DNA from: a virus
Lineage: Duplodnaviria > Heunggongvirae > Uroviricota > Caudoviricetes
DNA length: 64,000 nucleotides
Virus record (IMG/VR): IMGVR_UViG_2687453522_000001
Direction: 5' to 3' (one strand)
In this document: one piece after another, positions 1 to 64,000 of the stretch
Position numbering within the stretch: the first letter of the stretch is position 1
How the letters are laid out: every line of letters starts with the position of its first letter
Notes under the pieces: generated by a model
Databases searched by the model: none
The model's input: the letters and a program-made list of their open reading frames with translations, nothing else
What the model was told of the DNA's origin: nothing
Position numbers and translations under genes: made by a program

Positions 1-7
1 GCTCTTT

Positions 8-24
8 ATTGCTCTAATTATTTG
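8..24 (+). promoter_or_regulatory. P1 C1-repressor operator-like site (ATTGCTCTAATTATTTG)
   Basis: Matches the recalled 17-bp C1 operator consensus ATTGCTCTAATAAATTT in 14/17 positions with the core ATTGCTCTAAT intact; lies just upstream of ORF 41..352. Confidence 0.4.
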
Positions 25-40
25 ATATTTATGGTTACAC

Positions 41-352
41 ATGCGGAAGGATTTCAAAATAGACGGAAAATATGTGGTGCTGTCTGTAAGCTCTCAAATT
101 CAGTCACCATCTGTCATTGTCACCGTAAAGTTGAGCGATAGGATGCCTGATATCGACTCGATATCTGTTGCGTTCCCCGTTAAAAGCATGCGGAGTGCTG
201 AACATTTTGTGATGAATGCAACGGAGGAGGAAGCACGGCGCGGGCTTACTAGAGTGATGGCGGAATTTGGCGAACTCCTGGGTAAGGTAAACAATTCCCT
301 TTCAATCAGTTCAGCAAGATCCAAAGCGTTAACAGCTTCCATGATGAAATAA
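41..352 (+). CDS. hypothetical small protein upstream of ref
   Basis: 103-aa ORF in the track; no recognisable motifs; true start may be an internal Met. Confidence 0.3.
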   Translation: MRKDFKIDGKYVVLSVSSQIQSPSVIVTVKLSDRMPDIDSISVAFPVKSMRSAEHFVMNATEEEARRGLTRVMAEFGELLGKVNNSLSISSARSKALTASMMK

Positions 353-482
353 AAAAGCCTGGCAAGGAGCCAGGCTACACAAAAGAGCGGGTTTGTATTC
401 CGCATCCAATCAATCAAGAAGGAGTATAGCACACAGGTACTGAAGTGAAAAAATGTGATTCGCGATAAACAAAATATCGACC

Positions 483-507
483 ATTGCTCTAATTGATTGC
501 TATAATT
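483..507 (+). promoter_or_regulatory. C1 operator-like site (ATTGCTCTAATTGATTG) overlapping a TATAAT -10 hexamer; probable C1-controlled ref promoter
   Basis: Operator core at 483-499 followed directly by gcTATAATtt at 502-507; ref is a known C1-repressed gene in P1. Confidence 0.5.
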
Positions 508-567
508 TAGCCGCAGTTTTTGTCAACTACGAAGACGTTGCCATTACTTAACTCCTTGACATCATTG

Positions 568-592
568 GCGGCCATCAGGCCGCCTTTTTTTT
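568..592 (+). terminator. hairpin plus T8 tract in the ref leader (attenuator-like)
   Basis: GGCGGCC-atca-GGCCGCC perfect 7-bp stem followed by TTTTTTTT, ending 5 nt before the ref ATG. Confidence 0.4.
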
Positions 593-597
593 GCCAT

Positions 598-1158
598 ATG
601 AAAACAATCGAACAAAAAATTGAACAGCACCGTAAGTGGCAGAAGGCAGCCAGAGAACGAGCGATCGCTCGGCAACGGGAGAAGTTGGCTGATCCGGCCT
701 GGCGAGAATCTCAATATCAGAAAATGCGGAATACTATCGACCGCCGTATCGCTAAACAGAAAGAGCGCCCACCAGCCAGCAAAACGCGGAAAAGCGCGGT
801 AAAGATAAAATCTCGTGGCTTGAAGGGGCGAACACCGACAGCGGAGGAACGGAGCATCGCCAATGCTCTTGGCGCTCTCCCCTGCATTGCCTGCTACATG
901 CATGGAGTAATATCTGAAGAGGTGTCTCTGCACCATATTTCCGGTCGTACCGCGCCTGGTTGTCACAAAAAGCAATTGCCACTTTGTAGATGGCACCACC
1001 AGCATGCAGCACCGGCTGAAGTAAGAGCAAAATACCCCTGGCTGGTCCCTGTTCATGCCGATGGTGTGGTTGGAGGCAAGAAAGAATTCACCCTGCTGAA
1101 CAAGTCAGAGATGGAGTTACTGGCTGACGCCTATGAGATGGCAAACATCATGCACTAA
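598..1158 (+). CDS. ref: Ref, HNH-family endonuclease (recombination enhancement function), 186 aa
   Basis: Starts MKTIEQKIEQHRKW; Cys/His HNH-like motifs (CIACYMHG, LHHISGR, CHKK, CRWHH); length from the internal ATG equals P1 Ref; C1 operator upstream. Confidence 0.7.
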   Translation: MKTIEQKIEQHRKWQKAARERAIARQREKLADPAWRESQYQKMRNTIDRRIAKQKERPPASKTRKSAVKIKSRGLKGRTPTAEERSIANALGALPCIACYMHGVISEEVSLHHISGRTAPGCHKKQLPLCRWHHQHAAPAEVRAKYPWLVPVHADGVVGGKKEFTLLNKSEMELLADAYEMANIMH

Positions 1159-1308
1159 TAAATATATTATTTTTAATAATAAATGATTGACAACTGACAA
1201 GTGACTTCAGTCAGAATCATCACATGCCCGGTACGGATGGATCCCTTTTCAAATATTCCATGGACGGCACAGTCTGAGTACCGGGCGCTACCTTCAGTTG
1301 TATTGCTA

Positions 1309-1337
1309 AGCCGCCGCTGGTGGCTTTTCTTTTTTGT
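1309..1337 (+). terminator. putative intrinsic terminator downstream of ref
   Basis: GCCGCC-gct-GGTGGC stem (one G-U pair) followed by TTTTCTTTTTT; contains a Chi octamer GCTGGTGG at 1315-1322. Confidence 0.3.
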
Positions 1338-1346
1338 AGGGGCGCT

Positions 1347-1988
1347 ATGGATAAGAAAATATGCGTTGTTTCGATGAGCGTCGGCAAACCGGCATCAATG
1401 ACTGCTGCATGGATCAATAACGAGCTGATAATGGCTGAGCGGACCAGCTACCCTGAACGCCGCCGCGATATGGAACTCCAGCTGCTGCGCGAATTGCGAG
1501 AAAAAGAGGAAAAGGGTTTTATCGTGCTGGTGGAAGAGGAAAACAGCTTTATTACTGGTCGAGTTGGCCAGCGTGTAAGGTTGCGCGATCCCTTCATGAA
1601 CGGCAGGCCGGTACTAATTGAGGCAATGCAGATTTATAAGGAGCTGGAACGCCAGAAAGCAATCAAGTTACCGCGCAAGGAATCCGGCAAATACATCCTC
1701 CACCAAAGCATCTTCGATTCCGAACACGATAAAAAAGGCGATGAATTTTTCAACATCAACTGGAGCGAAATAACGACAGAGCACGTTCTGACGTTGTTAT
1801 GCTGCTTCGCAACGGAATATAACAACGTTGCAAGCGCCGACTACATTAGGGCAATGGCAGGAGAAGTTGATGCCCGCCAGGAATCATCGTTACTAAGCCC
1901 TCTGATTAACATAATTCGCGGAACCCAAACACTGGCACAAAAACGGGTGCCTAAAGGGGAGTTAACTGGAAAAGGAAATTATCTATAA
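1347..1988 (+). CDS. hypothetical protein at the P1 mat position
   Basis: ORF (track 1320..1988) with an AGGGG Shine-Dalgarno before ATG 1347; backbone-like GC by eye; no diagnostic motifs. Confidence 0.45.
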   Translation: MDKKICVVSMSVGKPASMTAAWINNELIMAERTSYPERRRDMELQLLRELREKEEKGFIVLVEEENSFITGRVGQRVRLRDPFMNGRPVLIEAMQIYKELERQKAIKLPRKESGKYILHQSIFDSEHDKKGDEFFNINWSEITTEHVLTLLCCFATEYNNVASADYIRAMAGEVDARQESSLLSPLINIIRGTQTLAQKRVPKGELTGKGNYL

Positions 1989-2044
1989 ACGTCAATGCAT
2001 TAGGGTATACTTCTCCATAGAACTATAAGTAAATGGAGTAAGTA

Positions 2045-3352
2045 ATGAGCGAATATGTTGAGTTAGCATACGCTGCCGCTACAAGCAGGCTTTGTCTATT
2101 TACCGGGACTGGCTTTTCAAAGGCAGTCTCGAACGGTGAAGCTCCAACGTGGAAGGAACTATTAAAAAAAGTTTGCAGCAAAGTTCACAATGCCAAAAAG
2201 TTGGAAGACACGTTATTCCCTGATGATAAACCACCAGCACTGAGTCTTGAAGAAGCCGCACAAATACTATCTTTGAAGCTCAATATTGAGGGTAAGTCGA
2301 TTTATGATGAAATTGTTGACATCATATCTCCAATTCAACTTGGAGAAGACATATCAAATATAAAAGATTTTTTCCAAAAAAACTCATTCCGTGTCATTAC
2401 AACAAATTATGACAAGTTGGCTGAATGCTTGGTTGGAGATGAAAGTGTGCAGTCTATCACGCCCGGCCTGCCAATTCCAAAGTATCCATCCAAGGTGAAA
2501 ATATATCATGTTCATGGTTCTATTGATTCGCCAAAAAATATGATTGTCACTTCAGATGATTACTTCAGATTTATAAATTCCGATACTTATTTTTCACGAA
2601 AACTTAGTACGATGCTGCATGAAAATACAGTTGCGATATTAGGGTATTCTTTAAGCGACACAAATCTTAAAGCAATTATAAATGACTATAAAAAATTTTC
2701 GAAAAATAATGCCCTGTGCTCTAATATCTTTTTGATATCTCGCAACAAAGTAAGTCAAGATATGAAGGATTATTACTTCTATTGCTTTGGTATAAGGGTA
2801 ATTGACAATACAGAAATAGATTGTTTCTTTAGTCGATTAAGTTATAAGATTTCTCTCATTAAAGACATCATTGAAAGAGCGCGCGAAAATATCAGAAAAG
2901 TTGTTTCGGGGGCTTACACTTATAAAAATGAATATCTTAAATTAGAGGATTCATTTTATCAAATTATATCATCAATTATATCGGAAGGTTTAGATTGGAA
3001 TGATGATAAAGTCGTTTCTCTTTTCGAAAGGATAATAGAAAAAAAGAGAAAGTTAACAAGGAATAACGGAGCGTGGGAGCAATATGAACAGTTGGCAAAA
3101 TGGCTTATATATTTTGGAAGCATCATAGAGGTTAGCAATACTAAGTATGAAAAAACATATTTAGACGCAGTTGAATACTCGATGGGTCATATGAGTAAAG
3201 AAAGGAATTGGGGAGTTTCTTGGCATGCTTACAGAGCTTGGGAAACACGATGGCCTGCAATAATTGCCTCAAATAGATTAATGATAAAAAACCACATTGA
3301 AACATTAGGCACCTTGAAGGACGCCAACCTTATAGTTAAGAATATAGTGTAA
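2045..3352 (+). CDS. SIR2-like (sirtuin-fold, putative NAD+-hydrolysing) domain protein, 435 aa; candidate single-gene anti-phage defense
   Basis: N-terminal LFTGTGFSKA (Rossmann glycine loop), RVITTNYDKL (N121) and KIYHVHGSID (H157), spaced as in defense-associated SIR2 domains; alpha-helical C-terminal ~170 aa of unknown function; markedly AT-rich versus neighbours; GGAG Shine-Dalgarno. Confidence 0.8.
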   Translation: MSEYVELAYAAATSRLCLFTGTGFSKAVSNGEAPTWKELLKKVCSKVHNAKKLEDTLFPDDKPPALSLEEAAQILSLKLNIEGKSIYDEIVDIISPIQLGEDISNIKDFFQKNSFRVITTNYDKLAECLVGDESVQSITPGLPIPKYPSKVKIYHVHGSIDSPKNMIVTSDDYFRFINSDTYFSRKLSTMLHENTVAILGYSLSDTNLKAIINDYKKFSKNNALCSNIFLISRNKVSQDMKDYYFYCFGIRVIDNTEIDCFFSRLSYKISLIKDIIERARENIRKVVSGAYTYKNEYLKLEDSFYQIISSIISEGLDWNDDKVVSLFERIIEKKRKLTRNNGAWEQYEQLAKWLIYFGSIIEVSNTKYEKTYLDAVEYSMGHMSKERNWGVSWHAYRAWETRWPAIIASNRLMIKNHIETLGTLKDANLIVKNIV

Positions 3353-3372
3353 TTGTGGTCGATAAAAATTTA

Positions 3373-3396
3373 TCGGGCAGATAAAACTGCCCGATA
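3373..3396. terminator. bidirectional hairpin between the convergent SIR2-like gene and the lxc-like gene
   Basis: ATCGGGCAG-ataaaa-CTGCCCGAT perfect 9-bp inverted repeat with A/T-rich flanks. Confidence 0.45.
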
Positions 3397-3398
3397 AA

Positions 3399-3647
3399 TT
3401 AATCAGCATTCAGGAGCAATGCGTTATCTATGATGATCTGCTCCCATTCTTCGAATGCCCGGTCACGGACGCCCTGGGGAACGCTGTTAGTTTTGAAATC
3501 GACGACCGTACGCCATTTCCCGTCCGGACGGTACATGCGCAGAGCTTTACTTCCCCCTTCCCTGCGCACCTCAACGTTATGCTTATCAGCAAACTCTTGT
3601 AATGCTCGTAGCGTCCCATGCTTTACTGTGTAGTATCGCTTTTTCAA
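3399..3647 (-). CDS. lxc: Lxc (Bof)-like small protein, 82 aa
   Basis: Size and position (downstream of ulx and darB on the same strand) fit P1 lxc; named on synteny and size only. Confidence 0.4.
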   Translation of the reverse strand: MKKRYYTVKHGTLRALQEFADKHNVEVRREGGSKALRMYRPDGKWRTVVDFKTNSVPQGVRDRAFEEWEQIIIDNALLLNAD

Positions 3648-4084
3648 GTTTTCTCTCCAGCCTGTGCTAAGGCTTCAACTTCCAAATCGTAAGACTCAAA
3701 CTCATAGTCCTGGTCGTCAACCTCTTCAGGCACTGGCAGTAAATGCCAGGCTGAGTATATCTGACCATTATCAAAACGCTCCTGGCTGTAGAGCGTCGCA
3801 GCTATGAGCGTCAGCGCCGGGCGGTCATAACGGTAAATTTTGCGAACGTCACGGTCAACGAGACGACCGAAATTACCATAACCGCGCTCCAGTAATAATT
3901 TTTTAATTTCCGGCCAGTATGGACCATAGCTGCGGTACAGGCGGGGATTTTTCAGTAATCGCCCGCGTAGCCCTGACAGGAAGAAATCAACGTATTCGTC
4001 TTCTGTCTTTCCTAACAACGCTGTACGGAGTACCGCCTCAAGATATGTTTTATTCGGTTTTATTGTATCAGATAGTGTGGCCAT
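3644..4084 (-). CDS. ulx: Ulx-like protein, 146 aa
   Basis: Lies between darB and the lxc-like gene with a 4-nt overlap onto lxc; named on synteny only. Confidence 0.4.
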   Translation of the reverse strand: MATLSDTIKPNKTYLEAVLRTALLGKTEDEYVDFFLSGLRGRLLKNPRLYRSYGPYWPEIKKLLLERGYGNFGRLVDRDVRKIYRYDRPALTLIAATLYSQERFDNGQIYSAWHLLPVPEEVDDQDYEFESYDLEVEALAQAGEKT

Positions 4085-4117
4085 ATTATGCGACGCCCGG
4101 CGAACCGGGCGCTCCTG

Positions 4118-7100
4118 TTATGCGTATTGTTGGATGACGGCCAGAACGTCCGCCACGTTGTGTTTTGTCTCGATAATCCACCAGTTACCCGGGAAATCGC
4201 TGTTCTTCGCCTTCGCTGGCAGCCAGCGAGCGCCGAATTTCGCCTTGATTGCGTCTTTCGCACGGAAAAGAACGCCTTTCATGCCTGAGGCTTCCTGAAG
4301 CCCAAATACCTCGCCAGCGGCGAATTTTGGTGCGTACATCATCTTCAGGTCGGCGGTGGATACGCGATAATTCAGACCAAGAGACTGAGCTATGCTGGTG
4401 GCATCACCCTGTATTGATGATAACTCTTCTTGTTTCTCGTTTCTGGCGGCAATTTCTTCCTCCGTGATGTTGCCAAGGGCCAGGTTTATCCGATCAGCGT
4501 CGGCCTGTTTCTCTTCATCGGTGCGCCCGGCAAGAACCGTGTTAATTCTCTGCAATATCTCCACATGATTCTTACGCATGCTGAGCAATTCCGGCGTAAC
4601 TTCGTTAAGATCCACCAGCCCAAGGATGGCAAGGTCGGAAAACATTGATACCAGGTTGTAGGTCATGCGATAGCTGAGTTGGCCATAGGCTGATGGCAAC
4701 TGCACCGCATCCATTTGATAGGCATCCATAAATTTAGAGCCGTCGTTTACGACATCCGCAATTGCAGGTGTGATTTTCCCTGTGGTAGCGGCCTCCCTGA
4801 TTGCTGTTACCCACGATTGAGTCAGTGCGGCGACTGCATGAATCAGATTGGCTTCCCGTTCTGCTGCGATGCGCGCGCTTGCTGAGTCCATTGCCTGCTT
4901 GATCTCGGCTTTATTGCTGTAAATGCCAATGGTGCCAAACTGTGCTGTGGTGATCTCATAATCTGACGCCCGGAACTCATGGGTACCGAAAATGGCATTG
5001 GTGACCTCAAGTTCAGAATCCCCGTTACGAGTAGCCCCCTGGCTTGTTTTCTCCGGCATTTTTGCGATCGCATCCGCTATTTTCTCCTGAATTGCTTCAG
5101 GGGATAGCGTATCTCCGTATGACGCGATTACATCGCCATAATTGGAGCCAAACAATTCAACCAGGAATGTTTCTGCCGAACGGATCTGGCGGTTATTCCC
5201 TTCCGACATCATACCAAGCACCCATTTTGCAATTGACGACTTCAGCGCGCCGTCACGGCGATCCGGGTAAACCGCATGCTTCAGTGGGTCCGTATAGGTA
5301 CCAACAAAATCAATGCTATAGCCTGACTCTGTAGTCTGAACGCCGTATGAGTCAGTGATTTTGATCATGCCGCGCTGCTGGAAACGGTAGAAATCGTCAC
5401 AGGAAATGATGTCGTTAATCCCGGCGATGGAGACGCCACCACTGATTTTCTGCATAACAGCATCTTCATCGGGAGTTACATCCACCTGTTTATCCAGCGT
5501 CTTCACATCCCAGTTACCCGATTTGGTGCCTTTGAAGGTAAAGATGATCTCCACGTCTGCGCGCTGGCTGTCGAAGTCCAGCGACTTAATACGAACGATA
5601 TCACCGGCACAATCGTAGTATTGGCCTACACGCCATGAGCGATCGCCGATAACAAGGAACTCATTCGCATGGTTAACCAGATCAGGATCAACATCCAGAA
5701 TGCCTTTATTTATTGCATCCTCCACCAGTGGGCGCAGGCGTTTGATATCCGTCGCGGCCTTCTGAGTACGGTTCAATAATTTCTCATAGCGGGAGATGGC
5801 TTGAGAGATATTAGCCTTGCGCTGAATGGCGCTTTTCAACGACGCGCGATACTGTGCTAACAACGTACGGTCTGTGTGATGGACGCTACCCCAGCGGGCC
5901 TTCCAGTCTGCGTTATCAGCTGCTTTGGCCATTACCGCCTGTTTGAATTTAGCTACCTCGGCGGTGGTCTTTTCAAGTTCCGCTTTGCTTCGCTCTAATT
6001 CAGCGGTAAGTACCTCCACATCCTCGCCAGCTGCGTGCTGCGCCTTGATGTAGTTCTGAAGGTCGATAGTAGCCTGTTCTTTCTGGCGAGCGCGTTGCGC
6101 GGCTTTCGCCTTATCCATTTGAACCTGCATCATTGCCAGACGTTCGCCATCATCCTTAGCGGTATACATCTGCATTTCGATCATGTCATTGGCGTCGGCG
6201 TTCTCCATTTCTGACTTATCTGAACGGAGGATATCGGAGATCCAGCCTGCTTTACGCTTCAGCGTCTTCAGTCGGTATTCATCGAAAGACCCCTTGCCGC
6301 AGTAGTAGTGAACGCGAACGCTTGCACGGTTGGAGCCAACTCGTGCACCGCGACCGTTACGTTGTGCGATACTGGCTGGTGTCCACGGCAACGTCAGGTG
6401 GTGGATATCCGTCGTTCCTCGATGCAGGTTGATACCCACCTCTGCCTTTTTGTTGCAGATGATGATCGGAGTCCGGCCCTCCTGGAAGTCGGCAGCAATC
6501 TTTTCCAGCCCACCCAGCGACATTTCATTTTGCTGCGCGATATAGGCGTCATACAGAGCCATTTGCTCGTTGTATTTCGCTATCTGTGCATCTGTTGGTT
6601 CATCCGGTAGCTCTTTCGGCGGTTTAACCGCTTTCAGTTTCTTACCGGTTTTACCTGCCTCGGCAACCGTCTGAGCATTCAGGATCCCCACCTTTGAAGG
6701 TTCAAGGTTAAGAGCATTGCAGATAATGCGCTTGAGCTTCTGGTGTTGCGTTTTTTCATCGGTGAAGATGATTTGCTTACCTTCCGGGAAAAACTCCTTC
6801 AGCGTGGCAATCAGCTTCGCGTATTTGGGCGTAACGGGGTGAGTTACGGTCTGTTCGTCAATGCCAAACTTGGCCAGGCGCTTATTCACTTCCTGCTCAA
6901 ATGCTTCCGGTACCTGCAACTGAATAAACTCGCCCTTATCTATCAGGGAGTATTGCGATTGCTGCGTGATCGAATCATCACTGTCGTCGTCTTCGCTGGT
7001 GGCTTGTTTAGGCAAACTGTCCGCCAGCTGCTGCACCGCATCGGCGTACTCCGGCAGGAAACGATAGGTGATCCTGCGATAGTACAGGTCCATGTCAGTA

Positions 7101-10100
7101 CATACGCGGTCCATATCCCTGATTATTGAGAAGATCGGACGGGCTTTCTCGTGCTCAATCACGCCGTCTTCATTGACCGAGGTCGTTACGCCATTGTTGG
7201 CTTTGGCTGCCGCTTCCGCCTGCTGACGCAATTCTTCATACGCCGCCAGTTGTTCTTCCGTAAGTGGTGCATCCTGCTGGTGTTCGTCCAGTTCCGGGAT
7301 CTCCACGGTATCCTTAACGTCTTCCGCCGTTTTAAGCGTTGTCCAGCGATGGAATATGCCGCGCAGCGCATCAAGGTTTTCAAAGCCCACCAGCGCCATT
7401 TTTTCTTCAACTTCACCGCTGATTTTCTGTACCGTTTCCAGCCTGGTCTTGCCGAAGAATTTAACGAAGTCATCAGGACCGTAGATCCCCATCTTCTGCC
7501 AGTATTCCTTCGGCAGCACATGAGAAAGCATGTTGTATGCATCGATCGGGGTGTTAACGACTGGCGTTGCAGTCAGGAGAACCGGTCCGCGCCCACCATT
7601 CTTTTTCATCAGGTACGCGTTTTTAATTGCCATATCCCGCGCCGATTGCGCCACCGCGCTGGTGGGCAGATAGGCCAGTTGTGACGCTTCGCGACCATTT
7701 TTATAGCTATTGCGGTAGTTGTGACCTTCGTCAGCGATCACACTATCGAAGCCCATATCCTCAAAGTACGGATACTTCTCTGCTTTTTCGGTGCCGGTAT
7801 CTGAATACTCCGACAATACCCGGCGACGCGCGGCCTCTTTGCGGTGGGAGTCGGAGTCCATTGCGCTGGCTACGCGCCCGGCGGCAACGAAGTCATAAAG
7901 CATATCCTGTGCATGCTCATCTACGGTGTCATCACGTAGCGGAATGCGGGCGTATTGTTCTTTGGTAAACACGACTGCACGGTAATTTGAGTGCGGGATC
8001 GCGTTCATCCGCGCCGTGATAGTGGCTTCATCTGCCAGTTTTAGGGCATCGCGCATAACTGGAGTGCCATCAGTACCAAGAACAGGTTTACCGTTCTCAT
8101 CGAGCACCGGCACCTGGCGAATCTGATCGCCATCCATCAGCACATCAAGACCGACGAACAGGTAGTTACTGAATGCCTCTTCACTCAGGAATTCTTTTGC
8201 TTCGTAATACCAGTTTTCCAGCACTGATTTAGGCACTACATACGCAGTACGGGTGGAGCGACCGTTCTCATAGTTGAACGCCTCAAGCGCCAGCGCGGTC
8301 GTAGTTTTACCCAGCCCGGTGCCGAAGCCCAGGATGCCGCGCCCATCTTCGGACAGTCGGCGCACTTCGCTATTCTGGTAATCAAATGGCTGGCGCTTAC
8401 CGCTTAATCCCTTCAACCCAAGCGGATCGCCAGAGTGTTCATACGGGATATTGCTATTGAACACATCGTTGTATTTGGCAACCAGTTCATCGTAGCGATC
8501 GTGCGTCTTGATCCACTTATTGAACTGGTCCTCAAGCAGTGCCATCTGCTCGCGGTAGCCGTTCGCCGTCGCGCTATCTTTGCCACCGATACGCGCACCA
8601 TTGAGATACTTTTCCAGCTGTGCCGGGAACCCGGTCGCGTTTTCACCTGATTTACGGTCCCACTCGTAGCGGATCTCGCCTGTTTCTTTATCCTTGCGCT
8701 GGACGACACCGTATCGGTGCCCGACGAACAGGCCATCACCACCGTGATAGGTGTCAGAAACCATTTCGTCGCCTTCCAGCTGCACTGACTGCACATAGCG
8801 CAGATCCGGATAGCCGTTTTCCTGCAAAAACTCCAGAATGACGGAACGGTCGAACCAACGGCTATTGAGCTTAAACCGGATATTCTCTGCTGGCGTCTTG
8901 ATGCGCTTCTCTTCGATCGCTGCCAGCTGATTAAGGACGTTGTTCTTTACTGGACCGTCGGGGAGCGTGGCGAGGAATTCCTGTTTTGGAGCCACTATCT
9001 CGTTAATGTCGCCGCTGGTGGCGCGGGCGAACGGAACAATCCCGCCATACGGAGAAACCGCAATACCAGGAGTGCTGGCCAATAAATTAAGCAACTCTTC
9101 ATCACTGGCTGGCAATTCGCCGGTAAACGCAAGGCGGAAATCATCGAGCTGGATTGGATCGCGGGTAAGATCGCTATAGAGATAACGCAGGGTGTCCTGA
9201 TAGCTGGTGGAGTCATAACTGGCGCTGGAATCATGCGTAACCAGCTTTCCTGTCAGCTCGTCAGAAATAGTGCCATCCAGCTTAATTGCACCACGGAAAG
9301 CAAACCAGGCGCGCGCACCGCTTCCCGATAATTTAGCTATCGGACCGCGACCAGGGTTACCAAAACGGTCAATCTCTGCCTGCAAACGGGATACCAGAGA
9401 AAGGCGCTGCTGTTCGATTTGTTCAGCACTATGCCCGGCGGCCTTCATATCCTGATATTCAATTAACATCCGGCCAATCATCGCCCCACGATACAAGCGT
9501 TCACGGTATTTTTCAGGCTGGCTGTTAATCCAGTCCACCAGCTGCACCATATCGTCGCTGATTGATGTGGTGTACTTATCGCGGACATTTGCCATCTGGG
9601 TAAATGTCATACCGAGACGGCCTTCTGTTGTAGTCAGGTTACGCTGAAGAGCCTCCCAGCTATCCGCGCCATAACTGGCAGCATCAATTTTAAGTTCCTT
9701 CCCGGCATCAGCTTCAATCCAGCGACCACCAGCATATTTTTGCCATACGCCATTAATCAGGCGCATTTCCCCTTCACCAACAACGTCTGCGGTCAGTGAC
9801 GGTTCAGCCATATCGAGCAAAGACCAGTCGATACGGCTTTCGAAACGATGAATCAGCTTCGCTTTAAGAGCCTGGTTATCAATCTGACCGTCGGCACGAA
9901 CCTCAATACGCCCCTGGAAGCCCTTTTCCTGGGTGCCATGAACAAACCGGCGGCCATCCTTTTCAAACCACTTGCCAGAAATAAACGTTGGCCAAAGCAC
10001 ATTTGCCGATTCAAGAGTGCTTTCATCCACCAGGGGGATTTTCTCAGCCATCTCTGCCGGATGTTTGCGCATCAGCACCACATCAACGACTGTACTGGTC

Positions 10101-10885
10101 CCGTTTGCGTCAAAAGTACCGGTAGGCAAGCGGTGGGCACCAAGAAATTCAGCTTTCCGTGATAGGCGCAGGCGTAACCGCTTCATGTTTGAACCTGAAA
10201 CAATGGACGGCGGCACAATCACGCACATGAATCCGCCTGGCTTTATCTTGTCCAGCATGCGGAGCATGAAGTAAGAACCCATGTCCGTTTCTTCTGCGTA
10301 AGGCTTATCGATGTTGCGTGTGTTATCACGACCGCCGAACGGAACGTTACCCACAACATGGTCGAATGAATCGTTAGGCGTGCTTATAGCCAGCTGTTCG
10401 AACGGGGAAATCTGTACGCTGTCTTCCGGGTGTAACAACTGGTTTATACGACCGGAAACACTGCTGATCTCAGTCGCGGTCATCACCGTACCAACCGGTT
10501 TTGTCTCATTAAAAACGCCGGTTCCCGCCGATGGTTCCAGAGTGTTACCTACGTCCGCGCCGTAGAGCTTCATGATCTCCCAGACACCTTCAGCGATCGG
10601 CTTTGGTGTGTAATATTCGGAGACGGACCCGCCAATGCCGCCTTCACCGGTGTACCCAGCCAGGATCTGGCGCTGTTCATCTGTCAGTGTCGCGCCGTCC
10701 ACCAGCGAATTAAGCAAATCAATCGCCTTCTGATTCGCCTCCCGGCGTAGTCGGTCATAGCTTTTGCCTTCCACCTTTTCCACGCCGTATCTAATCGGCG
10801 CTCGGTGAGATGTTATTGCCCTAATGTATTTCAATATTTCGCTGACACTTGAACAGCGAAACACCCCCATAGATAGCTTGTTCAT
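4118..10885 (-). CDS. darB: DarB, giant virion anti-restriction protein (N6-adenine MTase-like domain plus DExH helicase), 2255 aa
   Basis: Length identical to P1 DarB; MTase-like motif GNVPFGG near the N-terminus; helicase Walker A GFGTGLGKTT and DExH box IADEGHNYRN. Confidence 0.9.
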   Translation of the reverse strand: MNKLSMGVFRCSSVSEILKYIRAITSHRAPIRYGVEKVEGKSYDRLRREANQKAIDLLNSLVDGATLTDEQRQILAGYTGEGGIGGSVSEYYTPKPIAEGVWEIMKLYGADVGNTLEPSAGTGVFNETKPVGTVMTATEISSVSGRINQLLHPEDSVQISPFEQLAISTPNDSFDHVVGNVPFGGRDNTRNIDKPYAEETDMGSYFMLRMLDKIKPGGFMCVIVPPSIVSGSNMKRLRLRLSRKAEFLGAHRLPTGTFDANGTSTVVDVVLMRKHPAEMAEKIPLVDESTLESANVLWPTFISGKWFEKDGRRFVHGTQEKGFQGRIEVRADGQIDNQALKAKLIHRFESRIDWSLLDMAEPSLTADVVGEGEMRLINGVWQKYAGGRWIEADAGKELKIDAASYGADSWEALQRNLTTTEGRLGMTFTQMANVRDKYTTSISDDMVQLVDWINSQPEKYRERLYRGAMIGRMLIEYQDMKAAGHSAEQIEQQRLSLVSRLQAEIDRFGNPGRGPIAKLSGSGARAWFAFRGAIKLDGTISDELTGKLVTHDSSASYDSTSYQDTLRYLYSDLTRDPIQLDDFRLAFTGELPASDEELLNLLASTPGIAVSPYGGIVPFARATSGDINEIVAPKQEFLATLPDGPVKNNVLNQLAAIEEKRIKTPAENIRFKLNSRWFDRSVILEFLQENGYPDLRYVQSVQLEGDEMVSDTYHGGDGLFVGHRYGVVQRKDKETGEIRYEWDRKSGENATGFPAQLEKYLNGARIGGKDSATANGYREQMALLEDQFNKWIKTHDRYDELVAKYNDVFNSNIPYEHSGDPLGLKGLSGKRQPFDYQNSEVRRLSEDGRGILGFGTGLGKTTTALALEAFNYENGRSTRTAYVVPKSVLENWYYEAKEFLSEEAFSNYLFVGLDVLMDGDQIRQVPVLDENGKPVLGTDGTPVMRDALKLADEATITARMNAIPHSNYRAVVFTKEQYARIPLRDDTVDEHAQDMLYDFVAAGRVASAMDSDSHRKEAARRRVLSEYSDTGTEKAEKYPYFEDMGFDSVIADEGHNYRNSYKNGREASQLAYLPTSAVAQSARDMAIKNAYLMKKNGGRGPVLLTATPVVNTPIDAYNMLSHVLPKEYWQKMGIYGPDDFVKFFGKTRLETVQKISGEVEEKMALVGFENLDALRGIFHRWTTLKTAEDVKDTVEIPELDEHQQDAPLTEEQLAAYEELRQQAEAAAKANNGVTTSVNEDGVIEHEKARPIFSIIRDMDRVCTDMDLYYRRITYRFLPEYADAVQQLADSLPKQATSEDDDSDDSITQQSQYSLIDKGEFIQLQVPEAFEQEVNKRLAKFGIDEQTVTHPVTPKYAKLIATLKEFFPEGKQIIFTDEKTQHQKLKRIICNALNLEPSKVGILNAQTVAEAGKTGKKLKAVKPPKELPDEPTDAQIAKYNEQMALYDAYIAQQNEMSLGGLEKIAADFQEGRTPIIICNKKAEVGINLHRGTTDIHHLTLPWTPASIAQRNGRGARVGSNRASVRVHYYCGKGSFDEYRLKTLKRKAGWISDILRSDKSEMENADANDMIEMQMYTAKDDGERLAMMQVQMDKAKAAQRARQKEQATIDLQNYIKAQHAAGEDVEVLTAELERSKAELEKTTAEVAKFKQAVMAKAADNADWKARWGSVHHTDRTLLAQYRASLKSAIQRKANISQAISRYEKLLNRTQKAATDIKRLRPLVEDAINKGILDVDPDLVNHANEFLVIGDRSWRVGQYYDCAGDIVRIKSLDFDSQRADVEIIFTFKGTKSGNWDVKTLDKQVDVTPDEDAVMQKISGGVSIAGINDIISCDDFYRFQQRGMIKITDSYGVQTTESGYSIDFVGTYTDPLKHAVYPDRRDGALKSSIAKWVLGMMSEGNNRQIRSAETFLVELFGSNYGDVIASYGDTLSPEAIQEKIADAIAKMPEKTSQGATRNGDSELEVTNAIFGTHEFRASDYEITTAQFGTIGIYSNKAEIKQAMDSASARIAAEREANLIHAVAALTQSWVTAIREAATTGKITPAIADVVNDGSKFMDAYQMDAVQLPSAYGQLSYRMTYNLVSMFSDLAILGLVDLNEVTPELLSMRKNHVEILQRINTVLAGRTDEEKQADADRINLALGNITEEEIAARNEKQEELSSIQGDATSIAQSLGLNYRVSTADLKMMYAPKFAAGEVFGLQEASGMKGVLFRAKDAIKAKFGARWLPAKAKNSDFPGNWWIIETKHNVADVLAVIQQYA

Positions 10886-10951
10886 TGGTAATCCTTAACA
10901 AGTGACTAGTGTTAAATTCCGTTCAAACACGATGCGAATTATTCTAATTAA

Positions 10952-13682
<2,731 letters not shown>

Positions 13683-13693
13683 CCATCAAAAAT

Positions 13694-13715
13694 AACCCCG
13701 GCGGCTGCCGGGGTT
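13694..13715 (+). terminator. intrinsic terminator after pro
   Basis: AACCCCGGC-ggctg-CCGGGGTT hairpin followed by a T-containing tail. Confidence 0.45.
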
Positions 13716-13973
13716 CTCGTTAACTATTATCGCCTTCGTCTGCGTGCCATATATTTTCGCACCGCGCGACGTGGGCAATCTGAAGCGGTTTCTTTCTGCT
13801 GCATCAATCTTGCAGCCATGCTCAAAAATGTCAGGCACAGCCGAAGCCCGGCATATAATAGCGGTTCCAGTGGCCACGTCTCATTGAGCACATATACCGC
13901 CATGAAAATCGAGTCGAAAACTATCGCCGCCAGCGATAACTTCATTGTCGAAAGTCGGCGGAGCTGCCGGAGT

Positions 13974-14531
13974 TTATTCATTGACCAGTCCCGTCAGGCA
14001 AAGCTGGCGTTCTTTTTCACGGCGAATCTTTAAACCTCGCAGGGGCACGCCGTTACTGTTCACGAAATCAGGGAGATGGTTACACATATTCACCCATTCT
14101 CCTTTCTGCGCCCACTTGTGGATGGACGTTTCTACTCGCATGCCTCGCGCTTTGCTGTAGTAGGTCCGTAAACTATTGCATCCCATATTGAATGCCGCGC
14201 TTGTCATTGCGCTAAAGGCATTATCGGGCATGTCTTTGCCCCGGAAGTGCTGGTTAATACAGCGTTCAGCGATCAGGATATTCTTTTCCCAATCAGCGGC
14301 GATTTGCTGGTCGGTTTTTCGCACGCCCGGCGTTACCCCGTGTGTATTACCAATCCCGTCAGTCCATACACCCGCCGGGCACATGTATGGGTCACGTCGG
14401 CAACCTTCAGCGTTTCCGATAAGCTCAAGCCCCGCCTGGTTGGTTCGCACATTGCCATTACCCATCACGATGGTAATCATCACCGCGATAGCGCAAATTG
14501 CACCGCCTCCTGCGGCTGTTTTTCCCTTCAT
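13974..14531 (-). CDS. lyz: Lyz, SAR (signal-anchor-release) T4-lysozyme-family endolysin, 185 aa
   Basis: N-terminal Gly/Ala-rich weakly hydrophobic SAR segment (AAGGGAICAIAVMITIVMG) followed by a lysozyme-like domain; length equals P1 Lyz. Confidence 0.85.
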   Translation of the reverse strand: MKGKTAAGGGAICAIAVMITIVMGNGNVRTNQAGLELIGNAEGCRRDPYMCPAGVWTDGIGNTHGVTPGVRKTDQQIAADWEKNILIAERCINQHFRGKDMPDNAFSAMTSAAFNMGCNSLRTYYSKARGMRVETSIHKWAQKGEWVNMCNHLPDFVNSNGVPLRGLKIRREKERQLCLTGLVNE

Positions 14532-14663
14532 AAAGACCTCATAAGCGAATTTTTACGCTCCAGGACAAACACCCATTCACAGCCAATACCGACTGACTCG
14601 ATCCCTTTAGAAGACACAGGATAATGCAAATCACTTGTTAGCTACGTTTCAAAGATATACATT

Positions 14664-14680
14664 ATTGCTCTAATTAATTT
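14664..14680 (+). promoter_or_regulatory. C1 operator-like site (ATTGCTCTAATTAATTT) upstream of ssb
   Basis: 15/17 match to the operator consensus, 20 bp upstream of the ssb GTG start. Confidence 0.45.
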
Positions 14681-14699
14681 ATTTTATTAGGTAAGATAA

Positions 14700-15188
14700 G
14701 TGGCACAACGCGGTGTAAACAAAGTCATCCTGATTGGTACCCTGGGGCAAGACCCGGAGATCAGGTATATACCAAATGGCGGCGCGGTCGGAAGACTCAG
14801 CATCGCAACGAATGAATCATGGCGCGACAAGCAAACGGGCCAACAGAAAGAGCAAACAGAATGGCATAAAGTCGTTTTGTTCGGAAAACTTGCTGAAATT
14901 GCGAGTGAGTATTTACGAAAAGGTTCTCAGGTCTACATCGAAGGGAAACTTAAAACCCGTAAGTGGACAGATGACGCCGGTGTAGAACGTTACACGACGG
15001 AAATTATCGTCAGCCAGGGCGGCACCATGCAAATGATCGGCGCTCGCCGCGACGATTCACAGTCCTCAAATGGCTGGGGGCAGTCAAACCAACCTCAAAA
15101 CCACCAGCAATACAGCGGTGGTGGCAAACCTCAGAGCAGCGCCAATAACGAACCTCCAATGGACTTTGAAGACGATATTCCGTTTTAG
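14700..15188 (+). CDS. ssb: single-stranded DNA-binding protein
   Basis: Canonical SSB N-terminal OB fold ([18 protein letters not shown]...[12 protein letters not shown]), Gly/Gln-rich linker and acidic tail DFEDDIPF. Confidence 0.9.
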
Positions 15189-15390
15189 AGTTTATGAGTA
15201 AAAAACGACTGAAAGAAAAGCGGTGGTCCAAACGCCAACAAAAGCACGAACTCGCTAAAAAACGCCAAAGTTGGCAATGGAACGCGTTTTTAACGAACAG
15301 AACACCCCGAGATATTGCTTTCGCTGGTGGGAAAACATTCCTGACCCACCTGAAGGCGCAATACATCAGTTTTTAAGCAGAGAAAAGACT

Positions 15391-16179
15391 ATGGCAGCAC
15401 AAAATACTAAAACAATTCAATACCGCCTGCGTAATGGCCAGAGTGTCGAAGTGACCATCAATAATGATGGTGTACCTGGCGAAAAGGTTTCTATCTCCGA
15501 TCTGGCTATCGAAAAAACCATCATGTGCCACCTTGGCTTTACTGAAGAAGTGAGCAAAAAGCATGGTGTAGCAATCTGGAGCGCAATGGATACTGGTATG
15601 CGCAAATTCATTACTGCTCGTACCCCAGGGATGACCATGATGGACCTCATGCAGATTGCGCCGCTGTTTGAATGTGAGCCTTTAGATGTATTCAGCAATC
15701 CAGCTATCTGCCAGCAGTTATATGGTGAGATGAAACTCGCGGTTACCCCCATTGTGCTGCATGAAGGATCGCTTGCTGGCGTGTGGAAAGTGGAGCGTAT
15801 TTCAAGCTACATGCCTTTCCATGTCAACGGCGTAATCACTGGTGAAAATCAACCTGTTTCCGTTATAAAGTCAGACCTCAAGCGCGCAATTCTTGAAGCA
15901 AGTTGTCGAGTTGTCGGCCTGGGCAAACAGTCTTATGTTTCCTTCCCGGCTGGCCCTGAAGGCCCGGCAGAAATTCTGATTATGGATGCCGATCTGCTAT
16001 GGCAAATACAGTTTCTGATTGGCAAAAGCATCATCCGCGCTGAAGAACTCGATCAGTACATTACCTGCACGATGACGGATGAAGTCAAAAGTGTGGCTAT
16101 AGCCAATGCCCGGAACCTATGTCGTGCTGCATTAACAGAACTGCAAGAAAACACCACGGAAGAGGTGGAAAGTGATTAA
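15391..16179 (+). CDS. hypothetical protein
   Basis: Track ORF 15271..16179; probable start at MAAQNTKT; no recognisable motifs. Confidence 0.4.
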   Translation: MAAQNTKTIQYRLRNGQSVEVTINNDGVPGEKVSISDLAIEKTIMCHLGFTEEVSKKHGVAIWSAMDTGMRKFITARTPGMTMMDLMQIAPLFECEPLDVFSNPAICQQLYGEMKLAVTPIVLHEGSLAGVWKVERISSYMPFHVNGVITGENQPVSVIKSDLKRAILEASCRVVGLGKQSYVSFPAGPEGPAEILIMDADLLWQIQFLIGKSIIRAEELDQYITCTMTDEVKSVAIANARNLCRAALTELQENTTEEVESD

Positions 16180-17266
16180 TCGTATACAGAATGAATCTGC
16201 CTGGTTAGCACTGATAGAACGGTATAAAGACAATTGGGAACTGGCAGCAAAAGAGTTGCTTGATATTGAGTTAACACCTCATCAAGCAAAAATTATTAAC
16301 GCGATAAAGAACACCGGAGCCAAAGTCACTGCCACCACACCACATGGTATTGGGGAAACCTCTATTGTGGCAGTGATTAGCATCCTGCAAACAATACTGT
16401 ATTCGTGTTCCCGTACAGTGGTTGTTTCTCCTGCGATTAACGATAGTCGAAAAACAATAATTGACTATATGTTCCGTTATTGGGAGCGAGTTACCCAAAA
16501 ACACCCTTTTCTTGGCAATTATTTCAGAATACACCCTGACAAAGGGTTGGTGCATATCAGTGAAACATGGGGATGCGTCTATATAACCTATTGTCTGAAT
16601 AACGAAGAGTCTCTGGCTGGTTTTACTGGACCGCACGATCTTTTCATCGTTATTAACTCGGCGGAAATCAGCGATCGCGCTCATGCAGTGATAACTGGCA
16701 ATTTAACCAATTATGACTCGCGCCTGCTGTTGCTGTCGAAACCATCGGAACGCGAGAAAGGGTACTTTTATGATTCGCATCACCGGTTGGCCCATAGTAA
16801 AAACAATCCTGCTGGTTTTTTCACGGCGATAACTCTAAACACAGAGGATTCACCTCTCGTTTCTGAAGCATATCTTGAATTCAAAGCCAAAGAGTTTGGT
16901 GGGCGCAATAGCGATGAATATCGCCGATTGATCTTGGGGAAATTTCCCGGGATTCGGGAGTTGATGGAAAAGTCATCTGTTCCCCGTAATATGCACTTCA
17001 CAATGACTGACGGTAGTAAATGGGTAGTGCCTACGATCGTGATCGCCAAACACCATGCGAAACATCACGCTCAAAAACACAACTCCAGCACATTAGACTG
17101 GCTGAAGGCCTATACAATACCGTTATTCTCGGCAAACCATAACGCTATAGCTGAATGGGCTAAACAAATCCCCTGGCAGGATGTGGCTGAAGAGGCATTT
17201 GTCGAAAAACCACCAAGAGATTTGCACGAGCACTGTTGGCTGACATCAGAAAAAAGCTTCTCGTGA
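16172..17266 (+). CDS. hypothetical protein with a degenerate P-loop-like N-terminal region
   Basis: LTPHQAKIINAI...ATTPHGIGETS resembles a terminase/ATPase N-terminus but lacks the Walker A lysine; start overlaps the upstream ORF. Confidence 0.4.
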   Translation: MINRIQNESAWLALIERYKDNWELAAKELLDIELTPHQAKIINAIKNTGAKVTATTPHGIGETSIVAVISILQTILYSCSRTVVVSPAINDSRKTIIDYMFRYWERVTQKHPFLGNYFRIHPDKGLVHISETWGCVYITYCLNNEESLAGFTGPHDLFIVINSAEISDRAHAVITGNLTNYDSRLLLLSKPSEREKGYFYDSHHRLAHSKNNPAGFFTAITLNTEDSPLVSEAYLEFKAKEFGGRNSDEYRRLILGKFPGIRELMEKSSVPRNMHFTMTDGSKWVVPTIVIAKHHAKHHAQKHNSSTLDWLKAYTIPLFSANHNAIAEWAKQIPWQDVAEEAFVEKPPRDLHEHCWLTSEKSFS

Positions 17267-17271
17267 GGTAA

Positions 17272-17295
17272 AAATCCCGCCGATTGGCGGGATTT
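17272..17295. terminator. bidirectional terminator between convergent genes
   Basis: AAATCCCGCC-gatt-GGCGGGATTT perfect hairpin. Confidence 0.45.
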
Positions 17296-17297
17296 CT

Positions 17298-17606
17298 TCA
17301 ATATACGATCTGGTCTACATGATCACCAAAATCATCGTCGTCGTCCTCATCGCCACCATCTACTGCTGGCCAATCAACAAACCAGCCAGCGTAAAGATGC
17401 AGCGTTCGGAGAACATCACTTGCGGGAGCATCAAGGGTGTTAACGAATCCCATATAGCTATTGGGATTTGCCCCAGCTATGGCTTCAGCGATCATGTCCT
17501 CGGTAATGTCACCGGAGATAATGCTTAAACGCCCGGAAACTTCTTCATTATCATCAAATTCGATAATGGCATCTCCGCCTAATGGCGCTGCGATTTTAAT
17601 CTGCAT
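17298..17606 (-). CDS. hypothetical acidic protein, last gene of the dar operon
   Basis: 102 aa ending in an Asp-rich tail (DGGDEDDDDDFGD); start overlaps the ddrB-like stop. Confidence 0.4.
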   Translation of the reverse strand: MQIKIAAPLGGDAIIEFDDNEEVSGRLSIISGDITEDMIAEAIAGANPNSYMGFVNTLDAPASDVLRTLHLYAGWFVDWPAVDGGDEDDDDDFGDHVDQIVY

Positions 17607-20583
17607 TATTTAGCTCCTTTGCCACACCTAATAACAGTTCCAGCAATCCGTCACCATTCATCAGTGATGCGGCAGCGGCCTCTTTGTCATGATACAACTG
17701 AAGAGCCATAGAGAATACTTCCGTTGCTGACGTTTTGGAAATAGTCGGTGATTTCTGCCGAATTTTCCCGGTGTTACTTACTGAGGCTGGCGGGTATACC
17801 TTCGCCATATAAATATTACTCAATCGAGATCTGAAGCACCATTCAGGCTTGCCACGCCCACCGATATTGACGAAAGATGGCTTATCCCCTTCAACATTGG
17901 CCTTCAGGAATGACCGGGCTTTCTCTAACAAACCAGGGTTACTGTACTCAAGATGATGACCCAGCTCGTGCCACAGTGCACTTGCATTTTCATCGTTCAA
18001 ATTGACAGCAACAACACCATTTAGATTTGCATATGCCCTTCCCTGGTGGTGAACCACTTTTGATAAGGTCGATATTTTCCCGCCGGTCAGGCGATAAATA
18101 TCAGCAAGTTCCTTGCGCAGGTCTATCCCACCATTCTGTCCAGCGCGGGCTTCTTCCACTTCTTCCGTGATAAAAGAGTCGGCCCACTCAAGAGCTTTTT
18201 CTTCAGATACGGATGAGTTTGCGATCGCACTGTTCATGGCAGATAACACTTTCTCGTGGACCGAACCCATACTTCGCTGATTCATTTGCCAGCGTGTCTG
18301 CGGGTTGTATGAGAATCGCTTAAGTAGTTGGTCAAGCTGCTCAAGTTCTTCTTCACTGACATACTTTTTAGCCTCACCAATAATGCCAGGGAGAATATTG
18401 CCGTTAGGATTAAACGCTCGCGAAAGGAAGAGTTTCAGCGCCCCCATGCCCTCCGATGCTTCAATATCACCAATAACCCGGTTAACAATGGCCGCACTCT
18501 TCGGATTAGCATCCGCCAACGCCCTGGCTACAATTTGCAGGGACGATACGACCTCACGCTGCATATCAGTCCTGATCTCATCAATAAACTCTGGCGTTAT
18601 GCCGTGCTCTTTAAGGATATCCCTGCCTTCCGCCGTTACCCCATCGATATCACCGACATGTTTATTAACCTGACTTTGCAATGCCTTAAATGCCTTCAGA
18701 ATTCCACGGGCATCATCAGCTTTACTAACGGCCTTCCTGAATGCTGGCAAGAAGTCAGAGTTAACCTCATTTTGTTGATCGGCCCACTGAATGGAGGCTT
18801 CTTTCATCTCGTCCAGAGTCAGATCACCCAACGCGGTATGGTCTGTGAATATGAGCGACAACCTCTGAACCATTTCTGCCAATGGTGATGCCGAATGCGC
18901 CGCGCTAAGGAATGCTTTCACCCTGGTTGGGCGAATGGAAAACCAGTCAATAGCTGGTGGCATATCTCCGTTTTTTATCGCCTGCGCTATCTCGTCAAAG
19001 CCATCGCGCCCAAGGGAGGATGCGTGATTTAACAAGCCGCGAAGTAACGAATTGCTGATACCGAATAATCGGCACCATTTATTCACGTCGGCAACAGGCA
19101 TTCGAACAAAATGCGCAAGCACTTGTACAAGCTGTTCATCCTGGGGATCTGTACGGGAAAGCAGCCTGATCAGATGAATAATGTCTTTGATGCCGGATGC
19201 CCGATGTAATAGCAAGCTGGTATATGGAGCAACACCGTTGTAACTACCGCCGGAAACGGACTCGAAAAGACCGCCGGATATCCCTTGCATGCCTTCGTTT
19301 TCCAGTTCCTGAGACACCTGGCGAAGGATATCCTGTAACGACACATCACCACCGCCAAACATATCCCCCAGCGCCTGGCCCTGGTGCTGTAACTCATCAT
19401 TGATACGTTGAGCCATCAATTTAAAGGCGGTGGCCATACGCTTCGCGCTACGGTTATTCGCGACGATGAACAACGCGAGAGCTTTCACTTCCGGGGCTGT
19501 TTCGCTGAACATATCCCCCTGAGCAATAACATCGGTAATATGCTGGCCTGACTCCTTCGATTGCCTTACCAGGTCTACCGCATCTTTCAATGCCGCCAGC
19601 GCCTTTTTATCGAGGCTATCCGCTGTCTCAATGCCATCAACAATAGTTGTCACAGCCTGCTTGTGCGCTTCTCCTGATAAAGCCTGCATCTGGACAAAAT
19701 CATTGGCTGCCGCATTAAGCGCCGTCAGAACATTACGCATATCCGGATCAGGTTCTTCTGCAACCATCCTTACCAGGCGCGCATCCTTATATGCCTTGGC
19801 AAAGATCGCGTTTTGTATACGGTCAACAAGTTGCCGTGTTGGTCGCCCATCTTCCGTTACAAGGCCAGCAGCCTGTGTGGCACCAACTTGCGTCATGAAT
19901 CCGCGAATAAACGCGTCATTACTGCGGCTAAGCAGATCTCCGCTTTCTGACGGATTAAACAGCGCCATCATCGCCGGTGTTATGCTGTCGGCATCAACAA
20001 AAGCCTTTTCACTGGCTGCCATTTCCTGAAGATCAGAAATATTTGAGTCCTTGGCAAACTGAACGCGGTCAACCTTCGTTAACCGGCGGCGCACCAGTAC
20101 CGGAGCCGTCATTGATTCAACCTTTTCAGTACGTATGCCGAATTCGGTCGCATGTTCAATCAGGTACTCCCGATACCGATCCGCATTACCGTCCTGATAG
20201 GCTTTAATGATCCCCATGGTACGTCCATTACCTGACTCAACTGCATTGTCCTCACCAATTATCGGTGCGCCATGGCTGGATAATCCGGAATCGGTAAGCT
20301 GAGCAGGCCGCAAATCTTTGGATATCTGGTTAACCTGAAGAAGGCTGGATGCGCGGGTCCGGTCGCGCGGCTGAAGTTCCTGGGGATAGTCAGGATTAAT
20401 TTTCCCATCCAGAGTATTGGATACCAAAATAGCTGAGGCATCGACGATATCAAACGCTGTTTTTACCTCGTCTCCCTTCGCTGTCACCACATACGAAACC
20501 CGCCCATAATCGGGCAGGTTCTTTAGCAGCTCGATCAGCGTTTCTATGCTGGTGGCCATTACCACCTGATCGCTTAAGCTCAT
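17596..20583 (-). CDS. ddrB: DdrB-like large virion internal protein, 995 aa
   Basis: Size and position within the dar operon fit P1 ddrB; named on synteny. Confidence 0.5.
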   Translation of the reverse strand: MSLSDQVVMATSIETLIELLKNLPDYGRVSYVVTAKGDEVKTAFDIVDASAILVSNTLDGKINPDYPQELQPRDRTRASSLLQVNQISKDLRPAQLTDSGLSSHGAPIIGEDNAVESGNGRTMGIIKAYQDGNADRYREYLIEHATEFGIRTEKVESMTAPVLVRRRLTKVDRVQFAKDSNISDLQEMAASEKAFVDADSITPAMMALFNPSESGDLLSRSNDAFIRGFMTQVGATQAAGLVTEDGRPTRQLVDRIQNAIFAKAYKDARLVRMVAEEPDPDMRNVLTALNAAANDFVQMQALSGEAHKQAVTTIVDGIETADSLDKKALAALKDAVDLVRQSKESGQHITDVIAQGDMFSETAPEVKALALFIVANNRSAKRMATAFKLMAQRINDELQHQGQALGDMFGGGDVSLQDILRQVSQELENEGMQGISGGLFESVSGGSYNGVAPYTSLLLHRASGIKDIIHLIRLLSRTDPQDEQLVQVLAHFVRMPVADVNKWCRLFGISNSLLRGLLNHASSLGRDGFDEIAQAIKNGDMPPAIDWFSIRPTRVKAFLSAAHSASPLAEMVQRLSLIFTDHTALGDLTLDEMKEASIQWADQQNEVNSDFLPAFRKAVSKADDARGILKAFKALQSQVNKHVGDIDGVTAEGRDILKEHGITPEFIDEIRTDMQREVVSSLQIVARALADANPKSAAIVNRVIGDIEASEGMGALKLFLSRAFNPNGNILPGIIGEAKKYVSEEELEQLDQLLKRFSYNPQTRWQMNQRSMGSVHEKVLSAMNSAIANSSVSEEKALEWADSFITEEVEEARAGQNGGIDLRKELADIYRLTGGKISTLSKVVHHQGRAYANLNGVVAVNLNDENASALWHELGHHLEYSNPGLLEKARSFLKANVEGDKPSFVNIGGRGKPEWCFRSRLSNIYMAKVYPPASVSNTGKIRQKSPTISKTSATEVFSMALQLYHDKEAAAASLMNGDGLLELLLGVAKELNNAD

Positions 20584-20592
20584 CCCTGTTAC

Positions 20593-21930
20593 GCCTTATC
20601 CAATGTGCCGCCCCCTACGCTCCTCATAGTGGGGATATAAGGCACAGTTTTCCTCCCGGCTATTTTTGCTTAAAATAGTGACATGAAACAACAGGTGTCA
20701 TTCAAATTCCGGTTAAAACCAGATGGTCAACAGGAGCATCAAATGAGGCGCTTTGCCGGAGCTTGTCGTTTCGTTTTCAACCGTGCTCTGGCGCTTCAGA
20801 ATGAGAATCATGAGGCCGGTAAAAAATACATCCCTTACACGAAAATGGCTTCCTGGTTGGTTGAGTGGAAAAAAGACACTGAAACCGAATGGCTTAAAGA
20901 TTCTCCCTCACAGCCATTGCAACAGTCACTGAAAGACCTTGAGCGGGCTTACAAAAACTTCTTCCAGAATCGGGCAGCTTTTCCCCGATTCAAAAAGCGG
21001 GGACAGAATGATGCATTCCGCTACCCGCAGGGTGTTAAGCTCGATCAGGAAAACAGCCGTATTTTTCTGCCGAAACTTGGCTGGATGCGCTACCGGAATA
21101 GCCGTCAGGTCACGGGTATTGTGAAAAATGTTACTGTCAGCCAGTCCTGCGGTAAGTGGTACATCAGTATTCAGACAGAAAGAGAGGTATCCACTCCTGT
21201 TCACCCTTCAGCATCAATGGTCGGACTGGATGCTGGCGTGGCTAAACTCGCCACGCTGTCAGATGGCACAGTCTTTGAACCTGTAAATAGTTTTCAGAAA
21301 AACCAGAAGAAGCTGGCGAGACTTCAGCGACAGTTAAGCCGCAAGGTCAAATTCAGCAACAACTGGCAGAAGCAGAAACGCAAAATACAGCGACTGCATT
21401 CCCGTATCGCAAATATCCGCAGGGACTACCTTCACAAAGTCACAACGACCGTCAGCAAAAACCACGCAATGATTGTCATTGAGGATTTGAAGGTTAAATA
21501 CATGTCAAAGTCAGCGGCGGGAACGATAAGTCATCCGGGTCGCAATGTCCGGGCAAAATCAGGTTTAAACCGTTCGATACTGGATCAGGGCTGGTATGAA
21601 ATGCGCCGCCAGCTTGAGTACAAGCAGCTCTGGCGTGGCGGTCAGGTGCTTGCTGTTCCGCCAGCGTACACAAGCCAGCGTTGCGCGTGCTGTGGTCATA
21701 CAGCGAAAGAAAATCGCCTGTCACAAAGTAAATTCAGATGCCAGGTATGTGGATATACAGCGAACGCCGATGTAAACGGCGCTCGTAACATTTTAGCGGC
21801 GGGGCACGCCGTACTTGCCTGTGGAGGGATGGTGCAGTCAGGCCGCCCGTTGAAGCAGGAACCCACCGAAATGATTCAGGCGACAGCCTGAACGTAGCAG
21901 GAATCCACGCCCTTCGGGGCGTGGAGGATG
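20593..21930 (+). mobile_element. IS200/IS605-family tnpB-only insertion sequence (IS1341-like)
   Basis: Inserted right after a TTAC tetranucleotide (20589-20592); tnpB ORF; 3' end carries a perfect hairpin CCACGCCC-ttcg-GGGCGTGG (21905-21924) typical of IS605 right ends / omega-RNA region; no tnpA. Exact ends not determinable without comparison. Confidence 0.6.
20683..21891 (+). CDS. tnpB: TnpB (OMEGA RNA-guided nuclease), 402 aa
   Basis: RuvC-like motifs ([25 protein letters not shown]) and C-terminal CxxC...CxxC zinc finger (CACCGH...CQVCGY). Confidence 0.85.
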
Positions 21931-22296
21931 TCACGCTGCCTCTTTAATGTTGGCGGCTATCCATGCCGCCGTGTGCTGTTTAACCTGGTCCAGGTCGATG
22001 TATGTGCCAACATATTGACTCAAGTCCTGTAACGTACCGATAAATGCATCGGTGCTCTGATCGACGAATTTATCAGCCAGGAAATCAGCAACCAGTTTTG
22101 GCACACCATCATGTACCGAAGGTTGTTTTTCCTCGCCACTACTGCCGCCGGACACACCGTACCCCATCTGTTGCATGATCTGGTCAATTTCATCGCTGAT
22201 ATCCAGCAACTCCATGCCACTCGCGGTAGCCGCTTTGGACATCAGAGCATCCAACTTATCGCTGAGATCCATTAACTCAATAGCTGATAGTGTCAT
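21931..22296 (-). CDS. ddrA: DdrA-like protein, 121 aa
   Basis: Immediately downstream of darA with a 4-nt overlap; its stop codon abuts the IS right end; named on synteny. Confidence 0.4.
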   Translation of the reverse strand: MTLSAIELMDLSDKLDALMSKAATASGMELLDISDEIDQIMQQMGYGVSGGSSGEEKQPSVHDGVPKLVADFLADKFVDQSTDAFIGTLQDLSQYVGTYIDLDQVKQHTAAWIAANIKEAA

Positions 22297-24212
22297 GCCG
22301 CTACCCCCGCTTTCTGGATTGCTACCAACAGATCAGCCAGGTGGCGAGCTGCGCCGTTAACCAGCTCTTCGTTTTCCTCAAAACGTCCGGCAGCCTGAAG
22401 GGCTGCAATCGCTTCCCGGACATTGCCCCGAGCGTTACGGATCTCCGCCATGTCAGTGCTTTGCATATCCATCACGTTATTGAGATATTCAATGGCTTTA
22501 TTAGCCTCTGCATCTGCTTCGCTAACCGTTTCATCAGGCTGTGCCGGGGCCGGTTCTGGCTGAGTAATCTCACCGACTTCGGCCTGCAATGTATTGATCA
22601 TGCTCTGCACCATTTTCTCGGTGCCAGCGCCCCCCGGAAACGCAATATTGGGGAAAGTTTTTTGAAACTGAGTTTTCAGCATTACGCGGAACTCGTCTGG
22701 TGAGCTGGTGGCCAGATCCAGAGTTTTTTGTGCATATTTGCCAAACGGACCATTAGTAAGTGTCTTCGCCAGGAAGTCGAAAGAATCCTCGCGAGGCAAT
22801 AACTTCAGGTCGTACTCACTCATTTGCTGATCAGAAAGCGGGGTATCGTAAGTAGCAATGCCGTAGCGTGCATATTCATAATACGGGTCACCTTCATCAG
22901 GGCGCGGCAGAATTGCTTTGTTACCTTCAGGTATTGCGCCAGGGGCCGCCGGACGCATTTGCAGGGCATATCGATATGCACCTACAGAGACTTCTGGTTC
23001 AGGCGAAGAGCTACCGGTATCCTCCGCTGGTTCAGGTTCGACGTTTTCCGGTTTATGTTCTTCTGGTTGGACCAGGTATTCCGATACATTACCCGCTTTA
23101 TAGGCTTTAAACAGCTTGCCGATCGCATCTGCCATGTCCACACCCTGTATGGATTTAGCCTTGATCATGTATACGCTGCCATCCGGATCGGTTAACTGGA
23201 TATACCCTTCGCCGCCCCCAATGAATTGCTTCATTGATGCACCATTACTGAGCGTCACTTCCCCGTCCATATGCATACGATTTTTGATACTGGCAAGGCG
23301 ATCCGTCAGCGCGCGAGAGTGCCCACCAGTCATCCCCGCTGGAGCAATGGTATCGCGCCCACCAGTGCGATTGAGCTGATCAATCTCCGTCTGCAAACGC
23401 TCATTCTCTTCATAAAGAGAATCCGCTTCCGATGCAACAGCGTTAATTTTCTGCTCCAGATCTGCCTTCTGCCCTTCTACCGCTGCCACCTGATCCGCGA
23501 GGTCGCTCATGGCATCCTCTTTCTGGTCACTGTCAGCCTGTAGTTGGGTTATTTCATCAACAAGGGCTTTTTTCTTCTTCTGCGCACGCTGGAATTTTGC
23601 CGAGTTTTTCTCTGCAAGGTTGGCAAGTTTCATGGTGACCTGCGCCAGCGTCATATCACGTCCACTCATCGGAGCAACGGTGTGAGTAACGTCTTTTTTA
23701 TTCAGTAAGAACTGGAAAGCAACCAGCGTATCGCTATTGGTGATCCGGTTTTCCGCTGTCGGGCTATGAAACAGAATGCTGATAGTCTGACCATCACTGA
23801 GCGGAATAATGGCTGGCAAGACCGGCAGCCCGTTAACGTTACGTGCCCGGCCAATTTCAGCGCCGCCGATCGCGCGCGCGCCGCTCTGGGCCACATCCCC
23901 CGTTTTATCACTCCCCGCAGAGATTCCGGTACCATTCAGCTTCTGGTTCAATGCCCGGACAAATGCCTGCATGGTCCGGTGTAACTGCAAACGAGTAGAA
24001 CTAATCGCCTCCAGTAAATCCGTAGCACACCAGTGGATCGGCGTGTCATAGAAGAACGTAGCCTCGATTTCCTCCAGGGTGTTGGATTCCGTCATCAGAT
24101 AGCGGTCCTCACCGGCCATTAATGCGCGATATTCATCATCAGTCACTGGCGGGGGAAGCACGTCAAGCCCAGGCTTGATCGTCACCCCTTTATTGATATT
24201 GAACTGTTCCAT
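22293..24212 (-). CDS. darA: DarA-like virion anti-restriction protein, 639 aa
   Basis: Size and operon position (after lydA/lydB/hdf, before ddrA/ddrB) fit P1 DarA. Confidence 0.55.
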   Translation of the reverse strand: MEQFNINKGVTIKPGLDVLPPPVTDDEYRALMAGEDRYLMTESNTLEEIEATFFYDTPIHWCATDLLEAISSTRLQLHRTMQAFVRALNQKLNGTGISAGSDKTGDVAQSGARAIGGAEIGRARNVNGLPVLPAIIPLSDGQTISILFHSPTAENRITNSDTLVAFQFLLNKKDVTHTVAPMSGRDMTLAQVTMKLANLAEKNSAKFQRAQKKKKALVDEITQLQADSDQKEDAMSDLADQVAAVEGQKADLEQKINAVASEADSLYEENERLQTEIDQLNRTGGRDTIAPAGMTGGHSRALTDRLASIKNRMHMDGEVTLSNGASMKQFIGGGEGYIQLTDPDGSVYMIKAKSIQGVDMADAIGKLFKAYKAGNVSEYLVQPEEHKPENVEPEPAEDTGSSSPEPEVSVGAYRYALQMRPAAPGAIPEGNKAILPRPDEGDPYYEYARYGIATYDTPLSDQQMSEYDLKLLPREDSFDFLAKTLTNGPFGKYAQKTLDLATSSPDEFRVMLKTQFQKTFPNIAFPGGAGTEKMVQSMINTLQAEVGEITQPEPAPAQPDETVSEADAEANKAIEYLNNVMDMQSTDMAEIRNARGNVREAIAALQAAGRFEENEELVNGAARHLADLLVAIQKAGVAA

Positions 24213-24213
24213 G

Positions 24214-24825
24214 TTAATTTCCTGCTTTCAGTTGCTTAAGACGGCGTTTGAGTTCGCCATTTCGGGCCTTTTCGTTATTGAGTCGGCCTGTCTCCTTATC
24301 CAGCTTCGCCCGCAAATCAGTGATCTGCTGTTGATTGAAAGACACCGAGTTCTGCGCTGATTTATAAGCGGCAACCACCTGAGCATTCCGCTGTTTTGCC
24401 TCTTGCAGGCGCTGAAAGTTGGATTTTACTGCCGGTTTCTTGTCTACCGGATTGGCAACACGTTTCGCTTTGGCGATCAGTGATTTCTGGAATTTTGCGG
24501 AGTTTTTGCGGGCCGCTTGCCCCATGACGGTACCAAGCGTCTTGATATCCGGCGATTGAGCGTTAGGAATAGCTTTTCCATTCAGCCTCACAGACGATAT
24601 ATCGCCAGTATCGTTTACCTGTATGGCAAGAATTTGTCCGTCGTTAAGAACCAGCTTTGCGGTTTTAACTTTAACGCCATCTTTCGTTGTTGCGCGGTTG
24701 CTGGAGTCAACCTCAATTACCGTAACACCGGTTTTATTGATCGCCGCGATAAGGGATTTCAGCCCCTTTTCATTAACCTGGTCAAAATCGACCGTTGCAT
24801 ACTTATTTTTCGTCATCTGACACAT
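24214..24825 (-). CDS. Hdf-like protein, 203 aa
   Basis: Position between lydB and darA; basic coiled-coil C-terminus. Confidence 0.4.
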   Translation of the reverse strand: MCQMTKNKYATVDFDQVNEKGLKSLIAAINKTGVTVIEVDSSNRATTKDGVKVKTAKLVLNDGQILAIQVNDTGDISSVRLNGKAIPNAQSPDIKTLGTVMGQAARKNSAKFQKSLIAKAKRVANPVDKKPAVKSNFQRLQEAKQRNAQVVAAYKSAQNSVSFNQQQITDLRAKLDKETGRLNNEKARNGELKRRLKQLKAGN

Positions 24826-25246
24826 CCTGTGCGAGATTTATTACGTAACTTCTGCGGATTTGCTGAGTAACAGGGAAAATCCGATACAACGGGTTAATGA
24901 ACGAGTCGCCATGCGTAACCATGACGTTGAAATGCCACAGTCGCTCTCCTTTACCCATATATTCAGTGGGTATGTACAACCATTCACTGTTTTCGCCCTG
25001 TTCAGCCGACGTCAAACAACGTTGTTCGCCTTCAATCACTGTCGTCGGCTTCTGAACATCGCGGATCCAATATCTGACCGTTGCGCCGCGCAAAAACGGG
25101 AATTTAGACCGGTATTTGAACGGCACCCGGATGAAACCCGGTTTAATTTCCACATCACCAAGTTCTAAATGCGTGATGTCCTTGCGTTTTAGCAAATAGC
25201 GATCGGCTAAGGCTAACGCAAGAACGCATACACCCCAGCCAATCAT
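24803..25246 (-). CDS. lydB: LydB-like antiholin, 147 aa
   Basis: Overlaps the lydA stop; N-terminal hydrophobic segment; named on synteny. Confidence 0.45.
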   Translation of the reverse strand: MIGWGVCVLALALADRYLLKRKDITHLELGDVEIKPGFIRVPFKYRSKFPFLRGATVRYWIRDVQKPTTVIEGEQRCLTSAEQGENSEWLYIPTEYMGKGERLWHFNVMVTHGDSFINPLYRIFPVTQQIRRSYVINLAQDVSDDEK

Positions 25247-25572
25247 TTCCCGCCTCCCTTTTTCACCAAACTTGTAAGAACATTCAGAATGCTATCGATA
25301 TTCACTCGTTTCATCCCTGAAATCACCTCATGACCGTTATTGCTGGCTATCGTTACCATTAAGTACGTAATTGATAACTCCCAGCCCTCGTGTTGCCCCA
25401 ATAGGTACGCCACCGCGCCAGCTGTCACTGCAACAAAGATCTCCGTAACCAATCCCAACAAATTGCCAGACTGGCGACCGTCTCGGACATCCATCAGGAA
25501 CGTGCCTATCCCACCAATTACTGAAAGCAGGAGCGCAATAGCAACTGGAGCTAATTCCTGTGTGTCAAGCAC
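25243..25572 (-). CDS. lydA: LydA-like holin, 109 aa
   Basis: Small protein with two or three predicted TM helices and a charged C-terminus; first gene of the dar operon as in P1. Confidence 0.55.
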   Translation of the reverse strand: MLDTQELAPVAIALLLSVIGGIGTFLMDVRDGRQSGNLLGLVTEIFVAVTAGAVAYLLGQHEGWELSITYLMVTIASNNGHEVISGMKRVNIDSILNVLTSLVKKGGGK

Positions 25573-25646
25573 AAGTTCCCTCCTACGTTGTCAGGAGGTA
25601 ATGGTATGCAAAGTAACTTCTCAACCGGTTATGTTGCATAAGAGAC

Positions 25647-25910
25647 TTACCTATTCAACCAACTTTTGGAACCTTCAATAATAAGCCTGCTATTGGCGCT
25701 GAAAATAAGAACCATGCAGCTCTGAAGGCTTTCATTCATATCCTTATATTCCGCGAGATACATGCCAATAAAGCCAGCAAGTACGGCGGAAATACATTCG
25801 GCCAGCAATTTCTTGCATGAAGACTCGTAACGGTTTTCACATAGCCCACTCAAATACGAATACACCCCACCAAGAAGGGATAACATCACGATATGTACAT
25901 AAAATGTCAT
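25647..25910 (-). CDS. small membrane protein (holin-like)
   Basis: 87 aa with two hydrophobic helices; upstream of lydA. Confidence 0.4.
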   Translation of the reverse strand: MTFYVHIVMLSLLGGVYSYLSGLCENRYESSCKKLLAECISAVLAGFIGMYLAEYKDMNESLQSCMVLIFSANSRLIIEGSKSWLNR

Positions 25911-26037
25911 TTTTTACCTATACAACAGTAAGTTGAACAACATCTGAGAACGGTATGCACTTTGTGATTTCCACACACACTGGTTTTGTTAATTAAAACC
26001 TGTAGCTTGCAATAAATAACGATAGTGGGCAGAAAAT

Positions 26038-26283
26038 ATGCTAATAGGCTATGTACGCATATAGACAAATGAACAAAACACAGCTATGCAGTGAAAAGCA
26101 CTTGAAAGCGCAGGATGTGAGCTAATTTTTGCGAATAAGGCGAGCAGCAAAAAGGCTGGGCACCCTGGGTTAAAAAAGGTTCTGCGTATGCTTTCCAGAG
26201 GTGATACCCTAGTCTCGGGCTAGGGACAACATTTCGAGGACAGTTTTCATTAGCGGTCAGCAGGCGCTAGATACATCGAATTG
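26038..26283 (+). pseudogene. decayed serine DNA-invertase gene fragment (Cin/Pin/Gin/Hin-like N-terminus)
   Basis: Translation MLIGYVRI*TNEQNTAMQ*KALESAGCELIF...KAGHPGLKKVLRMLSRGDTLVSG* is co-linear with the Cin N-terminus but has three in-frame stops, one replacing the catalytic-Ser codon; downstream homology fades. Confidence 0.6.
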
Positions 26284-26345
26284 ATGTGCCGCGCGATAAA
26301 TGTACCTATTCTATCAAGATAAATTACACCGACGCGGCATTAGAA

Positions 26346-26918
26346 TTACAGCTCAGATTGAGTTTGGCGCTTCTCTACAGGATGATAACGATAAATCGTC
26401 GATACACCGATATCGTAAATAATTGCCAACTGTTTCCTGCTGTAGCCATTTTCGATCAACCTCGCTATTTGCTCATGTTGTTCTTTTGTCAACTTCGGGC
26501 GACGTCCGCCAATGCGTCCCTGTTCGCGTGCAGCTGCCAGTCCGGCCAGTGTTCTCTCAACAATTAATTCACGTTCCATTTCTGCTAAAGCCCCCATGAC
26601 GTGAAAAAAGAAACGCCCCATGGGTGTTGATGTGTCAATACTGTCTGTCAGACTACGGAAATTAACACCTTTTTCCCGCAACTCCTCTATAAGCGTGATA
26701 AGGTGTTTCATACTTCTGCCAAGCCTATCCAGCTTCCAGACAACCAGCGTATCTCCTTCTGATAACGTTCTGAGCAGCTTTTTCAAGCCTGGTCTGGCTG
26801 ACTTTGTTCCGCTTATTTTATCTTCAAAAATCAGTTCACATCCTGCGCACTCCAGCGCGTTACGCTGCAATTCTGTATTCTGGTCATTTGTTGATACGCG
26901 GACATAGCCAATAAGCAT
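26346..26918 (-). CDS. cin: Cin serine DNA invertase, 190 aa
   Basis: MLIGYVRVSTNDQNTELQ catalytic motif, resolvase core and C-terminal HTH; adjacent to an invertible tail-fibre segment. Confidence 0.9.
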   Translation of the reverse strand: MLIGYVRVSTNDQNTELQRNALECAGCELIFEDKISGTKSARPGLKKLLRTLSEGDTLVVWKLDRLGRSMKHLITLIEELREKGVNFRSLTDSIDTSTPMGRFFFHVMGALAEMERELIVERTLAGLAAAREQGRIGGRRPKLTKEQHEQIARLIENGYSRKQLAIIYDIGVSTIYRYHPVEKRQTQSEL

Positions 26919-26945
26919 GATGGATCCTCTGAATAAAAACCGGGG

Positions 26946-27437
26946 ATGATGCCAGTTAGCCGTAATCTCTGCATTTTCTTAAACGTTGGTTTAGGGGAAG
27001 GCTCGGCGCTGCCCGTTGGTGTGCCTGTTCCGTGGCCCTCAGCCACACCACCAACGGGGTGGCTGAAATGTAACGGTGCAGCGTTTTCTGCCGTTGAATA
27101 TCCTAAACTGGCGAAGGCTTATCCGACAAATAAATTGCCGGATTTACGCGGTGAGTTTATTCGTGGCTGGGATGATGGACGCGGCATTGATACAGGACGT
27201 GCTTTATTGAATATTCAGAGTGATGATATTAAAAAGTTCGAACTTAAGTATTTTGGGCCAGGTGGTGGGCCTGGAACCGCAACAGTATTTGCATTGCAAA
27301 ATGGTGTGAGTGGTATTTATACAACAGGAATTAATCAGGAAGGCGGATCTACAACCGCTAATGCTTTTCAAATTCCTGGTGGGCGTGAAACCCGTCCGAG
27401 AAATATTGCATTTAACTATATTGTGAGAGCTGCATAA
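26946..27437 (+). CDS. Sv', silent alternative tail-fibre C-terminal segment
   Basis: Tail-collar-like receptor-binding motifs (PVGVPVPWP, GWLKCNGAAFS, YPKLA); carries cix at its 5' end, so inversion would fuse it in frame to Sc. Confidence 0.6.
   Translation: MMPVSRNLCIFLNVGLGEGSALPVGVPVPWPSATPPTGWLKCNGAAFSAVEYPKLAKAYPTNKLPDLRGEFIRGWDDGRGIDTGRALLNIQSDDIKKFELKYFGPGGGPGTATVFALQNGVSGIYTTGINQEGGSTTANAFQIPGGRETRPRNIAFNYIVRAA
26974..26999. other. cix recombination site (left)
   Basis: TTTTCTTAAACGTTGGTTTAGGGGAA: 26-bp imperfect palindrome of Gin/Cin/Hin crossover-site type; encodes FLNVGLGE in Sv'. Confidence 0.6.
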
Positions 27438-28039
27438 TGAATAGCGCGATATTGAATAATGAACTTATTGCCGTACAGGCAGGAAACATCATCGTTTACA
27501 ACTATGACAGTGAGACAAAGGAATATATTTCCGCATCAACTGAATATCTTGCGGTAGGTGTTGGTATTCCGGCATATTCTTGTTTAGATGCCCCCGGCAT
27601 ACATAAGGCTGGTTATGCAATCTGCCGTTCTTTGGATTTAAATTCATGGGAATATGTGCCAGACCATCGCGGTGAAATCGTCTATAACACCGAAACGGGG
27701 GACGCCAAAGAAATCACTGCACCGGGCGACTATCCTGAAAATACAACCACTATTGCCCCATTAACGCCATACGATGAATGGGATGGTGAGAAATGGGTGA
27801 CAGATACTGAGGCACAGCATAGCGCCGCAGTAGGCGCGGCAGAAACACAGCGACAGTCACTGATTGATACTGCAATGGCTTCCATCAGTCTGATTCAACT
27901 GAAATTGCAGGCCGGACGTAAACTGACGCAGGCAGAAACAACTAGACTTAACGCTGTGCTGGATTACATTGACGCGGTGACGGCAACAGATACCAGCACC
28001 GCGCCGGATATCAATTGGCCTGCTCCCCCGGAGGCGTAG
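27437..28039 (+). CDS. U', alternative tail-fibre assembly protein
   Basis: Follows Sv' on the same strand inside the invertible segment; convergent with U. Confidence 0.55.
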   Translation: MNSAILNNELIAVQAGNIIVYNYDSETKEYISASTEYLAVGVGIPAYSCLDAPGIHKAGYAICRSLDLNSWEYVPDHRGEIVYNTETGDAKEITAPGDYPENTTTIAPLTPYDEWDGEKWVTDTEAQHSAAVGAAETQRQSLIDTAMASISLIQLKLQAGRKLTQAETTRLNAVLDYIDAVTATDTSTAPDINWPAPPEA

Positions 28040-28457
28040 GCCAGACGGGATTTGATGTATCAACGCGCATCAGCAAGACCCGGTATTTTTTCCATTCAGA
28101 TAACGCGGCGGTTTCTTCTGCCGTCGCGATTTCCGCATCAAAAGCATCCTGTCTCCAGACTATTTCCTTATCAGCCATAGAACGCAATACCGTTCTTTTC
28201 TGTTCAGCCTGAATAATCTGTTGTTCAGCGGAGAGTGGCGGGATATCAATCCACGCAGGATTACCATTTTTATCAGCCCCCAGCGTTTTGCCTTCTGGCG
28301 CTACGCCTGTGTAAATTGCCATTGTTTCATCATCAACATCAGCGCCATTTTCAGGCCATGAACCGGCGCTGATATATACATCTTTTAGTGCTTCCGGATA
28401 GAAAGAGCCTTTATAAAATTTATTCATTCTTAATACCCCAACGCGATAAAACAACAA
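28011..28457 (-). CDS. U, tail-fibre assembly protein (expressed orientation)
   Basis: Immediately downstream of S on the same strand, overlapping its stop. Confidence 0.55.
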   Translation of the reverse strand: MLFYRVGVLRMNKFYKGSFYPEALKDVYISAGSWPENGADVDDETMAIYTGVAPEGKTLGADKNGNPAWIDIPPLSAEQQIIQAEQKRTVLRSMADKEIVWRQDAFDAEIATAEETAALSEWKKYRVLLMRVDTSNPVWPTPPGEQAN

Positions 28458-31400
28458 TCTTCGGTGCCCTCTCCGGATGGCGACCAGTTCTGAATACTGA
28501 TATGCGTTCTGCTGGCAATACGCACATTCATCGCGGCATTGTAGCCAGGTGTTCCACGGTTTCCGGTCGCAAACAAACCTGCATAGGGAAAAGCAAATGG
28601 TAAGGCATATCCAGCATCAACTCCCTTTTGTGTTGCCACCATTCCCCACTGCAACATAAGTTTCACCGGGTTTCCTGTCGTCGCAATGCATGGAATGTAG
28701 ATGTAGCCATTACCTGACATCATTGACCTGAAGCTGTCTAAATCCAGTAACTTCGAGGCATTATCTGCTCCAACATCTCGTGTTGCAGCGGTCCCTAACT
28801 GGAGCGCATTTCGGAAGGCTGATACATCAGAAATATCATATCCATTAGCCGATTTCTGCATAGCTCCGGAGGCTTTATCTATCGTTTCTCCCAAACCAAG
28901 GTAATTAAGAACGCTCTGAATACTGGGCTTACTAAGAATTGCACGTCCAACACTTGTCAGTGCAGTTAACGCGGCACGATCAACCCCTGTGAAATAAGGG
29001 AGTTTATCTGCTGCGGTAGCTAGTGCCGCTAGAGCAGTGAGCGTAGCGTCTGCCGCTTGCTTTCCATTAGCCAAATCATATGCAGCCTTGACAGCTTTCG
29101 GTGTAGCGGCCAGCACTTCAGACGTGCTGTTAGTGGCACTACTGAGCTGAGTGATGCCTTTCGCTGTCAATGAAGCTGTTGGCACACCAGTGATCTGATT
29201 CCAGGGATGTGTATGACTGGATGGTGCCTTTCCGGCTGCTAGATCGTATGCAGCTTTAACCGCTTTTGGAGTTGCAGCTAATGTTTCAGAAGTGCTGTTG
29301 GTGTCGCTACTGAGCTGAACTATCCCTTTTTGTGTCGTGGTTGCATCCTGGGCCGTATACTTCCCGTTAGCCAGGTCATATGCTGCCTTGACTGCTTTCG
29401 GTGTGGCGGCCAGCACTTCGGACGTGCTGTTAGTGGCACTACTGAGCTGAGTGATGCCTTTCGCTGTCAATGAAGCTGTTGGCACACCAGTGATCTGATT
29501 CCAGGGATGTGTATGACTGGATGGTGCCTTTCCGGCTGCTAGATCGTATGCAGCTTTAACCGCTTTTGGCGTTGCAGCTAATGTTTCAGAAGTGCTGTTG
29601 GTGTCGCTACTGAGCTGAACTATCCCTTTTTGTGTCGTGGTTGCATCCTGGGCTGTATACTTCCCGTTAGCCAGGTCATATGCAGCCTTGACAGCTTTCG
29701 GTGTGGCGGCCAGCACTTCAGACGTACTGTTAGTGGCACTACTGAGCTGAGTGATGCCTTTCGCTGTCAATGAAGCTGTTGGCACACCAGTGATCTGATT
29801 CCAGGGATGTGTATGACTGGATGGTGCCTTTCCGGCTGCTAGATCGTATGCAGCTTTAACCGCTTTTGGAGTTGCAGCTAATGTTTCAGAAGTGCTGTTG
29901 GTGTCGCTACTGAGCTGAACTATCCCTTTTTGTGTCGTGGTTGCATCCTGGGCCGTATACTTCCCGTTAGCCAGGTCATATGCTGCCTTGACTGCTTTCG
30001 GTGTGGCGGCCAGCACTTCGGACGTGCTGTTAGTGGCACTACTGAGCTGAGTGATGCCTTTCGCTGTCAATGAAGCTGTTGGCACACCAGTAATCTGATT
30101 CCAGGGATGTGTATGACTGGATGGTGCCTTTCCGGCTGCTAGATCGTATGCAGCTTTAACCGCTTTTGGAGTTGCAGCTAATGTTTCAGAAGTGCTGTTG
30201 GTGTCGCTACTGAGCTGAGTGATGCCTTTCGCTGTCAATGAAGCTGTTGGCACACCAGTAATCTGATTCCAGGGATGTGTATGACTAGATGGTGCCTTTC
30301 CGGCTGCTAGATCGTATGCAGCTTTAACCGCTTTTGGAGTTGCAGCTAATGTTTCAGAAGTGCTGTTGGTGTCGCTACTGAGCTGAACTATCCCTTTTTG
30401 TGTCGTGGTTGCATCCTGGGCCGTATACTTCCCGTTAGCCAGGTCATATGCTGCCTTGACTGCTTTCGGTGTGGCGGCCAGCACTTCGGACGTGCTGTTA
30501 GTGGCACTACTGAGCTGAGTGATGCCTTTCGCTGTCAATGAAGCTGTTGGCACACCAGTAATCTGATTCCAGGGATGTGTATGACTGGATGGTGCCTTTC
30601 CGGCTGCTAGATCGTATGCAGCTTTAACCGCTTTTGGAGTTGCAGCTAATGTTTCAGAAGTGCTGTTGGTGTCGCTACTGAGCTGAGTGATGCCTTTCGC
30701 TGTCAATGAAGCTGTTGGCACACCAGTGATCTGATTCCAGGGATGTGTATGACTGGATGGTGCCTTTCCGGCTGCTAGATCGTATGCAGCTTTAACCGCT
30801 TTTGGCGTTGCAGCTAATGTTTCAGAAGTGCTGTTGGTGTCGCTACTGAGCTGAACTATCCCTTTTTGTGTCGTGGTTGCATCCTGGGCCGTATACTTCC
30901 CGTTAGCCAGGTCATATGCAGCCTTGACAGCTTTCGGTGTGGCGGCCAGCACTTCAGACGTGCTGTTAGTAGCACTACTGAGCTGAACTAATCCCTTTTG
31001 CGTTGTGCTTGCATCCTGCGCCGTATACTTGCTTTTCGCCAGATCGTAGGCTTTTTTAACTGCCAGCGAACTTGCAGCGACATCACTTCTGGTACTGGTT
31101 ACAGAGTCGGAAATTTCAATGCCTATCGTGAGATCGATGCGGTCGGATACATCTATCATTTCCTGAGTAATAGCAGATACGCCAGCAGGGATATTCACCG
31201 TACAAACAAGCAGTTCCCCATCTCCTAACTGATATGAATCGGTATAGGTTCTGGCAACAAATTCAGCCGCATGAATATGTGACGCGGTATTAACCTGATA
31301 AGAATCTTCTCCAAGGAGGTATCTTCCCTTCAGCACAATTGCATATTTCTTACCTGCGCTAAGTGCAAGAGAAATATCCTTACGCTGCTGAATAGTTACC

Positions 31401-31651
31401 TGGTAGAATTCACCAATATTCACTGACGCCGCGCCAGCGGTTTTATCACCATCCACTGAGGTGATTAACAGTTTCATCCCACCGCCAGGCTTAGGCAAGA
31501 AACCAGCATAAAATCCCGGGTCAACAATTCCCCTGAATTTTCGGTTTAGAGCGGCTGACAGATATGGTTCGTGGTATTGCACATCAGCCACCAGAGCCAA
31601 CGACTCGGGTGATGGGTAAGTAACCGATGTAACAACTGTAACGTCATTCAT
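28430..31651 (-). CDS. S tail-fibre protein (constant Sc plus variable Sv in current orientation)
   Basis: Track ORF 28430..31738; probable start MNDVTVV at 31651, just overlapping R. Contains at least 13 phage tail-fibre repeats (TxKGxxQLSSxTNSTSExLAATPKAVKAAYDLA); cix sits at the Sc/Sv junction. Confidence 0.8.
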   Translation of the reverse strand: MNDVTVVTSVTYPSPESLALVADVQYHEPYLSAALNRKFRGIVDPGFYAGFLPKPGGGMKLLITSVDGDKTAGAASVNIGEFYQVTIQQRKDISLALSAGKKYAIVLKGRYLLGEDSYQVNTASHIHAAEFVARTYTDSYQLGDGELLVCTVNIPAGVSAITQEMIDVSDRIDLTIGIEISDSVTSTRSDVAASSLAVKKAYDLAKSKYTAQDASTTQKGLVQLSSATNSTSEVLAATPKAVKAAYDLANGKYTAQDATTTQKGIVQLSSDTNSTSETLAATPKAVKAAYDLAAGKAPSSHTHPWNQITGVPTASLTAKGITQLSSDTNSTSETLAATPKAVKAAYDLAAGKAPSSHTHPWNQITGVPTASLTAKGITQLSSATNSTSEVLAATPKAVKAAYDLANGKYTAQDATTTQKGIVQLSSDTNSTSETLAATPKAVKAAYDLAAGKAPSSHTHPWNQITGVPTASLTAKGITQLSSDTNSTSETLAATPKAVKAAYDLAAGKAPSSHTHPWNQITGVPTASLTAKGITQLSSATNSTSEVLAATPKAVKAAYDLANGKYTAQDATTTQKGIVQLSSDTNSTSETLAATPKAVKAAYDLAAGKAPSSHTHPWNQITGVPTASLTAKGITQLSSATNSTSEVLAATPKAVKAAYDLANGKYTAQDATTTQKGIVQLSSDTNSTSETLAATPKAVKAAYDLAAGKAPSSHTHPWNQITGVPTASLTAKGITQLSSATNSTSEVLAATPKAVKAAYDLANGKYTAQDATTTQKGIVQLSSDTNSTSETLAATPKAVKAAYDLAAGKAPSSHTHPWNQITGVPTASLTAKGITQLSSATNSTSEVLAATPKAVKAAYDLANGKQAADATLTALAALATAADKLPYFTGVDRAALTALTSVGRAILSKPSIQSVLNYLGLGETIDKASGAMQKSANGYDISDVSAFRNALQLGTAATRDVGADNASKLLDLDSFRSMMSGNGYIYIPCIATTGNPVKLMLQWGMVATQKGVDAGYALPFAFPYAGLFATGNRGTPGYNAAMNVRIASRTHISIQNWSPSGEGTEDCCFIALGY
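28886..28911. other. cix recombination site (right), inside S
   Basis: TTCTCCCAAACCAAGGTAATTAAGAA, inverted relative to the left site (about 20/26 identical to its reverse complement); encodes LNYLGLGE. Confidence 0.6.
29040..31080 (-). repeat. in-frame tandem DNA repeat array within S (about 300-bp units, near-identical copies)
   Basis: Blocks such as tttcgctgtcaatgaagctgttggcacaccagtgatctgattccagggatgtgtatgactggatgg recur many times with only point differences. Confidence 0.85.
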
Positions 31652-31662
31652 CAAGCATATCC

Positions 31663-32097
31663 TTATGCTGTAGTCGTGTTTATGGCCATAACTGCGGTAT
31701 ATGTTTTGCCCACATACAGCGAGTCTTCTTGGACACAAATAATGGCGATTGGCTTATTCTCGTTATCCAGAACAACCAGAGTGTTGAATGGGTAGTTTTT
31801 CCCTTCCTGCAACTGACTTTGATCAAGGTCCATTCGGACAGTAATTATCCCTCCTGAGTAGGTTGGGACGAGGTTGATGGTGCAAAATTGACTGGTCAGT
31901 TCTGCCAGATCGAAAGCCTTTGGCAGTTCTCCAATCTCATAAGTGCCATCTCCTTTCTTAGTAACCAGTGAACTGGTACCGAAAACGGCCTTGCTGATTA
32001 AAAATCGAGAGCCTTTGTTAATGGACGATTCAGCGCGCCGCTGATAGTAATAGTCCAACAACTGACTCTTATAGAGGTTTGTTGAGACGTCAGACAT
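31663..32097 (-). CDS. R-like tail-fibre/baseplate-associated protein, 144 aa
   Basis: Immediately upstream of S, as P1 R; named on synteny. Confidence 0.45.
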   Translation of the reverse strand: MSDVSTNLYKSQLLDYYYQRRAESSINKGSRFLISKAVFGTSSLVTKKGDGTYEIGELPKAFDLAELTSQFCTINLVPTYSGGIITVRMDLDQSQLQEGKNYPFNTLVVLDNENKPIAIICVQEDSLYVGKTYTAVMAINTTTA

Positions 32098-32175
32098 GAT
32101 TTTCCCTAATCAATGTTGTGAAGCCTCATTGTAAGATAAGTAACTTGTCACCCCGCCCTGCGGACGGGGTGATTG

Positions 32176-33015
32176 TCACGCATCGCTATCCAACAGCAAA
32201 TCATCTGCGCGGGTGCGATCAAACGTAGGCGTTACTTTCACAATAGCGCCACCAGGCGTTGCGGTGATCGGGGCGCTAATCGACGTAACTCCAGTAAGCG
32301 AAGTTGTATCCGAAGTTTCAAACCAGCAGAATGCTTTTTCGGTATCAGAAATCTCGTTCAAAGTGATCATGTCGGCCTGTTCATTTACAACAACCGACAA
32401 ATAGAGCGTAAGCCCATCAAACACTATATGCAGTGGCAGTAGAGGCTTTACGAACTGATTAAACTTTCTGAGAATTTCTTCTGTAATTGCGGACTGATCT
32501 ATCGTTCCAGTAATACCCATTGTCTGGGCCAGGTCGTTTATGGGAATACTGATCATTCCTCTGGAAGTCAGAAACATCTCGCCGAATGTGCCGCCGGTAG
32601 TTTCCAGTGTGCTTTCTGGAATCAGGACCGTGCCATAGGGATGACGTTCAAAGTCCACCGGAGCATATATGGGATCCCATAAAACCGATATACCGTTAAA
32701 TTCGCGATAAATTGTCTGGTTTATAGGGCGTTCAGTACCCTTAAAATGGATCTCATCAAACCGCTGTTGTAACAACATCGGAACGGAAGATGAATTCGAC
32801 GTTCTGATAGTAAAAAACTGGCCAAGTTCATTTGTCCTAGTCTCCAGATCCTCCTTGCTCATGGAGAAAATAGACTTCCGGTTGGTAATTCGCTCCAACC
32901 ATGGGTCAACAAAGGTGTCCATCATTGACTGAACCAAATCAGCCAATGATTTATAAAGTAATGACTTTTGCTTAGCTGATGTAAGCCGGTTATTAAACCA
33001 GGAACGCTGCATCAC
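32176..33015 (-). CDS. baseplate/tail structural protein, 279 aa
   Basis: Within the tail/baseplate block; overlaps the upstream gene's stop. Confidence 0.4.
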   Translation of the reverse strand: MMQRSWFNNRLTSAKQKSLLYKSLADLVQSMMDTFVDPWLERITNRKSIFSMSKEDLETRTNELGQFFTIRTSNSSSVPMLLQQRFDEIHFKGTERPINQTIYREFNGISVLWDPIYAPVDFERHPYGTVLIPESTLETTGGTFGEMFLTSRGMISIPINDLAQTMGITGTIDQSAITEEILRKFNQFVKPLLPLHIVFDGLTLYLSVVVNEQADMITLNEISDTEKAFCWFETSDTTSLTGVTSISAPITATPGGAIVKVTPTFDRTRADDLLLDSDA

Positions 33016-34445
33016 TCCTCCTCATACGAAATATTAAAGGTGGAGTTTTCTGTATCCAGATAAACGAAATCGTAAAAGCCGTTGGACTCATTCCACTCGA
33101 CAAATTCCAGATAAAAGTCGCGGAAATAACCCAGCGTTTCGATAAATGCCCAAACGTCTTTTTTCTTGATTAGGATGTACTTGCCGACACGGTTCGGATC
33201 AAAGAAAGTTGAGTCACGCCCAAATTTTGTTTCCAGTGCCGACTTCAGCTCATCAGTCACGTTCTCAATGGTCAGGCTTGCCGATATCCGCCCAGTGATA
33301 GTGATCTTAAAGGGGAGTTTTCTGACCTCTTTATACGAGAATTTCTTGTTCAACTCATTCGGCACCTTCTTAAAGGCAGCCAGGATCATTTCTTCAAGCT
33401 CTGACTGGCTTTTGTTTGGATGCCATCCTGAAATAAATATCTTATTGATATTCCGAACATTATAAGCACCATCTAATTTCTCTTGCTGGCCTTCGCCCCA
33501 TGCCTTTACCCAGGACAGTCCCGGGATGTTACGCACCAAAAAATACGTATAGTCCCCGCCCCATACGACCTGATCATCATAGGCAAGGTAATATTGTGCA
33601 CGATTACGTGTGATCTCCGTTGTTTCGGCATCGGTACCTGCGGTTATGGGTGTCGTTGTCTTAACTGAAATCAAATTAGCTAAATTAGCCGCAGAATCGA
33701 CAGGCGTCAGGTTTTGGCCAGCAACCAGGGTTATATCTCCGTTGGTGCACCATACCTTAAGTGTAATGGTCGAGCCTTCTGGCGGTATTTGCCCAATTAG
33801 CCCATCACCGAATCGAACCCCCAACTGCTCGGATGGCTTATAAAACTCAACGTAGACCTGGCTTTTACTACCGGCTAACCGGAACATAGTGCTGGAAGAC
33901 CACTGCGTGGTCTTACCATCGGTCGTCACGAATACTTCCAGCTTATAGCAGACAGCAGTGAGAGCCTTTGATAACACGACTTCCAGAAATTCTTTGGCTG
34001 CCGTAACGGTATATGTCACCTCCTGGATTTCCAACTGTGCCACTTCTACCGTACCGGTGCCGTCAACCAACCTGCATACATCCATAGTCATGTAAGGGTA
34101 CTGGTCGTCAGATATTAAAGGCATGTTTTTGGGGATTACCGCTGGGGCATCTTCACTTGTGGCGGTGATCTCAATCATCCCCGATGACGGTGTTGGCTTG
34201 GTACCAACGTAACTATTCGTTTCTGCCGCTGCCAGGATAGAGGAACGCCGCGTCGCGGTCGATATAAAGCCTTCAGACAGCGCCGCATCGGCATACTGAA
34301 AGCACCTGTAGACAATCTGGGTAATAAACAATGTCAGCATCGAGACAAATTGAGAGCCGACAAACTTCGACCAGAATGAATCTTTCTCGACAAGCTCTTC
34401 AAACTCTGCACGAATACTGTCTTTAGTCGGTGTTGTTTTACTCAT
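33012..34445 (-). CDS. baseplate protein (BplA-like), 477 aa
   Basis: Baseplate-J-sized protein in the tail module; overlapping stop/start with neighbours. Confidence 0.45.
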   Translation of the reverse strand: MSKTTPTKDSIRAEFEELVEKDSFWSKFVGSQFVSMLTLFITQIVYRCFQYADAALSEGFISTATRRSSILAAAETNSYVGTKPTPSSGMIEITATSEDAPAVIPKNMPLISDDQYPYMTMDVCRLVDGTGTVEVAQLEIQEVTYTVTAAKEFLEVVLSKALTAVCYKLEVFVTTDGKTTQWSSSTMFRLAGSKSQVYVEFYKPSEQLGVRFGDGLIGQIPPEGSTITLKVWCTNGDITLVAGQNLTPVDSAANLANLISVKTTTPITAGTDAETTEITRNRAQYYLAYDDQVVWGGDYTYFLVRNIPGLSWVKAWGEGQQEKLDGAYNVRNINKIFISGWHPNKSQSELEEMILAAFKKVPNELNKKFSYKEVRKLPFKITITGRISASLTIENVTDELKSALETKFGRDSTFFDPNRVGKYILIKKKDVWAFIETLGYFRDFYLEFVEWNESNGFYDFVYLDTENSTFNISYEEE

Positions 34446-34801
34446 AGCACCACGTCCTGTGTGATAGTTATATCCCTGATACGAATGGATATTTTCAACT
34501 TATCAAAAGCATCTCCCTCGGCTACTGACAAGCCAGAAATCGGTATGTCAGGTAAATCTACCGTCAGTTTTTGCAACAGCATTGCCTCAACCGCAATTTG
34601 AACATGCGACAAGTTGGTCGGTTCGTGTTTAAACTGCGGTAAAACATTGCCCCATGACGGATCTCCGTATACCTCACCCTGATAAGTGTTTAGCCACTCA
34701 TATAAACGAGCGCCCCAGGCCTCCTCCTGGGACTCATACGTTTTTACGCCGGATAACTCCAGCGTCAGTAAAGGATCAATTTCATTATTGTTGGCCATCA
34801 A
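34442..34801 (-). CDS. small baseplate wedge-like protein, 119 aa
   Basis: Size and position typical of a gp25/GpW-like baseplate component directly downstream of the tape-measure-like gene. Confidence 0.4.
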   Translation of the reverse strand: MMANNNEIDPLLTLELSGVKTYESQEEAWGARLYEWLNTYQGEVYGDPSWGNVLPQFKHEPTNLSHVQIAVEAMLLQKLTVDLPDIPISGLSVAEGDAFDKLKISIRIRDITITQDVVL

Positions 34802-37800
34802 TCAACTCTCGCGTAGTCATTCATCAACGGATCATCAATTGACAGTGGCACCGTGCGCATAACGCCCGGTTGAGGCGTGCTGACCTTTACGACAGTTCCC
34901 TGGCCTTTCGCCGAGTCTTTAGTGTGCTCTTCAATCCTGGCAAGCAATGAGGTCATCTGCGCAAACAGCCGCTTCGTTTCACCATCAAGTGAAACGGTAT
35001 TATCAGCCAACTGCATTGTCGGCTTGGCACCGGAGCCGCCAAGGTCACTAATAACCTGTCCGTCTATCTGCATACGACCGGTTGGTTGCTGCAAATCGTT
35101 GGCGGCAGTCGTCACCTGGGACGTGGAGGCTGGTTCAGGCGCATTATTTTTCCGCATCCCCGGCGAGTTGCGGAGTTTATCAAATAGTCCATCAATCCCC
35201 ATTTGTGCGCCGAGTTGGTCAAAGTAACTTGAGTTGCTGGCCACCGGACGCGCCTCTTCAACTGGCATCGGAGTATCAACATACACATTGCCAGCTGCTG
35301 TTGCGGTCCCCTTCCCTCGTGCACGTTCTTCGAGCGTTCCCTGAACGACTTCCCGACGCATACCCCGGCCATTCATGAATTTGTTGACCAGATCGTTAAC
35401 GCCAACAGCATTGCCAATTTTGTCTACCAGACCGCCTTTCTCAAACGGGCTATCACCAGGGGTAAACGCCAGGCCAGTAGACTGATCGATAACAGCGTTA
35501 TCAGGCAGTGGTCCCCTCACTCCATATTGCGCCCCACCCTGTGCTCCTGCTCCAGGTGTATAGATTTCACCACCTAAATAGCGAGCACGATGAGTATTGA
35601 CCTTGATCGCGTACTCACGGTTTTCTTTCGATAAGTCACCTGTGCCTTTTTTCCACTTATTGATAGTGCCAAACCCAGCATTATATGCAGTGATGGCCTC
35701 GTTTAAGTCTCCATTGGCTTGCTTCAGATATTTGCTCATGAGAAGAGCCGCAGCTTCTGCCGATTTCACAGGATCAAACGATTCACCTTCAGCTAAGCCA
35801 GTCTCTTCACGAGCAATCCCCGTGAACTGAAACATCCCCAGAGCACCGGTTTGGGATTTTGCATACGGATTACCACCAGATTCAGTTGCAGCAATCGCGT
35901 AAAGAGTGCCTTCTGGAAGACCGTATTTATTCTCTAGTTCAGCAAAATACGGAGCCAACTTATCGAGATTTGCCTTACCTTCAGCTCCAAGACTTCCGAC
36001 TTTTACATCCAAGTTGCCATTATTGTAGGTATCCGCAGCTTTCTGAATATCATTCCTGGTTCCAGTAGTATTACGCGACGATGATGACGAGCTATTTTGA
36101 CCAATAGCTTTATCAATTTTCTGCAACGCGCTATTGCCCGTTTCTACAGCATTTGCATTGATTATCTGATTGGCAGTTTCTTTAACTGTTTTATTGCTAT
36201 CTTTCGCCGTATCTAGGGATGCATTTACAACACGAGTGACAATATTAGCCTTTTTAGAGGTATATTCAGTCTTAGGAGCATTGTCCTCCTGACGTTCTTT
36301 AGCAGGTGTTTTTAATTCAGGTGTAACCTCTTTCGCATCCGCTTTATTGACTAGCTTTGATGCAACCCAGGCCACTGGGGTGCTCTGAACAGCGGCATCT
36401 GCAACCTCACCTGAAAGCTCTTTTGCGGCACTCCATAGATTACTGCCAGCTTCTTTAATGTATTTCCCTGGGTTCTTAATGAAATCAATTGCACTATCAA
36501 TTGCATCACTGAAAACCTTTTTCAGGTTATCGACAGTAAAGAAGTCTTTGATGGCGTCTAATTTTTCGTTCAGACTCTTGGTTGTGTCACTGAACCAGGC
36601 TGAAATAGCATCGCCAATCTTGGCTGTGTAATCGTTGAATGTTGTGGATATGGTGTCACCAAGGTTAGAAATATATGTTTCTAAATTGGTAATCCCACTA
36701 TCAATGGCCTGGGCAATACTTTCCGTCGAAAATGATTGCAACATATTGCCGATATCCTCAAATCCAAGTGATTTGAGAACGCCACCAATGGCATTGCTAA
36801 TACCAGATACCAGTCCTCCCATATCGAGAACGTTAGCCAGTGTATAAGCCGCTTTTTGCTGAAAAGATGGATCTTCCCCATCCTTAAGCCCAAAGGTCCG
36901 ACGTTGTGCTTCTGTATCATTCCAACCGGTTACCGCATCATAGATACCTCCAGCCACCGTGCCGACTAGCGGAATTGCGCGTAAAGCCCCCTTTGCAAAA
37001 GCCTTAACACCTAGTTTCTCCAATCCCTTAGTTGCAAGTTTTCCGGCACCGCGAGTAGCCAATTCGCCAGCTTCTTTGGCAGCAGCTTTTTTCCCACCAA
37101 AGCCCAATAAGCTTGCAACTTTTTTTATACCTAAAGCGCCTAGTGCCATCGAGCCAACTTTCTTTAGTGCCCCACGGCCAAAAATAAGGGAAGCAATACC
37201 ACCGGCCCCCTTCCCTAACAGGCTAAATAATTTGGACAGCAAGCCGCCCTTCTTTTTCCCGGTGTTTTTGGCTATCTGATCAAGGGCGCTGAGAATCTTG
37301 TCATTGCCCTCTTTAATTTCGCTGGTCTGATCCTGAAGTTCCTGAACCGTCCGTTTTTGGGTGTTAACCTGAACGACATCGGCACTATTTTGCGATTTAC
37401 GCCTAAAAAAACCTTTTCTACGGCTGTTATCGTCATTGCCACGAATCACATCGGCAATAGACTTTCTGGCGCCATTAAGCGATCCACCAACTTCTTTTGA
37501 TATCCCGCCAAGCTCCTTCCCTGCTGCCCACAATGGACCAGCAACGGCATAACCTAACGCATCGACGGCACGAGTCTCTGAAGGGTTACCTATGCCTTCA
37601 GCTACTTTTGACAGTTTTTTTAATAAACCTGATTCAGCATTTAGACGCTCATCATCCTCTTTGCGCCTGGCCTTTTCAGCACGTTCAGCACGGGCATCTT
37701 CCGCTGCGGCCTTACTCCCTGACTTTCCAATAAAACGACCACGCGCATCGCGTTGGTTTTGGCTTTTTTGCGCACCGCCTTTTTGATCGAACATTTCGCG

Positions 37801-38493
37801 AGCGTGTTCGGCTGCTTCGGTCCGTTGTGCCTTTATATCCTCTGATATAGCCTTCCTGCGTCTTTTTTTACCCTTTGGTGTAGTTGATTTGGCCTGCTGT
37901 TCCTGTTGAGCAATGCCCTCCTGAACTACACGAGAAACGTCCCCTAAATTAAGCCGTTTCATTGCGTCAACAATAGGGTCTACTGATGGCGCATTGGCCA
38001 CAAAGTCTGGCCGGGAATTTTCGATTGTTCGATTTAATGCCGACACACTGCGAGATACTGGGTCAACCGTTGCAACGCGTTCCCCTTTCAAATCACGAGC
38101 GAGTTTGACCGTTTCTAACCGCTGTGCTTTAACATCCTCTGTTATTGCCTCTCTTCGTCTATTTGGGGGATTGTGCGCTGTTGGTGCAGCCTGCTGTTCA
38201 CGGTTAGTGACTTTGTCCTCCCGTATACGAGAAGCGTCCCCTAAATTAAGCCGTTTCATTGCGTCAACAATAGAGTCCACTGATGGCACATTGGTCACAA
38301 AGTCAGGACGTGAATTTTCGATTGTGCGATTTAATGCCGACACACTGCGAGAGACAGGATCAACAGTTGCAACTCGTTCCCCTTTCAAATCTTCAACAGC
38401 TTCCCGAATACCTGCAAGCTCTTCCAGCTCTTTCGCGCTGGCGGTTTCAACTGTCCTTATAACATCGTCAATATTGGCGTTTTTTCTTTCCAT
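34798..38493 (-). CDS. sit: Sit, tape-measure-like structural injection protein with a soluble lytic transglycosylase domain, 1231 aa
   Basis: SLT motifs (AIAATESGGNPYA, GALGMFQF, ITAYNAG); Gly-rich membrane-like segments; internal duplication near the N-terminus. Confidence 0.75.
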   Translation of the reverse strand: MERKNANIDDVIRTVETASAKELEELAGIREAVEDLKGERVATVDPVSRSVSALNRTIENSRPDFVTNVPSVDSIVDAMKRLNLGDASRIREDKVTNREQQAAPTAHNPPNRRREAITEDVKAQRLETVKLARDLKGERVATVDPVSRSVSALNRTIENSRPDFVANAPSVDPIVDAMKRLNLGDVSRVVQEGIAQQEQQAKSTTPKGKKRRRKAISEDIKAQRTEAAEHAREMFDQKGGAQKSQNQRDARGRFIGKSGSKAAAEDARAERAEKARRKEDDERLNAESGLLKKLSKVAEGIGNPSETRAVDALGYAVAGPLWAAGKELGGISKEVGGSLNGARKSIADVIRGNDDNSRRKGFFRRKSQNSADVVQVNTQKRTVQELQDQTSEIKEGNDKILSALDQIAKNTGKKKGGLLSKLFSLLGKGAGGIASLIFGRGALKKVGSMALGALGIKKVASLLGFGGKKAAAKEAGELATRGAGKLATKGLEKLGVKAFAKGALRAIPLVGTVAGGIYDAVTGWNDTEAQRRTFGLKDGEDPSFQQKAAYTLANVLDMGGLVSGISNAIGGVLKSLGFEDIGNMLQSFSTESIAQAIDSGITNLETYISNLGDTISTTFNDYTAKIGDAISAWFSDTTKSLNEKLDAIKDFFTVDNLKKVFSDAIDSAIDFIKNPGKYIKEAGSNLWSAAKELSGEVADAAVQSTPVAWVASKLVNKADAKEVTPELKTPAKERQEDNAPKTEYTSKKANIVTRVVNASLDTAKDSNKTVKETANQIINANAVETGNSALQKIDKAIGQNSSSSSSRNTTGTRNDIQKAADTYNNGNLDVKVGSLGAEGKANLDKLAPYFAELENKYGLPEGTLYAIAATESGGNPYAKSQTGALGMFQFTGIAREETGLAEGESFDPVKSAEAAALLMSKYLKQANGDLNEAITAYNAGFGTINKWKKGTGDLSKENREYAIKVNTHRARYLGGEIYTPGAGAQGGAQYGVRGPLPDNAVIDQSTGLAFTPGDSPFEKGGLVDKIGNAVGVNDLVNKFMNGRGMRREVVQGTLEERARGKGTATAAGNVYVDTPMPVEEARPVASNSSYFDQLGAQMGIDGLFDKLRNSPGMRKNNAPEPASTSQVTTAANDLQQPTGRMQIDGQVISDLGGSGAKPTMQLADNTVSLDGETKRLFAQMTSLLARIEEHTKDSAKGQGTVVKVSTPQPGVMRTVPLSIDDPLMNDYARVD
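37925..38395 (-). repeat. internal ~165-bp direct duplication within sit
   Basis: Two copies (about 37930-38098 and 38225-38393) encoding GERVATVDPVSRSVSALNRTIENSRPDFV...AMKRLNLGD twice. Confidence 0.6.
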
Positions 38494-38574
38494 GATCTTA
38501 TCGCCTACCGTTTCGGTTTAAGTTTTTCTTCCAGTTTCTCCAACAGGAAAAACGCATAGGATTCAGTAAGCCTT

Positions 38575-39456
38575 TCAGCGTCCTGAATCGGTATACCCCC
38601 ATACAAAACCAGGTTGGACACTAAGGTCTGATAGCTTTTCAATCCCCACCTGTGGAATGAAGTCGGTAGCCCGAAAGGGCACCCACAGACGGGTATACGC
38701 ACCCTCTGTGGACTCCTTTGTATCCTGGTTTGGGCATTTGTGCGGCGGGAGACGAAGACGCATTTCGCCTTTATCGATGTAGCACGGTAAACCATGTTCG
38801 AGCTTTTCATGAGCCAGCCGGATGTGTGCCGCCAGCTTCATAAATTCAGTATCAATGGCCATCCGTTTGATCGTTTCATAACGACGCTCAGCCTGCTCTT
38901 CACGAGTACCGCTAACATCGTTATAAAGTTCACACTGATAAGCGAATTCCCAAAAACGCAAATCAACGATCGCTTCTTTGAATTCCGCGTCGTCTTCAGG
39001 TGGCAATGCTGCTCGGCGCATCTCCAGCATTTCCATTGCCCAACCATCAAGCGGCACGATACGCCATTGATAAGGCACGCCCTCTACAGACACCTCAATA
39101 TCGTCAATGAACGGTTCCACTTCCAGGACCTGGATATCTTCAGCCAGAGCATTCATATCGCAATCGTAATAATGCTCTTTACCGCAATGTTTACAGGTGT
39201 AGGTAAATGTCTCGATCGGTGTTTCGCGGGAGCCAGTAAATATCCACCATAACGCGGTAATCCGGTCCTGTGCCGTCCATTTCAGTGGATCATGTTTCGC
39301 AGCTTCAGCCAGCAAGGCTTTTAAATACGCTGTTGTCTGCTGTTCTTGTTCCTCCGGTGTTATCGAGTTGAAACGCATCGCATCAGCAATATTTGGCTGA
39401 CGGAACTGGATTAATTCAGTTGGCCGCGATGGTAGCGGGAAAAGGGGTAAAAGCAT
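38575..39456 (-). CDS. hypothetical tail-associated protein, 293 aa
   Basis: Within the tail module; Cys-containing motif CKHCGKEHYYDCD. Confidence 0.4.
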   Translation of the reverse strand: MLLPLFPLPSRPTELIQFRQPNIADAMRFNSITPEEQEQQTTAYLKALLAEAAKHDPLKWTAQDRITALWWIFTGSRETPIETFTYTCKHCGKEHYYDCDMNALAEDIQVLEVEPFIDDIEVSVEGVPYQWRIVPLDGWAMEMLEMRRAALPPEDDAEFKEAIVDLRFWEFAYQCELYNDVSGTREEQAERRYETIKRMAIDTEFMKLAAHIRLAHEKLEHGLPCYIDKGEMRLRLPPHKCPNQDTKESTEGAYTRLWVPFRATDFIPQVGIEKLSDLSVQPGFVWGYTDSGR

Positions 39457-39470
39457 CCTTGCTCCTTAAT

Positions 39471-40082
39471 TTAAAGCGAAAAACTAAAGCCCAGAAGGGA
39501 AGCTAAAGAACTTGAGGATTGGTTAAACGTGCTGTGCAACGCGAAGGTCATTGGGAATGACTTAAATTCCGTAACCTGATCCCGCGCATAGGTGACATCG
39601 CCGGTAGTGACCGGGAATACCGTCATCTCATTTTCCAGTTTGGTTAAACCGGAGGACAGCAACCGATAAATACGCACATTGAGCAAATATTTAGACGGTA
39701 TATTCCCGGTACCGTCCGGATTGATCACCCGACTTTTTGCCGTCTTAAACCAGTCCAAAACGAGGCCATCAACGGTATCCCTGACCATCATTGTTATCTG
39801 CCCAGGCGAACGCTCCGTTGGCTGAAGGATATTCCCTCCGCCGATTTTAATCGTTTCATATTCGATGCTGTAATCGTGGTAGGTAATGTCTTTAGCAAAG
39901 AAGTCTGCCCCCTCCAGACCATCAACTTCGACAGAGAACTGCCATCCTTGCGCGAACAGCATTTTGTTCATGATGATTGACGTCAGCTTACCAACTTCCC
40001 GCTCACCAACGCCGGAGCCAAATAATGTCGTCGTTAATGCCGAAGATACATAAGACTTTACTGAAGCAACATTAAGCCCCAT
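39471..40082 (-). CDS. putative tail tube protein, 203 aa
   Basis: Size and position between tail genes; assignment by synteny only. Confidence 0.35.
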   Translation of the reverse strand: MGLNVASVKSYVSSALTTTLFGSGVGEREVGKLTSIIMNKMLFAQGWQFSVEVDGLEGADFFAKDITYHDYSIEYETIKIGGGNILQPTERSPGQITMMVRDTVDGLVLDWFKTAKSRVINPDGTGNIPSKYLLNVRIYRLLSSGLTKLENEMTVFPVTTGDVTYARDQVTEFKSFPMTFALHSTFNQSSSSLASLLGFSFSL

Positions 40083-40092
40083 ATCAGCCCCC

Positions 40093-40683
<591 letters not shown>

Positions 40684-40853
40684 TTAACCGATTCTACGAG
40701 TAGTCATTTGTTCATTGAGTGGGAATATTGCCGTCCGGGAGTAATATGGTATCATTAAGTTAGAGTAGGTAGTGTAGATGGAATGAGGAGTATCATATGG
40801 TTATCACACAATCAGGTTGCTTTGAGTCAGGTTGTTTTGAGTAAAACAATAAA

Positions 40854-40879
40854 ACGCCCTTTAATGGGCGTATTTTTTT
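40854..40879. terminator. bidirectional hairpin with T-tract at the edge of the AT-rich island
   Basis: ACGCCC-tttaa-TGGGCGT followed by ATTTTTTT; lies about 10 nt before the ATG of the membrane-protein gene. Confidence 0.45.
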
Positions 40880-40889
40880 AGGATTTAAA

Positions 40890-41783
40890 ATGCATTCTTT
40901 ACAGAAATACATAAAACATAAATATACTCACTTAACTTTTTTTCTCTCATTACTTTTCTTCATGATATTTGAATCTCGAGAAGATATTATCAAGAAAACA
41001 TTATCTTTTTCTCTCGATGAAGTTTTACCATTCTTAATGTTTGCGTTCTTCTCCGCCTTTATCAGCATAACGATAAAGGAAAAGATAGCAAAAAAATACC
41101 CAGAAACAAACGATGGGATTACCATTATAGCTTTAATCTTTGGTGTAACGCTATATAGTGTATTTATATTATATTATTTATATGGTGATGTATACCAATC
41201 CACAATTGCTTTACTTATAAGTTCTGTGCTACTTGGTTCTGGGTGGTGGGTTCAGGCTACTGTGAGTAAAGTAGCCGCAAGAAAATCACACACCTTAAAT
41301 ACACTAATGAATCAAAGAAACAGTGAATTATTTCACAAAAAAGTCTCATCGGTAGCGAATACGTTCGGGCTTAGAAAAACCATAAATGAAATTATTGCCA
41401 AACAAAGACTTATCCCAAATGATAAAGATTTAAAAAATAAAAAGGTCCATGATAAATACATATCAGCAGGTAATGATATGTTCTTCGTTCTTAATTATTA
41501 TGAGTTTATCTGTTCAGGAATAATAAATGGAGACTTTGATGAAGATTCAATGAGAGAATGTCTTGGACAAATTGTTCCAGGTCTCGAAGTTAGAGCATTT
41601 CATTTTATAAGAATTGCAAGAGAAATTTCAGGGAGTAGCTGCTTCTGTAATTTTGTTGCTGTTTCAGATAAATGGTCTACTAATGGAGGCTCTCTTATTC
41701 TCAGACACGAGAAAGGAGAACCTGTGATCAATAACCTGACCCATTGCTTTGAAGAAACAGCCTGTTATAACACAACATCTTAA
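40890..41783 (+). CDS. multi-pass membrane protein with a ~170-aa cytoplasmic C-terminal domain (accessory cargo at the sim position)
   Basis: About four N-terminal hydrophobic helices; very AT-rich; opposite strand to flanking phage genes. Confidence 0.6.
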   Translation: MHSLQKYIKHKYTHLTFFLSLLFFMIFESREDIIKKTLSFSLDEVLPFLMFAFFSAFISITIKEKIAKKYPETNDGITIIALIFGVTLYSVFILYYLYGDVYQSTIALLISSVLLGSGWWVQATVSKVAARKSHTLNTLMNQRNSELFHKKVSSVANTFGLRKTINEIIAKQRLIPNDKDLKNKKVHDKYISAGNDMFFVLNYYEFICSGIINGDFDEDSMRECLGQIVPGLEVRAFHFIRIAREISGSSCFCNFVAVSDKWSTNGGSLILRHEKGEPVINNLTHCFEETACYNTTS

Positions 41784-41791
41784 TATTTTGT

Positions 41792-41815
41792 AACCCATAA
41801 TCGCTTTATGGGTTA
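41792..41815. terminator. bidirectional hairpin between convergent genes
   Basis: AACCCAT-aatcgcttt-ATGGGTT inverted repeat. Confidence 0.35.
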
Positions 41816-41834
41816 CGTTAAATTTGCAATAAAA

Positions 41835-42311
41835 TTAATCGCCGCGCTTTAAGCATCCATCGTTTTTAGCTTGTTGATATAATTTACTTAGCCCAGAAAG
41901 AGGAAATGTGGCAATTTTTTCATTATCAACATAAGCATCGATCGCATTAGCATTTGAATCTGCTGCATCTTGCCAAAAGGCATACCACCAAGAATCTCCA
42001 ACCATTGACCCAAGATTGCTAAAAGGGTATTGCTCACCATCTAATGTTAATACTATTTTACTCTTGTCAGCATTATACTCTTTTTTATTATTCGACGACC
42101 TTAGCAACAGGCCTAAACTACCGGCACTATCTGGTGATCCATACATGAAACCCATATCACATAAAAAACTTATCTTATCACCATTTTGATTATGGATTGT
42201 ATATTCTCTCCCCCCTCTATCTTCAATTACATTCCATTGTAGAGGATCAATTTTTGCAAATACTCCTGCTGAAATTAACGATACAAATAATAAAAACCAT
42301 CTCATATTCAT
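41835..42311 (-). CDS. secreted (signal-peptide) protein, 158 aa
   Basis: N-terminal MNMRWFLLFVSLISAGVFA signal-peptide-like sequence; AT-rich; downstream of the 116-aa membrane protein on the same strand. Confidence 0.55.
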   Translation of the reverse strand: MNMRWFLLFVSLISAGVFAKIDPLQWNVIEDRGGREYTIHNQNGDKISFLCDMGFMYGSPDSAGSLGLLLRSSNNKKEYNADKSKIVLTLDGEQYPFSNLGSMVGDSWWYAFWQDAADSNANAIDAYVDNEKIATFPLSGLSKLYQQAKNDGCLKRGD

Positions 42312-42333
42312 TTTTTTCGCTTCTTATCTGTAA

Positions 42334-42684
42334 TTATTCTGCAATATCATTTGCCCATTGCACGGCAGCAAAATGAGTGCCCAAGCCACTCAGGAAAGCA
42401 ATTATTCCCAAAACAATACTAGCTGCTGTTGATTCAAACAAAGCACCAATGCTATAGCCAATAGCTCCCCATACTAAGCTAAAGACAATCATCAATGGTA
42501 TTGCCAGAAATTTTATTCTTAAACTAAAAATCAGTCCAAGAAATGAACCGCCAAAGGCCCACCATGATTTAGACATTAAACCTATCAGTATTGACAGAAT
42601 TCCTATTTCAATAAAGAGAATATTAGATTGCTCTTCATTGAATTTCGCATTTGTTACACCTTTACGAACATGTTCAGATGACAT
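42334..42684 (-). CDS. small inner-membrane protein (three predicted TM helices), 116 aa
   Basis: Hydrophobic segments ILFIEIGILSILIGL, IPLMIVFSLVWGAIGY, IVLGIIAFLSGL; AT-rich. Confidence 0.55.
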   Translation of the reverse strand: MSSEHVRKGVTNAKFNEEQSNILFIEIGILSILIGLMSKSWWAFGGSFLGLIFSLRIKFLAIPLMIVFSLVWGAIGYSIGALFESTAASIVLGIIAFLSGLGTHFAAVQWANDIAE

Positions 42685-42837
42685 GATTAACTATCTCCAG
42701 CCACAGATAAAACGCCTTAAAATAACATTTTGTAGCACAAAGTTTCACCATGCAATGGTCAAAGTCTTTGATCCATATCAATTAGAGTTATACATTTTAG
42801 TTGCATAGCTAATAATTTATACGGACACAAATTGCTC

Positions 42838-42854
42838 TAATTATTTTGTTTTTT
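42838..42854 (+). promoter_or_regulatory. C1 operator-like site (ATTGCTCTAATTATTTT), immI promoter region (Op51-like)
   Basis: 15/17 match to the consensus, upstream of the c4/icd/ant block. Confidence 0.5.
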
Positions 42855-43044
42855 TAGTTTCATATGCTACATTAACTCGCTTGCGTGCTAATGCATTTTC
42901 GGTTTATCCTAAACAAGCATCTTAGTAAAACGGATGCCGGGATTGGAACCCCGGATAATGCAAAAGGCGACACAGACGCCAAAAGCGTCTTTTTTATGTC
43001 ATGCCATCGCACAACCATACGTAGCACATAGCTACGAGATCAAT

Positions 43045-43124
43045 GGTAGTGCTGGCTGGGCTGCCGAAAGGCAGGCCGGTTCCCTTTTGCGCCGGTAGTT
43101 CCAACCCAGTCAGTGCTACCGCCA
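43045..43124 (+). ncRNA. c4: c4-like antisense RNA (tRNA-like, RNase P-type substrate)
   Basis: 10-bp terminal stem (GGTAGTGCTG pairing with CAGTGCTACC) followed by GCCA; internal loop CCCTTTTGC complementary to GCAAAAGG at 42968-42975 and to the icd ribosome-binding site at 43160-43167. Confidence 0.45.
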
Positions 43125-43180
43125 TTGAGATTGGAACCTCACGCGGTAGCTCCTTAAATTAGCAAAAGGAGGCTGCCATT

Positions 43181-43402
43181 GTGGCTACTATCCCTACCCC
43201 AACTCATCCTGAATTTATCTGGCGCTTTTACTCCTGCCAGAAACGTCACTATCACTTCGTTATTGCACCGACAGAAGATGAGGCTCGCTCTCAGCTTCCG
43301 GATGCACCCTGTATTTTCTCTGCCCGCTTTTCTACCGATTCGCGCAATTCTCTCAGTTACTGGAGCCTCCCTGTTAACGCTTCTGCTCAGGAGGGACTAT
43401 GA
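43181..43402 (+). CDS. icd: Icd-like cell-division inhibitor, 73 aa
   Basis: GTG start after AGGAGG; sequence (HPEFIWRF...EDEARSQL) resembles Icd-family proteins; stop overlaps the ant start. Confidence 0.55.
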   Translation: MATIPTPTHPEFIWRFYSCQKRHYHFVIAPTEDEARSQLPDAPCIFSARFSTDSRNSLSYWSLPVNASAQEGL

Positions 43403-44490
43403 GAACGTCATTAGTCACCCGTGAAGAGATGATCGAGGCAATTGAACAGCACACTGCCTGTATCAGTACCAGGGATATACCAGGCGTTATTGCCAACTAC
43501 TTCATGATCACCAAACAACTTTACCGGAGAAAGGACAAGAACGCGGTTCACCGTATCCTGTTGTCTGATATCCGCGAATACCTGCTCGAACAGGGTCATC
43601 TGAATTACGCAACCGTCGCAGCCGAAGCACGCAAGGAGGCACACAGAATGAAAGCAAATAACGTTAAATTAGAAAAAATTCATGCACCTTCAGTTCAGGA
43701 ATCAGAGCTGGTGGTTGCTCAAAATCAGCCTGATGAAATTCCCGTTCTGGAATGGCTGGGAGTACGTGTAGTGACAACTGAGACTCTTGCTAAGGGGTAT
43801 GGGACCGATGAAGCGAATATTCGTAAAAATTTGTCTCGCAACCCCGATCGCTTTGAAGAAGGTAAGCATTACTATCTCTTAACTGGTTCAAAATTAAAGG
43901 AATTTAAAAGGCTAGTGACTATTAGTCACTTGGTTAGCAAATATACAAGTCAGGTAATTCTCTGGGCCGAGCGCGGCGCTGCACGCATGTCTAAGATCGT
44001 GGACACAAATGAAGCTTGGGCATTCTTTGAAAAACTGGAAGACAGCTACTTCCGGCAAAAAGAACAGCAACCGGTCGCAATCCCCCAAACATTACCAGAA
44101 GCCCTACGCCTGGCTGCCGAGTTAGCAGAACAGAAAATGCAGTTGGAACAACAGCTGGTGGCCGCAGCCCCTAAAGTCGATTTTGCCGACCGGGTATCAG
44201 TGGCCAATGGAATCCTGATCGGGAACTTTGCAAAGGTCGTTGGACTTAAGCAAAACGCCCTTTTCTCATGGTTGCGCCAGAATGGCATTCTCATGGCTTT
44301 TGGAGCGCGCAAAAACGTACCGCGCCAACAGTACATCAACGCCGGGTATTTCACGGTGAAAGAAGTGGTGCTGGATGATGAAAATGGCTACCAGATACGG
44401 CTGACGCCCCAATTAACGGGTAAAGGCCAGCAGTGGTTAACTCGCAAGCTACTTGATGCTGGTTTGTTAAAACCAGTAGCAATAGGTTAA
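43399..44490 (+). CDS. ant: Ant antirepressor, 363 aa
   Basis: ATG overlaps the icd stop (ATGA); C-terminal AntA/KilAC-type domain (PKVDFADRV...GKGQQWL); position within immI. Confidence 0.7.
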   Translation: MRTSLVTREEMIEAIEQHTACISTRDIPGVIANYFMITKQLYRRKDKNAVHRILLSDIREYLLEQGHLNYATVAAEARKEAHRMKANNVKLEKIHAPSVQESELVVAQNQPDEIPVLEWLGVRVVTTETLAKGYGTDEANIRKNLSRNPDRFEEGKHYYLLTGSKLKEFKRLVTISHLVSKYTSQVILWAERGAARMSKIVDTNEAWAFFEKLEDSYFRQKEQQPVAIPQTLPEALRLAAELAEQKMQLEQQLVAAAPKVDFADRVSVANGILIGNFAKVVGLKQNALFSWLRQNGILMAFGARKNVPRQQYINAGYFTVKEVVLDDENGYQIRLTPQLTGKGQQWLTRKLLDAGLLKPVAIG

Positions 44491-44500
44491 CAAAAGAAAA

Positions 44501-44526
44501 AAACCTGCCAGCAAACTGGCAGGTTT
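44501..44526 (+). terminator. intrinsic terminator after ant
   Basis: AAACCTGCCAG-caaa-CTGGCAGGTTT perfect hairpin. Confidence 0.5.
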
Positions 44527-44568
44527 CTGAGCAGATCGTCCAACCCGATCTGGATCGAGTCAGAAAAA

Positions 44569-44585
44569 TTTGCTCTAATAAATTT
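44569..44585 (+). promoter_or_regulatory. C1 operator-like site (TTTGCTCTAATAAATTT), kilA-repL promoter (Op53-like)
   Basis: 16/17 match to the consensus, 70 bp upstream of kilA. Confidence 0.55.
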
Positions 44586-44654
44586 CGTTTTCTAAGTGCA
44601 AAGAATCACCATTTCGAGCTGGTGATTGAAGGTTGATGCAAATTTGGAGAAAAA

Positions 44655-45455
44655 ATGCAACAAACATTCAATGCGGATATGAATATATCAAACCTTCATC
44701 AAAATGTCGATCCTTCAACCACTCTGCCTGTTATTTGTGGTGTTGAAATTACGACCGACCGCGCTGGCCGTTACAACCTTAATGCTCTACACAGAGCGAG
44801 CGGACTCGGTGCCCATAAAGCGCCAGCTCAATGGCTAAGAACGCTGTCAGCCAAACAGCTCATCGAAGAGCTTGAAAAAGAAACTATGCAGAATTGCATA
44901 GTTTCGTTCGAAGGCCGTGGCGGCGGCACTTTTGCCCATGAATTGCTCGCTGTGGAGTACGCAGGCTGGATTTCTCCCGCGTTTCGGCTGAAGGTAAACC
45001 AGACATTTATCGACTATCGAGCCGGAAGATTACAACCTGCTATTCCGCAGAGTCTCCCTGAAGCTCTCCGTTTGGCTGCCGACCTGGCAGAGCAAAAGCA
45101 ACGGCTGGAGCAAAAAATGCTTATGGATGCACCTAAAGTCGAATTCGCCGAACGCGTTGCTACCGCCAGCGGGGTTCTAATCGGCAACTATGCCAAAGTG
45201 CTCGGCCTGGGCCAAAACTATCTCTTCACCTGGTTGCGTGATAACGGAATTCTGATCGCAACCGGTGAACGCAGGAACGTCCCCAAACAAGAATACATAT
45301 CCCGTGGGTATTTCACCCTTAAAGAAACCGTGATCGATACAAGCAATGGAAGCAGGATTTCTTTCACGACTCGTATAACCGGCAAAGGTCAGCAGTGGCT
45401 GATGAAGCGATTGCTTGATGCTGGTGTGCTGGTACCTGTCGCAGCAACGCGCTAA
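44655..45455 (+). CDS. kilA: KilA (KilA-N plus KilAC domains), 266 aa
   Basis: Length equals P1 KilA; directly upstream of repL; C-terminal domain homologous to the Ant C-terminus. Confidence 0.75.
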   Translation: MQQTFNADMNISNLHQNVDPSTTLPVICGVEITTDRAGRYNLNALHRASGLGAHKAPAQWLRTLSAKQLIEELEKETMQNCIVSFEGRGGGTFAHELLAVEYAGWISPAFRLKVNQTFIDYRAGRLQPAIPQSLPEALRLAADLAEQKQRLEQKMLMDAPKVEFAERVATASGVLIGNYAKVLGLGQNYLFTWLRDNGILIATGERRNVPKQEYISRGYFTLKETVIDTSNGSRISFTTRITGKGQQWLMKRLLDAGVLVPVAATR

Positions 45456-45484
45456 CAGACGTAGTAAGAACCACCAGCATTGTA

Positions 45485-46330
45485 ATGCTGGCTAAAGTCA
45501 CTTTCCTGAGCTGTATAACGATGAGCGATTTTACTTTTTCTGGCTATGAATTGGCCTGCTTTGTAACACACTCCGGTCTATCCCGTAGCGCCGGGCATAT
45601 CCTGTCGCAATGTGCAAATCTAGCGGCAACAACCAGTGAATACTTCATTCACAAGCCTCACCGCCTGATCGCGGCAGAAACTGGTTATAGCCAATCAACC
45701 GTCGTTCGTGCATTCCGTGAAGCTGTAAACAAAGGAATTCTGTCTGTAGAGATTGTTATCGGCGATCACCGTGAACGTCGCGCTAACCTGTACCGGTTTA
45801 CACCATCCTTTTTGGCCTTCGCACAACAAGCCAAAAATGCGCTGATTAAAAGCAAATTAAAGATCTCTTCAGCGGCAACCAAGGTTAAAGCTGTTCTCGC
45901 TAAGACATTGTCTTTATTTAATTTTTTATCCACACCCCCATGTCAAAATGATACCCCCTCCCCCTGTCAGGATGACGTGGCAATAAAGAATAAGAAGTCA
46001 CAAGTTAAAAAAACAAAAAGATCAGTTTCCGGCGGTGCCGGAACGACCAGATTCAAAAAATTGACCTCATGGATCGCTGAGGCAAAAGCAAAGGCTGACA
46101 ATCTGCGGTTATCCAAAAAACGCGCTCAAAAACATGAGTTCAAGCAGAAAGTAGAGGCGGCAGCGCGGAAATATGCTTACCTGAAGAACAAGCGTTCTCC
46201 TGATATTAGCGGGGTATCAAACTTCGATAATCTGCCGCATTGCATGACGGTAAACGAAGCTCTTAATGCGGTTTTAGCCAAAAATAAAGATAACGAAAAA
46301 TGGGGTATACCGGCAGGATTCAGAGGGTGA
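45485..46330 (+). CDS. repL: RepL lytic replication initiator, 281 aa
   Basis: Length and position (downstream of kilA under a C1-controlled promoter) equal P1 RepL. Confidence 0.7.
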   Translation: MLAKVTFLSCITMSDFTFSGYELACFVTHSGLSRSAGHILSQCANLAATTSEYFIHKPHRLIAAETGYSQSTVVRAFREAVNKGILSVEIVIGDHRERRANLYRFTPSFLAFAQQAKNALIKSKLKISSAATKVKAVLAKTLSLFNFLSTPPCQNDTPSPCQDDVAIKNKKSQVKKTKRSVSGGAGTTRFKKLTSWIAEAKAKADNLRLSKKRAQKHEFKQKVEAAARKYAYLKNKRSPDISGVSNFDNLPHCMTVNEALNAVLAKNKDNEKWGIPAGFRG

Positions 46331-46333
46331 TAG

Positions 46334-46350
46334 ATTGCTCTAATCTGGAG
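46334..46350 (+). promoter_or_regulatory. partial C1 operator-like site (ATTGCTCTAATCTGGAG)
   Basis: Core ATTGCTCTAAT intact, distal half diverged; immediately after the repL stop. Confidence 0.3.
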
Positions 46351-46594
46351 TCACCTGGCGTTTTCAGTTTGAGGTCGGAGATGCAATCTGATTTTTTACA
46401 GTTAGCGATTACTTTTTGCAGGGCATCGTTGAGACATATCCATATATAAAAACCCAAAGCCAGATCAAAACTTGTACTGATAAAAACACAGCTAACCATC
46501 ACAACTTGTAACGTTTATAATTAGTAAAAGAGTGATACATTGCTACTTTTACATATTTTTTGACTTAATTCATGGATAGTAATGGAGATGCATA

Positions 46595-47650
46595 ATGACT
46601 TATGCTGGCACACAAACAGCAGATAACGCCGGGGATACCATGAAATCATATGCTATTTGGAATAATAAAGGTGGCGTAGGAAAGACCTACTTATCTTTCG
46701 CTATGGCCTGTGAATACGCAAGGCAAAATCCAGAAAAGCGTATTATTTTTGCAGATATGTGCCCGCAGGCTAACTTATCTGAAATATTGCTCGGCGGTAA
46801 CGGTACTGGTGCTGCTAACCTCGCGAGCTTAATTCAACAACGAAAAACTGTCGGTGGGTACTTTGACAGAAGAACTCGCAGCCCCCACATGCTTACCGGT
46901 TCAGAAACAAGTTTCTTAATTCATGTCTCTGAAATTAACGAGCATGTCCCTGACAATGTATTTTTGATTGCAGGCGACCCAAGCCTGGAAGTTCAGGCGC
47001 AAGTAATCAATCAGTTAAGCAGCGTAAACTTACCAGTTGACTCATGGAAAAGCATCCACCTGTGGCTACGAGATTTGCTTGTTGCATGTGCACAACAACA
47101 AGGTATCGAAGAAACCATTTGCTTTATTGATTGCAATCCCAGTTTCTCTGCCTATACCGAACTATCACTGATAGCAGCAAATGCAATTATAATACCTTGC
47201 TCAAGTGATGGTTCTTCGGCTCGAGCAGTGGATAACCTAAGCCAGTTGGTTTATGGCGTTGGAGTACAAAACGATTATCGTTCTGTTAACTTTTACGATC
47301 GGTGTCAACAGTTTGGTCTAGCGGTTCCTGTCATTCATTCTCTAGTTTTTAATCGTTCGACAGAGTATGACAAACGAGCAAGTAAAGCGTTTTCGGCAAT
47401 GTTCGACGAAATCAGGGATAGAGCTGAAAATCTGCGGACGAATAAACCAACAGCGTTCCAAGGCGGAAATTTAAAAACGTTTACTGTGCCAGATAACCAT
47501 TCCGTAGCTATAGTATCTTCCCATCTAGGAAGACCTCTATTTGATATAAAACCAGGCAGATATCAGATCCATGACACTGAGCCACAAATCAATAATGAAC
47601 CATTAGAAAGATATGGTGCAGCAATCGAACGTCTTGTTCAGAGTTTATAG
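46595..47650 (+). CDS. orphan ParA/MinD-family ATPase, 351 aa
   Basis: Deviant Walker A NNKGGVGKTYLS; no adjacent ParB-like gene; GC lower than the backbone by eye. Confidence 0.65.
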   Translation: MTYAGTQTADNAGDTMKSYAIWNNKGGVGKTYLSFAMACEYARQNPEKRIIFADMCPQANLSEILLGGNGTGAANLASLIQQRKTVGGYFDRRTRSPHMLTGSETSFLIHVSEINEHVPDNVFLIAGDPSLEVQAQVINQLSSVNLPVDSWKSIHLWLRDLLVACAQQQGIEETICFIDCNPSFSAYTELSLIAANAIIIPCSSDGSSARAVDNLSQLVYGVGVQNDYRSVNFYDRCQQFGLAVPVIHSLVFNRSTEYDKRASKAFSAMFDEIRDRAENLRTNKPTAFQGGNLKTFTVPDNHSVAIVSSHLGRPLFDIKPGRYQIHDTEPQINNEPLERYGAAIERLVQSL

Positions 47651-47674
47651 TGGCTTATCTCAGTCATAATGGCT

Positions 47675-47708
47675 AAAAAAAGGCTGCAACAGAGGTTGCA
47701 GCCTTTTT
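47675..47708. terminator. bidirectional intrinsic terminator
   Basis: AAAAAGGCTGCAAC-agag-GTTGCAGCCTTTTT. Confidence 0.5.
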
Positions 47709-47719
47709 ATAAAATTACA

Positions 47720-48007
47720 TTAACAGACTGGTAGCGATAGTAAATTATTATTCCATCGATTGTCTGCATACGTTCTAATAAACTGCCTTCCACCATTACC
47801 AGGATTAACAACCCCAACTTCTACACGATTACCTGCATTATCTGTTACATAGAATGTATGGAGATTATTATCAATAGCATTAATTACCTGCTCAACAGTC
47901 CATTTCCCATTGCTAGTATTAAATTGAGGACTTCCCACATGAGTAATATGCTCATGGATTGATTGCGAGCCGGAGAGGGTAATGCAAGTAATGCGTACAT
48001 CAGCCAT
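47720..48007 (-). CDS. small hypothetical protein (~95 aa)
   Basis: Track ORF 47720..48097; probable start MADVRITCI; contains HEHITHVG; AT-rich. Confidence 0.4.
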   Translation of the reverse strand: MADVRITCITLSGSQSIHEHITHVGSPQFNTSNGKWTVEQVINAIDNNLHTFYVTDNAGNRVEVGVVNPGNGGRQFIRTYADNRWNNNLLSLPVC

Positions 48008-48296
48008 ATATGCTTCCTTTATTCTATAGATTATAGGAATTGCGTCGTCCAAAAAAACAAACAACACAATAACAATAAAGAAACATACACACAACAAAAA
48101 CTAACGCTATTTATTGATAGATTTGCCTGATGAATGCTAGCTCTCTTTGCTACCTAGCACTCAAACAAATAACAGAAGAAAGACCCAGATAACATTACGC
48201 GTCCTGCAAGACGCTTAACATTAATCTGAGGCCATATCTATGCTTAGCATATCTAGATTAACCCTCTCCCCTTTTAAGGAGCAAGGAATTTTACTG

Positions 48297-48929
48297 CTAT
48301 GCCGCCTTTCCAGTTATGGATTCTGCGACAAGAACAACCCCATGCTTACTTCGATCCGGATGTTCACTCCATATCTCGGATTCAGGAATACTTTTCCCGT
48401 CATAGCAAACACGTTCGCCATCAAATGGGTAATACTGAGCAGTATCGGTGTCCAGGATAAAAACTTTTAGTTCGGAAGAACGACGAGCGATGTGCTGCCA
48501 AAGAGCCTTTCCGCCTTCGTATTGCTCATTGTCACTTAGCAAAACAACTCCGGCTTTTGAAGCTACGGTTTCATAAACAAAAGTGGCTAAACCGACATCC
48601 CGGACGATTCCATCAACCACGATACCTTCAATCTGGGCAACATCGTTATCTTCCCAGAACTTCCTCACCAGTACGCCTTCAAGCTGTGGGCGACGTTGAA
48701 GTTCAAGAGTAGCGACAACCTTATGGCGCATATCACCATCGATAACAGAAGGAGCAGCCTCTATTACGGCAGCAAATGGGGTTTTGGAATCCCATATAAC
48801 CTGGTAAAGCACACCCTGGATGGTAACTCCGTCCAGGATCGAAAATCGACGAGCGACAGTACCCGGGGAGTACGACATTGGAATCACAGCCATTTTAGAG
48901 TCCCCCTTTAACAGTACAGGCACAAACAT
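48297..48929 (-). CDS. hypothetical protein, 210 aa
   Basis: ORF with backbone-like composition; no motifs recognised. Confidence 0.4.
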   Translation of the reverse strand: MFVPVLLKGDSKMAVIPMSYSPGTVARRFSILDGVTIQGVLYQVIWDSKTPFAAVIEAAPSVIDGDMRHKVVATLELQRRPQLEGVLVRKFWEDNDVAQIEGIVVDGIVRDVGLATFVYETVASKAGVVLLSDNEQYEGGKALWQHIARRSSELKVFILDTDTAQYYPFDGERVCYDGKSIPESEIWSEHPDRSKHGVVLVAESITGKAA

Positions 48930-49064
48930 CTACCTCAATAATTGTAGTTTATTAGAACATTAATAATCTAACATAAAACTCCAGACAATGTTATCGATGC
49001 ATTTTTATATAAAAAGGTTATAAAAAAAGCTCCCGAAGGAGCTTTAAAATACAAGGGATGACTC

Positions 49065-49574
49065 TTAATCCCACTCAATCCAGTTGTAGACGATACGAAG
49101 TGACGGGCGCACAGCGGCAGTCACATCTTCGGTACTAAAGTCGATTGCATCACTGTAGATTTTGCAGTCCAACATTTCAATTGTTGTAGCAGCTTTTGTC
49201 ACAGCGTTAACCCCGGAAGATTTGGATTCAGGGGTCGCAGCCATCGTGATATCAACATAGTCCTTCGCCGCAATGCGATCTTTAATGAACTGAAGAATAT
49301 CACCTTCGATAGTCTCCACGCACTGGACCTGGATTTCCCCGGAGTTACGGATTGGACCGTGCTGGTTGAACTTCACACCATTCGGACCATAGTCCTCCAC
49401 ATCCTCGCGGGTCATTTCAGGAATTTGCGACGTGCGAACCAGTACGCTGATATCTTCATGGCCTGCAAAAGTGAGCTGGAATTCAGAAGATACCAGTCGT
49501 TCGCCTTTGGCCGCGTTGGCAGTATAGCGGCCCTTAATAAATTTACGGTTTCCCTTAGTGTTATTGTGCCCCAT
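49065..49574 (-). CDS. hypothetical virion-module protein, 169 aa
   Basis: Downstream of the sheath-like gene in the same operon. Confidence 0.4.
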   Translation of the reverse strand: MGHNNTKGNRKFIKGRYTANAAKGERLVSSEFQLTFAGHEDISVLVRTSQIPEMTREDVEDYGPNGVKFNQHGPIRNSGEIQVQCVETIEGDILQFIKDRIAAKDYVDITMAATPESKSSGVNAVTKAATTIEMLDCKIYSDAIDFSTEDVTAAVRPSLRIVYNWIEWD

Positions 49575-49585
49575 ATAAAATCCTT

Positions 49586-50167
49586 TTACTGGAACGCCCG
49601 AACAATATCGGAGCTGTTATATATCGAAGAACCGGTCAACTGGAGGTTGACGGTGTTTTTCAGGAAATATCCATTACTGTCCCTTGGCGCATCGAGATCA
49701 AAACTTAAGTCCTGGATGGCGACATCGGTGATGTTGATCCGGCGACCAATGTTTAGCGTCACGCGCTCCGGGATTCGACCACCAACATTGGCCGCTTTTA
49801 GTTCCGGGCTAATCATGGCTGTCAACGCGGCGATAGCGCCTGAAACTTCAATGAATGGATTGTTCAAAGCAATGAAAGTTACAGGCAGCGTGAACGTCGG
49901 CGGAGTCCCCCCTTCCCAAACCATTAAGCTATTCCAACGGGCAACCGACGTTGTTTCAGTACCTACTTGCACAAAACCACCCAGAGCACCAGAAACAGAT
50001 CCCATGGACATACCGGTAAACGGCGCTTCCCAATTCTGGGCCATGTTCATTGCCGCTCCCTGGCTGATATATCCGGTAACCTGGTACTGAGAGTTCGTTA
50101 AAGTAACTTTCAGATATGGCGATACACCGTCAGCCTGGCTGTAAACCCCATAAGCTATAGGAGCCAT
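49586..50167 (-). CDS. hypothetical virion-module protein, 193 aa
   Basis: Same operon as sheath. Confidence 0.4.
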   Translation of the reverse strand: MAPIAYGVYSQADGVSPYLKVTLTNSQYQVTGYISQGAAMNMAQNWEAPFTGMSMGSVSGALGGFVQVGTETTSVARWNSLMVWEGGTPPTFTLPVTFIALNNPFIEVSGAIAALTAMISPELKAANVGGRIPERVTLNIGRRINITDVAIQDLSFDLDAPRDSNGYFLKNTVNLQLTGSSIYNSSDIVRAFQ

Positions 50168-50202
50168 TCAAGTTAAAGGCCGGAGTTCCCCGGCCTCCTC
50201 CT

Positions 50203-51018
50203 TTAGCCAAGGCGCTTACGGCGCAGTTTCATTGACTTTTTGCGGGCAAGTTTTGCCGCGCCAGTCTGGGCTTTTCGACGCGCTTTTTTCAGCGCCGATT
50301 TTTGAGCCGCAGTCAGACGTTTTTTACGCAGGCGTTTACGGATGAGTTTGATCTCACCGTTACGAACAACCTTCTTAAATGCTTCAGTCAGCATTTCATC
50401 AGAAGTGCCAGCAACAACAAACGCCGCTTCCAGTTCGTCGCGGTCGTCGCTATCTAAACCAGCGATAGAGGCACCAACATCAGCAGCAGCGTCGTCGTCT
50501 TCATCGTCAGCCAGTGCTTCGATCAGGTCATCATCTACACCGCATGCTGCGAGGAAGTCAGCAACATTTGCCCATGCTTCGTTATAGGCATCGTCCTGTT
50601 CTTCTGTAACTTCGGAGTCGTCGTCATCAGAGATACCAGCGATAGCCTGAACGAAACCATCAAGGGAGTCGAAAGTCAGATCACCGCTATCAGCCCAGGC
50701 GAAAACGGCATCGGCCGCATTACTCAACGCATTCTGCATAGCACTTCGATTTGCAGCTTCCAGAATCATCTTGTGCGCCTGTTCGACGGTCCATTCTTTA
50801 CCATCTTTTCCTTCCAGGATTTGCTCTGGAGCCGGGGCAGATGGAACGTTATCGTTAGTCTGTGCCGCCGGTTCCGGATTATTATTAATAACCGGATCTG
50901 TTGGCGGTTCGGCGCTTGCTCGGGCAGACTCCATCAGCTGCACAGGATCAGAGTTCAAAGCGAAACGGGACAGTCCATTCCCCAAAAATGCCCCGGATTG
51001 AAAAAAGTTTTTGCTCAT
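50203..51018 (-). CDS. hypothetical acidic protein with a highly basic C-terminal tail, 271 aa
   Basis: Asp/Glu-rich body and KLIRKRLRKKRL...KLRRKRLG tail. Confidence 0.4.
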   Translation of the reverse strand: MSKNFFQSGAFLGNGLSRFALNSDPVQLMESARASAEPPTDPVINNNPEPAAQTNDNVPSAPAPEQILEGKDGKEWTVEQAHKMILEAANRSAMQNALSNAADAVFAWADSGDLTFDSLDGFVQAIAGISDDDDSEVTEEQDDAYNEAWANVADFLAACGVDDDLIEALADDEDDDAAADVGASIAGLDSDDRDELEAAFVVAGTSDEMLTEAFKKVVRNGEIKLIRKRLRKKRLTAAQKSALKKARRKAQTGAAKLARKKSMKLRRKRLG

Positions 51019-51027
51019 TGTATTCCC

Positions 51028-52617
51028 TTACTTAATAAGCAGCGGTACGCCCTGGATACGACGGCCTACGCCAGTCGGGCAGCAGGCCCAGACTGCTTCC
51101 CATTTATCGAATTCCGCCTGCGTAACTTTCAGCACATACGGTTCTGTACCGTCAGCATCGGGATCACGAGGAGCCACCAGAGCGCCGGAGGCGACAAAGC
51201 GATCTAAAAGTTTGGTCATCCCTTTAGTCAGGCCAGCCGCAGTAATACCGTCCGGGCTATGCTTCATCTGTCGGGCTAACTGGACAAAGAAACGACTGAT
51301 TGCATTCATCAGGGATGGGACGTGCTGGAAGTGCAGATAGTTATCCTGCGTGCAGCAAGTTAAAGCATCGTCGATGATCATCTGGCCAGAGGTGCCAACA
51401 GATACTTTATTGAGACGGCCCTTGACCATTGCTTCTTCGTCCGGGGTATCTTCCGGATACAGCGGTTGAATTGACGCACGAGCAATGACGGCACGTTCTT
51501 CACCAGCCGGTGAGTAATGCCAACCGCCGACATCAGAGTTTTTCTTGACGCCACGAGCTTTCGCCGCATACGCCGCGCCAGACAGACCGAAGACCACACG
51601 GGATTGGGTCCATTTGTCTTTGCAGGAGAACGGGTAGTGATAGACAGAACAGCTTACATAATCGGTACCAAGTAAACCGGTACCCTCAACAGCTGTTAGT
51701 GCTTCTGCGTACCTTAATGTCGGTTTGACATCAAAGAAGCCATCAATCAGGCGATCTGCACAGATTTTACCTAATGCGGTGATAGCCGCATTGTCATAGC
51801 AGCCCAGGCCAAGAACAGCGGTGTACATGTACGGCGCATTATTCAGCACTTTAACCGCACGCAGGTAAGCAGCGGTTGAGATTTTCGACTGATCGCCATT
51901 GGTACCGCCAGTGAATGCCACCGATTTTTTATTTGTTACTTTCGCTGTAGAAATCAGCTCTTCATTAACAACCGCACGCAGATATTTAGAACGGGCTTCC
52001 AGAGCCGTAGGCAGATAACACAAGCGGCCCATGTCATCTTTCGCTTCTTCCGCCAAAGACACAGTGTGTGTCTCCAGGGTCGTTACCACACCGAGCGAAG
52101 TCGTCTGGGTCAGTTTTAAGAGGAAGCGTTCATTACCCGCGCTGTCCGCTGTTGCCGTTTCGATGGTTAACTCACGGGTAGGTGAAATACACGGATCACC
52201 ATCATCAACGTAGATAGCAAAGGCTTCGCCGCTATCAAGTTCAATTTCAGAACCGTATGGCAACGCACTGTTAGCCGGTTCGCCTGATTCATCGAACATA
52301 ATAATCGGGAACTTCGCATCATCCGGAACAGCACGGACAACATAACCAGACGTTTGCTGAATAGCTTCGTACACATGGCGAATTGGTTCAAACTGTGAGC
52401 CGGAAGACGGCTTCAGCGGTTCGCCAAGAACATCTTCGTAATTGGACTCAGTAACCGCAAGAACAGTAAACGGCTTGCCACGCGCAAATACGCCAATACC
52501 AGCCCACAAGCTGCTATTTAATGCAACACCGGTAGATAACGTCGCATCGGCATTGATCGGGCTAACCGCGACGCCGGATGCATTACCTAATGACTGTTGA
52601 ATTGAATATTGAGACAT
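51028..52617 (-). CDS. contractile tail sheath protein (P1 gp22-like), 529 aa
   Basis: Size and position typical of a myovirus sheath; synteny with P1 genes 21-22-23. Confidence 0.55.
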   Translation of the reverse strand: MSQYSIQQSLGNASGVAVSPINADATLSTGVALNSSLWAGIGVFARGKPFTVLAVTESNYEDVLGEPLKPSSGSQFEPIRHVYEAIQQTSGYVVRAVPDDAKFPIIMFDESGEPANSALPYGSEIELDSGEAFAIYVDDGDPCISPTRELTIETATADSAGNERFLLKLTQTTSLGVVTTLETHTVSLAEEAKDDMGRLCYLPTALEARSKYLRAVVNEELISTAKVTNKKSVAFTGGTNGDQSKISTAAYLRAVKVLNNAPYMYTAVLGLGCYDNAAITALGKICADRLIDGFFDVKPTLRYAEALTAVEGTGLLGTDYVSCSVYHYPFSCKDKWTQSRVVFGLSGAAYAAKARGVKKNSDVGGWHYSPAGEERAVIARASIQPLYPEDTPDEEAMVKGRLNKVSVGTSGQMIIDDALTCCTQDNYLHFQHVPSLMNAISRFFVQLARQMKHSPDGITAAGLTKGMTKLLDRFVASGALVAPRDPDADGTEPYVLKVTQAEFDKWEAVWACCPTGVGRRIQGVPLLIK

Positions 52618-52677
52618 AACTTTCCCTGTTATGCGCCCCGCGCGGGGGCGCTATGTTAAACGGAGAGCTTCCCCTGA

Positions 52678-54405
52678 TTACTCAGAGTCACCAGCATCAA
52701 TCGTGTTACCGGTCAGGAAGTTAATTCCGCCATTTTTTGCCATAGTCAGAGTTACACGGGTGAAGTAGTCAGCACCGTTGCGTGGATGCATATCGTTGAT
52801 AGCCGAACCCCACAGAGTGGTTCGGTTGACTAGTGCCGGGGTGGTCGGATGCTGGAATGGGACAGCCGGGACTGCATCACCAGTTACGAAGCCCGCTTTG
52901 CCCGGATTTTCATCACGGACGTAGCACAGCACATCCATTGGGCTGAACTGGATACCGTCGGCGGTCAGGTTCGTACAAATACCTTCTGGTACTTCGAACA
53001 CTTTGACGTTGCCGAACAGAGTGCCAATGTAGTGGACGTATGGGGTCTGGATGTAATCTTCTGCTGGCTGGAAGAAATCCTTCGGCAATTGTTTGAAGAA
53101 AGATGCCGCATCAGCACCGGCATACATCCCCATCGCACCAGAAGATTTAACACGCTCAATAATACCGCGATATACCGTCTGGAATTTGCCTCGAATGATG
53201 GTTGCCCACACATCAAAGGTCTGGTTAGCTGGTAGTGCAATATCAAAGGAGTCGGTCGCAAGAGTTCGCCAAATCATGATACGAAGACGAAGCATATCTT
53301 GCTCATGGGACAGGTATTCCTTCAGGGTGCGGAACTGTAGGGAGCCAAGATCCAGACCAAATTCACGCTGTGCTTCATACGCCGCCTGTACCGTGTGCTC
53401 AGCCGCGATGACGAACTGGTTTGGGAACAGGGTGTAACTCTTCATTTCGTGGTTGATAAGTGGGATCAGCTCAGGAGCTGCTTCTATATTGATCTCCGCC
53501 TCAATGGCGATCTCAGTGCCTTTATCCGGCGCTTTGGAGAACGACAGGGCAATCTGACCAACGTTGTAATTCAAAGAGCAAGTAACAGTGATTTGTTCGC
53601 CTGCTTTGTTATTGAATGTGTGAAGCAGAGTACCGGAGCCGTTATCAACAACAGACTTAATACGGTTAACGTAGATGTTTGTGCGACCTTTGCGAATCGG
53701 GACATTCTGACCTTCGACATCTTCCATCTTGAAGGTTGCAGTTTTGCTGGTGCCGTCGGAGCTTGCAACCAGCACATAGCGGCGGCGCAACTGGCTGTAC
53801 ACGCCAACGGATTGCATGTCCAGAACATCGCCAATAGCATAGGAGCCAAAAGAAGAACCCGCTACGTTAAAGATTTCATAGATTTCGGACTTGTCACGCG
53901 TAACCGGAATGAATGTACACGCATCAGCGGTAGCTGCCCCCAACTGAACAGGCAGGATCATCGCCAAGAATAAAGGCAGACGCATAACCCCGTCAGAAAC
54001 ACTCATCATCTCTGCCGCGACTGATTCCAGCATCGCTTTATTGGTGGCGTCCATGCTATTGCGGGTGGACTCAATCAGGCAGTTTTCCAGCGTCTGATGG
54101 CAGGAGGCCAGAATTTCCGGACGTGGCATAGATTTATGTGTTGCGGCGTAGTCAGCCAGTGCACTTGCCCACGCTGTAGCGATTTGAGCGGTGGCATTAT
54201 CAGAGATACCCGCAAAAATTGGGTCTTTACGTGCAGCTTCAAGGATAGATGCGGCACGCGCGGCATCATCTTTAATGAATTGGTTATCAGTACCGAACTG
54301 CGCAGTGCTTGCCCAGCCAAGCACAGCTTTAGAGCGTTTTGCGATATCTGCAATACGATTCTGGTATTCGCGTAAGTTACTCAATTTACTCTTCCTTAAA
54401 CACAA
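52678..54405 (-). CDS. major capsid protein precursor (P1 gp23-like), 575 aa
   Basis: Lies immediately upstream of the par locus as P1 gene 23; size fits a capsid precursor. Confidence 0.5.
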   Translation of the reverse strand: MCLRKSKLSNLREYQNRIADIAKRSKAVLGWASTAQFGTDNQFIKDDAARAASILEAARKDPIFAGISDNATAQIATAWASALADYAATHKSMPRPEILASCHQTLENCLIESTRNSMDATNKAMLESVAAEMMSVSDGVMRLPLFLAMILPVQLGAATADACTFIPVTRDKSEIYEIFNVAGSSFGSYAIGDVLDMQSVGVYSQLRRRYVLVASSDGTSKTATFKMEDVEGQNVPIRKGRTNIYVNRIKSVVDNGSGTLLHTFNNKAGEQITVTCSLNYNVGQIALSFSKAPDKGTEIAIEAEINIEAAPELIPLINHEMKSYTLFPNQFVIAAEHTVQAAYEAQREFGLDLGSLQFRTLKEYLSHEQDMLRLRIMIWRTLATDSFDIALPANQTFDVWATIIRGKFQTVYRGIIERVKSSGAMGMYAGADAASFFKQLPKDFFQPAEDYIQTPYVHYIGTLFGNVKVFEVPEGICTNLTADGIQFSPMDVLCYVRDENPGKAGFVTGDAVPAVPFQHPTTPALVNRTTLWGSAINDMHPRNGADYFTRVTLTMAKNGGINFLTGNTIDAGDSE

Positions 54406-54519
54406 GGCACTTGTGTGAATCCCTTTTCGGAAGAGATTTTATTGAAAGTCACTTGTTGACTTTCTCGTGACAAGCAATTTTTTTATTTTTTTTCGGGAGT
54501 AGGGGAGGAAGGTAAAATC

Positions 54520-54610
54520 CAAGGTGAAATCGTGGCGATTTCACCTTGAAATTTTAGAGTGATTTACTTTAAAAACAGTAGGTTAATAGTGAAATTTGAA
54601 TGGCGAAAGT
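54520..54610. promoter_or_regulatory. parS partition site (centromere)
   Basis: GTGAAATCGTGGCGATTTCAC palindrome (box A ATTTCAC heptamers flanking box B TCGCCA) plus a second box A/box B pair (GTGAAAT...TGGCGA) across an AT-rich spacer, directly downstream of parB. Confidence 0.75.
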
Positions 54611-55612
54611 TTAAGGCTTCGGCTTTTTATCGAGGCTCTTTCTAAGGATATGCCCAATCATCCTGTCGAGTTCTTCCTGTAGCTCTTTTGAAAGTCGATT
54701 AAACTCATAAGAAAATGCACGGCCTTTCACGCGCTTCCTTGCAAAGCGATCCTTGTCCTCAAATTTCCATAATTCAGTAACTACGGACTTATCTTTAGAA
54801 CCTTTATCCGTGAGTAGTGAGGCTTCCTTTGTTATCAAGCGCAGGATTTTATTTTTAACTTCATCTTCGGCCATTTCTTCAATGGATAAGATGTCGTTTA
54901 TTTCCGGGGATATGTTTTGAATAAGCTGATCAAACTCTAAATTCTTGTTCCCCATTTCGTCGCCAACAGCACAAAGCGTTTTGTAGTCCGAAAAGGTTAA
55001 TTCCGACTGCACAGGGAAAAGGGCGACTAATTCTTCCGGAGCACTCGCTGCCTGGAGAGCACGCGTGACTTTCGCCTGAGACAGCCCTTCCTTGGCTGCA
55101 ATATCCTTCTGACTCATCCCATCATTTTTCATTCGCATCAAACGCAGACCTATTTCTCGAATGCTGTGCTGCAATGCTGTCTGAACGTCTTTCGCTAAAT
55201 TTTGCGCTTCCTGAACGCTGATCTCCTGGTCCGTGACTAAAACCCGCAACCCTACGTTCTCTAAGATGGCAGAAGCTCGACGCCGGGAACCATCCAAAAT
55301 TTCAATTTTCCCTGTAGCCCGTCTAACACCTATTGCAGGGTAAAATTGCTGATGCTTAATAGTGCTTCGGATACTTTTTAATGATTTTGGCGTAAGAGAT
55401 GCCTGGTCACGCCCGTTGTTATGCTGATCAACAAAGGTATCGCGTTCTACCTGGTTCGGAGGTATTACCTCTTCAATAAATGTGGCCTGGCGACCAGTTG
55501 ATAACTTGAATACCTGCTCGACTCGATCGCCAGAGGCTGAAGAACTATCAAATCCGCTTAATATTGAAGGATTAAGGGTTCGCCCAATTGTTGGTCTGTT
55601 TTTCTTTGACAT
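54611..55612 (-). CDS. parB: ParB partition protein, 333 aa
   Basis: Length equals P1 ParB; follows parA; parS immediately downstream. Confidence 0.9.
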   Translation of the reverse strand: MSKKNRPTIGRTLNPSILSGFDSSSASGDRVEQVFKLSTGRQATFIEEVIPPNQVERDTFVDQHNNGRDQASLTPKSLKSIRSTIKHQQFYPAIGVRRATGKIEILDGSRRRASAILENVGLRVLVTDQEISVQEAQNLAKDVQTALQHSIREIGLRLMRMKNDGMSQKDIAAKEGLSQAKVTRALQAASAPEELVALFPVQSELTFSDYKTLCAVGDEMGNKNLEFDQLIQNISPEINDILSIEEMAEDEVKNKILRLITKEASLLTDKGSKDKSVVTELWKFEDKDRFARKRVKGRAFSYEFNRLSKELQEELDRMIGHILRKSLDKKPKP

Positions 55613-55628
55613 GGGGGTTTCTTACTCC

Positions 55629-56825
55629 TCAGTTAGATCTGATAAATTCAATACGGTCAAAAACTGCTTTAGCAAAATCTTCCGCGGCAATTCGCGCGTT
55701 CTTCAATGCATCAGCACTACCAACATACGTTGCCGGGTTAGCTGAAATAACAGTGTCAAAAGACTCGCCGCAACGTTCAAAACCGTCAAGGCGAGGGAGG
55801 ACGACATCGAGCATATCCCCACCGAACACTTCTTTAGCCAAGCTATGGCAATACTTATGATCTGCCTTGTTACTCAACTTGGACATAAAACCAATGTTAG
55901 TCGCAAGCTGGCACTCGCAGCCTTCATCCGAAATGAGTTTCACCAACTCAGGAAGGCGGGCAACGTATTTAAGCGATGAGTGGAAATCGACAGTTGCTGG
56001 CGGCAGAGGTGTAAACAGTATATTGGCCGAGGCCAAAGCATTTTTCAGGAAGGCGTCAAGGTGAGGACCACTATCAACGAGGATAAAGTCATAATCGCTC
56101 TTCAGCTTATCAATCACATTTTCTTTCAGGACAGCATGGATGTTCTGACCCGGTAGATGCTCATTGCACAGCTCTCTCCAATCGGATGCAATAAAGGCAT
56201 CGTCAATCGACGCAGGCATAACGTCAACCCCAGGTACAACAGAAGGAACAATAAACTCCTCTAACAGCTCTTCACGGCTTACATTCTGCAACATAGCCTG
56301 TGCAGATGTTGCGTTTACGATACCAATAGAGTGTTTATGGCTTAAAAACATCGTTGCTGAAGATTGCGGATCAAGGTCAATAACCAGAATCCTTAAATCT
56401 TCCATCAGAAGATGAGGGTGGGCACGCATTGCATGCGCCAGAGAAACCGTCGATACAGTTTTTGACACACCGCCTTTAAGATTGGAGATGAAAATCACAT
56501 ACGCTTCGCTGTAGCGATCCCGGTATTTTGGCACTCCGCGATGTTCATATATGTCAATGATGTTCTGAATTGACATCGCATATTTCATTGAAGAGCCAGC
56601 AGGGCGTTTATCGAAAACATAGCCCTTTTCTTCCATTTCACTTACGGCATAGTCAACGTTCGCTCGAGTCAGTAGAGGCAATTTTGCCAGTGCCGCTTTC
56701 GCATAGACCTGGTAAAACTCGTTCGCGTGTAGCTCATCCTTTTGCAACTGTACTTGTTCAGTCAGAACATTGAGCATTCTGTTTGCTCTTTGAGCAACCT
56801 TGTGAAGCTGGCTGGAATCACTCAT
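55629..56825 (-). CDS. parA: ParA partition ATPase (type Ia, N-terminal HTH extension), 398 aa
   Basis: Walker A NLKGGVSKTVSTVS; length equals P1 ParA. Confidence 0.9.
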   Translation of the reverse strand: MSDSSQLHKVAQRANRMLNVLTEQVQLQKDELHANEFYQVYAKAALAKLPLLTRANVDYAVSEMEEKGYVFDKRPAGSSMKYAMSIQNIIDIYEHRGVPKYRDRYSEAYVIFISNLKGGVSKTVSTVSLAHAMRAHPHLLMEDLRILVIDLDPQSSATMFLSHKHSIGIVNATSAQAMLQNVSREELLEEFIVPSVVPGVDVMPASIDDAFIASDWRELCNEHLPGQNIHAVLKENVIDKLKSDYDFILVDSGPHLDAFLKNALASANILFTPLPPATVDFHSSLKYVARLPELVKLISDEGCECQLATNIGFMSKLSNKADHKYCHSLAKEVFGGDMLDVVLPRLDGFERCGESFDTVISANPATYVGSADALKNARIAAEDFAKAVFDRIEFIRSN

Positions 56826-57098
56826 CGAAAGTCATCCTTTATGCTGTATTTTTGAATTTAATTAAAAATGCTGCATAAAATAATAATGTATGCGTAGATG
56901 CTTGTACATAGCATTCTCTGCATGTTTACTCCTTTGCCAAGTGTGTCACAACATGCTTTGGCATCCTCCACGTATAAAGGACGCGGATTTCTTCTATGTT
57001 CAGGTTGTAGCCTGAATCATTTTGGTGATTTCCTGCTTCAACGGGCAGCCAGGCTTCACTCTCTATCAACTGGTGAGAACGGCTTGCCCGGCAGCTTC

Positions 57099-57382
57099 GA
57101 TGTGTGCTGGAGGGAGAATAAAAGTCTAAGATGTGCGATAGAGGGAAGTCGCATTGAATTATGTGCTGTGGAGGGATCGCTGGTATCAAATATGTGTGCT
57201 GGAGGGAAAGACAGAGAATTACATGTGCGCTGGAGGGAAAAACTGATGGACAGATGTGTGCTGGAGGGAAAGTCTGGGCAAACTGCGGGGCGTCCCCCTC
57301 CAGCGCACATCAAAAACAGGAAATTGGACAAGCCTTCCCGGCAGCACACATTTTTTGAATGCAGCTGCCCTCCAGCACACAC
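57099..57382. repeat. incA iteron array (nine 19-bp RepA-binding repeats, six in one orientation and three inverted)
   Basis: GATGTGTGCTGGAGGGAAA-type repeats at about 57099, 57131, 57159, 57191, 57222, 57251; inverted copies (CCCTCCAGC[A/G]CACA) at about 57295, 57335, 57368. Confidence 0.85.
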
Positions 57383-58243
57383 TTATTCGGGGAGTTTCAG
57401 CTTTGGATTGCGAGAATGGACGATTACAAAACTTTCCCGGCCTTTCTTCTCAATTGAACAGTCGAGATAGCCGATTGTTTTAAGCTGTTCTATCGCTTTC
57501 TTAATGATACGGTTTTGCTCGCCAACAGCTGACTGCAAAGCCAGGCGCTCACGGATTCGCGCGAACGATAGCGGCAACGGGTTCTGCGGAAGGCTTTCGA
57601 TGAAAGTGTAAATGGCTTGTGCAGCTTCTTTCTTCGGAAGGGCACGCAAGGCGTGGTGTTGCAACAGAACGCGATAATCAAGCTGGAACAGCTCCCACAA
57701 CTTCGAATCAGCCTCCAGCTCTATCAGATCAAGGTCAGCATCAAAACGCCCGACCTTCAGCAGACCAGTCTGATAGCCGCCTTTAGCATCTTTTCCGCGC
57801 TTAAAAGCGATACCCTTGTTACGCAAGCGTCCAAGTGATTCATGAATGGTTAAACGCAGTTTCGCATCCAGACGTTTTGAGGGGAAACCACAGGCTTTAG
57901 CGAATTCCTGAAACGATAACTGGATGGTGTTTGAGGACAAGCCGTATTTGCTGAACGCGTAGATGACACCGATCCACGTTTTGAAATCAGTATCCATATC
58001 GAGTCGAGGACCGGTGATTTTAATATCATCGTAACCCTCGGCTTTAGCTATCTCCAGCTGGGAAAACGCTTTGGTGGCATCAATCTCTTTACTTTCTCCT
58101 TTGCTCTTTGATGGCTTCGGCACGAATACCCCCAAGCGCATCAACGCTACAGGCTGCACAGTGTTGTTTGAATTAACTGTTAGTTCTTTTGCCTTACTTT
58201 CAATGTCTGCGTAAAGAATATCGGAGATAAATGATTGATTCAT
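57383..58243 (-). CDS. repA: RepA plasmid replication initiator, 286 aa
   Basis: Flanked by iteron arrays; length equals P1 RepA. Confidence 0.9.
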   Translation of the reverse strand: MNQSFISDILYADIESKAKELTVNSNNTVQPVALMRLGVFVPKPSKSKGESKEIDATKAFSQLEIAKAEGYDDIKITGPRLDMDTDFKTWIGVIYAFSKYGLSSNTIQLSFQEFAKACGFPSKRLDAKLRLTIHESLGRLRNKGIAFKRGKDAKGGYQTGLLKVGRFDADLDLIELEADSKLWELFQLDYRVLLQHHALRALPKKEAAQAIYTFIESLPQNPLPLSFARIRERLALQSAVGEQNRIIKKAIEQLKTIGYLDCSIEKKGRESFVIVHSRNPKLKLPE

Positions 58244-58287
58244 GTTACTTTTTCCGAATTGTGTGGATAGTTTTTATAAGTGGTGAT

Positions 58288-58394
58288 AACTACCCAGGCT
58301 TTCCCGTCAGCACACATCCTATATCCCGCCAGCACACATTAGCAACCCGTCAGCACACATTTTTATCCCTCCAGCACACATCGTTTTCCCTCCA
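58288..58394. repeat. incC iterons (five copies) of the plasmid origin oriR
   Basis: Five CC[G/T][C/T]CAGCACACAT repeats directly upstream of repA. Confidence 0.85.
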
Positions 58395-58432
58395 GCACAC
58401 ATCGCGATACACTTCTAAGCCAGACGTGGCGC

Positions 58433-58510
58433 GGCCTGCAACGATCAGGGATCTATATGGATCTAATTGGGATCTGTATGGACCTGATTATTGGATCTAC
58501 CCAGTGGATA
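58433..58510. other. oriR core: five GATC (Dam) sites at ~10-bp spacing plus two tandem DnaA boxes
   Basis: GATC at 58433, 58440, 58450, 58461, 58484; DnaA boxes AGTGGATAA (58493-58501) and TGTGGATAA (58502-58510). Confidence 0.7.
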
Positions 58511-58569
58511 ATGTGGATAAGTGAAAAACCGGCCACTGAGGACCGATTTCTGTGAAGAGTTGAAGCGAA

Positions 58570-58971
58570 TTAGTTGTCGTTTTCCGTACCTACTTCTTCG
58601 ATCAACAAACTACTTGTATAGATGCGTAACGTATCACCTTTGTAGAGGAATTGATAACCAACACCTCCTATGGCAGGGAGGTCGGGGAACATTTCAGAAG
58701 CAACCCCAGAGCAAATCACGGCGATACAGTCATCCCGCTGTACATCCTTACGCTCTGTACTCAAAGTTTGCTCTTCCCCGATTGCCTTTGTCATCTCCTC
58801 ATCTTCGTACGCAACAGGGATATATTCAATCGCATCAGGCGTTTTGATACCCAGTTCTTCAGCAATCTCGAACGCCTGTTTAAATTGATCTGACCCAGGA
58901 TATCCAACGGTAATACTCTCAATTTCGAACAAAGAAGTAGCGTTGTTTATTTCTTGTTTAACCGCAAACAT
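58570..58971 (-). CDS. hypothetical protein, 133 aa
   Basis: Acidic ORF downstream of oriR. Confidence 0.4.
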   Translation of the reverse strand: MFAVKQEINNATSLFEIESITVGYPGSDQFKQAFEIAEELGIKTPDAIEYIPVAYEDEEMTKAIGEEQTLSTERKDVQRDDCIAVICSGVASEMFPDLPAIGGVGYQFLYKGDTLRIYTSSLLIEEVGTENDN

Positions 58972-59041
58972 GTTGTTTGTCCTTAGTGGCTTCCTGCCAA
59001 AGTAAAGTCATGAGTGTTGATATTACGATTTCTACAGTTGA

Positions 59042-59401
59042 TTAAATCTGCTCGCTGAGCTTTTGCTTCAGCAGATAACCTTCCAGCGGCCAGATTTTCT
59101 CAATGGCGTTCTTACGGGCCACCTTACGGCCAATCTCCGCGTCGAAATTTTCAGGGCTGGCACAGGCGCTTTCCCCGGTAACAATGAATCCATTGCACAG
59201 CACCAAGACACAGATGGTCAGGCTACGCGTAGAGGGATGAACAGACAGCACCTCACGAACGCCTTCGTGCGCAGCGCGAATGCCGTCAAAAGCTGTGAAA
59301 TAATGCTCTTCGGCAATCACACTCTCGATGTGATCAGGAGTCAGGCGTGGTGCTGTTTTGCCTTTGGCCAGAATCTCTTTTTCAATTTCCATATCGGACA
59401 T
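59042..59401 (-). CDS. hypothetical protein, 119 aa
   Basis: No recognisable motifs. Confidence 0.4.
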   Translation of the reverse strand: MSDMEIEKEILAKGKTAPRLTPDHIESVIAEEHYFTAFDGIRAAHEGVREVLSVHPSTRSLTICVLVLCNGFIVTGESACASPENFDAEIGRKVARKNAIEKIWPLEGYLLKQKLSEQI

Positions 59402-59412
59402 AGTTTTTCCTT

Positions 59413-59664
59413 TTAGTTACCGCTGATAGCACGGTTGTAATCATTAACGTTGCGATTCTTCCTGTTAATCCCCTTCAGCATCGTTTCTGTATCGAGGATA
59501 TACGCTGGCAGATCATCAAAATATTCACTGCTAAACTCTGGCATTCTGCACATAAATGCACTTTTGGGGGCAGGGTGGTTAACCTTTGTCGGCGTCGGCG
59601 TTAAATTCGCTGATCGACTCCCGGAGCAACCGCTGAGTGTCAGCAGGAATGCGCTGGCGAACAT
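59413..59664 (-). CDS. outer-membrane lipoprotein, o-spanin (Rz1)-like
   Basis: Lipobox LTLSGC after a short signal sequence (MFASAFLLTLSGC); Pro-rich mature part; embedded out of frame in the 3' part of the upstream gene. Track ORF 59413..59745. Confidence 0.5.
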   Translation of the reverse strand: MFASAFLLTLSGCSGSRSANLTPTPTKVNHPAPKSAFMCRMPEFSSEYFDDLPAYILDTETMLKGINRKNRNVNDYNRAISGN

Positions 59665-60001
59665 TACCCGCCGCAACCAGTTGTTTCTGAACTTCAGCTT
59701 TTCGTTCCATTTGCCTGTCAGCATATTTGGCTTGTTCTGATTCATTTTTCACTTCCTGGCTGTGAAAATGTTGCTCTGCTTTGTTCATCGTCTCAATGGT
59801 CTGGTTAAGATCCATTATTGACTTATCACGTTCCTTAACAGCCTGATCAAGACTGCCAATTTTCTCCATGGCTTGCTTTAGCTGATGACGTTCCCATGCA
59901 AACCCAGCACCAACAAGTGCGCAAATCAGAACAAGAACACCAGTAGCAGCAAGTTTCTCCTTCAAAGACAAAGCTGTTTTTAACGTAGAAAAGAATGACA
60001 T
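59579..60001 (-). CDS. i-spanin (Rz)-like protein with N-terminal TM helix and coiled-coil periplasmic domain
   Basis: Probable start MSFFSTL; TM segment ATGVLVLICALVGAGFAW; the lipoprotein gene overlaps its 3' part in another frame. Track ORF 59579..60028. Confidence 0.5.
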   Translation of the reverse strand: MSFFSTLKTALSLKEKLAATGVLVLICALVGAGFAWERHQLKQAMEKIGSLDQAVKERDKSIMDLNQTIETMNKAEQHFHSQEVKNESEQAKYADRQMERKAEVQKQLVAAGNVRQRIPADTQRLLRESISEFNADADKG

Positions 60002-60040
60002 GTCTTCCTCCTGAAGAAAAATTATCAATGAAGTCCTTTG

Positions 60041-60829
60041 TTACTGTGCCGCTTTGTTTAATTCATCAAGAACAGAATCAGGAACCAAAGCGGCAACTGC
60101 GCTGGCTGTGCTGACCTTATTTGCTGATGCTTCCGCAAGAGCGGTACCGATAGCATGGTTATAAGCAGTTATGGCTACGTTGGCGCTTTCATTCGCTCGT
60201 TCATACTGCTGTTGTAACGCAGTTGTGGGCGCTGTTGTCTGGTTGAAAACAACCCCAAACTGTTCAGTTGCTACTTTCAGAGATTCAATTTGCTCTTCTG
60301 TTAGTGCTGGTGGGGGAGTGGCAGTGCCGCCGCCTGAACCAGAGCCTGACGAGCTTCCTGAGCCAGTGTTAAGGGTCTGGTTAATCTCCCCCATAGCAGC
60401 GACTAAACTTGTTGTATTAAGCGCGTTAACAGCGTCCTCAAGCGATTTAGTAATATTCACATCACCAATGGCAATAGAGATCGGCAGTTCTGAAACTTCT
60501 CGCTCATTAGCACGGCAGTAAACATCCCAACCAATATCGAGTTGAAGCAGCATTGACAGATCTGCATAACCAGCCAACAGGTCCGCGTGCTTAGTTGCCA
60601 GTTCTCCAATGTTCGTTAAGCCGGTTGTGGTTGTTCTGATCGTTGAAACATAGCTGGTAATAGTGTCGGGATAGACAATTGTATCCAGAATTAATCCGGT
60701 CAATTCTTCTGCAAGCAGTTTTGCTGTGTTAGCACTGTTTCGTGCCGATGTTATGGCACCAGGTGTTTTCATCCCACCGGCGGCGGCCAATTTTTTATAT
60801 GCGGATAACTGGTAGTCTTTTTCCAGCAT
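60041..60829 (-). CDS. hypothetical protein with Gly/Ser-rich linker
   Basis: Track ORF 60041..60886; probable internal start MLEKDYQ; contains SGSSSGSGSGGG linker. Confidence 0.4.
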   Translation of the reverse strand: MLEKDYQLSAYKKLAAAGGMKTPGAITSARNSANTAKLLAEELTGLILDTIVYPDTITSYVSTIRTTTTGLTNIGELATKHADLLAGYADLSMLLQLDIGWDVYCRANEREVSELPISIAIGDVNITKSLEDAVNALNTTSLVAAMGEINQTLNTGSGSSSGSGSGGGTATPPPALTEEQIESLKVATEQFGVVFNQTTAPTTALQQQYERANESANVAITAYNHAIGTALAEASANKVSTASAVAALVPDSVLDELNKAAQ

Positions 60830-60837
60830 GATATCTC

Positions 60838-61122
60838 CTAACTTACCTGAACCAGGCCGTCTCCGGATGCTACGGTAGATCCGCATGAAACAGGGTCACC
60901 AACGCATACGATCCCTTTACCATTGACGGTAAACCATGCCCTGGTTGATATAGCTTGCCCACCGTGCGTACTGTTTCCATCGGTATGCTGTGCATATTGC
61001 TTACCATCAACTAACACTTCGACTCCGTTGACTTTAAGTAGTGGTTCACTCTCTACAGGAGGCCTGGATGGGAATCCTCCGTGCCCCGAACAAATGCTGT
61101 CTTTTGTTGCAATACTTGCCAC
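60838..61122 (-). CDS. small Gly/Cys/His-containing protein, possibly a spike-tip (PAAR-like) protein, 94 aa
   Basis: Motifs CSGHGG, HGG, CVGDPVSCGS suggest metal binding; assignment speculative. Confidence 0.3.
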   Translation of the reverse strand: MASIATKDSICSGHGGFPSRPPVESEPLLKVNGVEVLVDGKQYAQHTDGNSTHGGQAISTRAWFTVNGKGIVCVGDPVSCGSTVASGDGLVQVS

Positions 61123-61202
61123 GTCATCACCAATTATTTGCTCTGGTTTTCGTTATTTTAACTTAGGTTACTTGTGGTCTATATGGTGTTAACTATTGCA
61201 TG

Positions 61203-61219
61203 ATTGCTCTAATAAATAT
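61203..61219 (+). promoter_or_regulatory. C1 operator-like site (ATTGCTCTAATAAATAT)
   Basis: 16/17 match to the consensus, upstream of the rdgC-homologue/dmt operon. Confidence 0.5.
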
Positions 61220-61290
61220 TGTTTTTTATGTCGTGTTTTCGGTACCATTCAGCCATCGCCCTTCAATGGGTATTTGTTTGGAGTCGTCAG

Positions 61291-61575
61291 ATGCAGATGG
61301 AGCTAATAAGCCGCAAAGAGTTCGATAGCCGTGTAACCAGCGGTGAACTCGACAACTTGCAGGCTATCAAGGTGAAAGAAGGCTTTTGCCTCATTGGGAA
61401 TCAGAGCGGAACAAATCGCGTTTTTATGCTTCGCCGTACGGATTTGAAGCCATTTGTCTGGAAGAACGAAATTGGTCCCAGCTCATACGCTCAAACTAGG
61501 GGGTGCCTCAACCTGGCCTTTTTCTACAAAAACGAGCTTTCTGTGGTTGATATTCAAGGGTTACAACATGTTTAA
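61291..61575 (+). CDS. small hypothetical protein
   Basis: Probable start MQMELISRK inside track ORF 61219..61575; stop overlaps the rdgC-homologue start (ATGTTTAA). Confidence 0.35.
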
Positions 61576-62473
61576 GCACTGGAAAAACATTACTATTTAT
61601 AAACTTTCTCGTGAAGCGGATCTGACCGACTTAGAAGATAAAAAGAAAATGATCCTTTTCACGCCATGCGGTAGTCAGGATATGGCCAAGTTCGGTTTTG
61701 TATCTCCATTTGGTGATAATTCCGAAGTTATCGCTATGCATGGAAATGGTTTTATCCTTGTTGAAGCAAAGCGCGAAACAAAAATCCTTCCCCCGCCGGT
61801 TATCCAGCGAGCTATTCAAGAAAAAATTGAAAAACTCGAGCAAGAACAAGCGCGTAAACTGAAGAAAACAGAGAAGGACTCCCTGAAAGACGAAGTTCTG
61901 CATTCTCTTCTGCCACGGGCTTTTTCAAAGTTTTCTGTTATCCAGGCGATCTACGACGGTTCAACTAAACGTATCTATATCAATGCCAGCGCGCGGCAGG
62001 CAGAGGATATGCTCGCGCTTATGCGTAAATCTCTGGGTTCTCTTCCTGTTGTTCCCCTAAGTGTTGAAAATCCCATTGAATTAACGCTGACCGACTGGGT
62101 ACGTGATGGTAGTGCTCCACAGGGATTTCAAATGGGGGATGCGGCAGAACTTAAGGCAGTGCTTGAGGATGGCGGTATTGCCCGAGTGAAAAAGCAGGAT
62201 TTGGGAAGCGATGAAATTTCCACACACCTGGAAGCTGGCAAGCTCGTTACTAAGTTGGCACTCGACTGGCAGAACCGCATTAAATTTACACTGGACCATA
62301 ACTTCAGCCTTACCAGCGTCAAATTTGCGGATGAATTGCTTGAGCAGAACTCTGATATTGATAGTGAAGATGTTGCGCAGCGACTGGACGCAGATTTCTT
62401 CCTGTTGACCAGTGAAATTTCGTGCCTGGTTGATGCTCTGGTAAATGCCCTTGGTGGAGAGGCTAAGCAGTGA
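61568..62473 (+). CDS. rdgC: RdgC-family recombination-associated protein (P1 hrdC-like)
   Basis: [14 protein letters not shown]...[15 protein letters not shown]...[23 protein letters not shown] is near co-linear with E. coli RdgC; AAGGG Shine-Dalgarno; track ORF 61454..62473. Confidence 0.8.
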
Positions 62474-64000
62474 AAGAGCTGTGCTATGGATCTGTTTGCA
62501 GTGGAATTGAAGCCGCGAGTATTGCCTGGGAACCGTTGGGTATGCGTCCGGCGTGGTTTGCTGAAATCGAGCCTTTTCCATCTGCCGTTCTTGCGCACCG
62601 CTGGCCCCATGTCGCCAACCTTGGCGACATGACAAAACTTGCCAAAAAAGTCCTGGCTGGGGAAATCGAATCCCCTGATGTGCTCGTCGGGGGTACGCCT
62701 TGTCAGGCATTCAGTATCGCGGGCTTACGTGGTGGGCTTGATGATGAACGCGGCGCGCTAACTTTGAAGTATGTGGAGCTTGCAAATGCAATTGACGACA
62801 AACGGTCTGAGTCCTTCCTCAAACCGACAGTTATCGTCTGGGAAAATGTCCCAGGAGTCCTGTCATCGGCAGATAACGCCTTCGGATGTTTCCTTGCCGG
62901 ATTGGCTGGAGAAGATGCGCCATTTGAACCAGGTGATCGACCTGAATCAGGAAAAAGTAACGCGTTCTGGCGGTGGGATGGCAAAACCGGTTGCCATGCT
63001 CCAAAGTGGCCGCAGTGTGGTTGTATTTATGGACCGCAGCGAAAGGTGGCCTGGAGAATCCTTGATGCCCAATACTTCGGAGTGGCACAACGACGCCGAC
63101 GCGTGTTTGTTGTCGCAAGTGCTCGAACAGACTTCGATCCCGCAACGGTACTTTTTGAGTTCGAAGGCGTGCGCCGGAATATTGCGCCGAGCCGAAAAAA
63201 GAAGGAAATCGCTTCCGCCATTACTGCAAATGGCGCTGCAATCAGTGGCGAAAGCCTAAATCCATGCCTACACGCTGGCATGTCCCCCGGTATGAAATCG
63301 ACGAAATCCGTAAACGGTTTCAGGATGGCGGCATTTGGGGAATATATTGACGATGAAACCGCATTGACAGTAAAGGCAAGAGACTTTAAAGATGCCACTG
63401 ACCTTGCCGTTTTTAGCAGCACTGGAGCAGGTTTTTGGTCAGAAGGGCATGGTACATTGCGGGCGCGTGAGCAAGAAAGCCATGAGCATCTTGTTACATT
63501 GGCTTTTCCTGAGCGTATGAGTGGTACACAACATGCAGCAACTAAGAATACTTCACCATCTCTAATGGCTCAAAATCCAACTGCTGTTTGCTATGAAGTA
63601 AGAAACGAAGAAGTAGCTGTCCGCCGTCTTACCCCTGTCGAATGTGAGAGACTTCAAGGTTTTCCTGATGGGCATACATTGATCCCTACGGAAAAGCGTA
63701 AAAAAGTTAATTCAGATGAACTGGCATATCTGCACAATCACTATCCAGATTTAAGCGAAGAAGAGGCCGCAATGCTTGCAGCTGACGGACCGCGTTACAA
63801 AGCGATCGGCAATAGTATGGCGATACCAGTAATGCGCTGGATTGGCGATCGGATTGCCAAGGCTGCATGTCGGCAGAAGGAAGGGAGTGAAACAAAAGAG
63901 CGAAAAGTTAAACCAGCGGCAGAATTCGAACGGTCCATATTCAAATGGGCTGGTGGAAAATTTGGTGTTCTGGAACAAATCTTTCGCTATTTGCCAGAAG
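62470..64000 (+). CDS. dmt: Dmt-like DNA methyltransferase, partial (C5-cytosine MTase domain followed by the start of a Dam-like N6-adenine MTase domain); 3' end beyond the window
   Basis: My own translation of the open frame from GTG 62470: C5-MTase motifs [36 protein letters not shown]; then [13 protein letters not shown] resembling Dam motif I. No stop before the window end; not in the ORF track because it is open-ended. Confidence 0.7.

Follow-up and report, generated by a model that had tools for sequence, protein, structure and literature searches.

The gene upstream of a SIR2-like gene in a P1-like phage-plasmid is mat, a backbone gene that is very probably no part of a defence system

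DSR2 of Bacillus subtilis is a single polypeptide of about 1005 aa in which an N-terminal SIR2 NADase is joined to a helical C-terminal region, and KomC (Kongming) and ThsA (Thoeris) are SIR2 proteins that operate with partner genes, KomA/B and ThsB respectively, and react to nucleotide signals. PDC-S25, which we take to be a candidate defence class, is a single-gene entry in PADLOC. In phage P1, the slot between mat and lxc is occupied by the EcoP1I res/mod genes, a defence-type cargo of about 6 kb with a low G+C content, located on the minus strand. The mat gene has been known genetically in P1 for decades, and to our knowledge it has been assigned no biochemical function. The low-G+C res-mod segment constitutes variable region 1 of P1-like phage-plasmids (PMC9603915). 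P1 mat has been treated as a phage gene, with amber mutants showing it to be essential and a CRISPRi EOP of 0.28 (PMC10695390). The gene is not mentioned in 'New Insights into the Structure and Assembly of Bacteriophage P1'. Literature searches turned up no work on a SIR2 gene in the mat-lxc locus of P1 and no experiments on the SIR2 protein described below or its close homologues. Here, the window (the whole stretch of 64,000 nucleotides analysed, from IMG/VR virus record IMGVR_UViG_2687453522_000001) carries one 1.3-kb SIR2 gene on the plus strand in this slot, instead of res/mod, in the following arrangement.

1149-1166, plus strand: C1 operator Omat, overlapping the ref stop; position transferred from the P1 annotation by alignment
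1187-1192, plus strand: -35 element of Pmat, TTGACA; position transferred in the same way
1199-1217, plus strand: late promoter LPmat; position transferred in the same way
1226-1346, plus strand: mat 5' leader; a hairpin at 1308-1326 followed by a T-run resembles a terminator, and a G-run lies at 1339-1342
1347-1988, plus strand: mat (maturation control protein), P1-like phage-plasmid backbone gene, assigned by homology, PHROG and synteny
1962-1989, plus strand: weak candidate sigma-70 promoter for SIR2, straddling the mat stop, read from the sequence
1989-2044, plus strand: leader (56 nt) belonging to the SIR2 cassette; Shine-Dalgarno GGAG at 2035-2038, weak hairpin at 2013-2018/2033-2038
2045-3352, plus strand: SIR2_2-domain gene, 435 aa, with a predicted N-terminal SIR2 NADase domain (residues about 1-257) and an all-helical C-terminal domain (about 258-435)
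3367-3400, no strand assigned: inverted repeat of 14 bp without mismatch (loop of 6 nt), separating the SIR2 stop from the lxc stop
3399-3647, minus strand: lxc (modulator of C1), backbone gene and right border of the variable site

The ORF at 1347-1988 starts with ATG and encodes 213 aa; a GTG at 1320 would give a 222-aa version. Its product shared 94.8% aa identity with P1 Mat (NC_005856; 93% at the nucleotide level) across all 213 residues and 98.1% with Mat of RCS47, which has no cargo downstream, and residues 1-213 matched positions 1-212 of the profile phrog_1837 (E = 2.4e-112). P1 Mat (PHROG 1837) has the same slot, with ref on one side and the variable region on the other. The preliminary description of this DNA had favoured a native gene at the mat position on account of a backbone-like composition, and both points were borne out, the first by the identity to P1 Mat and the conserved synteny, the second by the base composition: mat (G+C 0.475, GC3 0.537) was near to ref (0.517), lxc (0.498) and darB (0.520), whereas the SIR2 gene had a G+C of 0.349 and a GC3 of 0.326, and its 56-nt leader a G+C of 0.339. 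By homology and synteny, the gene is P1 mat, a conserved backbone gene, a finding that will not surprise specialists. The Mat family was found solely on P1-like contigs of about 90-100 kb, and searches of Pfam, NCBIfam, PADLOC and PDB sequences, with Mat as a single query and as a profile, gave no match. Residues D2, E64, D81, D124, E145 and H146 were invariant in the alignment, while the C-terminal 45 or so residues differed among P1-like elements. MDKKIC was the N-terminus in all 15 aligned homologues, which indicates that ATG 1347 is the real start of mat.

The control region of mat was also closely related to that of P1, with 98.5% identity between window positions 1150-1346 and P1 positions 2629-2826, and the predicted C1 operator and late promoter are inherited from P1. 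The mat leader RNA had a predicted fold of -46.8 kcal/mol (z = -2.2). The G-run in this leader has four G in the window and five in P1, where the extra G places an upstream ATG (window position 1237) in frame and gives the 250-aa Mat annotated in GenBank. In the window, the frame from 1237 ends at a stop at 1377; because the G-run is one G shorter in both the window and JL22, these two can be read as a 213-aa Mat only.

We found that the synteny c8-ref-mat-[variable]-lxc-ulx-darB was conserved, with flanks 93-98% identical at the nucleotide level to those of P1, RCS47, JL22 and 673R5 (97-98% for lxc). Homology to these relatives stopped exactly at the mat stop and restarted exactly at the lxc stop, thus delimiting the cassette to 1989-3398, and the G+C content fell across the border from about 0.5 to 0.29-0.38. 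The contents of the slot varied among relatives: in P1 and P7, type III res/mod genes come after mat and run on the other strand; RCS47 is cargo-free, with a mat-lxc gap of 39 nt; JL22 has one gene on the minus strand (gp7, 316 aa); and 673R5 and SJ46 carry a RelA/SpoT cassette. In PLSDB, mat was present in 693 plasmids and SIR2, counting any allele, in at most 126 (56 with at least 80% query coverage), while P1-type res was found in 108, the RelA/SpoT cassette in 52 and an empty junction in 31. The P1 res/mod slot therefore holds at least three diverged groups of SIR2 alleles, RelA/SpoT, type III restriction-modification or nothing, and its sharp borders at the mat and lxc stops make it well suited, as a natural site, to the comparison or exchange of defence cargoes. 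Direct repeats flanking the SIR2 cassette, sought as a signature of transposition, were not found, and an Rfam search of positions 1-4200 gave sub-threshold chance matches only. At the lxc-side border, the 14-bp inverted repeat is probably a terminator, being followed on the minus strand by a U-run; its RNA folds were -23.9 and -23.1 kcal/mol (z = -6.4 and -6.7), and the hairpin at this border differed with each cargo type among the relatives.

The downstream gene had been described as SIR2-like, as was corroborated by a match to Pfam SIR2_2 (PF13289; E = 1.1e-23, 84.4 bits against a gathering threshold of 24.5). Residues G21-T22-G23, N121, D123, H155 and H157 were invariant across 26 sequences, and these motifs aligned with TTNYD and VHG of DSR2, so that the NAD-binding GxG and the catalytic Asn and His (N121 and H157 here) are kept. 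DSR2 was the best match among PDB sequences (E = 4.5e-10, SIR2 protein residues 14-282) and has the same one-polypeptide architecture; however, it is more than twice as long as the 435-aa protein, and the two C-terminal domains are unrelated in sequence. Membership of DSR1/DSR2 was rejected, with NCBIfam scores of 26.2 bits for Dsr1 and 22.5 for Dsr2 against a cut-off of 1400 and a length of 435 aa against about 1000-1300. The top match in the defence library was PDC-S25 (E = 1.4e-26), covering the SIR2 core alone (residues 100-259, profile positions 127-289 of 517). In the structure comparison the closest folds were those of KomC, ThsA and Avs5, which are defence NADases. A SLOG/STALD domain was not found in the protein. 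In Proteobacteria, 678 relatives were 52-62% identical over the full length, and the chromosomal homologues lay at a prophage end and in variable contexts. The most likely reading is that this stand-alone gene serves abortive infection by depleting NAD+: the N-terminal domain would hydrolyse NAD+ and would be kept inactive before infection; the helical C-terminal domain would sense the infecting phage and release the SIR2 activity; and NAD+ depletion would then abort the infection, with the SIR2 protein acting alone. What the comparisons show directly is the identity of mat, its independence of SIR2, the cassette borders, the solitary state of the SIR2 family and the retained catalytic motifs and fold. 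We infer the NADase activity and the role in defence from homology, and likewise treat C-terminal sensing and the origin of SIR2 transcription as inferences.

We hold with high confidence that mat is a backbone gene and no component of a defence system, and that the SIR2 gene is a solitary, probably NAD+-depleting cargo of the mat-lxc slot. We regard the two as mere neighbours, since hundreds of P1-like plasmids carry mat, some together with SIR2 and others not, and since the SIR2 gene is self-contained. The preliminary description had left room for a two-gene system. If one existed, the SIR2 effector might have Mat as its sensor, regulator or antidote. The observations of that description on the junction were accurate: both ORFs lie on the plus strand, exactly 56 nt separate the mat TAA (1986-1988) from the SIR2 ATG (2045), and the terminator scan found none on the plus strand between them. 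In addition, every SIR2 allele in P1-like plasmids directly follows mat behind a conserved leader, and SIR2 defence is often multi-gene, Thoeris, SIR2-HerA and Kongming all being structural neighbours. The comparative data, however, contradict such a system and leave it a very remote prospect. The earlier description had proposed that finding the 213-aa gene in P1-like genomes lacking SIR2 would point to the backbone, and it is present without SIR2 in P1, P7, RCS47, JL22, 673R5 and SJ46; plasmids with mat outnumber those with any SIR2 allele about 5.5-fold; and no SIR2-specific variant of Mat exists, the Mat of cargo-less RCS47 being nearly identical. Conversely, no Mat homologue was detected by tblastn or HMM at nine contexts examined by hand or at 73 species-representative SIR2 loci, where SIR2 was solitary; these 73 loci had no recurrent SIR2 neighbour, with no flanking family in more than three of them. 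The restriction of Mat to P1-like elements, its blank result in PADLOC and the difference in composition between the two genes also argue against a partnership, as does plasmid CP057733, in which a TnAs3 insertion has removed the promoter and the first 248 nt of mat while leaving the SIR2 ORF (435 aa) intact; this is one natural case, and SIR2 may or may not be functional in it. Co-occurrence thus fails for Mat as a new kind of SIR2 partner. The known multi-gene systems Thoeris, SIR2-HerA, Kongming and SIR2-pAgo were likewise rejected, the neighbours being mat and lxc with no ThsB/TIR, HerA, KomA/B or pAgo, and a 207-aa unannotated protein just upstream of a SIR2 homologue in Pseudoalteromonas was dissimilar to Mat (E = 0.77) and was discarded as an analogue. 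A different objection concerns the SIR2 gene itself, which RefSeq calls a 'SIR2 family NAD-dependent protein deacylase' and which might act as a protein deacylase or ADP-ribosyltransferase in P1 or host physiology. We consider this improbable, since its nearest relatives in sequence and structure are the defence NADases DSR2, KomC, ThsA, Avs5 and SIR2-HerA, the slot in relatives holds restriction-modification and other accessory cassettes, the chromosomal homologues have the locations noted above, and strong divergence of SIR2 alleles between conserved flanks is typical of immunity genes. In surveys of defence in P1-like phage-plasmids, mat should accordingly not be counted in the SIR2 system, and the SIR2 gene of the slot should be treated as a single-gene unit.

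How the SIR2 gene is transcribed is a separate matter from partnership. Because no terminator separates the two genes, co-transcription of mat and SIR2 is plausible, and read-through from the mat promoters into SIR2 would be possible in lytic growth. The SIR2 gene might even be promoterless and expressed by read-through from Pmat/LPmat only, mainly in P1 lytic growth when C1 repression is lifted; this would accord with the C1 operator and late promoter of mat, with the cassette always being oriented as mat behind a conserved leader, and with a scan of 1900-2045 on the plus strand, which found no consensus-quality promoter for SIR2. We regard exclusive dependence on read-through as unlikely, although distinctly less so than a two-gene system or a deacylase. 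A weak candidate promoter for SIR2, TTAACT (1962-1967) and TATAAA (1984-1989) separated by 16 nt, escaped the scanner, its -10 element having an A at position 6. In the other SIR2 alleles the corresponding sequence is TTAACA-16-TATAAA; the -10 element is missing from P1 and RCS47, and the junction creates the candidate promoter in SIR2-bearing elements only. Moreover, res/mod of P1 and P7 and gp7 of JL22 lie on the opposite strand, so the slot does not demand expression driven by mat, and in CP057733 a transposon stands in place of the mat promoter region. Since the mat promoters are C1-repressed or late, a lysogen could express SIR2 only from a separate promoter, and it would be uncommon for a prophage to keep its defence gene silent in the lysogenic state. 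In plasmids with SIR2 coding sequences of only 86% and 65% nucleotide identity, the 56-nt leader was still 98% identical (55/56); the fold of this leader was not significant (z = -0.62). When sought upstream of non-P1 SIR2 homologues it was absent, which makes it a feature of the P1 lineage and no part of a mobile SIR2 unit. As orientation, position directly behind mat and the leader are constant in all P1-borne alleles, some dependence of SIR2 on transcription of mat, or on the 3' end of that gene, is conceivable; for the solitary cargo that we favour, the short gap and common strand would reflect the seating of the cassette at the locus, with no functional partnership.

The structure model of Mat, which is of moderate confidence (pLDDT 65), resembled the nuclease domains of large terminases (TerL), which have an RNase H-like fold. 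The two shared 7-11% identity, amounting to no sequence similarity; Mat lacks the ATPase domain of TerL, and the acidic residue usual at the end of strand 1 in TerL and other RNase H-like nucleases is missing (Mat residues 9-10). In Pfam, PacB matched AAA and RNase H-like families no more than weakly, and a nuclease domain shared by Mat and PacB was rejected, the sequences being dissimilar. Mat would act in maturation of the phage particle or its DNA. A more specific proposal, prompted by the model and offered tentatively as one that we think somewhat more apt to fail than to hold, is that Mat may be a stand-alone RNase H-like nuclease or pseudo-nuclease working in DNA processing or packaging with PacA/PacB, and that the 3' end of mat may form the left anchor for cassette exchange; the latter part is suggested by the slot beginning at the mat stop and by the mosaicism of the last 45 or so codons.

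The two genes in question are arranged as follows:

1347-1988, + strand, 213-aa ORF with an ATG start (222 aa from an alternative GTG at 1320)
2045-3352, + strand, 435-aa ORF with a SIR2_2 domain, the SIR2 gene

The preliminary description had these genes as co-directional, 56 nt apart and without a terminator between them, and the coordinates (mat TAA at 1986-1988, SIR2 ATG at 2045) and a consensus scan, which found no terminator-like site between mat and SIR2, agree with this layout; RNA folding of the SIR2 leader gave one weak, non-significant hairpin (z -0.62). The SIR2_2 domain (Pfam) was matched with 84.4 bits and an E value of 1.1e-23. The upstream gene had also been described as backbone-like in composition, and its G+C of 0.475 is indeed comparable to that of the neighbours ref (0.517), lxc (0.498) and darB (0.520), with lower values in the leader (0.339) and the SIR2 gene (0.349).

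Over its first 4.2 kb, the window matches Punavirus genomes, with 94% identity between window 8-1982 and classical P1 across c8, ref and mat, and with alignment to lxc, ulx and darB from about 3399 onward. Identity of the 213-aa protein is 94.8% with P1 Mat and 98.1% with RCS47 Mat, and its match to PHROG 1837 (E 2.4e-112) spans the full length; upstream, window 1150-1346 shares 98.5% identity with the P1 stretch containing Omat (the C1 operator), Pmat and LPmat (the late promoter). Judged from the protein identity, the PHROG match and the P1-like upstream region, the gene is P1 mat. The reading favoured earlier, a backbone gene at the mat position, was correct, and presence of the gene in P1-like genomes lacking SIR2, proposed as the mark of a backbone gene, was observed in P1, P7, RCS47, JL22, 673R5 and SJ46.

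The slot between mat and lxc differs among these relatives. In P1, res and mod come after mat, on the opposite strand, and form a low-G+C segment known as variable region 1 of P1-like phage-plasmids (PMC9603915); P7 carries its own type III system, on the opposite strand as in P1; JL22 has a single unrelated 316-aa gene on the minus strand; and in RCS47 mat and lxc are 39 nt apart, with no gene between. Among PLSDB plasmids, mat is present in 693 and the SIR2 cassette in 126, 56 of them at >=80% query coverage and about 70 representing a divergent allele whose match is limited to the leader plus ~85 nt at the start of the gene; other states of the slot are P1-type res (108 records), a RelA/SpoT cassette (52) and the empty RCS47-type junction (31). 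In the alignments, homology of all relatives reaches the mat stop codon and restarts at the lxc stop codon, which delimits the cargo to 1989-3398. No direct repeats flanking the cargo were found, a result more in keeping with cargo exchange through recombination in the conserved flanks than with transposition. The RelA/SpoT cassette, found in the slot in 673R5 (locus L003, 3583-4682), SJ46 and the 52 plasmids, consists of two genes on the mat strand, one for a protein with a RelA/SpoT domain and one for a hypothetical protein of 180 aa, and could be a system of the toxic small alarmone synthetase type.

The two families also differ in distribution. Mat proteins form only 70 clusters, and essentially every one lies on a contig of ~90-100 kb from Escherichia, Salmonella or Citrobacter. 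At E <= 1e-5, a search with the SIR2 protein gave 678 relatives, which are full-length (~434 aa), 52-62% identical and come from Xenorhabdus, Pantoea, Klebsiella, Vibrio, Halomonas, Pseudoalteromonas, Pseudomonas, Rhizobium and other genera. In 73 further SIR2 loci from different species, neither tblastn nor a Mat profile detected Mat; when their flanking ORFs were clustered, the sole widely shared family was the SIR2 protein itself, and no neighbour recurred in more than three loci. Disrupted copies of the locus occur in both directions: in CP057733, mat has lost its promoter and its initial 248 nt to the transposon TnAs3 and the 435-aa SIR2 ORF is intact, and in NZ_CP039843, mat is intact and Tn3 cuts the cassette off after 68 nt. 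Since each gene occurs without the other, mat and SIR2 are evolutionarily independent, and a two-gene system made up of both is very unlikely. Such a locus is ordinary for P1-like elements: a variable region that was already known, here filled by a single SIR2 gene as cargo.

The hand-inspected contexts of SIR2 homologues differ among an E. coli prophage end, Pantoea, Paracidovorax (after a LysR gene) and Pseudoalteromonas (after an unannotated 207-aa gene, whose product was considered as a Mat analogue and rejected as unrelated to Mat). In E. coli chromosomes (L009-L012, 3616-6311), a 60%-identical homologue occupies the extreme end of a prophage, where it immediately follows the integrase gene and adjoins a response-regulator gene and the ccm genes for cytochrome c maturation; the position is typical of prophage-end cargo. 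In Pantoea (L013/L014, 3627-6308), the homologue shares its strand with a dGTPase-like gene (HD + HD_assoc) lying 144 nt upstream; the two might form a small defence island, and their pairing does not recur in other species.

By analogy with DSR2, we infer that the SIR2 protein is a single-chain system: once the helical domain sensed a component of the phage, the NADase would be released, and infection would be aborted through NAD+ depletion. The protein is not a member of DSR1 or DSR2 (scores of 26 and 22 bits, cut-offs 1400), and its match to PADLOC PDC-S25 is limited to the SIR2 core. A literature search found no paper on this protein.

Three SIR2 allele groups (100%, ~86% and ~65% nucleotide identity) occupy the slot in one orientation, the most divergent being ~59% identical in protein. 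The 56-nt leader is 98% identical across the 86% and 65% alleles (window 1989-2044; plasmid loci L005, 4001-4056, and L007, 2501-2556) and is absent upstream of non-P1 SIR2 homologues; either functional constraint or a recombination boundary lying just within the cassette would account for it. The data fit a long residence of SIR2 at the locus, the coding part diverging fast or being partly replaced, a pattern that does not require Mat.

Two elements lie at the cassette ends:

1962-1967 and 1984-1989, + strand, TTAACT and TATAAA spaced by 16 nt, weak candidate SIR2 promoter; the -10 overlaps the mat stop codon
3367-3400, perfect 14-bp hairpin closing the cassette (-23 kcal/mol, z ~ -6.5), overlapping the lxc stop

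Because nothing terminates between the genes, co-transcription of SIR2 with mat from Pmat/LPmat is possible; these promoters are C1-repressed or late and therefore would not express a defence gene in the lysogen. The junction promoter is a weak candidate, its motif reading TTAACA in other SIR2 alleles and lacking the -10 in P1 and RCS47.

The P1 record annotates Mat as 250 aa from an upstream ATG. At the G-run 1339-1342, the window and JL22 have four G against five in P1, and the 250-aa annotation depends on the five; with four, the upstream ATG (window 1237) is out of frame with mat, and the frame of this ATG stops at 1377. All 15 aligned Mat homologues, down to 40% identity, begin with MDKKIC; the 213-aa protein from ATG 1347 is therefore the real form, and the P1 record probably places the start of Mat 37 aa too far upstream. 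The mechanical ref ORF from TTG 520 (520-1158) encodes 212 aa and P1 Ref has 186 aa from the ATG equivalent to window 598; the longer form is probably not a real product. Between LPmat and the mat start codon, a terminator-like hairpin of 8 pairs followed by a T-run lies at 1308-1335, and the leader 1226-1360 folds with the SD and AUG paired (z -2.2); it could be an attenuator or translational control element.

The 3' end of mat (1840-1988, about the last 45 codons) is mosaic and hypervariable among otherwise near-identical Mat proteins, with P202, L206, T207 and G208 invariant, and recombination tracts from the adjoining slot seem to reach into mat. In the deposited genome of phage vB_EcoM-673R5 (ON470615.2; L003, 2841-3457), a 1-nt deletion splits mat into two ORFs, which is either an artefact of sequencing or an indication that mat can be dispensed with; the latter would fit the mild CRISPRi effect reported for mat (EOP 0.28; PMC10695390).

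What the first reader, a model, noticed from the sequence alone, without database searches (positions are those of the whole stretch)
2045..3352. AT-rich single gene for a SIR2-like protein occupies the P1 res/mod defense hotspot, beside the dar anti-restriction locus
Between ref (plus a backbone-like gene) and lxc/ulx/darB, where P1 carries the EcoP1I type III res/mod genes and IS1, there is one gene for a 435-aa protein with the sirtuin-fold hallmarks of defense-associated SIR2 NADases: glycine loop LFTGTGFSKA, TTNYD (N121) and HVHGS (H157) about 36 residues apart. Its C-terminal ~170 aa match no domain I recognise; there is no TIR, SLOG, HerA, pAgo or other partner, so it does not fit Thoeris, DSR, SIR2-HerA or SIR2-APAZ as I know them. 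Composition is visibly more AT-rich than the flanks and the gene is closed by a bidirectional terminator. A standalone SIR2 effector with a novel sensor domain, carried by a phage-plasmid at its defense hotspot, is the strongest candidate for an undescribed abortive-infection system here.
Basis: partly seen in the sequence, partly recalled or inferred. Interest (0 to 1): 0.85.

Follow-up and report, generated by a model that had tools for sequence, protein, structure and literature searches.

The report
Standalone SIR2 gene in P1 hotspot
A P1-like phage-plasmid carries, where phage P1 keeps its restriction enzyme genes, a single gene for a predicted NAD-destroying SIR2 enzyme fused to a small helical domain of unknown role; it is a plausible but untested one-gene anti-phage system of a known general kind.

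Summary
Window 2045-3352 (+) encodes a 435-aa protein with GC of 35% against about 50% in the flanks. It lies between mat and lxc/ulx/darB, where P1 carries res/mod.

- **Domains.** Residues 1-257 are a SIR2_2 domain with invariant N121 and H157. It is closest in fold to the defence NADases KomC, ThsA, Avs5 and DSR2. Residues 258-435 form an all-helical solenoid with no Pfam or PDB relative, and this domain occurs only in this architecture.
- **Family.** The roughly 434-aa family is widespread in Proteobacteria. No neighbouring gene family recurs in more than 4 of 52 genomes. The gene often sits beside restriction or other defence genes, transposases, or at prophage ends.
- **Hotspot.** About 18% of mat-bearing P1-like plasmids carry a family member at this site. 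At least five allele classes (59-100% identity) share one 56-nt leader.

The most likely function is single-gene NAD+ depletion defence with a short DSR-like layout. This is inferred, not shown. No defence library names the family. A 2024 preprint describes a roughly 440-aa "sole-Sir2", but I could not test whether it is the same family. I rate this a new variant of a known kind, of moderate interest.

The parts
1320..1988 (+). mat (maturation control), the P1 backbone gene at the left border of the variable site
   Evidence: 97% DNA match to mat of RCS47/P1-like phages. P1 annotation. Present in 695 plasmids.
1962..1989 (+). Candidate weak sigma-70 promoter TTAACT-16 nt-TATAAA overlapping the mat stop codon (unverified)
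   Evidence: Read from the sequence. The allele in L011 has TTAACA. The consensus scan did not call it because the last base of the -10 is A.
1989..2044 (+). 56-nt leader of the cassette, with GGAG ribosome-binding site at 2035-2038
   Evidence: Its first 28 nt match exactly in 20 fetched loci, all P1-like SIR2 cassettes of every allele class. Where read in full (L011 and the 59%-identity clade L105) the 56 nt differ from the window by one base. Absent from the empty site of RCS47 and from the RelA/SpoT cassette.
2045..3352 (+). CDS, 435 aa, SIR2 + helical C-terminal domain
2045..2815 (+). SIR2 (NADase-type) domain, residues 1-257. Gly loop is residues 18-27 (2096-2125), N121 codon 2405-2407, H157 codon 2513-2515
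2816..3349 (+). C-terminal all-alpha domain, residues 258-435, with conserved AWxQYxxLAxWL (343-354) and GYSW (390-393) motifs
3367..3400 (.). 14-bp stem hairpin closing the cassette. Likely terminator for lxc; weaker for the SIR2 gene
   Evidence: dG -24 kcal/mol, z=-6.4 on both strands. T-run only on the minus strand.
3399..3647 (-). lxc (C1 modulator), the P1 backbone gene at the right border of the variable site
3644..4084 (-). ulx (Ulx-like anti-restriction)
4118..10885 (-). darB (2255 aa methyltransferase/helicase, anti-restriction)

Best explanation
The gene is a self-contained, single-protein anti-phage system of the NAD+-depletion type. It rides as exchangeable cargo in the mat-lxc variable slot of a P1-like phage-plasmid.

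**Proposed mechanism.**
1. The N-terminal SIR2 domain (catalytic N121 and H157) is an NAD+ glycohydrolase that is kept inactive in uninfected cells.
2. The C-terminal roughly 175-aa helical solenoid is the regulatory or sensor module.
3. When this module meets an infection cue, most likely a phage protein bound directly as in DSR2, inhibition is released. The protein probably oligomerises, as ThsA, KomC, Avs5 and DSR2 do.
4. NAD+ is then consumed, and replication of the incoming phage aborts.

**Shown here.** Gene, fold, catalytic residues, standalone status, hotspot location, accessory distribution and purifying selection.

**Inferred.** NADase activity, the trigger, oligomerisation and phage protection.
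For: - **SIR2_2 domain.** E=1e-23. N121, H157 and the GTG loop are invariant in 112 homologues. H157 aligns to DSR2 H171.
- **C-terminal domain.** It is helical-repeat-like, in the same class as the DSR2 sensor domain.
- **Standalone.** No neighbouring gene family is shared by more than 4 of 52 species' loci. The domain occurs only fused to SIR2.
- **Context.** Neighbours include:
  - type I R-M genes, with the gene inserted between hsdS and hsdR in a Treponema and 36 bp after hsdR in Massilia;
  - NERD-UvrD, TIR, dGTPase, a defence-type reverse transcriptase and PD-T7-5;
  - transposases.

  A 60%-identical E. coli homologue sits at a lambdoid prophage end just past a 392-aa gene with a faint integrase arm-binding Pfam hit. 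Of 26 IMG/VR proviral copies, 16 are in P1-like elements.
- **Hotspot.** The mat-lxc interval holds res/mod in P1, nothing in RCS47, and a RelA/SpoT cassette in 673R5. It is listed as variable region 1 of P1-like plasmids (PMC9603915). 126 plasmids carry a family member, against 695 with mat.
- **Selection.** Between alleles at this locus, dN/dS is 0.04-0.07 in residues 101-257 of the SIR2 domain and 0.12-0.21 in the C-terminal domain. The gene is maintained and the putative sensor evolves faster.
- **Precedent.** A single roughly 440-aa 'sole-Sir2' hydrolyses NAD+ in vitro, and a homologue protects against T2 and T4 (10.1101/2024.12.27.630466).
Against: - There is no functional test of this gene or of any verified family member.
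- PADLOC matches only the SIR2 core of other families: PDC-S25 over profile positions 127-289 of 517, plus ThsA, LmuA, Dsr1 and Dsr2. NCBIfam scores for Dsr1 and Dsr2 are 26 and 22 bits against cut-offs of 1400. No curated defence family claims it.
- The C-terminal domain is unusually conserved for an arms-race sensor. It shows 66% mean column identity across classes of Proteobacteria, with five invariant Trp.
- No clear own promoter and no terminator lie between mat and the gene. Transcription might depend on the C1-repressed late mat promoter, which would suit a lytic-phase role better than defence of the lysogen.
- None of 50,697 deposited phage genomes, including 22 P1-like ones, carries a homologue.
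- The CRISPR-linked sole-Sir2 versions gave no protection in E. coli, and the preprint describes the opposite domain order.
Confidence: 0.6

Rival explanations
1. Orphan effector of a signalling pathway. The protein is an NADase switched on by a small molecule, such as a cADPR isomer or cyclic oligonucleotide, made by a sensor encoded elsewhere in the host. The C-terminal domain would be the ligand receptor.
For: The closest folds include the signal-activated ThsA and the KomC of Kongming. The C-terminal domain has strongly conserved aromatic and polar residues (W344, Y347, W353, S392, W393, W399, N410, R411), which could form a pocket. TIR/ThsB-like neighbours were seen for 2 of the 150 nearest-neighbour ORFs.
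Against: No sensor gene recurs in more than 4 of 52 loci. The domain is a helical solenoid, not a SLOG, SAVED, CARF or Macro fold. The gene travels alone on P1-like plasmids and prophages between hosts.
Confidence: 0.1
2. A function that benefits the phage during P1's own lytic cycle, or in competition between mobile elements. The gene would be read through from the C1-repressed late mat promoter and would act in exclusion, in host takeover, or against host NAD-dependent defences.
For: The gene is co-oriented with mat and 57 bp downstream of it, with no predicted terminator and no consensus promoter between them. In P1, mat is under a C1 operator and a late promoter. The gene is adjacent to the dar anti-restriction genes.
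Against: The same family occurs in chromosomes, beside or inside type I R-M gene clusters, and at prophage ends, unrelated to P1 regulation. The other occupants of the slot, EcoP1I R-M and a RelA/SpoT cassette, are lysogen-expressed defence or toxin-type cargo. A candidate promoter TTAAC(T/A)-16-TATAAA sits at the junction.
Confidence: 0.1
3. An ordinary sirtuin-type protein deacylase or ADP-ribosyltransferase that modifies host or plasmid proteins, as the NCBI name 'NAD-dependent protein deacylase' implies.
For: The database name. Catalytic N and H are shared with true sirtuins.
Confidence: 0.05
4. A non-functional remnant of horizontally acquired DNA.
For: A few copies are truncated or split (H107, H145, L123, L127).
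Against: The exact protein is found on 555 contigs. dN/dS is 0.04-0.21. Catalytic residues are invariant. Length is fixed at about 434 aa across phyla.
Confidence: 0.03

Closest known systems
DSR2 (defence-associated sirtuin 2, Bacillus subtilis)
   Same: A single protein with an N-terminal SIR2 NADase domain. This is the best sequence match in the PDB: residues 12-257 align to DSR2 37-272 at E=2e-11, and H157 corresponds to H171. It also has a C-terminal alpha-helical repeat region and no partner gene.
   Different: DSR2 is about 1000 aa, with MID and long HEAT-repeat sensor domains that bind the phage tail tube. Here the tail is only about 175 aa and shares no detectable sequence with DSR2. 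The NCBIfam Dsr2 score is 22 bits against a cut-off of 1400.
sole-Sir2 (bioRxiv 10.1101/2024.12.27.630466)
   Same: A single roughly 440-aa Sir2 protein with no partner. It is reported to hydrolyse NAD+ in vitro, and one homologue protects E. coli against T2 and T4.
   Different: The preprint places the Sir2 domain at the C-terminus and an unknown N-terminal part, the reverse of this protein. It was found inside type I-C cas operons, and none of the roughly 60 family contexts examined here had cas genes. No sequence was available, so identity with this family is untested.
ThsA (type I Thoeris) and KomC (Kongming)
   Different: ThsA has a SLOG domain and needs ThsB. KomC is a 264-aa bare SIR2 that needs KomA and KomB. 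Neither partner nor a SLOG domain is present here.
PADLOC candidate PDC-S25 / PHROG 2695
   Same: A single-gene SIR2 candidate, and the best PADLOC hit (E=1e-26).
   Different: The match covers only the SIR2 core (profile positions 127-289 of 517). The N- and C-terminal parts differ.
P2/P4 defence hotspots (Rousset et al. 2022, PMC9122126)
   Same: A fixed slot between conserved phage genes holds interchangeable, AT-rich defence cassettes, including uncharacterised SIR2 genes.
   Different: This is a different element (the P1-like phage-plasmid) and a different slot (mat-lxc). I found no systematic treatment of that slot as a defence hotspot in the searched literature. PMC9603915 only lists res-mod as a variable region.

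Membership tests
Pfam SIR2_2 (PF13289) | HMM score above the gathering threshold | tested here: met
   84.4 bits against 24.5, residues 117-252.
PHROG 7567 (function unknown) | Full-length match to the profile | tested here: met
   E=3.8e-248, residues 1-434 on profile positions 1-434 of 434.
DSR1 / DSR2 | Equivalog-level match to the roughly 1000-1200-aa protein with its sensor domains | tested here: not met
   NCBIfam Dsr1 scores 26 bits and Dsr2 22 bits, against cut-offs of 1400. Only the SIR2 core aligns, and the protein is 435 aa.
DSR1 / DSR2 | Single gene with an N-terminal SIR2 carrying catalytic Asn and His | tested here: met
   N121 and H157 are invariant, and H157 aligns with DSR2 H171. 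No neighbouring gene family recurs in more than 4 of 52 loci.
DSR1 / DSR2 | NAD+ depletion on infection, triggered by a phage structural protein | not testable with these tools
   Needs infection assays and NAD+ measurement.
Thoeris (ThsA/ThsB) | SLOG (or Macro) signal-binding domain on the effector, and an adjacent TIR ThsB | tested here: not met
   The C-terminal domain is all-helical and the ThsA HMM matches only residues 119-238. No TIR gene lies beside the gene in the window. TIR/ThsB-like matches came from only 2 of the 150 nearest-neighbour ORFs of the 52 loci.
SIR2-HerA (Nezha) | Adjacent HerA helicase | tested here: not met
   The neighbours are mat and lxc. No HerA family appears among the recurrent neighbour families reported.
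SPARSA (SIR2-APAZ + short pAgo) / Avs5 (SIR2-STAND) | APAZ domain with a pAgo partner, or a STAND NTPase domain in the same protein | tested here: not met
   There is no such Pfam or PADLOC match beyond the SIR2 core, and 435 aa leaves no room for an NTPase.
Kongming (KomABC) / Lamassu LmuA-SIR2 | Partner genes KomA and KomB, or LmuB (SMC) and LmuC | tested here: not met
   The LmuA HMM matches only residues 13-241, the SIR2 part. No partner lies beside the gene in the window, and no neighbouring gene family recurs in more than 4 of 52 loci.
PADLOC PDC-S25 | Full-length match to the 517-528-aa profile | tested here: not met
   Only profile positions 127-289 are matched.
sole-Sir2 (CRISIS preprint) | Sequence homology to the tested proteins, with the Sir2 domain C-terminal as described | not testable with these tools
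   No sequences or supplements are held. The stated domain order is opposite. Size and single-gene nature agree.

The most novel reading that the evidence does not exclude
The roughly 175-aa helical tail is a new, compact infection sensor. It directly recognises a conserved phage component and switches the SIR2 NADase on by oligomerisation, making this a minimal 'mini-DSR'.

Separately, the P1 mat-lxc slot, with its invariant 56-nt leader, would be a dedicated cassette-exchange and expression site. Divergent sensor alleles (59-100% identity) are swapped through it by recombination. That would make P1-like phage-plasmids a defence-gene discovery resource, as the P2/P4 hotspots are.
Probability: 0.3. 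Interest if true: 0.6.

Novelty: new variant of a known kind. Interest (0 to 1): 0.45.

Why it matters
If the gene protects against phages, it would be one of the smallest self-contained SIR2 immune proteins. Its sensor domain has no known relative, which makes it a tractable model for how a roughly 20-kDa helical module gates an NADase.

It would also show that about one in six P1-like phage-plasmids, which are common in clinical and livestock E. coli and often carry resistance genes, arm their hosts against other phages. That bears on phage therapy and on competition between mobile elements.

The mat-lxc slot itself (R-M, RelA/SpoT and SIR2 cassettes, or empty) looks like an unexploited hotspot for finding further systems.

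Tried and rejected
- **Single-sequence AlphaFold.** The model was useless (pLDDT 36). It was replaced by a model built from a 112-sequence alignment.
- **Structure libraries.** afdb50 was unavailable. BFVD gave no significant match.
- **Phage genomes.** tblastn against 50,697 phage genomes found nothing.
- **C-terminal domain.** A profile search against the PDB found nothing. The Pfam BBH37 and NCBIfam P12 lipoprotein hits (E=0.016 and 0.003, below their cut-offs) were dismissed as helical-bias noise.
- **Link to sole-Sir2.** No supplements are held, and there is no other paper. Distant family members and Rodentibacter loci were checked for cas genes, and none were found.
- **Proteus upstream gene.** A 305-aa upstream gene shared by two Proteus loci was examined as a possible partner. 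It has no defence-related or partner-type domain (one locus gives only a DMTF1_N match, the other none) and is not found elsewhere.
- **Leader RNA.** The fold is not significant (z=-0.6), and Rfam found nothing in 1-5000.
- **Literature.** Searches for P1 hotspot plus SIR2, PDC-S25, IncY plus SIR2, and standalone SIR2 found no study of this gene.

Full report
**Observation.** The window opens with the P1 backbone genes c8, ref and mat on the + strand. From 3399 onward, lxc, ulx and the 2255-aa darB lie on the - strand. Between mat (stop at 1988) and lxc (stop at 3399) lies one ORF, 2045-3352 (+), of 435 aa. It has an ATG start and a GGAG ribosome-binding site. GC falls to 29-38% inside the gene, against 44-53% in the flanks. 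A 14-bp-stem hairpin (3367-3400, dG -24 kcal/mol, z=-6.4) closes the cassette. It has a good T-run only for the lxc strand, so 'bidirectional terminator' is only partly right. In the P1 reference the same interval holds res and mod, with IS5 (not IS1) inserted.

**What the protein is.** Pfam assigns residues 117-252 to SIR2_2 (E=1e-23).

- PADLOC hits cover only the SIR2 core of other families: PDC-S25, ThsA, LmuA, Dsr2 and Dsr1.
- NCBIfam Dsr1 and Dsr2 score 26 and 22 bits, against cut-offs of 1400.
- By sequence, the best solved relative is the SIR2 domain of DSR2 (residues 12-257 against 37-272, E=2e-11). H157 lies opposite DSR2 H171, the residue mutated in the H171A structures.
- A single-sequence AlphaFold run failed (pLDDT 36). 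With a 112-sequence alignment the model reached pLDDT 86 and pTM 0.76.
- A profile of this domain finds nothing in the PDB, and it has no Pfam family.

**The family.**

- The search for homologous proteins returned 684 relatives. The top 120 are almost all 431-444 aa and 52-87% identical over their full length. They come from Gamma-, Beta- and Alphaproteobacteria.
- Mean column identity is 72%, and the Gly loop, N121 and H157 are invariant.
- An exhaustive phmmer search with the C-terminal domain alone, against 1.84 billion representatives, gave 75 hits. Every full-length hit is 421-480 aa with the domain at the same position, and all twelve retrieved for inspection have an N-terminal SIR2 domain. 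So this domain exists only in this architecture.
- Conserved motifs in the tail (AWxQYxxLAxWL and GYSW, with several invariant Trp) persist in the widest alignment.
- PHROGs already holds the family as phrog_7567, function unknown.
- Sources name it only 'SIR2 family (NAD-dependent protein deacylase)'. The exact protein is seen on 555 contigs.

**Standalone or not.** I fetched 52 full-length loci from 52 species and clustered all ORFs within 7 kb. No neighbour family occurs in more than 4 loci.

Among the nearest neighbours are several defence and mobility genes:

- Type I R-M genes. The gene sits between hsdS and hsdR in a Treponema, and 36 bp after hsdR in Massilia.
- NERD-UvrD, TIR/ThsB-like proteins (2 of the 150 nearest-neighbour ORFs), dGTPase, a defence-type reverse transcriptase, PD-T7-5, PDC-S05 and PDC-S66, and Mrr.
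- Transposases and resolvases.

A 60%-identical E. coli homologue lies at the end of a lambdoid prophage. It sits immediately after a 392-aa gene with a faint integrase arm-binding Pfam hit, next to narP/ccm. Other contexts show no partner. IMG/VR holds 26 full-length copies in viral contigs. This pattern of a solitary gene, on mobile elements and often in defence neighbourhoods, is what single-gene defence systems show.

**The hotspot.** The mat-lxc interval varies between elements:

- P1 carries res/mod.
- RCS47 has nothing there, only 40 bp with a different hairpin.
- vB_EcoM-673R5 carries a RelA/SpoT cassette, and a RelA/SpoT family protein is also annotated in the matching region of SJ46.
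- This window carries SIR2.

PMC9603915 lists res-mod as variable region 1 of P1-like plasmids and notes its low GC. In PLSDB, 695 plasmids carry mat. Of these, 60 carry this gene at 80% DNA identity or more, and 126 carry a family member by tblastn, about 18%. Among complete E. coli genomes, 63 of 5426 have it at the DNA level, and 65 of 66 places are on plasmids. None of the 22 P1-like phage records, nor any of 50,697 phage genomes, has it.

**Allelic structure (new here).** At least five allele classes occupy the same slot. Relative to the window allele they are about 100%, 86.6%, 85% and 83.4% identical at the DNA level, plus a deep clade at 59% amino-acid identity.

| Region | Amino-acid identity among the closer alleles | dS | dN/dS |
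|---|---|---|---|
| Residues 1-100 | 98-100% | 0-0.17 | not informative (few differences) |
| Residues 101-257 | 90-92% | 0.7-1.1 | 0.04-0.07 |
| C-terminal domain (258-435) | 69-81% | 0.5-1.3 | 0.12-0.21 |

The genes are mosaics with a recombination boundary inside the SIR2 domain, and the tail evolves two to four times faster at the protein level while staying under purifying selection.

The first 28 nt of the 56-nt leader (1989-2044) match exactly in all 20 fetched SIR2 cassettes, and in the two loci read in full (L011, L105) the whole leader differs from the window by one base. This includes the 59% clade, whose coding sequence diverges from the first codons. The leader is absent from the empty site and from the RelA/SpoT cassette. 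The downstream hairpins differ between clades. This looks like cassette exchange by recombination through conserved flanks, or constraint on a regulatory leader. I could not tell which.

**Expression.** No consensus promoter or terminator separates mat from the gene. In P1, mat is under a C1 operator and a late promoter. A weak candidate promoter, TTAACT-16-TATAAA (TTAACA in another allele), overlaps the mat stop codon. Whether the gene is expressed in the lysogen is open, and this is the main soft spot of the defence reading.

**Mechanism.** The best-supported reading is single-protein NAD+ depletion immunity with a short DSR-like layout. A SIR2 NADase is held inactive and released by its helical tail on sensing infection, probably with oligomerisation, as in every structurally close relative. 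The fold, catalytic residues, solitary status, context and selection are shown here. Enzymatic activity, trigger and phenotype are inferred. The rivals are given separately with their tests:

- a signal-activated orphan effector;
- a lytic-phase or inter-element role driven from the mat promoters;
- an ordinary deacylase;
- a dead gene.

**Comparison with known systems.** The protein works like DSR2 but is not a member. It lacks the roughly 700-aa MID and HEAT sensor domains and fails the equivalog models. It also fails the defining partner or domain tests for Thoeris, SIR2-HerA, SPARSA, Avs5, Kongming and Lamassu, and it matches PDC-S25 only in the core.

A December 2024 preprint describes 'sole-Sir2', a single roughly 440-aa Sir2 protein found inside type I-C cas operons. 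It hydrolyses NAD+ in vitro. The CRISPR-linked versions gave no protection, but a homologue protected against T2 and T4. The text places the Sir2 domain at the C-terminus, the opposite of this family, and no sequence is available here. None of the contexts I examined contained cas genes. Identity is therefore unresolved, and this limits the novelty claim.

**Verdict.** What remains is a well-supported but untested candidate: a new variant of a known kind, the single-gene SIR2 NADase defence, with an uncharacterised compact tail. It sits in a P1 slot that behaves like a defence hotspot. Interest is moderate (0.45). The allelic cassette structure and the conserved leader are the least expected parts.

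Noticed in passing
window 1989-2044; also L011, L094, L095, L101-L127: The first 28 nt of the 56-nt leader match exactly in all 20 fetched SIR2 cassettes at the P1 mat-lxc site, and the full leader differs from the window by one base in the two loci read (L011, L105). This includes a clade only 59% identical in protein. The leader is absent from the empty site and from the RelA/SpoT cassette. It contains CTTCTCCAT, which can pair with the ATGGAG Shine-Dalgarno sequence, but the fold is not statistically significant.
   Followed up: partly
window 2045-3352 compared with L011:6001-7308, L095:1501-2808 and L094:1501-2808: The alleles are mosaics. The first 300 nt are identical or nearly so (dS 0-0.17), while the rest has dS 0.5-1.3. 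This implies a recombination breakpoint inside the SIR2 domain near codons 100-130.
   Followed up: yes
L009 (phage vB_EcoM-673R5) 1841-3682; also SJ46: The same mat-lxc slot can hold a four-gene cassette that includes a RelA/SpoT-family (small alarmone synthetase-like) protein. A paper on beta-lactamase fitness costs involving a P1-like phage gene (PMC10865808) surfaced in the search but I did not read it.
   Followed up: no
window 40890-42684: A second AT-rich island (GC 34-35%) lies just upstream of the antirepressor gene (43399-44490). It encodes a 297-aa DUF4760 protein and two small ORFs (158 and 116 aa) with no Pfam or PADLOC match. It may be another cargo slot, corresponding to the sim region of P1.
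   Followed up: partly
L065 (Treponema MAG) 5819-11616; L034 (Massilia) 6792-11260: Distant and close family members are embedded in or abut type I restriction-modification gene clusters. The gene lies between hsdS and hsdR in L065, and 36 bp after hsdR in L034. This is a location known for other abortive-infection genes.
   Followed up: partly
L011 (pRHB16-C13_3, 146 kb IncY) 1-5518: In this P1-like plasmid a Tn3-family transposon carrying a class 1 integron (intI1, dfrA12) has inserted into mat, just upstream of the SIR2 gene. The leader and the gene remain intact.
   Followed up: no
L096 (E. coli EC16 chromosome record) 1-13308: One copy of the whole P1-like region (terminase, c1, cre, ref, mat, SIR2, lxc, darB) is recorded on a chromosome. 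It is either an integrated P1-like element or an assembly join.
   Followed up: no
L003/L004 7845-7961: In the E. coli lambdoid-prophage context, a 38-aa ORF is called just upstream of the SIR2 homologue in some genomes. It has no counterpart in the P1 cassette.
   Followed up: no

Follow-up and report, generated by a model that had tools for sequence, protein, structure and literature searches.

The window, a stretch of 64,000 nucleotides of P1-like DNA, contains a 1335-bp IS200/IS605-family tnpB-only element at 20600-21934 (+), which separates ddrB from ddrA (both on the - strand). This element is most likely a fixed, non-autonomous IS609-like copy that leaves the DdrA protein unchanged; it would derive from a single ancestral insertion, and is probably now immobile and of small effect on Dar function. 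The initial annotation of this locus is partly confirmed in its observations, and its interpretation is partly supported. The insertion itself is already known: the annotations of phages RCS47 and SJ46 include it, and an "IS609-like sequence" has been published for pSvP1 (MN510446, 25,544-26,881; Venturini et al. 2019, PMC6906374). Neither the SJ46 paper nor a survey of P1-like phage-plasmids mentions the element. The details added here are modest and comprise precisely located ends, a ddrA stop codon rebuilt by the insertion, a decayed left end (LE), covariation support for an omega RNA, and a ddrB gene still under selection. The element, its target and the surrounding genes are as follows:

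20596..20599, +, TTAT target tetranucleotide, presumed TAM (empty sites of P1 and Ro157c2; TTAT/TTAC flanks in relatives)
20600..21934, +, complete IS609-like tnpB-only IS200/IS605 element (filled versus empty sites; left boundary equal to pSvP1 coordinate 25,544)
20683..21891, +, intact tnpB, 402 aa, TnpB/InsQ-type predicted RNA-guided endonuclease (ORF, Pfam, structure match, motifs)
17596..20583, -, intact ddrB, 995 aa, ddrB-ParB domain (ORF, Pfam, P1 comparison)
21931..22296, -, ddrA, 121 aa, protein end unchanged (ORF, P1 comparison)
21931..21933, -, new ddrA stop TGA, donated by the right end (RE) of the element (ORF, P1 comparison)

P1 and vB_EcoM-Ro157c2YLVW, in which the site is empty, served as the comparison that set the ends of the element. 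The empty junction reads GCCTTAT/GCTGCC in both phages and the filled one GCCTTAT[IS]GCTGCC: the element lies 3' of TTAT, and the junctions display neither a target-site duplication nor terminal inverted repeats. Its relatives likewise have TTAT or TTAC directly 5' of their left end. The TTAC at 20589-20592, initially taken as the target, is ruled out, as these four bases are part of the spacer native to P1 between ddrA and ddrB and are found in empty sites too. The P1-junction alignment moves the left end accordingly to 20600, and the extent first proposed (from 20584 or 20593 to 21935) becomes 20600-21934. Since P1 lacks the whole stretch and its ddrA and ddrB genes are only 12 nt apart, the difference represents an insertion, in agreement with the earlier reading. 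The surroundings follow the P1 order, with DarA_N/DarA_C and ddrB-ParB Pfam matches and a P1 annotation of darA-ddrA-ddrB, and the flanks are 96-98% identical to P1 and P7 at the nucleotide level.

The right boundary had been described as abutting the ddrA stop codon. The two are indeed adjacent, but the element has split the old stop and supplies the new end of the gene. On the - strand, TTAT corresponds to the last base of the former final Ala codon of ddrA and its former TAA stop, while the last four bases of the element, TCAC, are read as G followed by TGA. Base 21934 is now the third base of the final Ala codon, which has become GCG instead of GCA. DdrA is 121 residues long in P1 and in the window, its length being kept because the RE (GTCAC) supplies both the final-codon base and an in-frame TGA stop.

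The assignment as a tnpB-only IS200/IS605 element stands. No tnpA was detected across the 64-kb window (tblastn with the TnpA of a relative, best E 1.4), and the tnpB start codon follows the LE tip after only 83 nt. As the window is devoid of a Y1 HUH transposase TnpA, the element is non-autonomous and fits the tnpB-only subgroup. Its IS609-like identity rests on ~95% nucleotide identity (element positions 100-1334) to chromosomal insQ/IS609 copies, used as a proxy, and on the name given in the literature. The TnpB product matches HTH_OrfB_IS605 (PF12323, E 2.5e-16), OrfB_IS605 (PF01385, E 1.5e-34) and Cas12f1-like_TNB (PF07282, E 2.3e-24), and, of the natural proteins with a solved structure, ISDra2 TnpB is the closest (E 9e-52). 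As first noted, the 402-residue protein is encoded on the strand opposite to the dar genes, with its RuvC motifs and zinc finger preserved. The RuvC-type triad is complete (D183 in GLDAGV, E268 in VIEDLK, D363 in NADVNG), the zinc-binding CxxC pairs are C334/C337 and C353/C356, and these motifs line up with their counterparts in a solved TnpB-type nuclease. The ORF contains no internal stop. A literature search for experimental data on the activity of the IS609/InsQ TnpB, or on TnpB in phage-plasmids, yielded nothing decisive; the single paper found to handle an IS609 TnpB includes it as one of nine candidates, of which SfaTnpB is reported as the most active, the IS609 result not being given separately.

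The two ends of the element are as follows:

20600..20682, +, left end (comparison across ~25 relatives; DNA fold)
21904..21925, +, RE subterminal hairpin TCCACGCCC-TTCG-GGGCGTGGA (fold and covariation)

In the LE, the outer helix TGTGCC/GGCACA is retained, but comparison with ~25 relatives reveals that the family consensus of the inner hairpin, CCCCGTCC-TTCA-GGGCGGGG, has been replaced by CCCCCTACGCTCCTCATAGTGGGG; in this family, TnpA recognizes a subterminal LE hairpin similar to the one at the RE. The DNA fold of the LE is weak (-6.9 kcal/mol, z -0.35), the alternative being a stem of 7 bp interrupted by one bulge. The first 31 nt of this end are found only in 74 plasmid records with a full left end, compared with ~71 filled records; the LE variant is essentially confined to plasmids with the insertion. 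All seven other copies examined at this site have the variant LE, the TCAC end and the flanks in common with the window copy. At the RE, the perfect hairpin CCACGCCC-TTCG-GGGCGTGG initially described at 21905-21924 is present, and the stem amounts to 9 bp (-12.4 kcal/mol, z -2.43). The conserved RE terminus is GGAGGATGTCA(A/C); this copy ends with TCAC and not the usual TCAA, a variant also seen in two distant relatives. As its LE hairpin deviates from a strongly conserved consensus, this copy is probably immobile, although the aberrant LE might be a working variant that uses the bulged 7-bp stem. A deletion of tnpA in situ is ruled out: the LE-tnpB junction TTAAAATAG-N6-ATG recurs in tnpB-only copies carried by unrelated plasmids of Salmonella and Klebsiella, and in further P1-like plasmids where the copy occupies another site. 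The loss of tnpA therefore predates the insertion.

The 3' part of the element was predicted early on to encode an omega RNA, and covariation among 52 relatives now supports this prediction:

21769..21934, +, predicted omega-RNA scaffold, reaching the right end (RNAalifold consensus, 52 relatives)
21935..21954, +, predicted 20-nt guide GCTGCCTCTTTAATGTTGGC, directly 3' of the RE (position from TnpB/omega-RNA architecture)

The scaffold overlaps the final ~40 codons of tnpB. Its model comprises seven helices, the seventh being the RE hairpin (compensatory changes in six of nine pairs), with 95.1% of cells paired as compared to 40-51% in slid controls. Compensatory changes affect 19 pairs (102 compensatory cells), a level reached by none of 500 shuffles; the single-sequence fold of the region has an energy of -71.4 kcal/mol (z -2.59), and all helices are unbroken in the window copy. 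One pairing proposed by RNAalifold, CCUG/CAGG (columns 235-238 with 258-261), was discarded in favor of the local hairpin CAGGC/GCCUG, in which four of five pairs show compensatory changes and the fifth occurs as GC, GU and AU types. A search of Rfam (20000-22600, E up to 1) returned RAGATH-18 (score 28.1, gathering threshold 44.9), HgcC (22.6, threshold 50) and sot0042 (17.8, threshold 88); these three sub-threshold matches sit on the omega-RNA region, which fits its structured character and establishes membership of no Rfam family. The conserved structured RNA at the 3' end thus fits an omega RNA.

In the established TnpB/omega-RNA architecture, the guide is drawn from the sequence 3' of the RE, and the TAM of TnpB is the target site of the transposon. 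The guide is deduced here from the anatomy of the element, and the putative TAM, TTAT/TTAC, from transposon flanks. The predicted guide is the complement of the last ddrA codons. TTAT followed by the same 20 nt constitutes the uninterrupted allele of P1 and of most of the 383 PLSDB plasmids with an empty site (20/20 match). Roughly five-sixths of P1-like plasmids carry the uninterrupted junction.

The following scenario is proposed. The element would have been inserted once, by a TnpA acting in trans, in a forebear of the RCS47/SJ46-type sublineage of P1-like phage-plasmids, and the filled allele would then have been passed on vertically or through recombination. If TnpB and the omega RNA are made, the guide would consist of the 16-20 nt adjoining the RE; the complex would recognize TTAT followed by GCTGCCTCTTTAATG..., that is, the uninterrupted ddrA/ddrB allele, and cut the empty allele in a manner that parallels the TnpB retention/homing mechanism known for IS200/IS605 elements. 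The filled allele would not be self-targeted, because the guide match is preceded there by GTCAC instead of TTAT. The match of the predicted guide to the empty allele makes homing, or competition between P1-like plasmids, possible, and it may tentatively be suggested, with rather low confidence, that P1-like phage-plasmids use the retained TnpB-omega RNA against one another as a weapon specific to one allele, or that it acts as a gene drive. Were this true, a lysogen with the element could cleave an IS-free P1 relative, whether incoming or co-resident, either destroying it or converting it via recombinational repair. This would account for purifying selection on tnpB in a non-transposing element, and would represent a natural case of transposon-nuclease-mediated competition or homing between phage-plasmids.

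It is possible, although on the doubtful side, that the element is an inert fossil whose TnpB and RNA are unmade or inactive, the intact ORF merely reflecting a recent insertion or gene conversion. Its aberrant LE, atypical RE and missing tnpA are in line with this idea, as is the location of tnpB antisense to a strong late operon; potential conversion donors are at hand, chromosomal IS609 copies being near-universal in E. coli (5014 of 5426 genomes). On the other hand, the full tnpB ORF is kept in all eight copies examined at the site despite dS values of up to 0.098, with a dN/dS of 0.17-0.23 between copies; the catalytic and zinc-binding residues are all there, and the RNA helices are intact. 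The copies differ by 1.4-3.9% within the IS, a divergence comparable to that of the flanks. These values point to purifying selection on tnpB, a signal that could be overstated if gene conversion from chromosomal IS609 copies has homogenized the copies. The possibility that the element is ancestral to P1-like phages, and that precise TnpA-mediated excision removed it from P1, P7 and most relatives, appears very improbable. IS200/IS605 excision leaves no scar, so the empty junction by itself gives no direction. Yet the insertion is found in ~71 PLSDB plasmids as compared to 356-383 with an empty site, i.e., a ratio of ~5:1 in favor of empty sites, with P1, P7 and a variety of plasmids among the latter; with such a divergent LE, repeated excision is unlikely, and a ddrA stop rebuilt from IS sequence implies that an insertion occurred at some time regardless.

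The initial annotation held that ddrB was probably uncoupled from the upstream genes. Such a polar block would separate ddrB and the downstream hxr from darA/ddrA late transcription, altering the Dar content of the virion and anti-restriction. The 12 nt between the two genes in P1 have indeed given way to 1335 bp of untranslated antisense sequence, with loss of any translational coupling; termination by Rho is conceivable, the - strand has one weak terminator-like site (21317..21302), and the ddrB frame ends after 842 codons in one E. albertii plasmid carrying the insertion. Most observations nevertheless make this block unlikely. No convincing terminator was found in the element on the dar-sense strand, where terminator-like matches are at chance level (3 found, 2.3 expected), and the RE hairpin is not followed by a T run on the - strand. 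An outward-facing promoter-like site (-, 20701..20672) was likewise discarded as evidence, such scan matches being at chance level. The ddrB ATG is preceded by the same 16 nt as in native P1, ribosome-binding region included. A full-length ddrB is found in the window, in RCS47 and in SJ46, the pSvP1 annotation gives it 2976 bp, and its dN/dS between two IS-bearing lineages (window and SJ46) is 0.034, indicative of strong purifying selection, which argues against silencing. The allele also persists: a filled site is found in phages RCS47 and SJ46 and in ~16% of the P1-like plasmids of PLSDB, the filled ones being from E. coli, Salmonella and E. albertii. The effect of the insertion on Dar function is probably small.

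The closest known counterparts of this fixed IS609-like copy occupy the same site. Plasmid pSvP1 carries the identical insertion with the same left coordinate, and the cleavage-site logic of its IS609-like sequence is alike, with TTAT on the left and a TCAA-type right end. Over window positions 20300-22300, RCS47 (FO818745, where insQ is annotated as "transposase IS605") and vB_EcoM-813R1 are 99.6-99.8% identical to the window and SJ46 (KU760857) 96.7%, all with identical junctions; SJ46-type copies differ by an inverted RE loop (CGAA for TTCG), one stem mismatch and a few extra LE substitutions. The element is a lineage marker for one branch of P1-like phage-plasmids, to which the resistance-gene carriers RCS47 and SJ46 belong.

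Outside this branch, the TnpB is ~92-93% identical to the chromosomal E. coli InsQ (ydcM). The chromosomal IS609 located beside ydcO possesses a divergent tnpA upstream of insQ (a pseudogene in the copy examined), whereas the window element is devoid of one; its LE has also diverged from chromosomal IS609/insQ in the first 31 nt and in the hairpin, and its RE ends with TCAC instead of TCAA. The window TnpB shares its protein architecture and catalytic motifs with ISDra2 TnpB (PDB IDs 8bf8, 8exa and 8h1j), the reference RNA-guided TnpB nuclease, and the predicted arrangement is ISDra2-like, with an RNA that extends over the RE and the 3' end of tnpB and a guide derived from the flank. However, ISDra2 has a tnpA and uses TTGAT, while the window element has a TTAT/TTAC flank and no tnpA. 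IS608 of Helicobacter pylori inserts 3' of TTAC, bears subterminal hairpins, has no inverted repeats, causes no duplication and is excised seamlessly. The window element resembles it in its insertion 3' of a tetranucleotide, its RE hairpin and the lack of inverted repeats and duplication. In contrast to IS608, which is autonomous with a co-directional tnpA, it relies on a TnpA supplied in trans, and the resemblance between its LE and RE hairpins has been lost.

The feature between ddrB and ddrA is real, and its ends are corrected here. The ORF listing and a reading of 20400-22100 reveal a 402-aa ORF on the plus strand, flanked by two minus-strand genes, in the following arrangement.

17596..20583, minus strand: ddrB, a 995-aa ORF with the Pfam ddrB-ParB domain
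20683..21891, plus strand: tnpB, 402 aa
21931..22296, minus strand: ddrA, a 121-aa ORF
22293..24212: darA, a 639-aa ORF next after the 121-aa ORF, with Pfam DarA_N and DarA_C

The Pfam domains HTH_OrfB_IS605, OrfB_IS605, and Cas12f1-like_TNB all score well over their cut-offs in the 402-aa product, and its best natural match among solved structures is ISDra2 TnpB (8bf8/8exa/8h1j, E 9e-52). It possesses the RuvC-type motifs GLDAGV (D183), VIEDLK (E268), and NADVNG (D363), and two CxxC pairs (334-337 and 353-356). As the ORF, Pfam, structure match, and motifs agree, the core of the initial annotation, a TnpB with RuvC motifs and zinc-finger cysteines between ddrA and ddrB, is correct. To note, tnpB-only copies (the window element and L004, L006, L007) conserve the motif TTAAAATAG (20663-20682 in the window), which lies 6 nt before the tnpB ATG, with no evident Shine-Dalgarno nearby; this motif may be the -10 element of a leaderless or near-leaderless tnpB mRNA.

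Megablast against phage genomes matched the 2-kb query at full length in RCS47, SJ46, and vB_EcoM-813R1, while P1, P7, and several relatives match the flanks only (33% of the query, in two pieces). The empty junction of P1 and vB_EcoM-Ro157c2YLVW reads CAT-CCCTGTTACGCC-TTA-TGCTGCCTC, in which the complement of the ddrB start is followed by a 12-nt spacer, the complement of the ddrA stop, and ddrA itself; the filled junction of the window reads ...GCCTTAT|CCAATGTGCC...GGAGGATGTCAC|GCTGCCTC... The insert thus spans 20600..21934 (1335 bp), and since P1 is uninterrupted, the stretch is indeed an insertion. The element sits 3' of TTAT (20596-20599), and target duplication is absent. The location first proposed stands, whereas the ends and the TTAC target do not: comparison with P1 and Ro157c2 gives TTAT, and the TTAC at 20589-20592 belongs to the native spacer. 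The insertion point splits the last sense codon and stop of ddrA (GC|A TAA on the minus strand), and the last four bases of the element, G + TGA on that strand, restore both Ala and stop; DdrA therefore stays 121 aa long, ending ...KEAA as in P1. None of the 16 bases preceding the ddrB ATG differs from the native sequence.

In relatives from ~25 loci, the left flank is TTAT in the majority, otherwise TTAC, and the right end (RE) is a nearly invariant GGAGGATGTCAA; the window element ends TCAC, a variant found in two distant relatives. The RE carries a perfect, well-supported hairpin at 21904-21925. The left end (LE) of relatives down to ~60% protein identity, CCCCGTCC-TTCA-GGGCGGGG, resembles it; the window LE has CCCCCTACGCTCCTCATAGTGGGG in place of this family hairpin and folds weakly (z -0.35), with the outer helix TGTGCC/GGCACA retained. 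The copy is probably no longer mobilisable by TnpA. The first 31 nt of the LE vary among examined copies, and the full LE including them occurs in 74 plasmid records, about as many as hold the filled ddrA|ddrB junction; we infer one ancestral insertion event. The RE hairpin of SJ46, an E. albertii plasmid, pTB502, and pLAO38 (L091-L094) is CCACACCC-CGAA-GGGCGTGG, against CCACGCCC-TTCG-GGGCGTGG in the window: their hairpin has an inverted loop and a single altered stem base, as if the loop of the palindrome had been flipped.

The proposal of an omega RNA at the 3' end was addressed with an alignment of the 3'-terminal 200 nt from 52 distinct relatives. RNAalifold yields a multi-helix structure with compensatory changes in 16 of 34 pairs, and a slightly revised model with seven helices was scored.

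21769-73 with 21928-32: helix 1
21796-21812: helix 2
21818-22 with 21855-59: helix 3
21827-28 with 21846-47: helix 4
21831-33 with 21842-44: helix 5
21877-21890: helix 6
21904-21925: helix 7

In this model 95.1% of cells are paired, as compared to 40-51% with partners slid by 1-3 columns; double changes affect 19 pairs (102 cells), and none of 500 shuffles matches any of five measures. G-U pairs are frequent, which indicates RNA rather than single-stranded DNA. Folded as a single sequence, the window element's copy of this region recovers these local helices (-71.4 kcal/mol, z -2.59). The predicted omega RNA is thus backed computationally by covariation, shuffles, and the single-sequence fold; Rfam returns sub-threshold matches only (RAGATH-18, HgcC, sot0042), all within this region. 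A terminator-like stem-loop on the plus strand (21951-21971, GGCGGC-TATCCAT-GCCGCC then GTGTGCTGTTT) lies 17 nt beyond the RE, antisense within ddrA in native P1 sequence; a tnpB/omega-RNA transcript might end there, the terminator scan being overall at chance level.

TnpB systems use as guide the 16-20 nt directly outside the RE, with the transposon's target motif as TAM. The predicted guide is GCTGCCTCTTTAATGTTGGC (21935-21954), with TTAT (or TTAC) as predicted TAM. The empty allele is exactly TTAT followed by this sequence in P1 and most of the 383 empty plasmids, and in the filled allele GTCAC precedes it; self-targeting would be avoided because GTCAC, rather than TTAT, precedes the guide match. 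An active TnpB-omega RNA complex would cut IS-free alleles, the mechanism by which IS200/IS605 elements are described as being retained or homing, here potentially acting between P1-like genomes. If true, RNA-guided cutting of IS-free P1 relatives, which is compatible with the anatomy, would raise the element's value. tnpB is full length in all eight copies examined at the ddrA|ddrB site, with dS up to 0.098 and dN/dS of 0.17-0.23, and the IS sequences diverge by 1.4-3.9%, comparable to their flanks. These values support a tnpB that continues to function; gene conversion, with the ubiquitous chromosomal copies as donors, could produce a similar signal.

Uncoupling of ddrB by the insertion, as initially suggested, is unsupported by computation: the scan finds terminator-like sites no more than expected by chance, a T tract is missing beside the RE hairpin read on the minus strand, the ddrB initiation region is intact, and ddrB is under selection (dN/dS 0.034, window versus SJ46, both IS-bearing). 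The window, RCS47, and SJ46 all have the gene at full length, and the pSvP1 annotation gives it 2976 bp. In NZ_CP099870.1, an E. albertii plasmid with the insertion, the frame ends after 842 codons, not 995, which may reflect either genuine decay or an error in sequencing; its PLSDB table lists no ddrB protein. The element may have a quantitative effect on dar transcription. Background on the roles of Dar proteins is found in PMC12810830.

Elsewhere in the window, a fossil 3' end from a related IS609-like element survives at 56959-57096 (minus strand), in the interval that separates the incA/repA side from the parA promoter region. Along 139 nt this fossil is 77% identical to positions 1196-1334 of the element; it holds 33 TnpB C-terminal codons (61% identity) and ends ...GGAGGATGCCAA. 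Reference P1 also has it (98% over 56600-57500); the P7 match begins only at 57096, onward.

Positions 100-1334 of the element match at ~95% the chromosomal insQ/IS609 copies adjoining ydcO, as seen in 5014 of 5426 complete E. coli genomes. Chromosomal IS609 has a divergent tnpA upstream of insQ (a pseudogene in the copy inspected), whereas only 83 nt separate the LE tip from the tnpB start in the window element, and tblastn of the 64-kb window with a relative's TnpA found no tnpA; the element is therefore non-autonomous, as anticipated. The same short LE-tnpB junction recurs in tnpB-only copies carried by unrelated plasmids (Salmonella pN55391, Klebsiella IncF plasmids) and, in other P1-like plasmids, at another location between lyz and pro. 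This recurrence indicates that the tnpB-only form is a propagated variant and leads us to reject in-situ deletion of tnpA. The P1-like IncY plasmid NZ_AP027471.1 carries a second, independent insertion (2470-3804) of a 94%-identical tnpB-only IS609-type element, 3' of TTAT; its LE hairpin is canonical and it ends in TCAA. This insertion, present in other P1-like plasmids, lies between the lysozyme and head-processing protease genes and agrees with that of pJIE250-3 (Venturini et al. 2019, PMC6906374).

The filled allele is present in 71 PLSDB plasmids (match over the whole 2-kb query) and the empty one in 356 (666-bp query) to 383 (60-bp junction), a filled share of ~16%, with E. coli, Salmonella, and E. 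albertii as hosts. The RCS47 record (2014) already annotates a gene insQ, 'transposase IS605', between DdrB and DdrA, as does that of SJ46. Venturini et al. (2019, PMC6906374) described IS609 with cleavage sites TTAT and TCAA in the P1-like pJIE250-3, and an 'IS609-like sequence (25,544-26,881)' in pSvP1. pSvP1_F (MN510446) has exactly the window insertion, its position 25,544 being the left boundary. The element belongs to a known family, of which it is an ordinary representative, and its site has been published before.

Follow-up and report, generated by a model that had tools for sequence, protein, structure and literature searches.

A probable cin relic beside an acquired Min-type DNA invertase in a P1-like phage-plasmid, and a Mu-like phage terminus between them

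Introduction

The closest described counterpart of the locus reported here is on plasmid p15B of Escherichia coli 15T–. In work dating from 1990–1992, Sandmeier, Iida, Arber et al. reportedly found there a truncated 5′ invertase pseudogene, psi-cin, lying beside min, and they are said to have regarded Min as pin-related DNA that had taken the place of a Cin-like system. p15B is described as having six crossover sites, compared with the two found in the DNA analysed here. In the phages P1, P7 and D6, an intact cin gene occupies the place of the stub, and reads rightward from lydC or lydA to cixL and the C segment. Salmonella phage SJ46, whose genome is P1-like, likewise carries a 5′ stub of cin to the left of a convergent, acquired invertase named 'pin'.

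A full-text literature search for psi-cin by name gave no match, and a link between p15B or Min and the end of a transposable phage was not found in searchable papers. The stub described below is of a type already known in substance, the p15B psi-cin pseudogene, and is a widespread scar. The coincidence of the boundary of the neighbouring cassette with the terminus of a transposable phage adds a modest new detail.

Results

Position of the stub in the P1-like backbone

The window (the whole stretch of DNA analysed, 64 kb in length) was recognised from sequence matches as a region of a P1-like phage-plasmid. Escherichia phage vB_EcoM-813R1 is 100% identical to it over positions 25600–26400, and plasmid NZ_CP024817 is 100% identical over 25900–26950. 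Reading rightward, the genes are lydB (24803–25246, minus strand), lydA (25243–25572, minus strand), lydC (25647–25910, minus strand), the stub on the plus strand, an invertase of 190 amino acids on the minus strand, and then the tail-fibre genes. The ancestral lydC–cin intergenic region (25911–26037, plus strand) is collinear with P1 31533–31659, at 79% identity.

A sharp mosaic boundary is present within the lyd genes. lydA matches P1 at 100% identity and lydB at 99% (24803–25572), and identity to P1 then falls to 84% in the lydA–lydC spacer and to 72% in lydC (25573–25910). The drop between lydA/lydB and lydC indicates that the stub sits in a part of the backbone that is older and has diverged further.

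The stub is the truncated 5′ part of a P1-type cin gene

The stub, psi-cin (26038–26214, plus strand), corresponds in blastn, blastx and Pfam comparisons to nucleotides 1–177 (codons 1–59) of a P1-type cin gene. Its alignment with P1 cin is ungapped, with 158 of 177 nucleotides identical (89.3%; blastn E 6e-56), and across the 59 codons it is 83% identical to the P1 Cin protein (blastx E 5e-30), compared with 68% to the window's own invertase at the protein level. The stub frame (26038–26340) translates as MLIGYVRI-stop-TNEQNTAMQ-stop-KALESAGCELIFANKASSKKAGHPGLKKVLRMLSRGDTLVSG-stop-GQHFEDSFH-stop and onwards. With X at the stops, the conceptual peptide scores 37.1 bits against Pfam Resolvase_N (PF00239; cut-off 23.3 bits), the match covering only positions 2–68 of the 145 in the profile.

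A first-pass annotation, made from the sequence alone, had read this stretch as the decayed N-terminus of a serine invertase with a stop at the position of the catalytic serine, and both points are borne out by these comparisons. The Ser9 codon, TCA in P1, is TAG here (26062–26064), and the Arg19 codon has become TGA (26092–26094). Two further in-frame stops (26221–26223 and 26251–26253) lie beyond the cin-homologous part, so that the interval 26038–26283 contains four in-frame stops in total, not the three originally counted. Nor does the homology simply degrade, as had been stated: similarity to cin breaks off abruptly at 26214, and 26215–26283 is not invertase-like. With stops at codons 9 and 19 and homology ending at codon 59, the stub contains no uninterrupted open reading frame of about 185–190 amino acids, and the C-terminal HTH_7 DNA-binding domain is absent. 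A dyad, CCCTAG-N7-CTAGGG (26207–26225), spans the breakpoint at 26214/26215. A search of 25600–27000 against Rfam gave no match at E ≤ 1.

Collinearity with P1 extends over window positions 25000–26214 and ends at cin nucleotide 177. Over these 177 nucleotides, P1 cin is followed in identity to the stub by P7 cin (87.0%) and D6 cin (84.2%), and then by the window's own invertase (68.4%) and Mu gin (63.8%). The comparison with P1 and P7 that had been proposed with the first reading finds an intact cin at the position of the stub in both. The ancestral place and orientation of the stub, together with its closer similarity to P1 cin than to the neighbouring invertase, argue that it is the resident cin. 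On these alignments the stub is a P1-type cin in its native position, neither a copy of its neighbour nor inverted. It resembles the cin genes of P1, P7 and D6 in position, orientation, nucleotide sequence over the first 177 positions (84–89%) and in containing the region annotated in P1 as the enhancer. Unlike them, it is cut after codon 59, has stops in place of Ser9 and Arg19, lacks the helix-turn-helix domain and a 3′ cixL, and has accumulated changes with no codon-position bias.

Decay of the stub

Changes were counted as specific to the stub at positions where it departs from a base common to the P1, P7 and D6 cin genes and the SJ46 stub. The 12 such changes are distributed over codon positions 1, 2 and 3 as 5, 4 and 3. 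Differences between intact genes are distributed as 1, 0 and 16 for P1 versus D6 cin, and as 4, 0 and 10 for P1 versus P7 cin; third positions thus account for 16 of 17 and 10 of 14 differences respectively, and for 34 of 48 between P1 cin and the window's min. The even spread over codon positions marks the stub as a true pseudogene. Taken with the truncation, the two nonsense codons and the missing HTH domain and cixL, the relaxed constraint seen in the sequence makes the stub a pseudogene of long standing, which most likely does nothing today.

Among close relatives the stub differs at 0–1 of 177 positions and min at 16–38 of 573. Selection on the stub was considered as an explanation of this conservation within the class and was rejected, as the pattern reflects recombination on the min side. 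In L004, L005 and L009, which are otherwise near-identical plasmids, min has 16–38 differences in 573 positions and the stub and spacer together have 0–4. This suggests that recombination is frequent on the invertase and tail-fibre side in these three plasmids.

Promoters, enhancer and crossover sites

Both predicted promoters of P1 cin are degraded in the window: the –10 element of P1cin has changed from TAAAAT to TAAAAC, and that of P2cin from TATCAT to CAACAT. A sigma-70 scan of both strands over 25850–27050 found no promoter-like site. A relic of the Cin recombinational enhancer lies at 26056–26127 (plus strand), and was located as the equivalent of P1 31678–31749 from the P1 annotation and a side-by-side alignment. 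It carries 10 substitutions in 72 bp relative to P1, three of them in the first 9 bp, seven in the middle and none in the last 27 bp. Its position is conserved; Fis-dependent enhancers of this kind are elements of roughly 60–70 bp with conserved ends, lying in the first ~100 nt of the invertase gene. The window's min gene has an enhancer-equivalent sequence of its own.

Crossover sites were sought throughout the 64 kb window with a 26-bp consensus for the Din family, scored out of 20. Only two sites scored 17/20, the next best scoring 14. One, a cix/mix-like site with the sequence TTTTCTTAAACGTTGGTTTAGGGGAA (26974–26999, plus strand), bounds the invertible tail-fibre segment on the side of the invertase. 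Its inverted partner (28886–28911, minus strand) lies inside the S tail-fibre gene, and the segment between the two is about 1.9 kb long. In P1, cixL overlaps the 3′ end of cin. It had been suggested that an orphan cix-like site might accompany the stub; nothing convincing was found near it, the best local matches scoring 12/20 (at 25968) and 11/20 (at 26204). The 11/20 match, which is centred on the breakpoint, together with the dyad there, was considered as a crossover site and rejected as within chance expectation.

The neighbouring invertase and the replaced DNA

The gene facing the stub (26346–26918, minus strand) encodes an intact Min/Pin-type serine DNA invertase of 190 amino acids, with Resolvase_N (8.8e-52) and HTH_7 domains in Pfam. 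The stub had been described as convergent with cin; it is indeed convergent with an intact invertase, but that gene is of the Min/Pin type, its product being identical to P1 Cin at 141 of 190 residues (74%). It is identical at 187 of 190 residues to the invertase of pJIE250-3, for which Venturini et al. (2019; PMC6906374) give 98.5% identity to p15B Min. The protein cluster to which it belongs is named merely 'recombinase family protein'. To judge by these similarities, the neighbour is an acquired Min/Pin-type gene and not cin. The first reading had also considered the acquisition of a second recombinase, and here the acquisition stands but the roles are reversed: the intact Min/Pin-type gene is the incomer, and the remnant the native gene. 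Its description as 'shufflon-type' is a misnomer, since stub and neighbour both belong to the Din family. Din-family enzymes are serine invertases, whereas the recombinases of classical shufflons (Rci) are tyrosine recombinases.

Comparison with P1 by blastn showed that the DNA from 26215 to 30904 replaces the 3′ part of cin, the C segment and the distal part of S. Homology to P1 (96%) resumes at 30905, in the repeat region of S. A Mu-like prophage is 82% identical in nucleotide sequence to the window over 26279–27208; the interior of the cassette (27208–30905) showed no homology to the sampled Mu-like prophage. The S tail-fibre gene (28430–31738, minus strand; 1102 amino acids) contains near-perfect tandem arrays of 97–98% identity, one of period 300 in 3.9 copies and one of period 468 in 2.7 copies. 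These arrays, which enclose position 30905, are a much enlarged version of the 'a/b repeated elements' in the annotation of P1 S.

The cassette begins at a Mu-like phage terminus

The gap of 131 nt between the stub and the invertase consists of two parts, 26215–26281 and 26282–26345. Comparison of prophage boundaries identified the second part (plus strand) as the terminal 64 bp of a Mu-like transposable phage, beginning 5′-TGATGTGCCGCGCGATAAATGTACC. In chromosomal prophages this stretch naturally flanks Min-type invertases on their 3′ side, and in the window it includes a terminator-like hairpin for the invertase gene (26326–26340, minus strand). In four E. coli chromosomal prophages homology to the window begins exactly at the TG of TGATGCGCCGCGCGATAAA, and the DNA to the left is unrelated. 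These prophages lie at unrelated loci: inside yehQ, inside a gene for a 4Fe-4S protein near gnsA (probably yccM), beside rcsC and beside bglA. The same 5′-TG boundary is therefore found in four chromosomal insertions and in two plasmid lineages.

The prophage in yehQ (L017; NZ_CP155528.1, 1767800–1810000) is 37.5 kb long and is flanked by duplicated ATTAAA sequences within yehQ. It encodes an rve DDE transposase (PHROG 310), an AAA+ transposition protein (PHROG 296), Gam, Mor and a Mu-type portal, and its other end reads, as the reverse complement, TGATTAGACTTGAGATAAATGACAGG. The yehQ element is a Mu-like transposable phage, and window base 26282 falls exactly on the terminus of its family. 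A second end, or a copy of the other terminus, was sought in the 64 kb window and none was found; a single end survives.

In the right-end region of Mu, likewise, the invertase gene gin is last or nearly last before a 5′-TG terminus, with its 5′ end towards the invertible tail-fibre segment. Unlike Mu, the donor family has no com or mom, an early operon in inverted orientation, a P2-like tail module and, by Pfam, only the rve core of the transposase. This family may resemble the BcepMu-type phages. Prophages L017, L015, L020 and L021 represent the family, which is marked by a Min-type invertase as the last gene, a tail module of P2-like type and, compared with Mu, an inverted early operon; they are inserted in different host genes.

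The spacer between the stub and the phage end

The remaining 67 nt (26215–26281) form an orphan spacer common to this plasmid architecture. A search of 5,426 E. coli genomes, 72,556 plasmids and 50,697 phage records gave no match to it outside this architecture. In local alignments of the spacer with nucleotides 178–561 of P1, P7 and D6 cin, 37–85% of shuffled sequences scored as well. The spacer is thus not detectably cin: its score did not rise above the shuffles, and the two candidate alignments (to cin about 308–346 and about 352–390) are mutually exclusive, as expected of noise. From about 26227 the spacer is 75% identical to CP086493, a D6-like lineage in which it follows a longer psi-cin reaching nucleotide 307.

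Distribution and other cin stubs

The arrangement of stub, spacer and invertase is present in 157 PLSDB plasmids at a query coverage of at least 80%. The spacer alone is present in 162 plasmids; among 5,426 complete E. coli genomes about 170 have it, on a plasmid in nearly every case.

Notes in the GenBank record of P1 allow a comparison with p15B. They state that P1 31570–31832, comprising the cin promoter and the first 173 nt of the gene, is 89% identical, with one gap, to p15B 7147–7408, and they place the min enhancer at p15B 6463–6533. Between the end of the stub and the distal edge of the min enhancer there are 684 nt, both in p15B and in the window (26210 to 26894). The matching identity and spacing indicate that p15B carries the same structure. 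Like the stub in the window, psi-cin of p15B (GenBank X62121) lies between lydC and a convergent Min, is cut at about nucleotide 173–177 and is 89% identical to P1; the comparison draws on the P1-record notes, and at that resolution nothing different is detectable.

Other P1-like elements have cin stubs that end elsewhere. By local alignment the ends are at nucleotide 52 (L008), 212 (L006), 217 (L007), 234 or beyond (SJ46) and 307 (CP086493, in a D6-like backbone), and megablast matches ending at about nucleotide 140 in more plasmids suggest one more class of stub. In the CP086493 stub the Ser9 codon is intact and the frame is broken by a 2-nt deletion, which indicates that the point mutations are lineage-specific and later than the truncation. 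In SJ46 (1150–1510) the stub (BI168_gp037) is still an open frame of 74 amino acids, annotated as 'DNA invertase'. The incoming DNA in SJ46 is of the Mu gin type, consisting of gin, the gin–com spacer and about 20 nt of com, and its junction is not at a phage terminus. The exchange of cin for a Mu-type cassette in SJ46 was a separate event. In L008 (NZ_CP101616.1, 2500–4100) cin is cut at nucleotide 52, no invertase is present and an inverted piece of P1 containing cixL is found, so that the tail fibre seems to be fixed in a single state.

Discussion

In all probability, psi-cin is the dead 5′ stub of the cin gene of the P1 backbone, left after a foreign cassette of invertase and tail-fibre genes replaced the rest. 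The ancestor would have had the P1 layout, with lydC leftward, cin rightward, cixL, the C segment and S leftward. The foreign cassette would then have replaced the region that starts within cin, or shortly after it, and ends midway through S, with the 5′ end of Min facing the invertible segment as in Mu. The 177 nt of cin that remained would have been convergent with the new invertase and, free of constraint, would have gained the stops at Ser9 and Arg19 and the evenly spread substitutions.

As the left edge of the cassette, at 26282, coincides exactly with the terminus of the phage family described above, we infer that the cassette derives from a Mu-like phage. It probably arrived either by direct transposition into the plasmid or with a little foreign flank. 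The terminus and its left flank are common to both plasmid lineages, which indicates one inherited event. The sequence of steps that we envisage begins, most probably, with transposition of a Mu-like phage into or beside cin, such that its S gene was parallel to that of P1. The two S genes have many repeat units in common, and recombination between them would then have deleted what was left of the phage, together with the C segment and the 3′ part of cin. The expected outcome is a stub, a phage end, Min reading leftward, an invertible segment and a hybrid S reading leftward, and this matches the window. In the window lineage a later internal deletion probably reduced a stub of at least 307 nt to the present 177 nt, with the loss of about 130 nt.

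We lean towards delivery of the Min cassette by transposition of a P2-tailed, Mu-like phage with an rve transposase into or beside cin, which would make psi-cin a scar on the target side. No whole Mu-like prophage was found in a P1-like plasmid in PLSDB, where the transposase gene occurs in five plasmids, none of them P1-like. Because 26215–26281 has no demonstrable cin origin, the phage may have inserted into cin itself or have arrived with a short foreign flank. It is possible, though we consider it doubtful, that a Mu-like end with some 60–100 bp of flank from another replicon was joined to cin by illegitimate recombination, 26215–26281 being that flank. This would account for the lack of detectable cin similarity in the spacer, and the SJ46 lineage offers a parallel, its cin stub being joined to a Mu-type gin at a non-terminal point, inside com. 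However, the spacer matches nothing outside this architecture in the genomes, plasmids and phages searched. In CP086493, moreover, 73 nt separate cin nucleotide 307 from the terminus, a distance compatible with collinear, decayed cin.

Whatever the route of the cassette, a different account of the stub itself would be that selection has retained it, either as a second Fis-dependent enhancer for Min or as a promoter for antisense transcripts that enter the invertase gene at its 3′ end. In favour of this, the enhancer has kept the P1 sequence over its 3′ 27 bp, 31 bp show no variation even when the CP086493 stub is included, and at least six cin stubs with differing end-points all keep the 5′ end. 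Retention of function nevertheless seems to us very unlikely. The enhancer is altered at its 5′ end and between its ends, min has an enhancer-equivalent sequence of its own, and both cin promoters are degraded in a region with no promoter-like site. The L008 stub is cut inside the enhancer in an element without the invertase, and one-sided deletion beside a needed lydC control region would also keep the 5′ ends. Still less can be said for the origins suggested in the first-pass annotation, namely a past duplication or a rearrangement that inverted and truncated an ancestral invertase. The stub and its neighbour are convergent and both are of the Din family, which speaks for these origins, but the stub is far closer to P1 cin (89%) than to the neighbour (68%), and P1 collinearity runs from lydB through cin nucleotide 177 with no inversion. 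Both origins are in effect excluded, and an inverted duplicate or a flipped ancestral gene is scarcely conceivable here.

The favoured reading, a remnant of native cin beside an imported cassette, makes the stub a molecular fossil that distinguishes the native from the imported invertase across a large set of P1-like phage-plasmids, of which many come from clinical E. coli isolates. The host-range module of tail-fibre genes has been swapped repeatedly, each swap leaving a cin stub of different length. A cassette that ends at the terminus of a transposable phage suggests a route by which unrelated phages may exchange tail fibres, namely transposition followed by recombination between tail-fibre genes. 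If transposition was indeed the route, the terminus at 26282 is a precise date-stamp common to at least two P1-like lineages.

For annotation, the gene at this position that is usually labelled cin, hin or pin would be better described as Min-type, and 26038–26214 as a pseudogene. In the closest phage record, ON470617.2, the invertase is split into two coding sequences, 'Hin2' and 'Hin1' (4747–5318). That record differs from the window over 24000–30405 by a few indels (6 gaps), and the window's invertase is a single intact frame of 190 amino acids; the split is probably a sequencing or annotation frameshift in ON470617.2.
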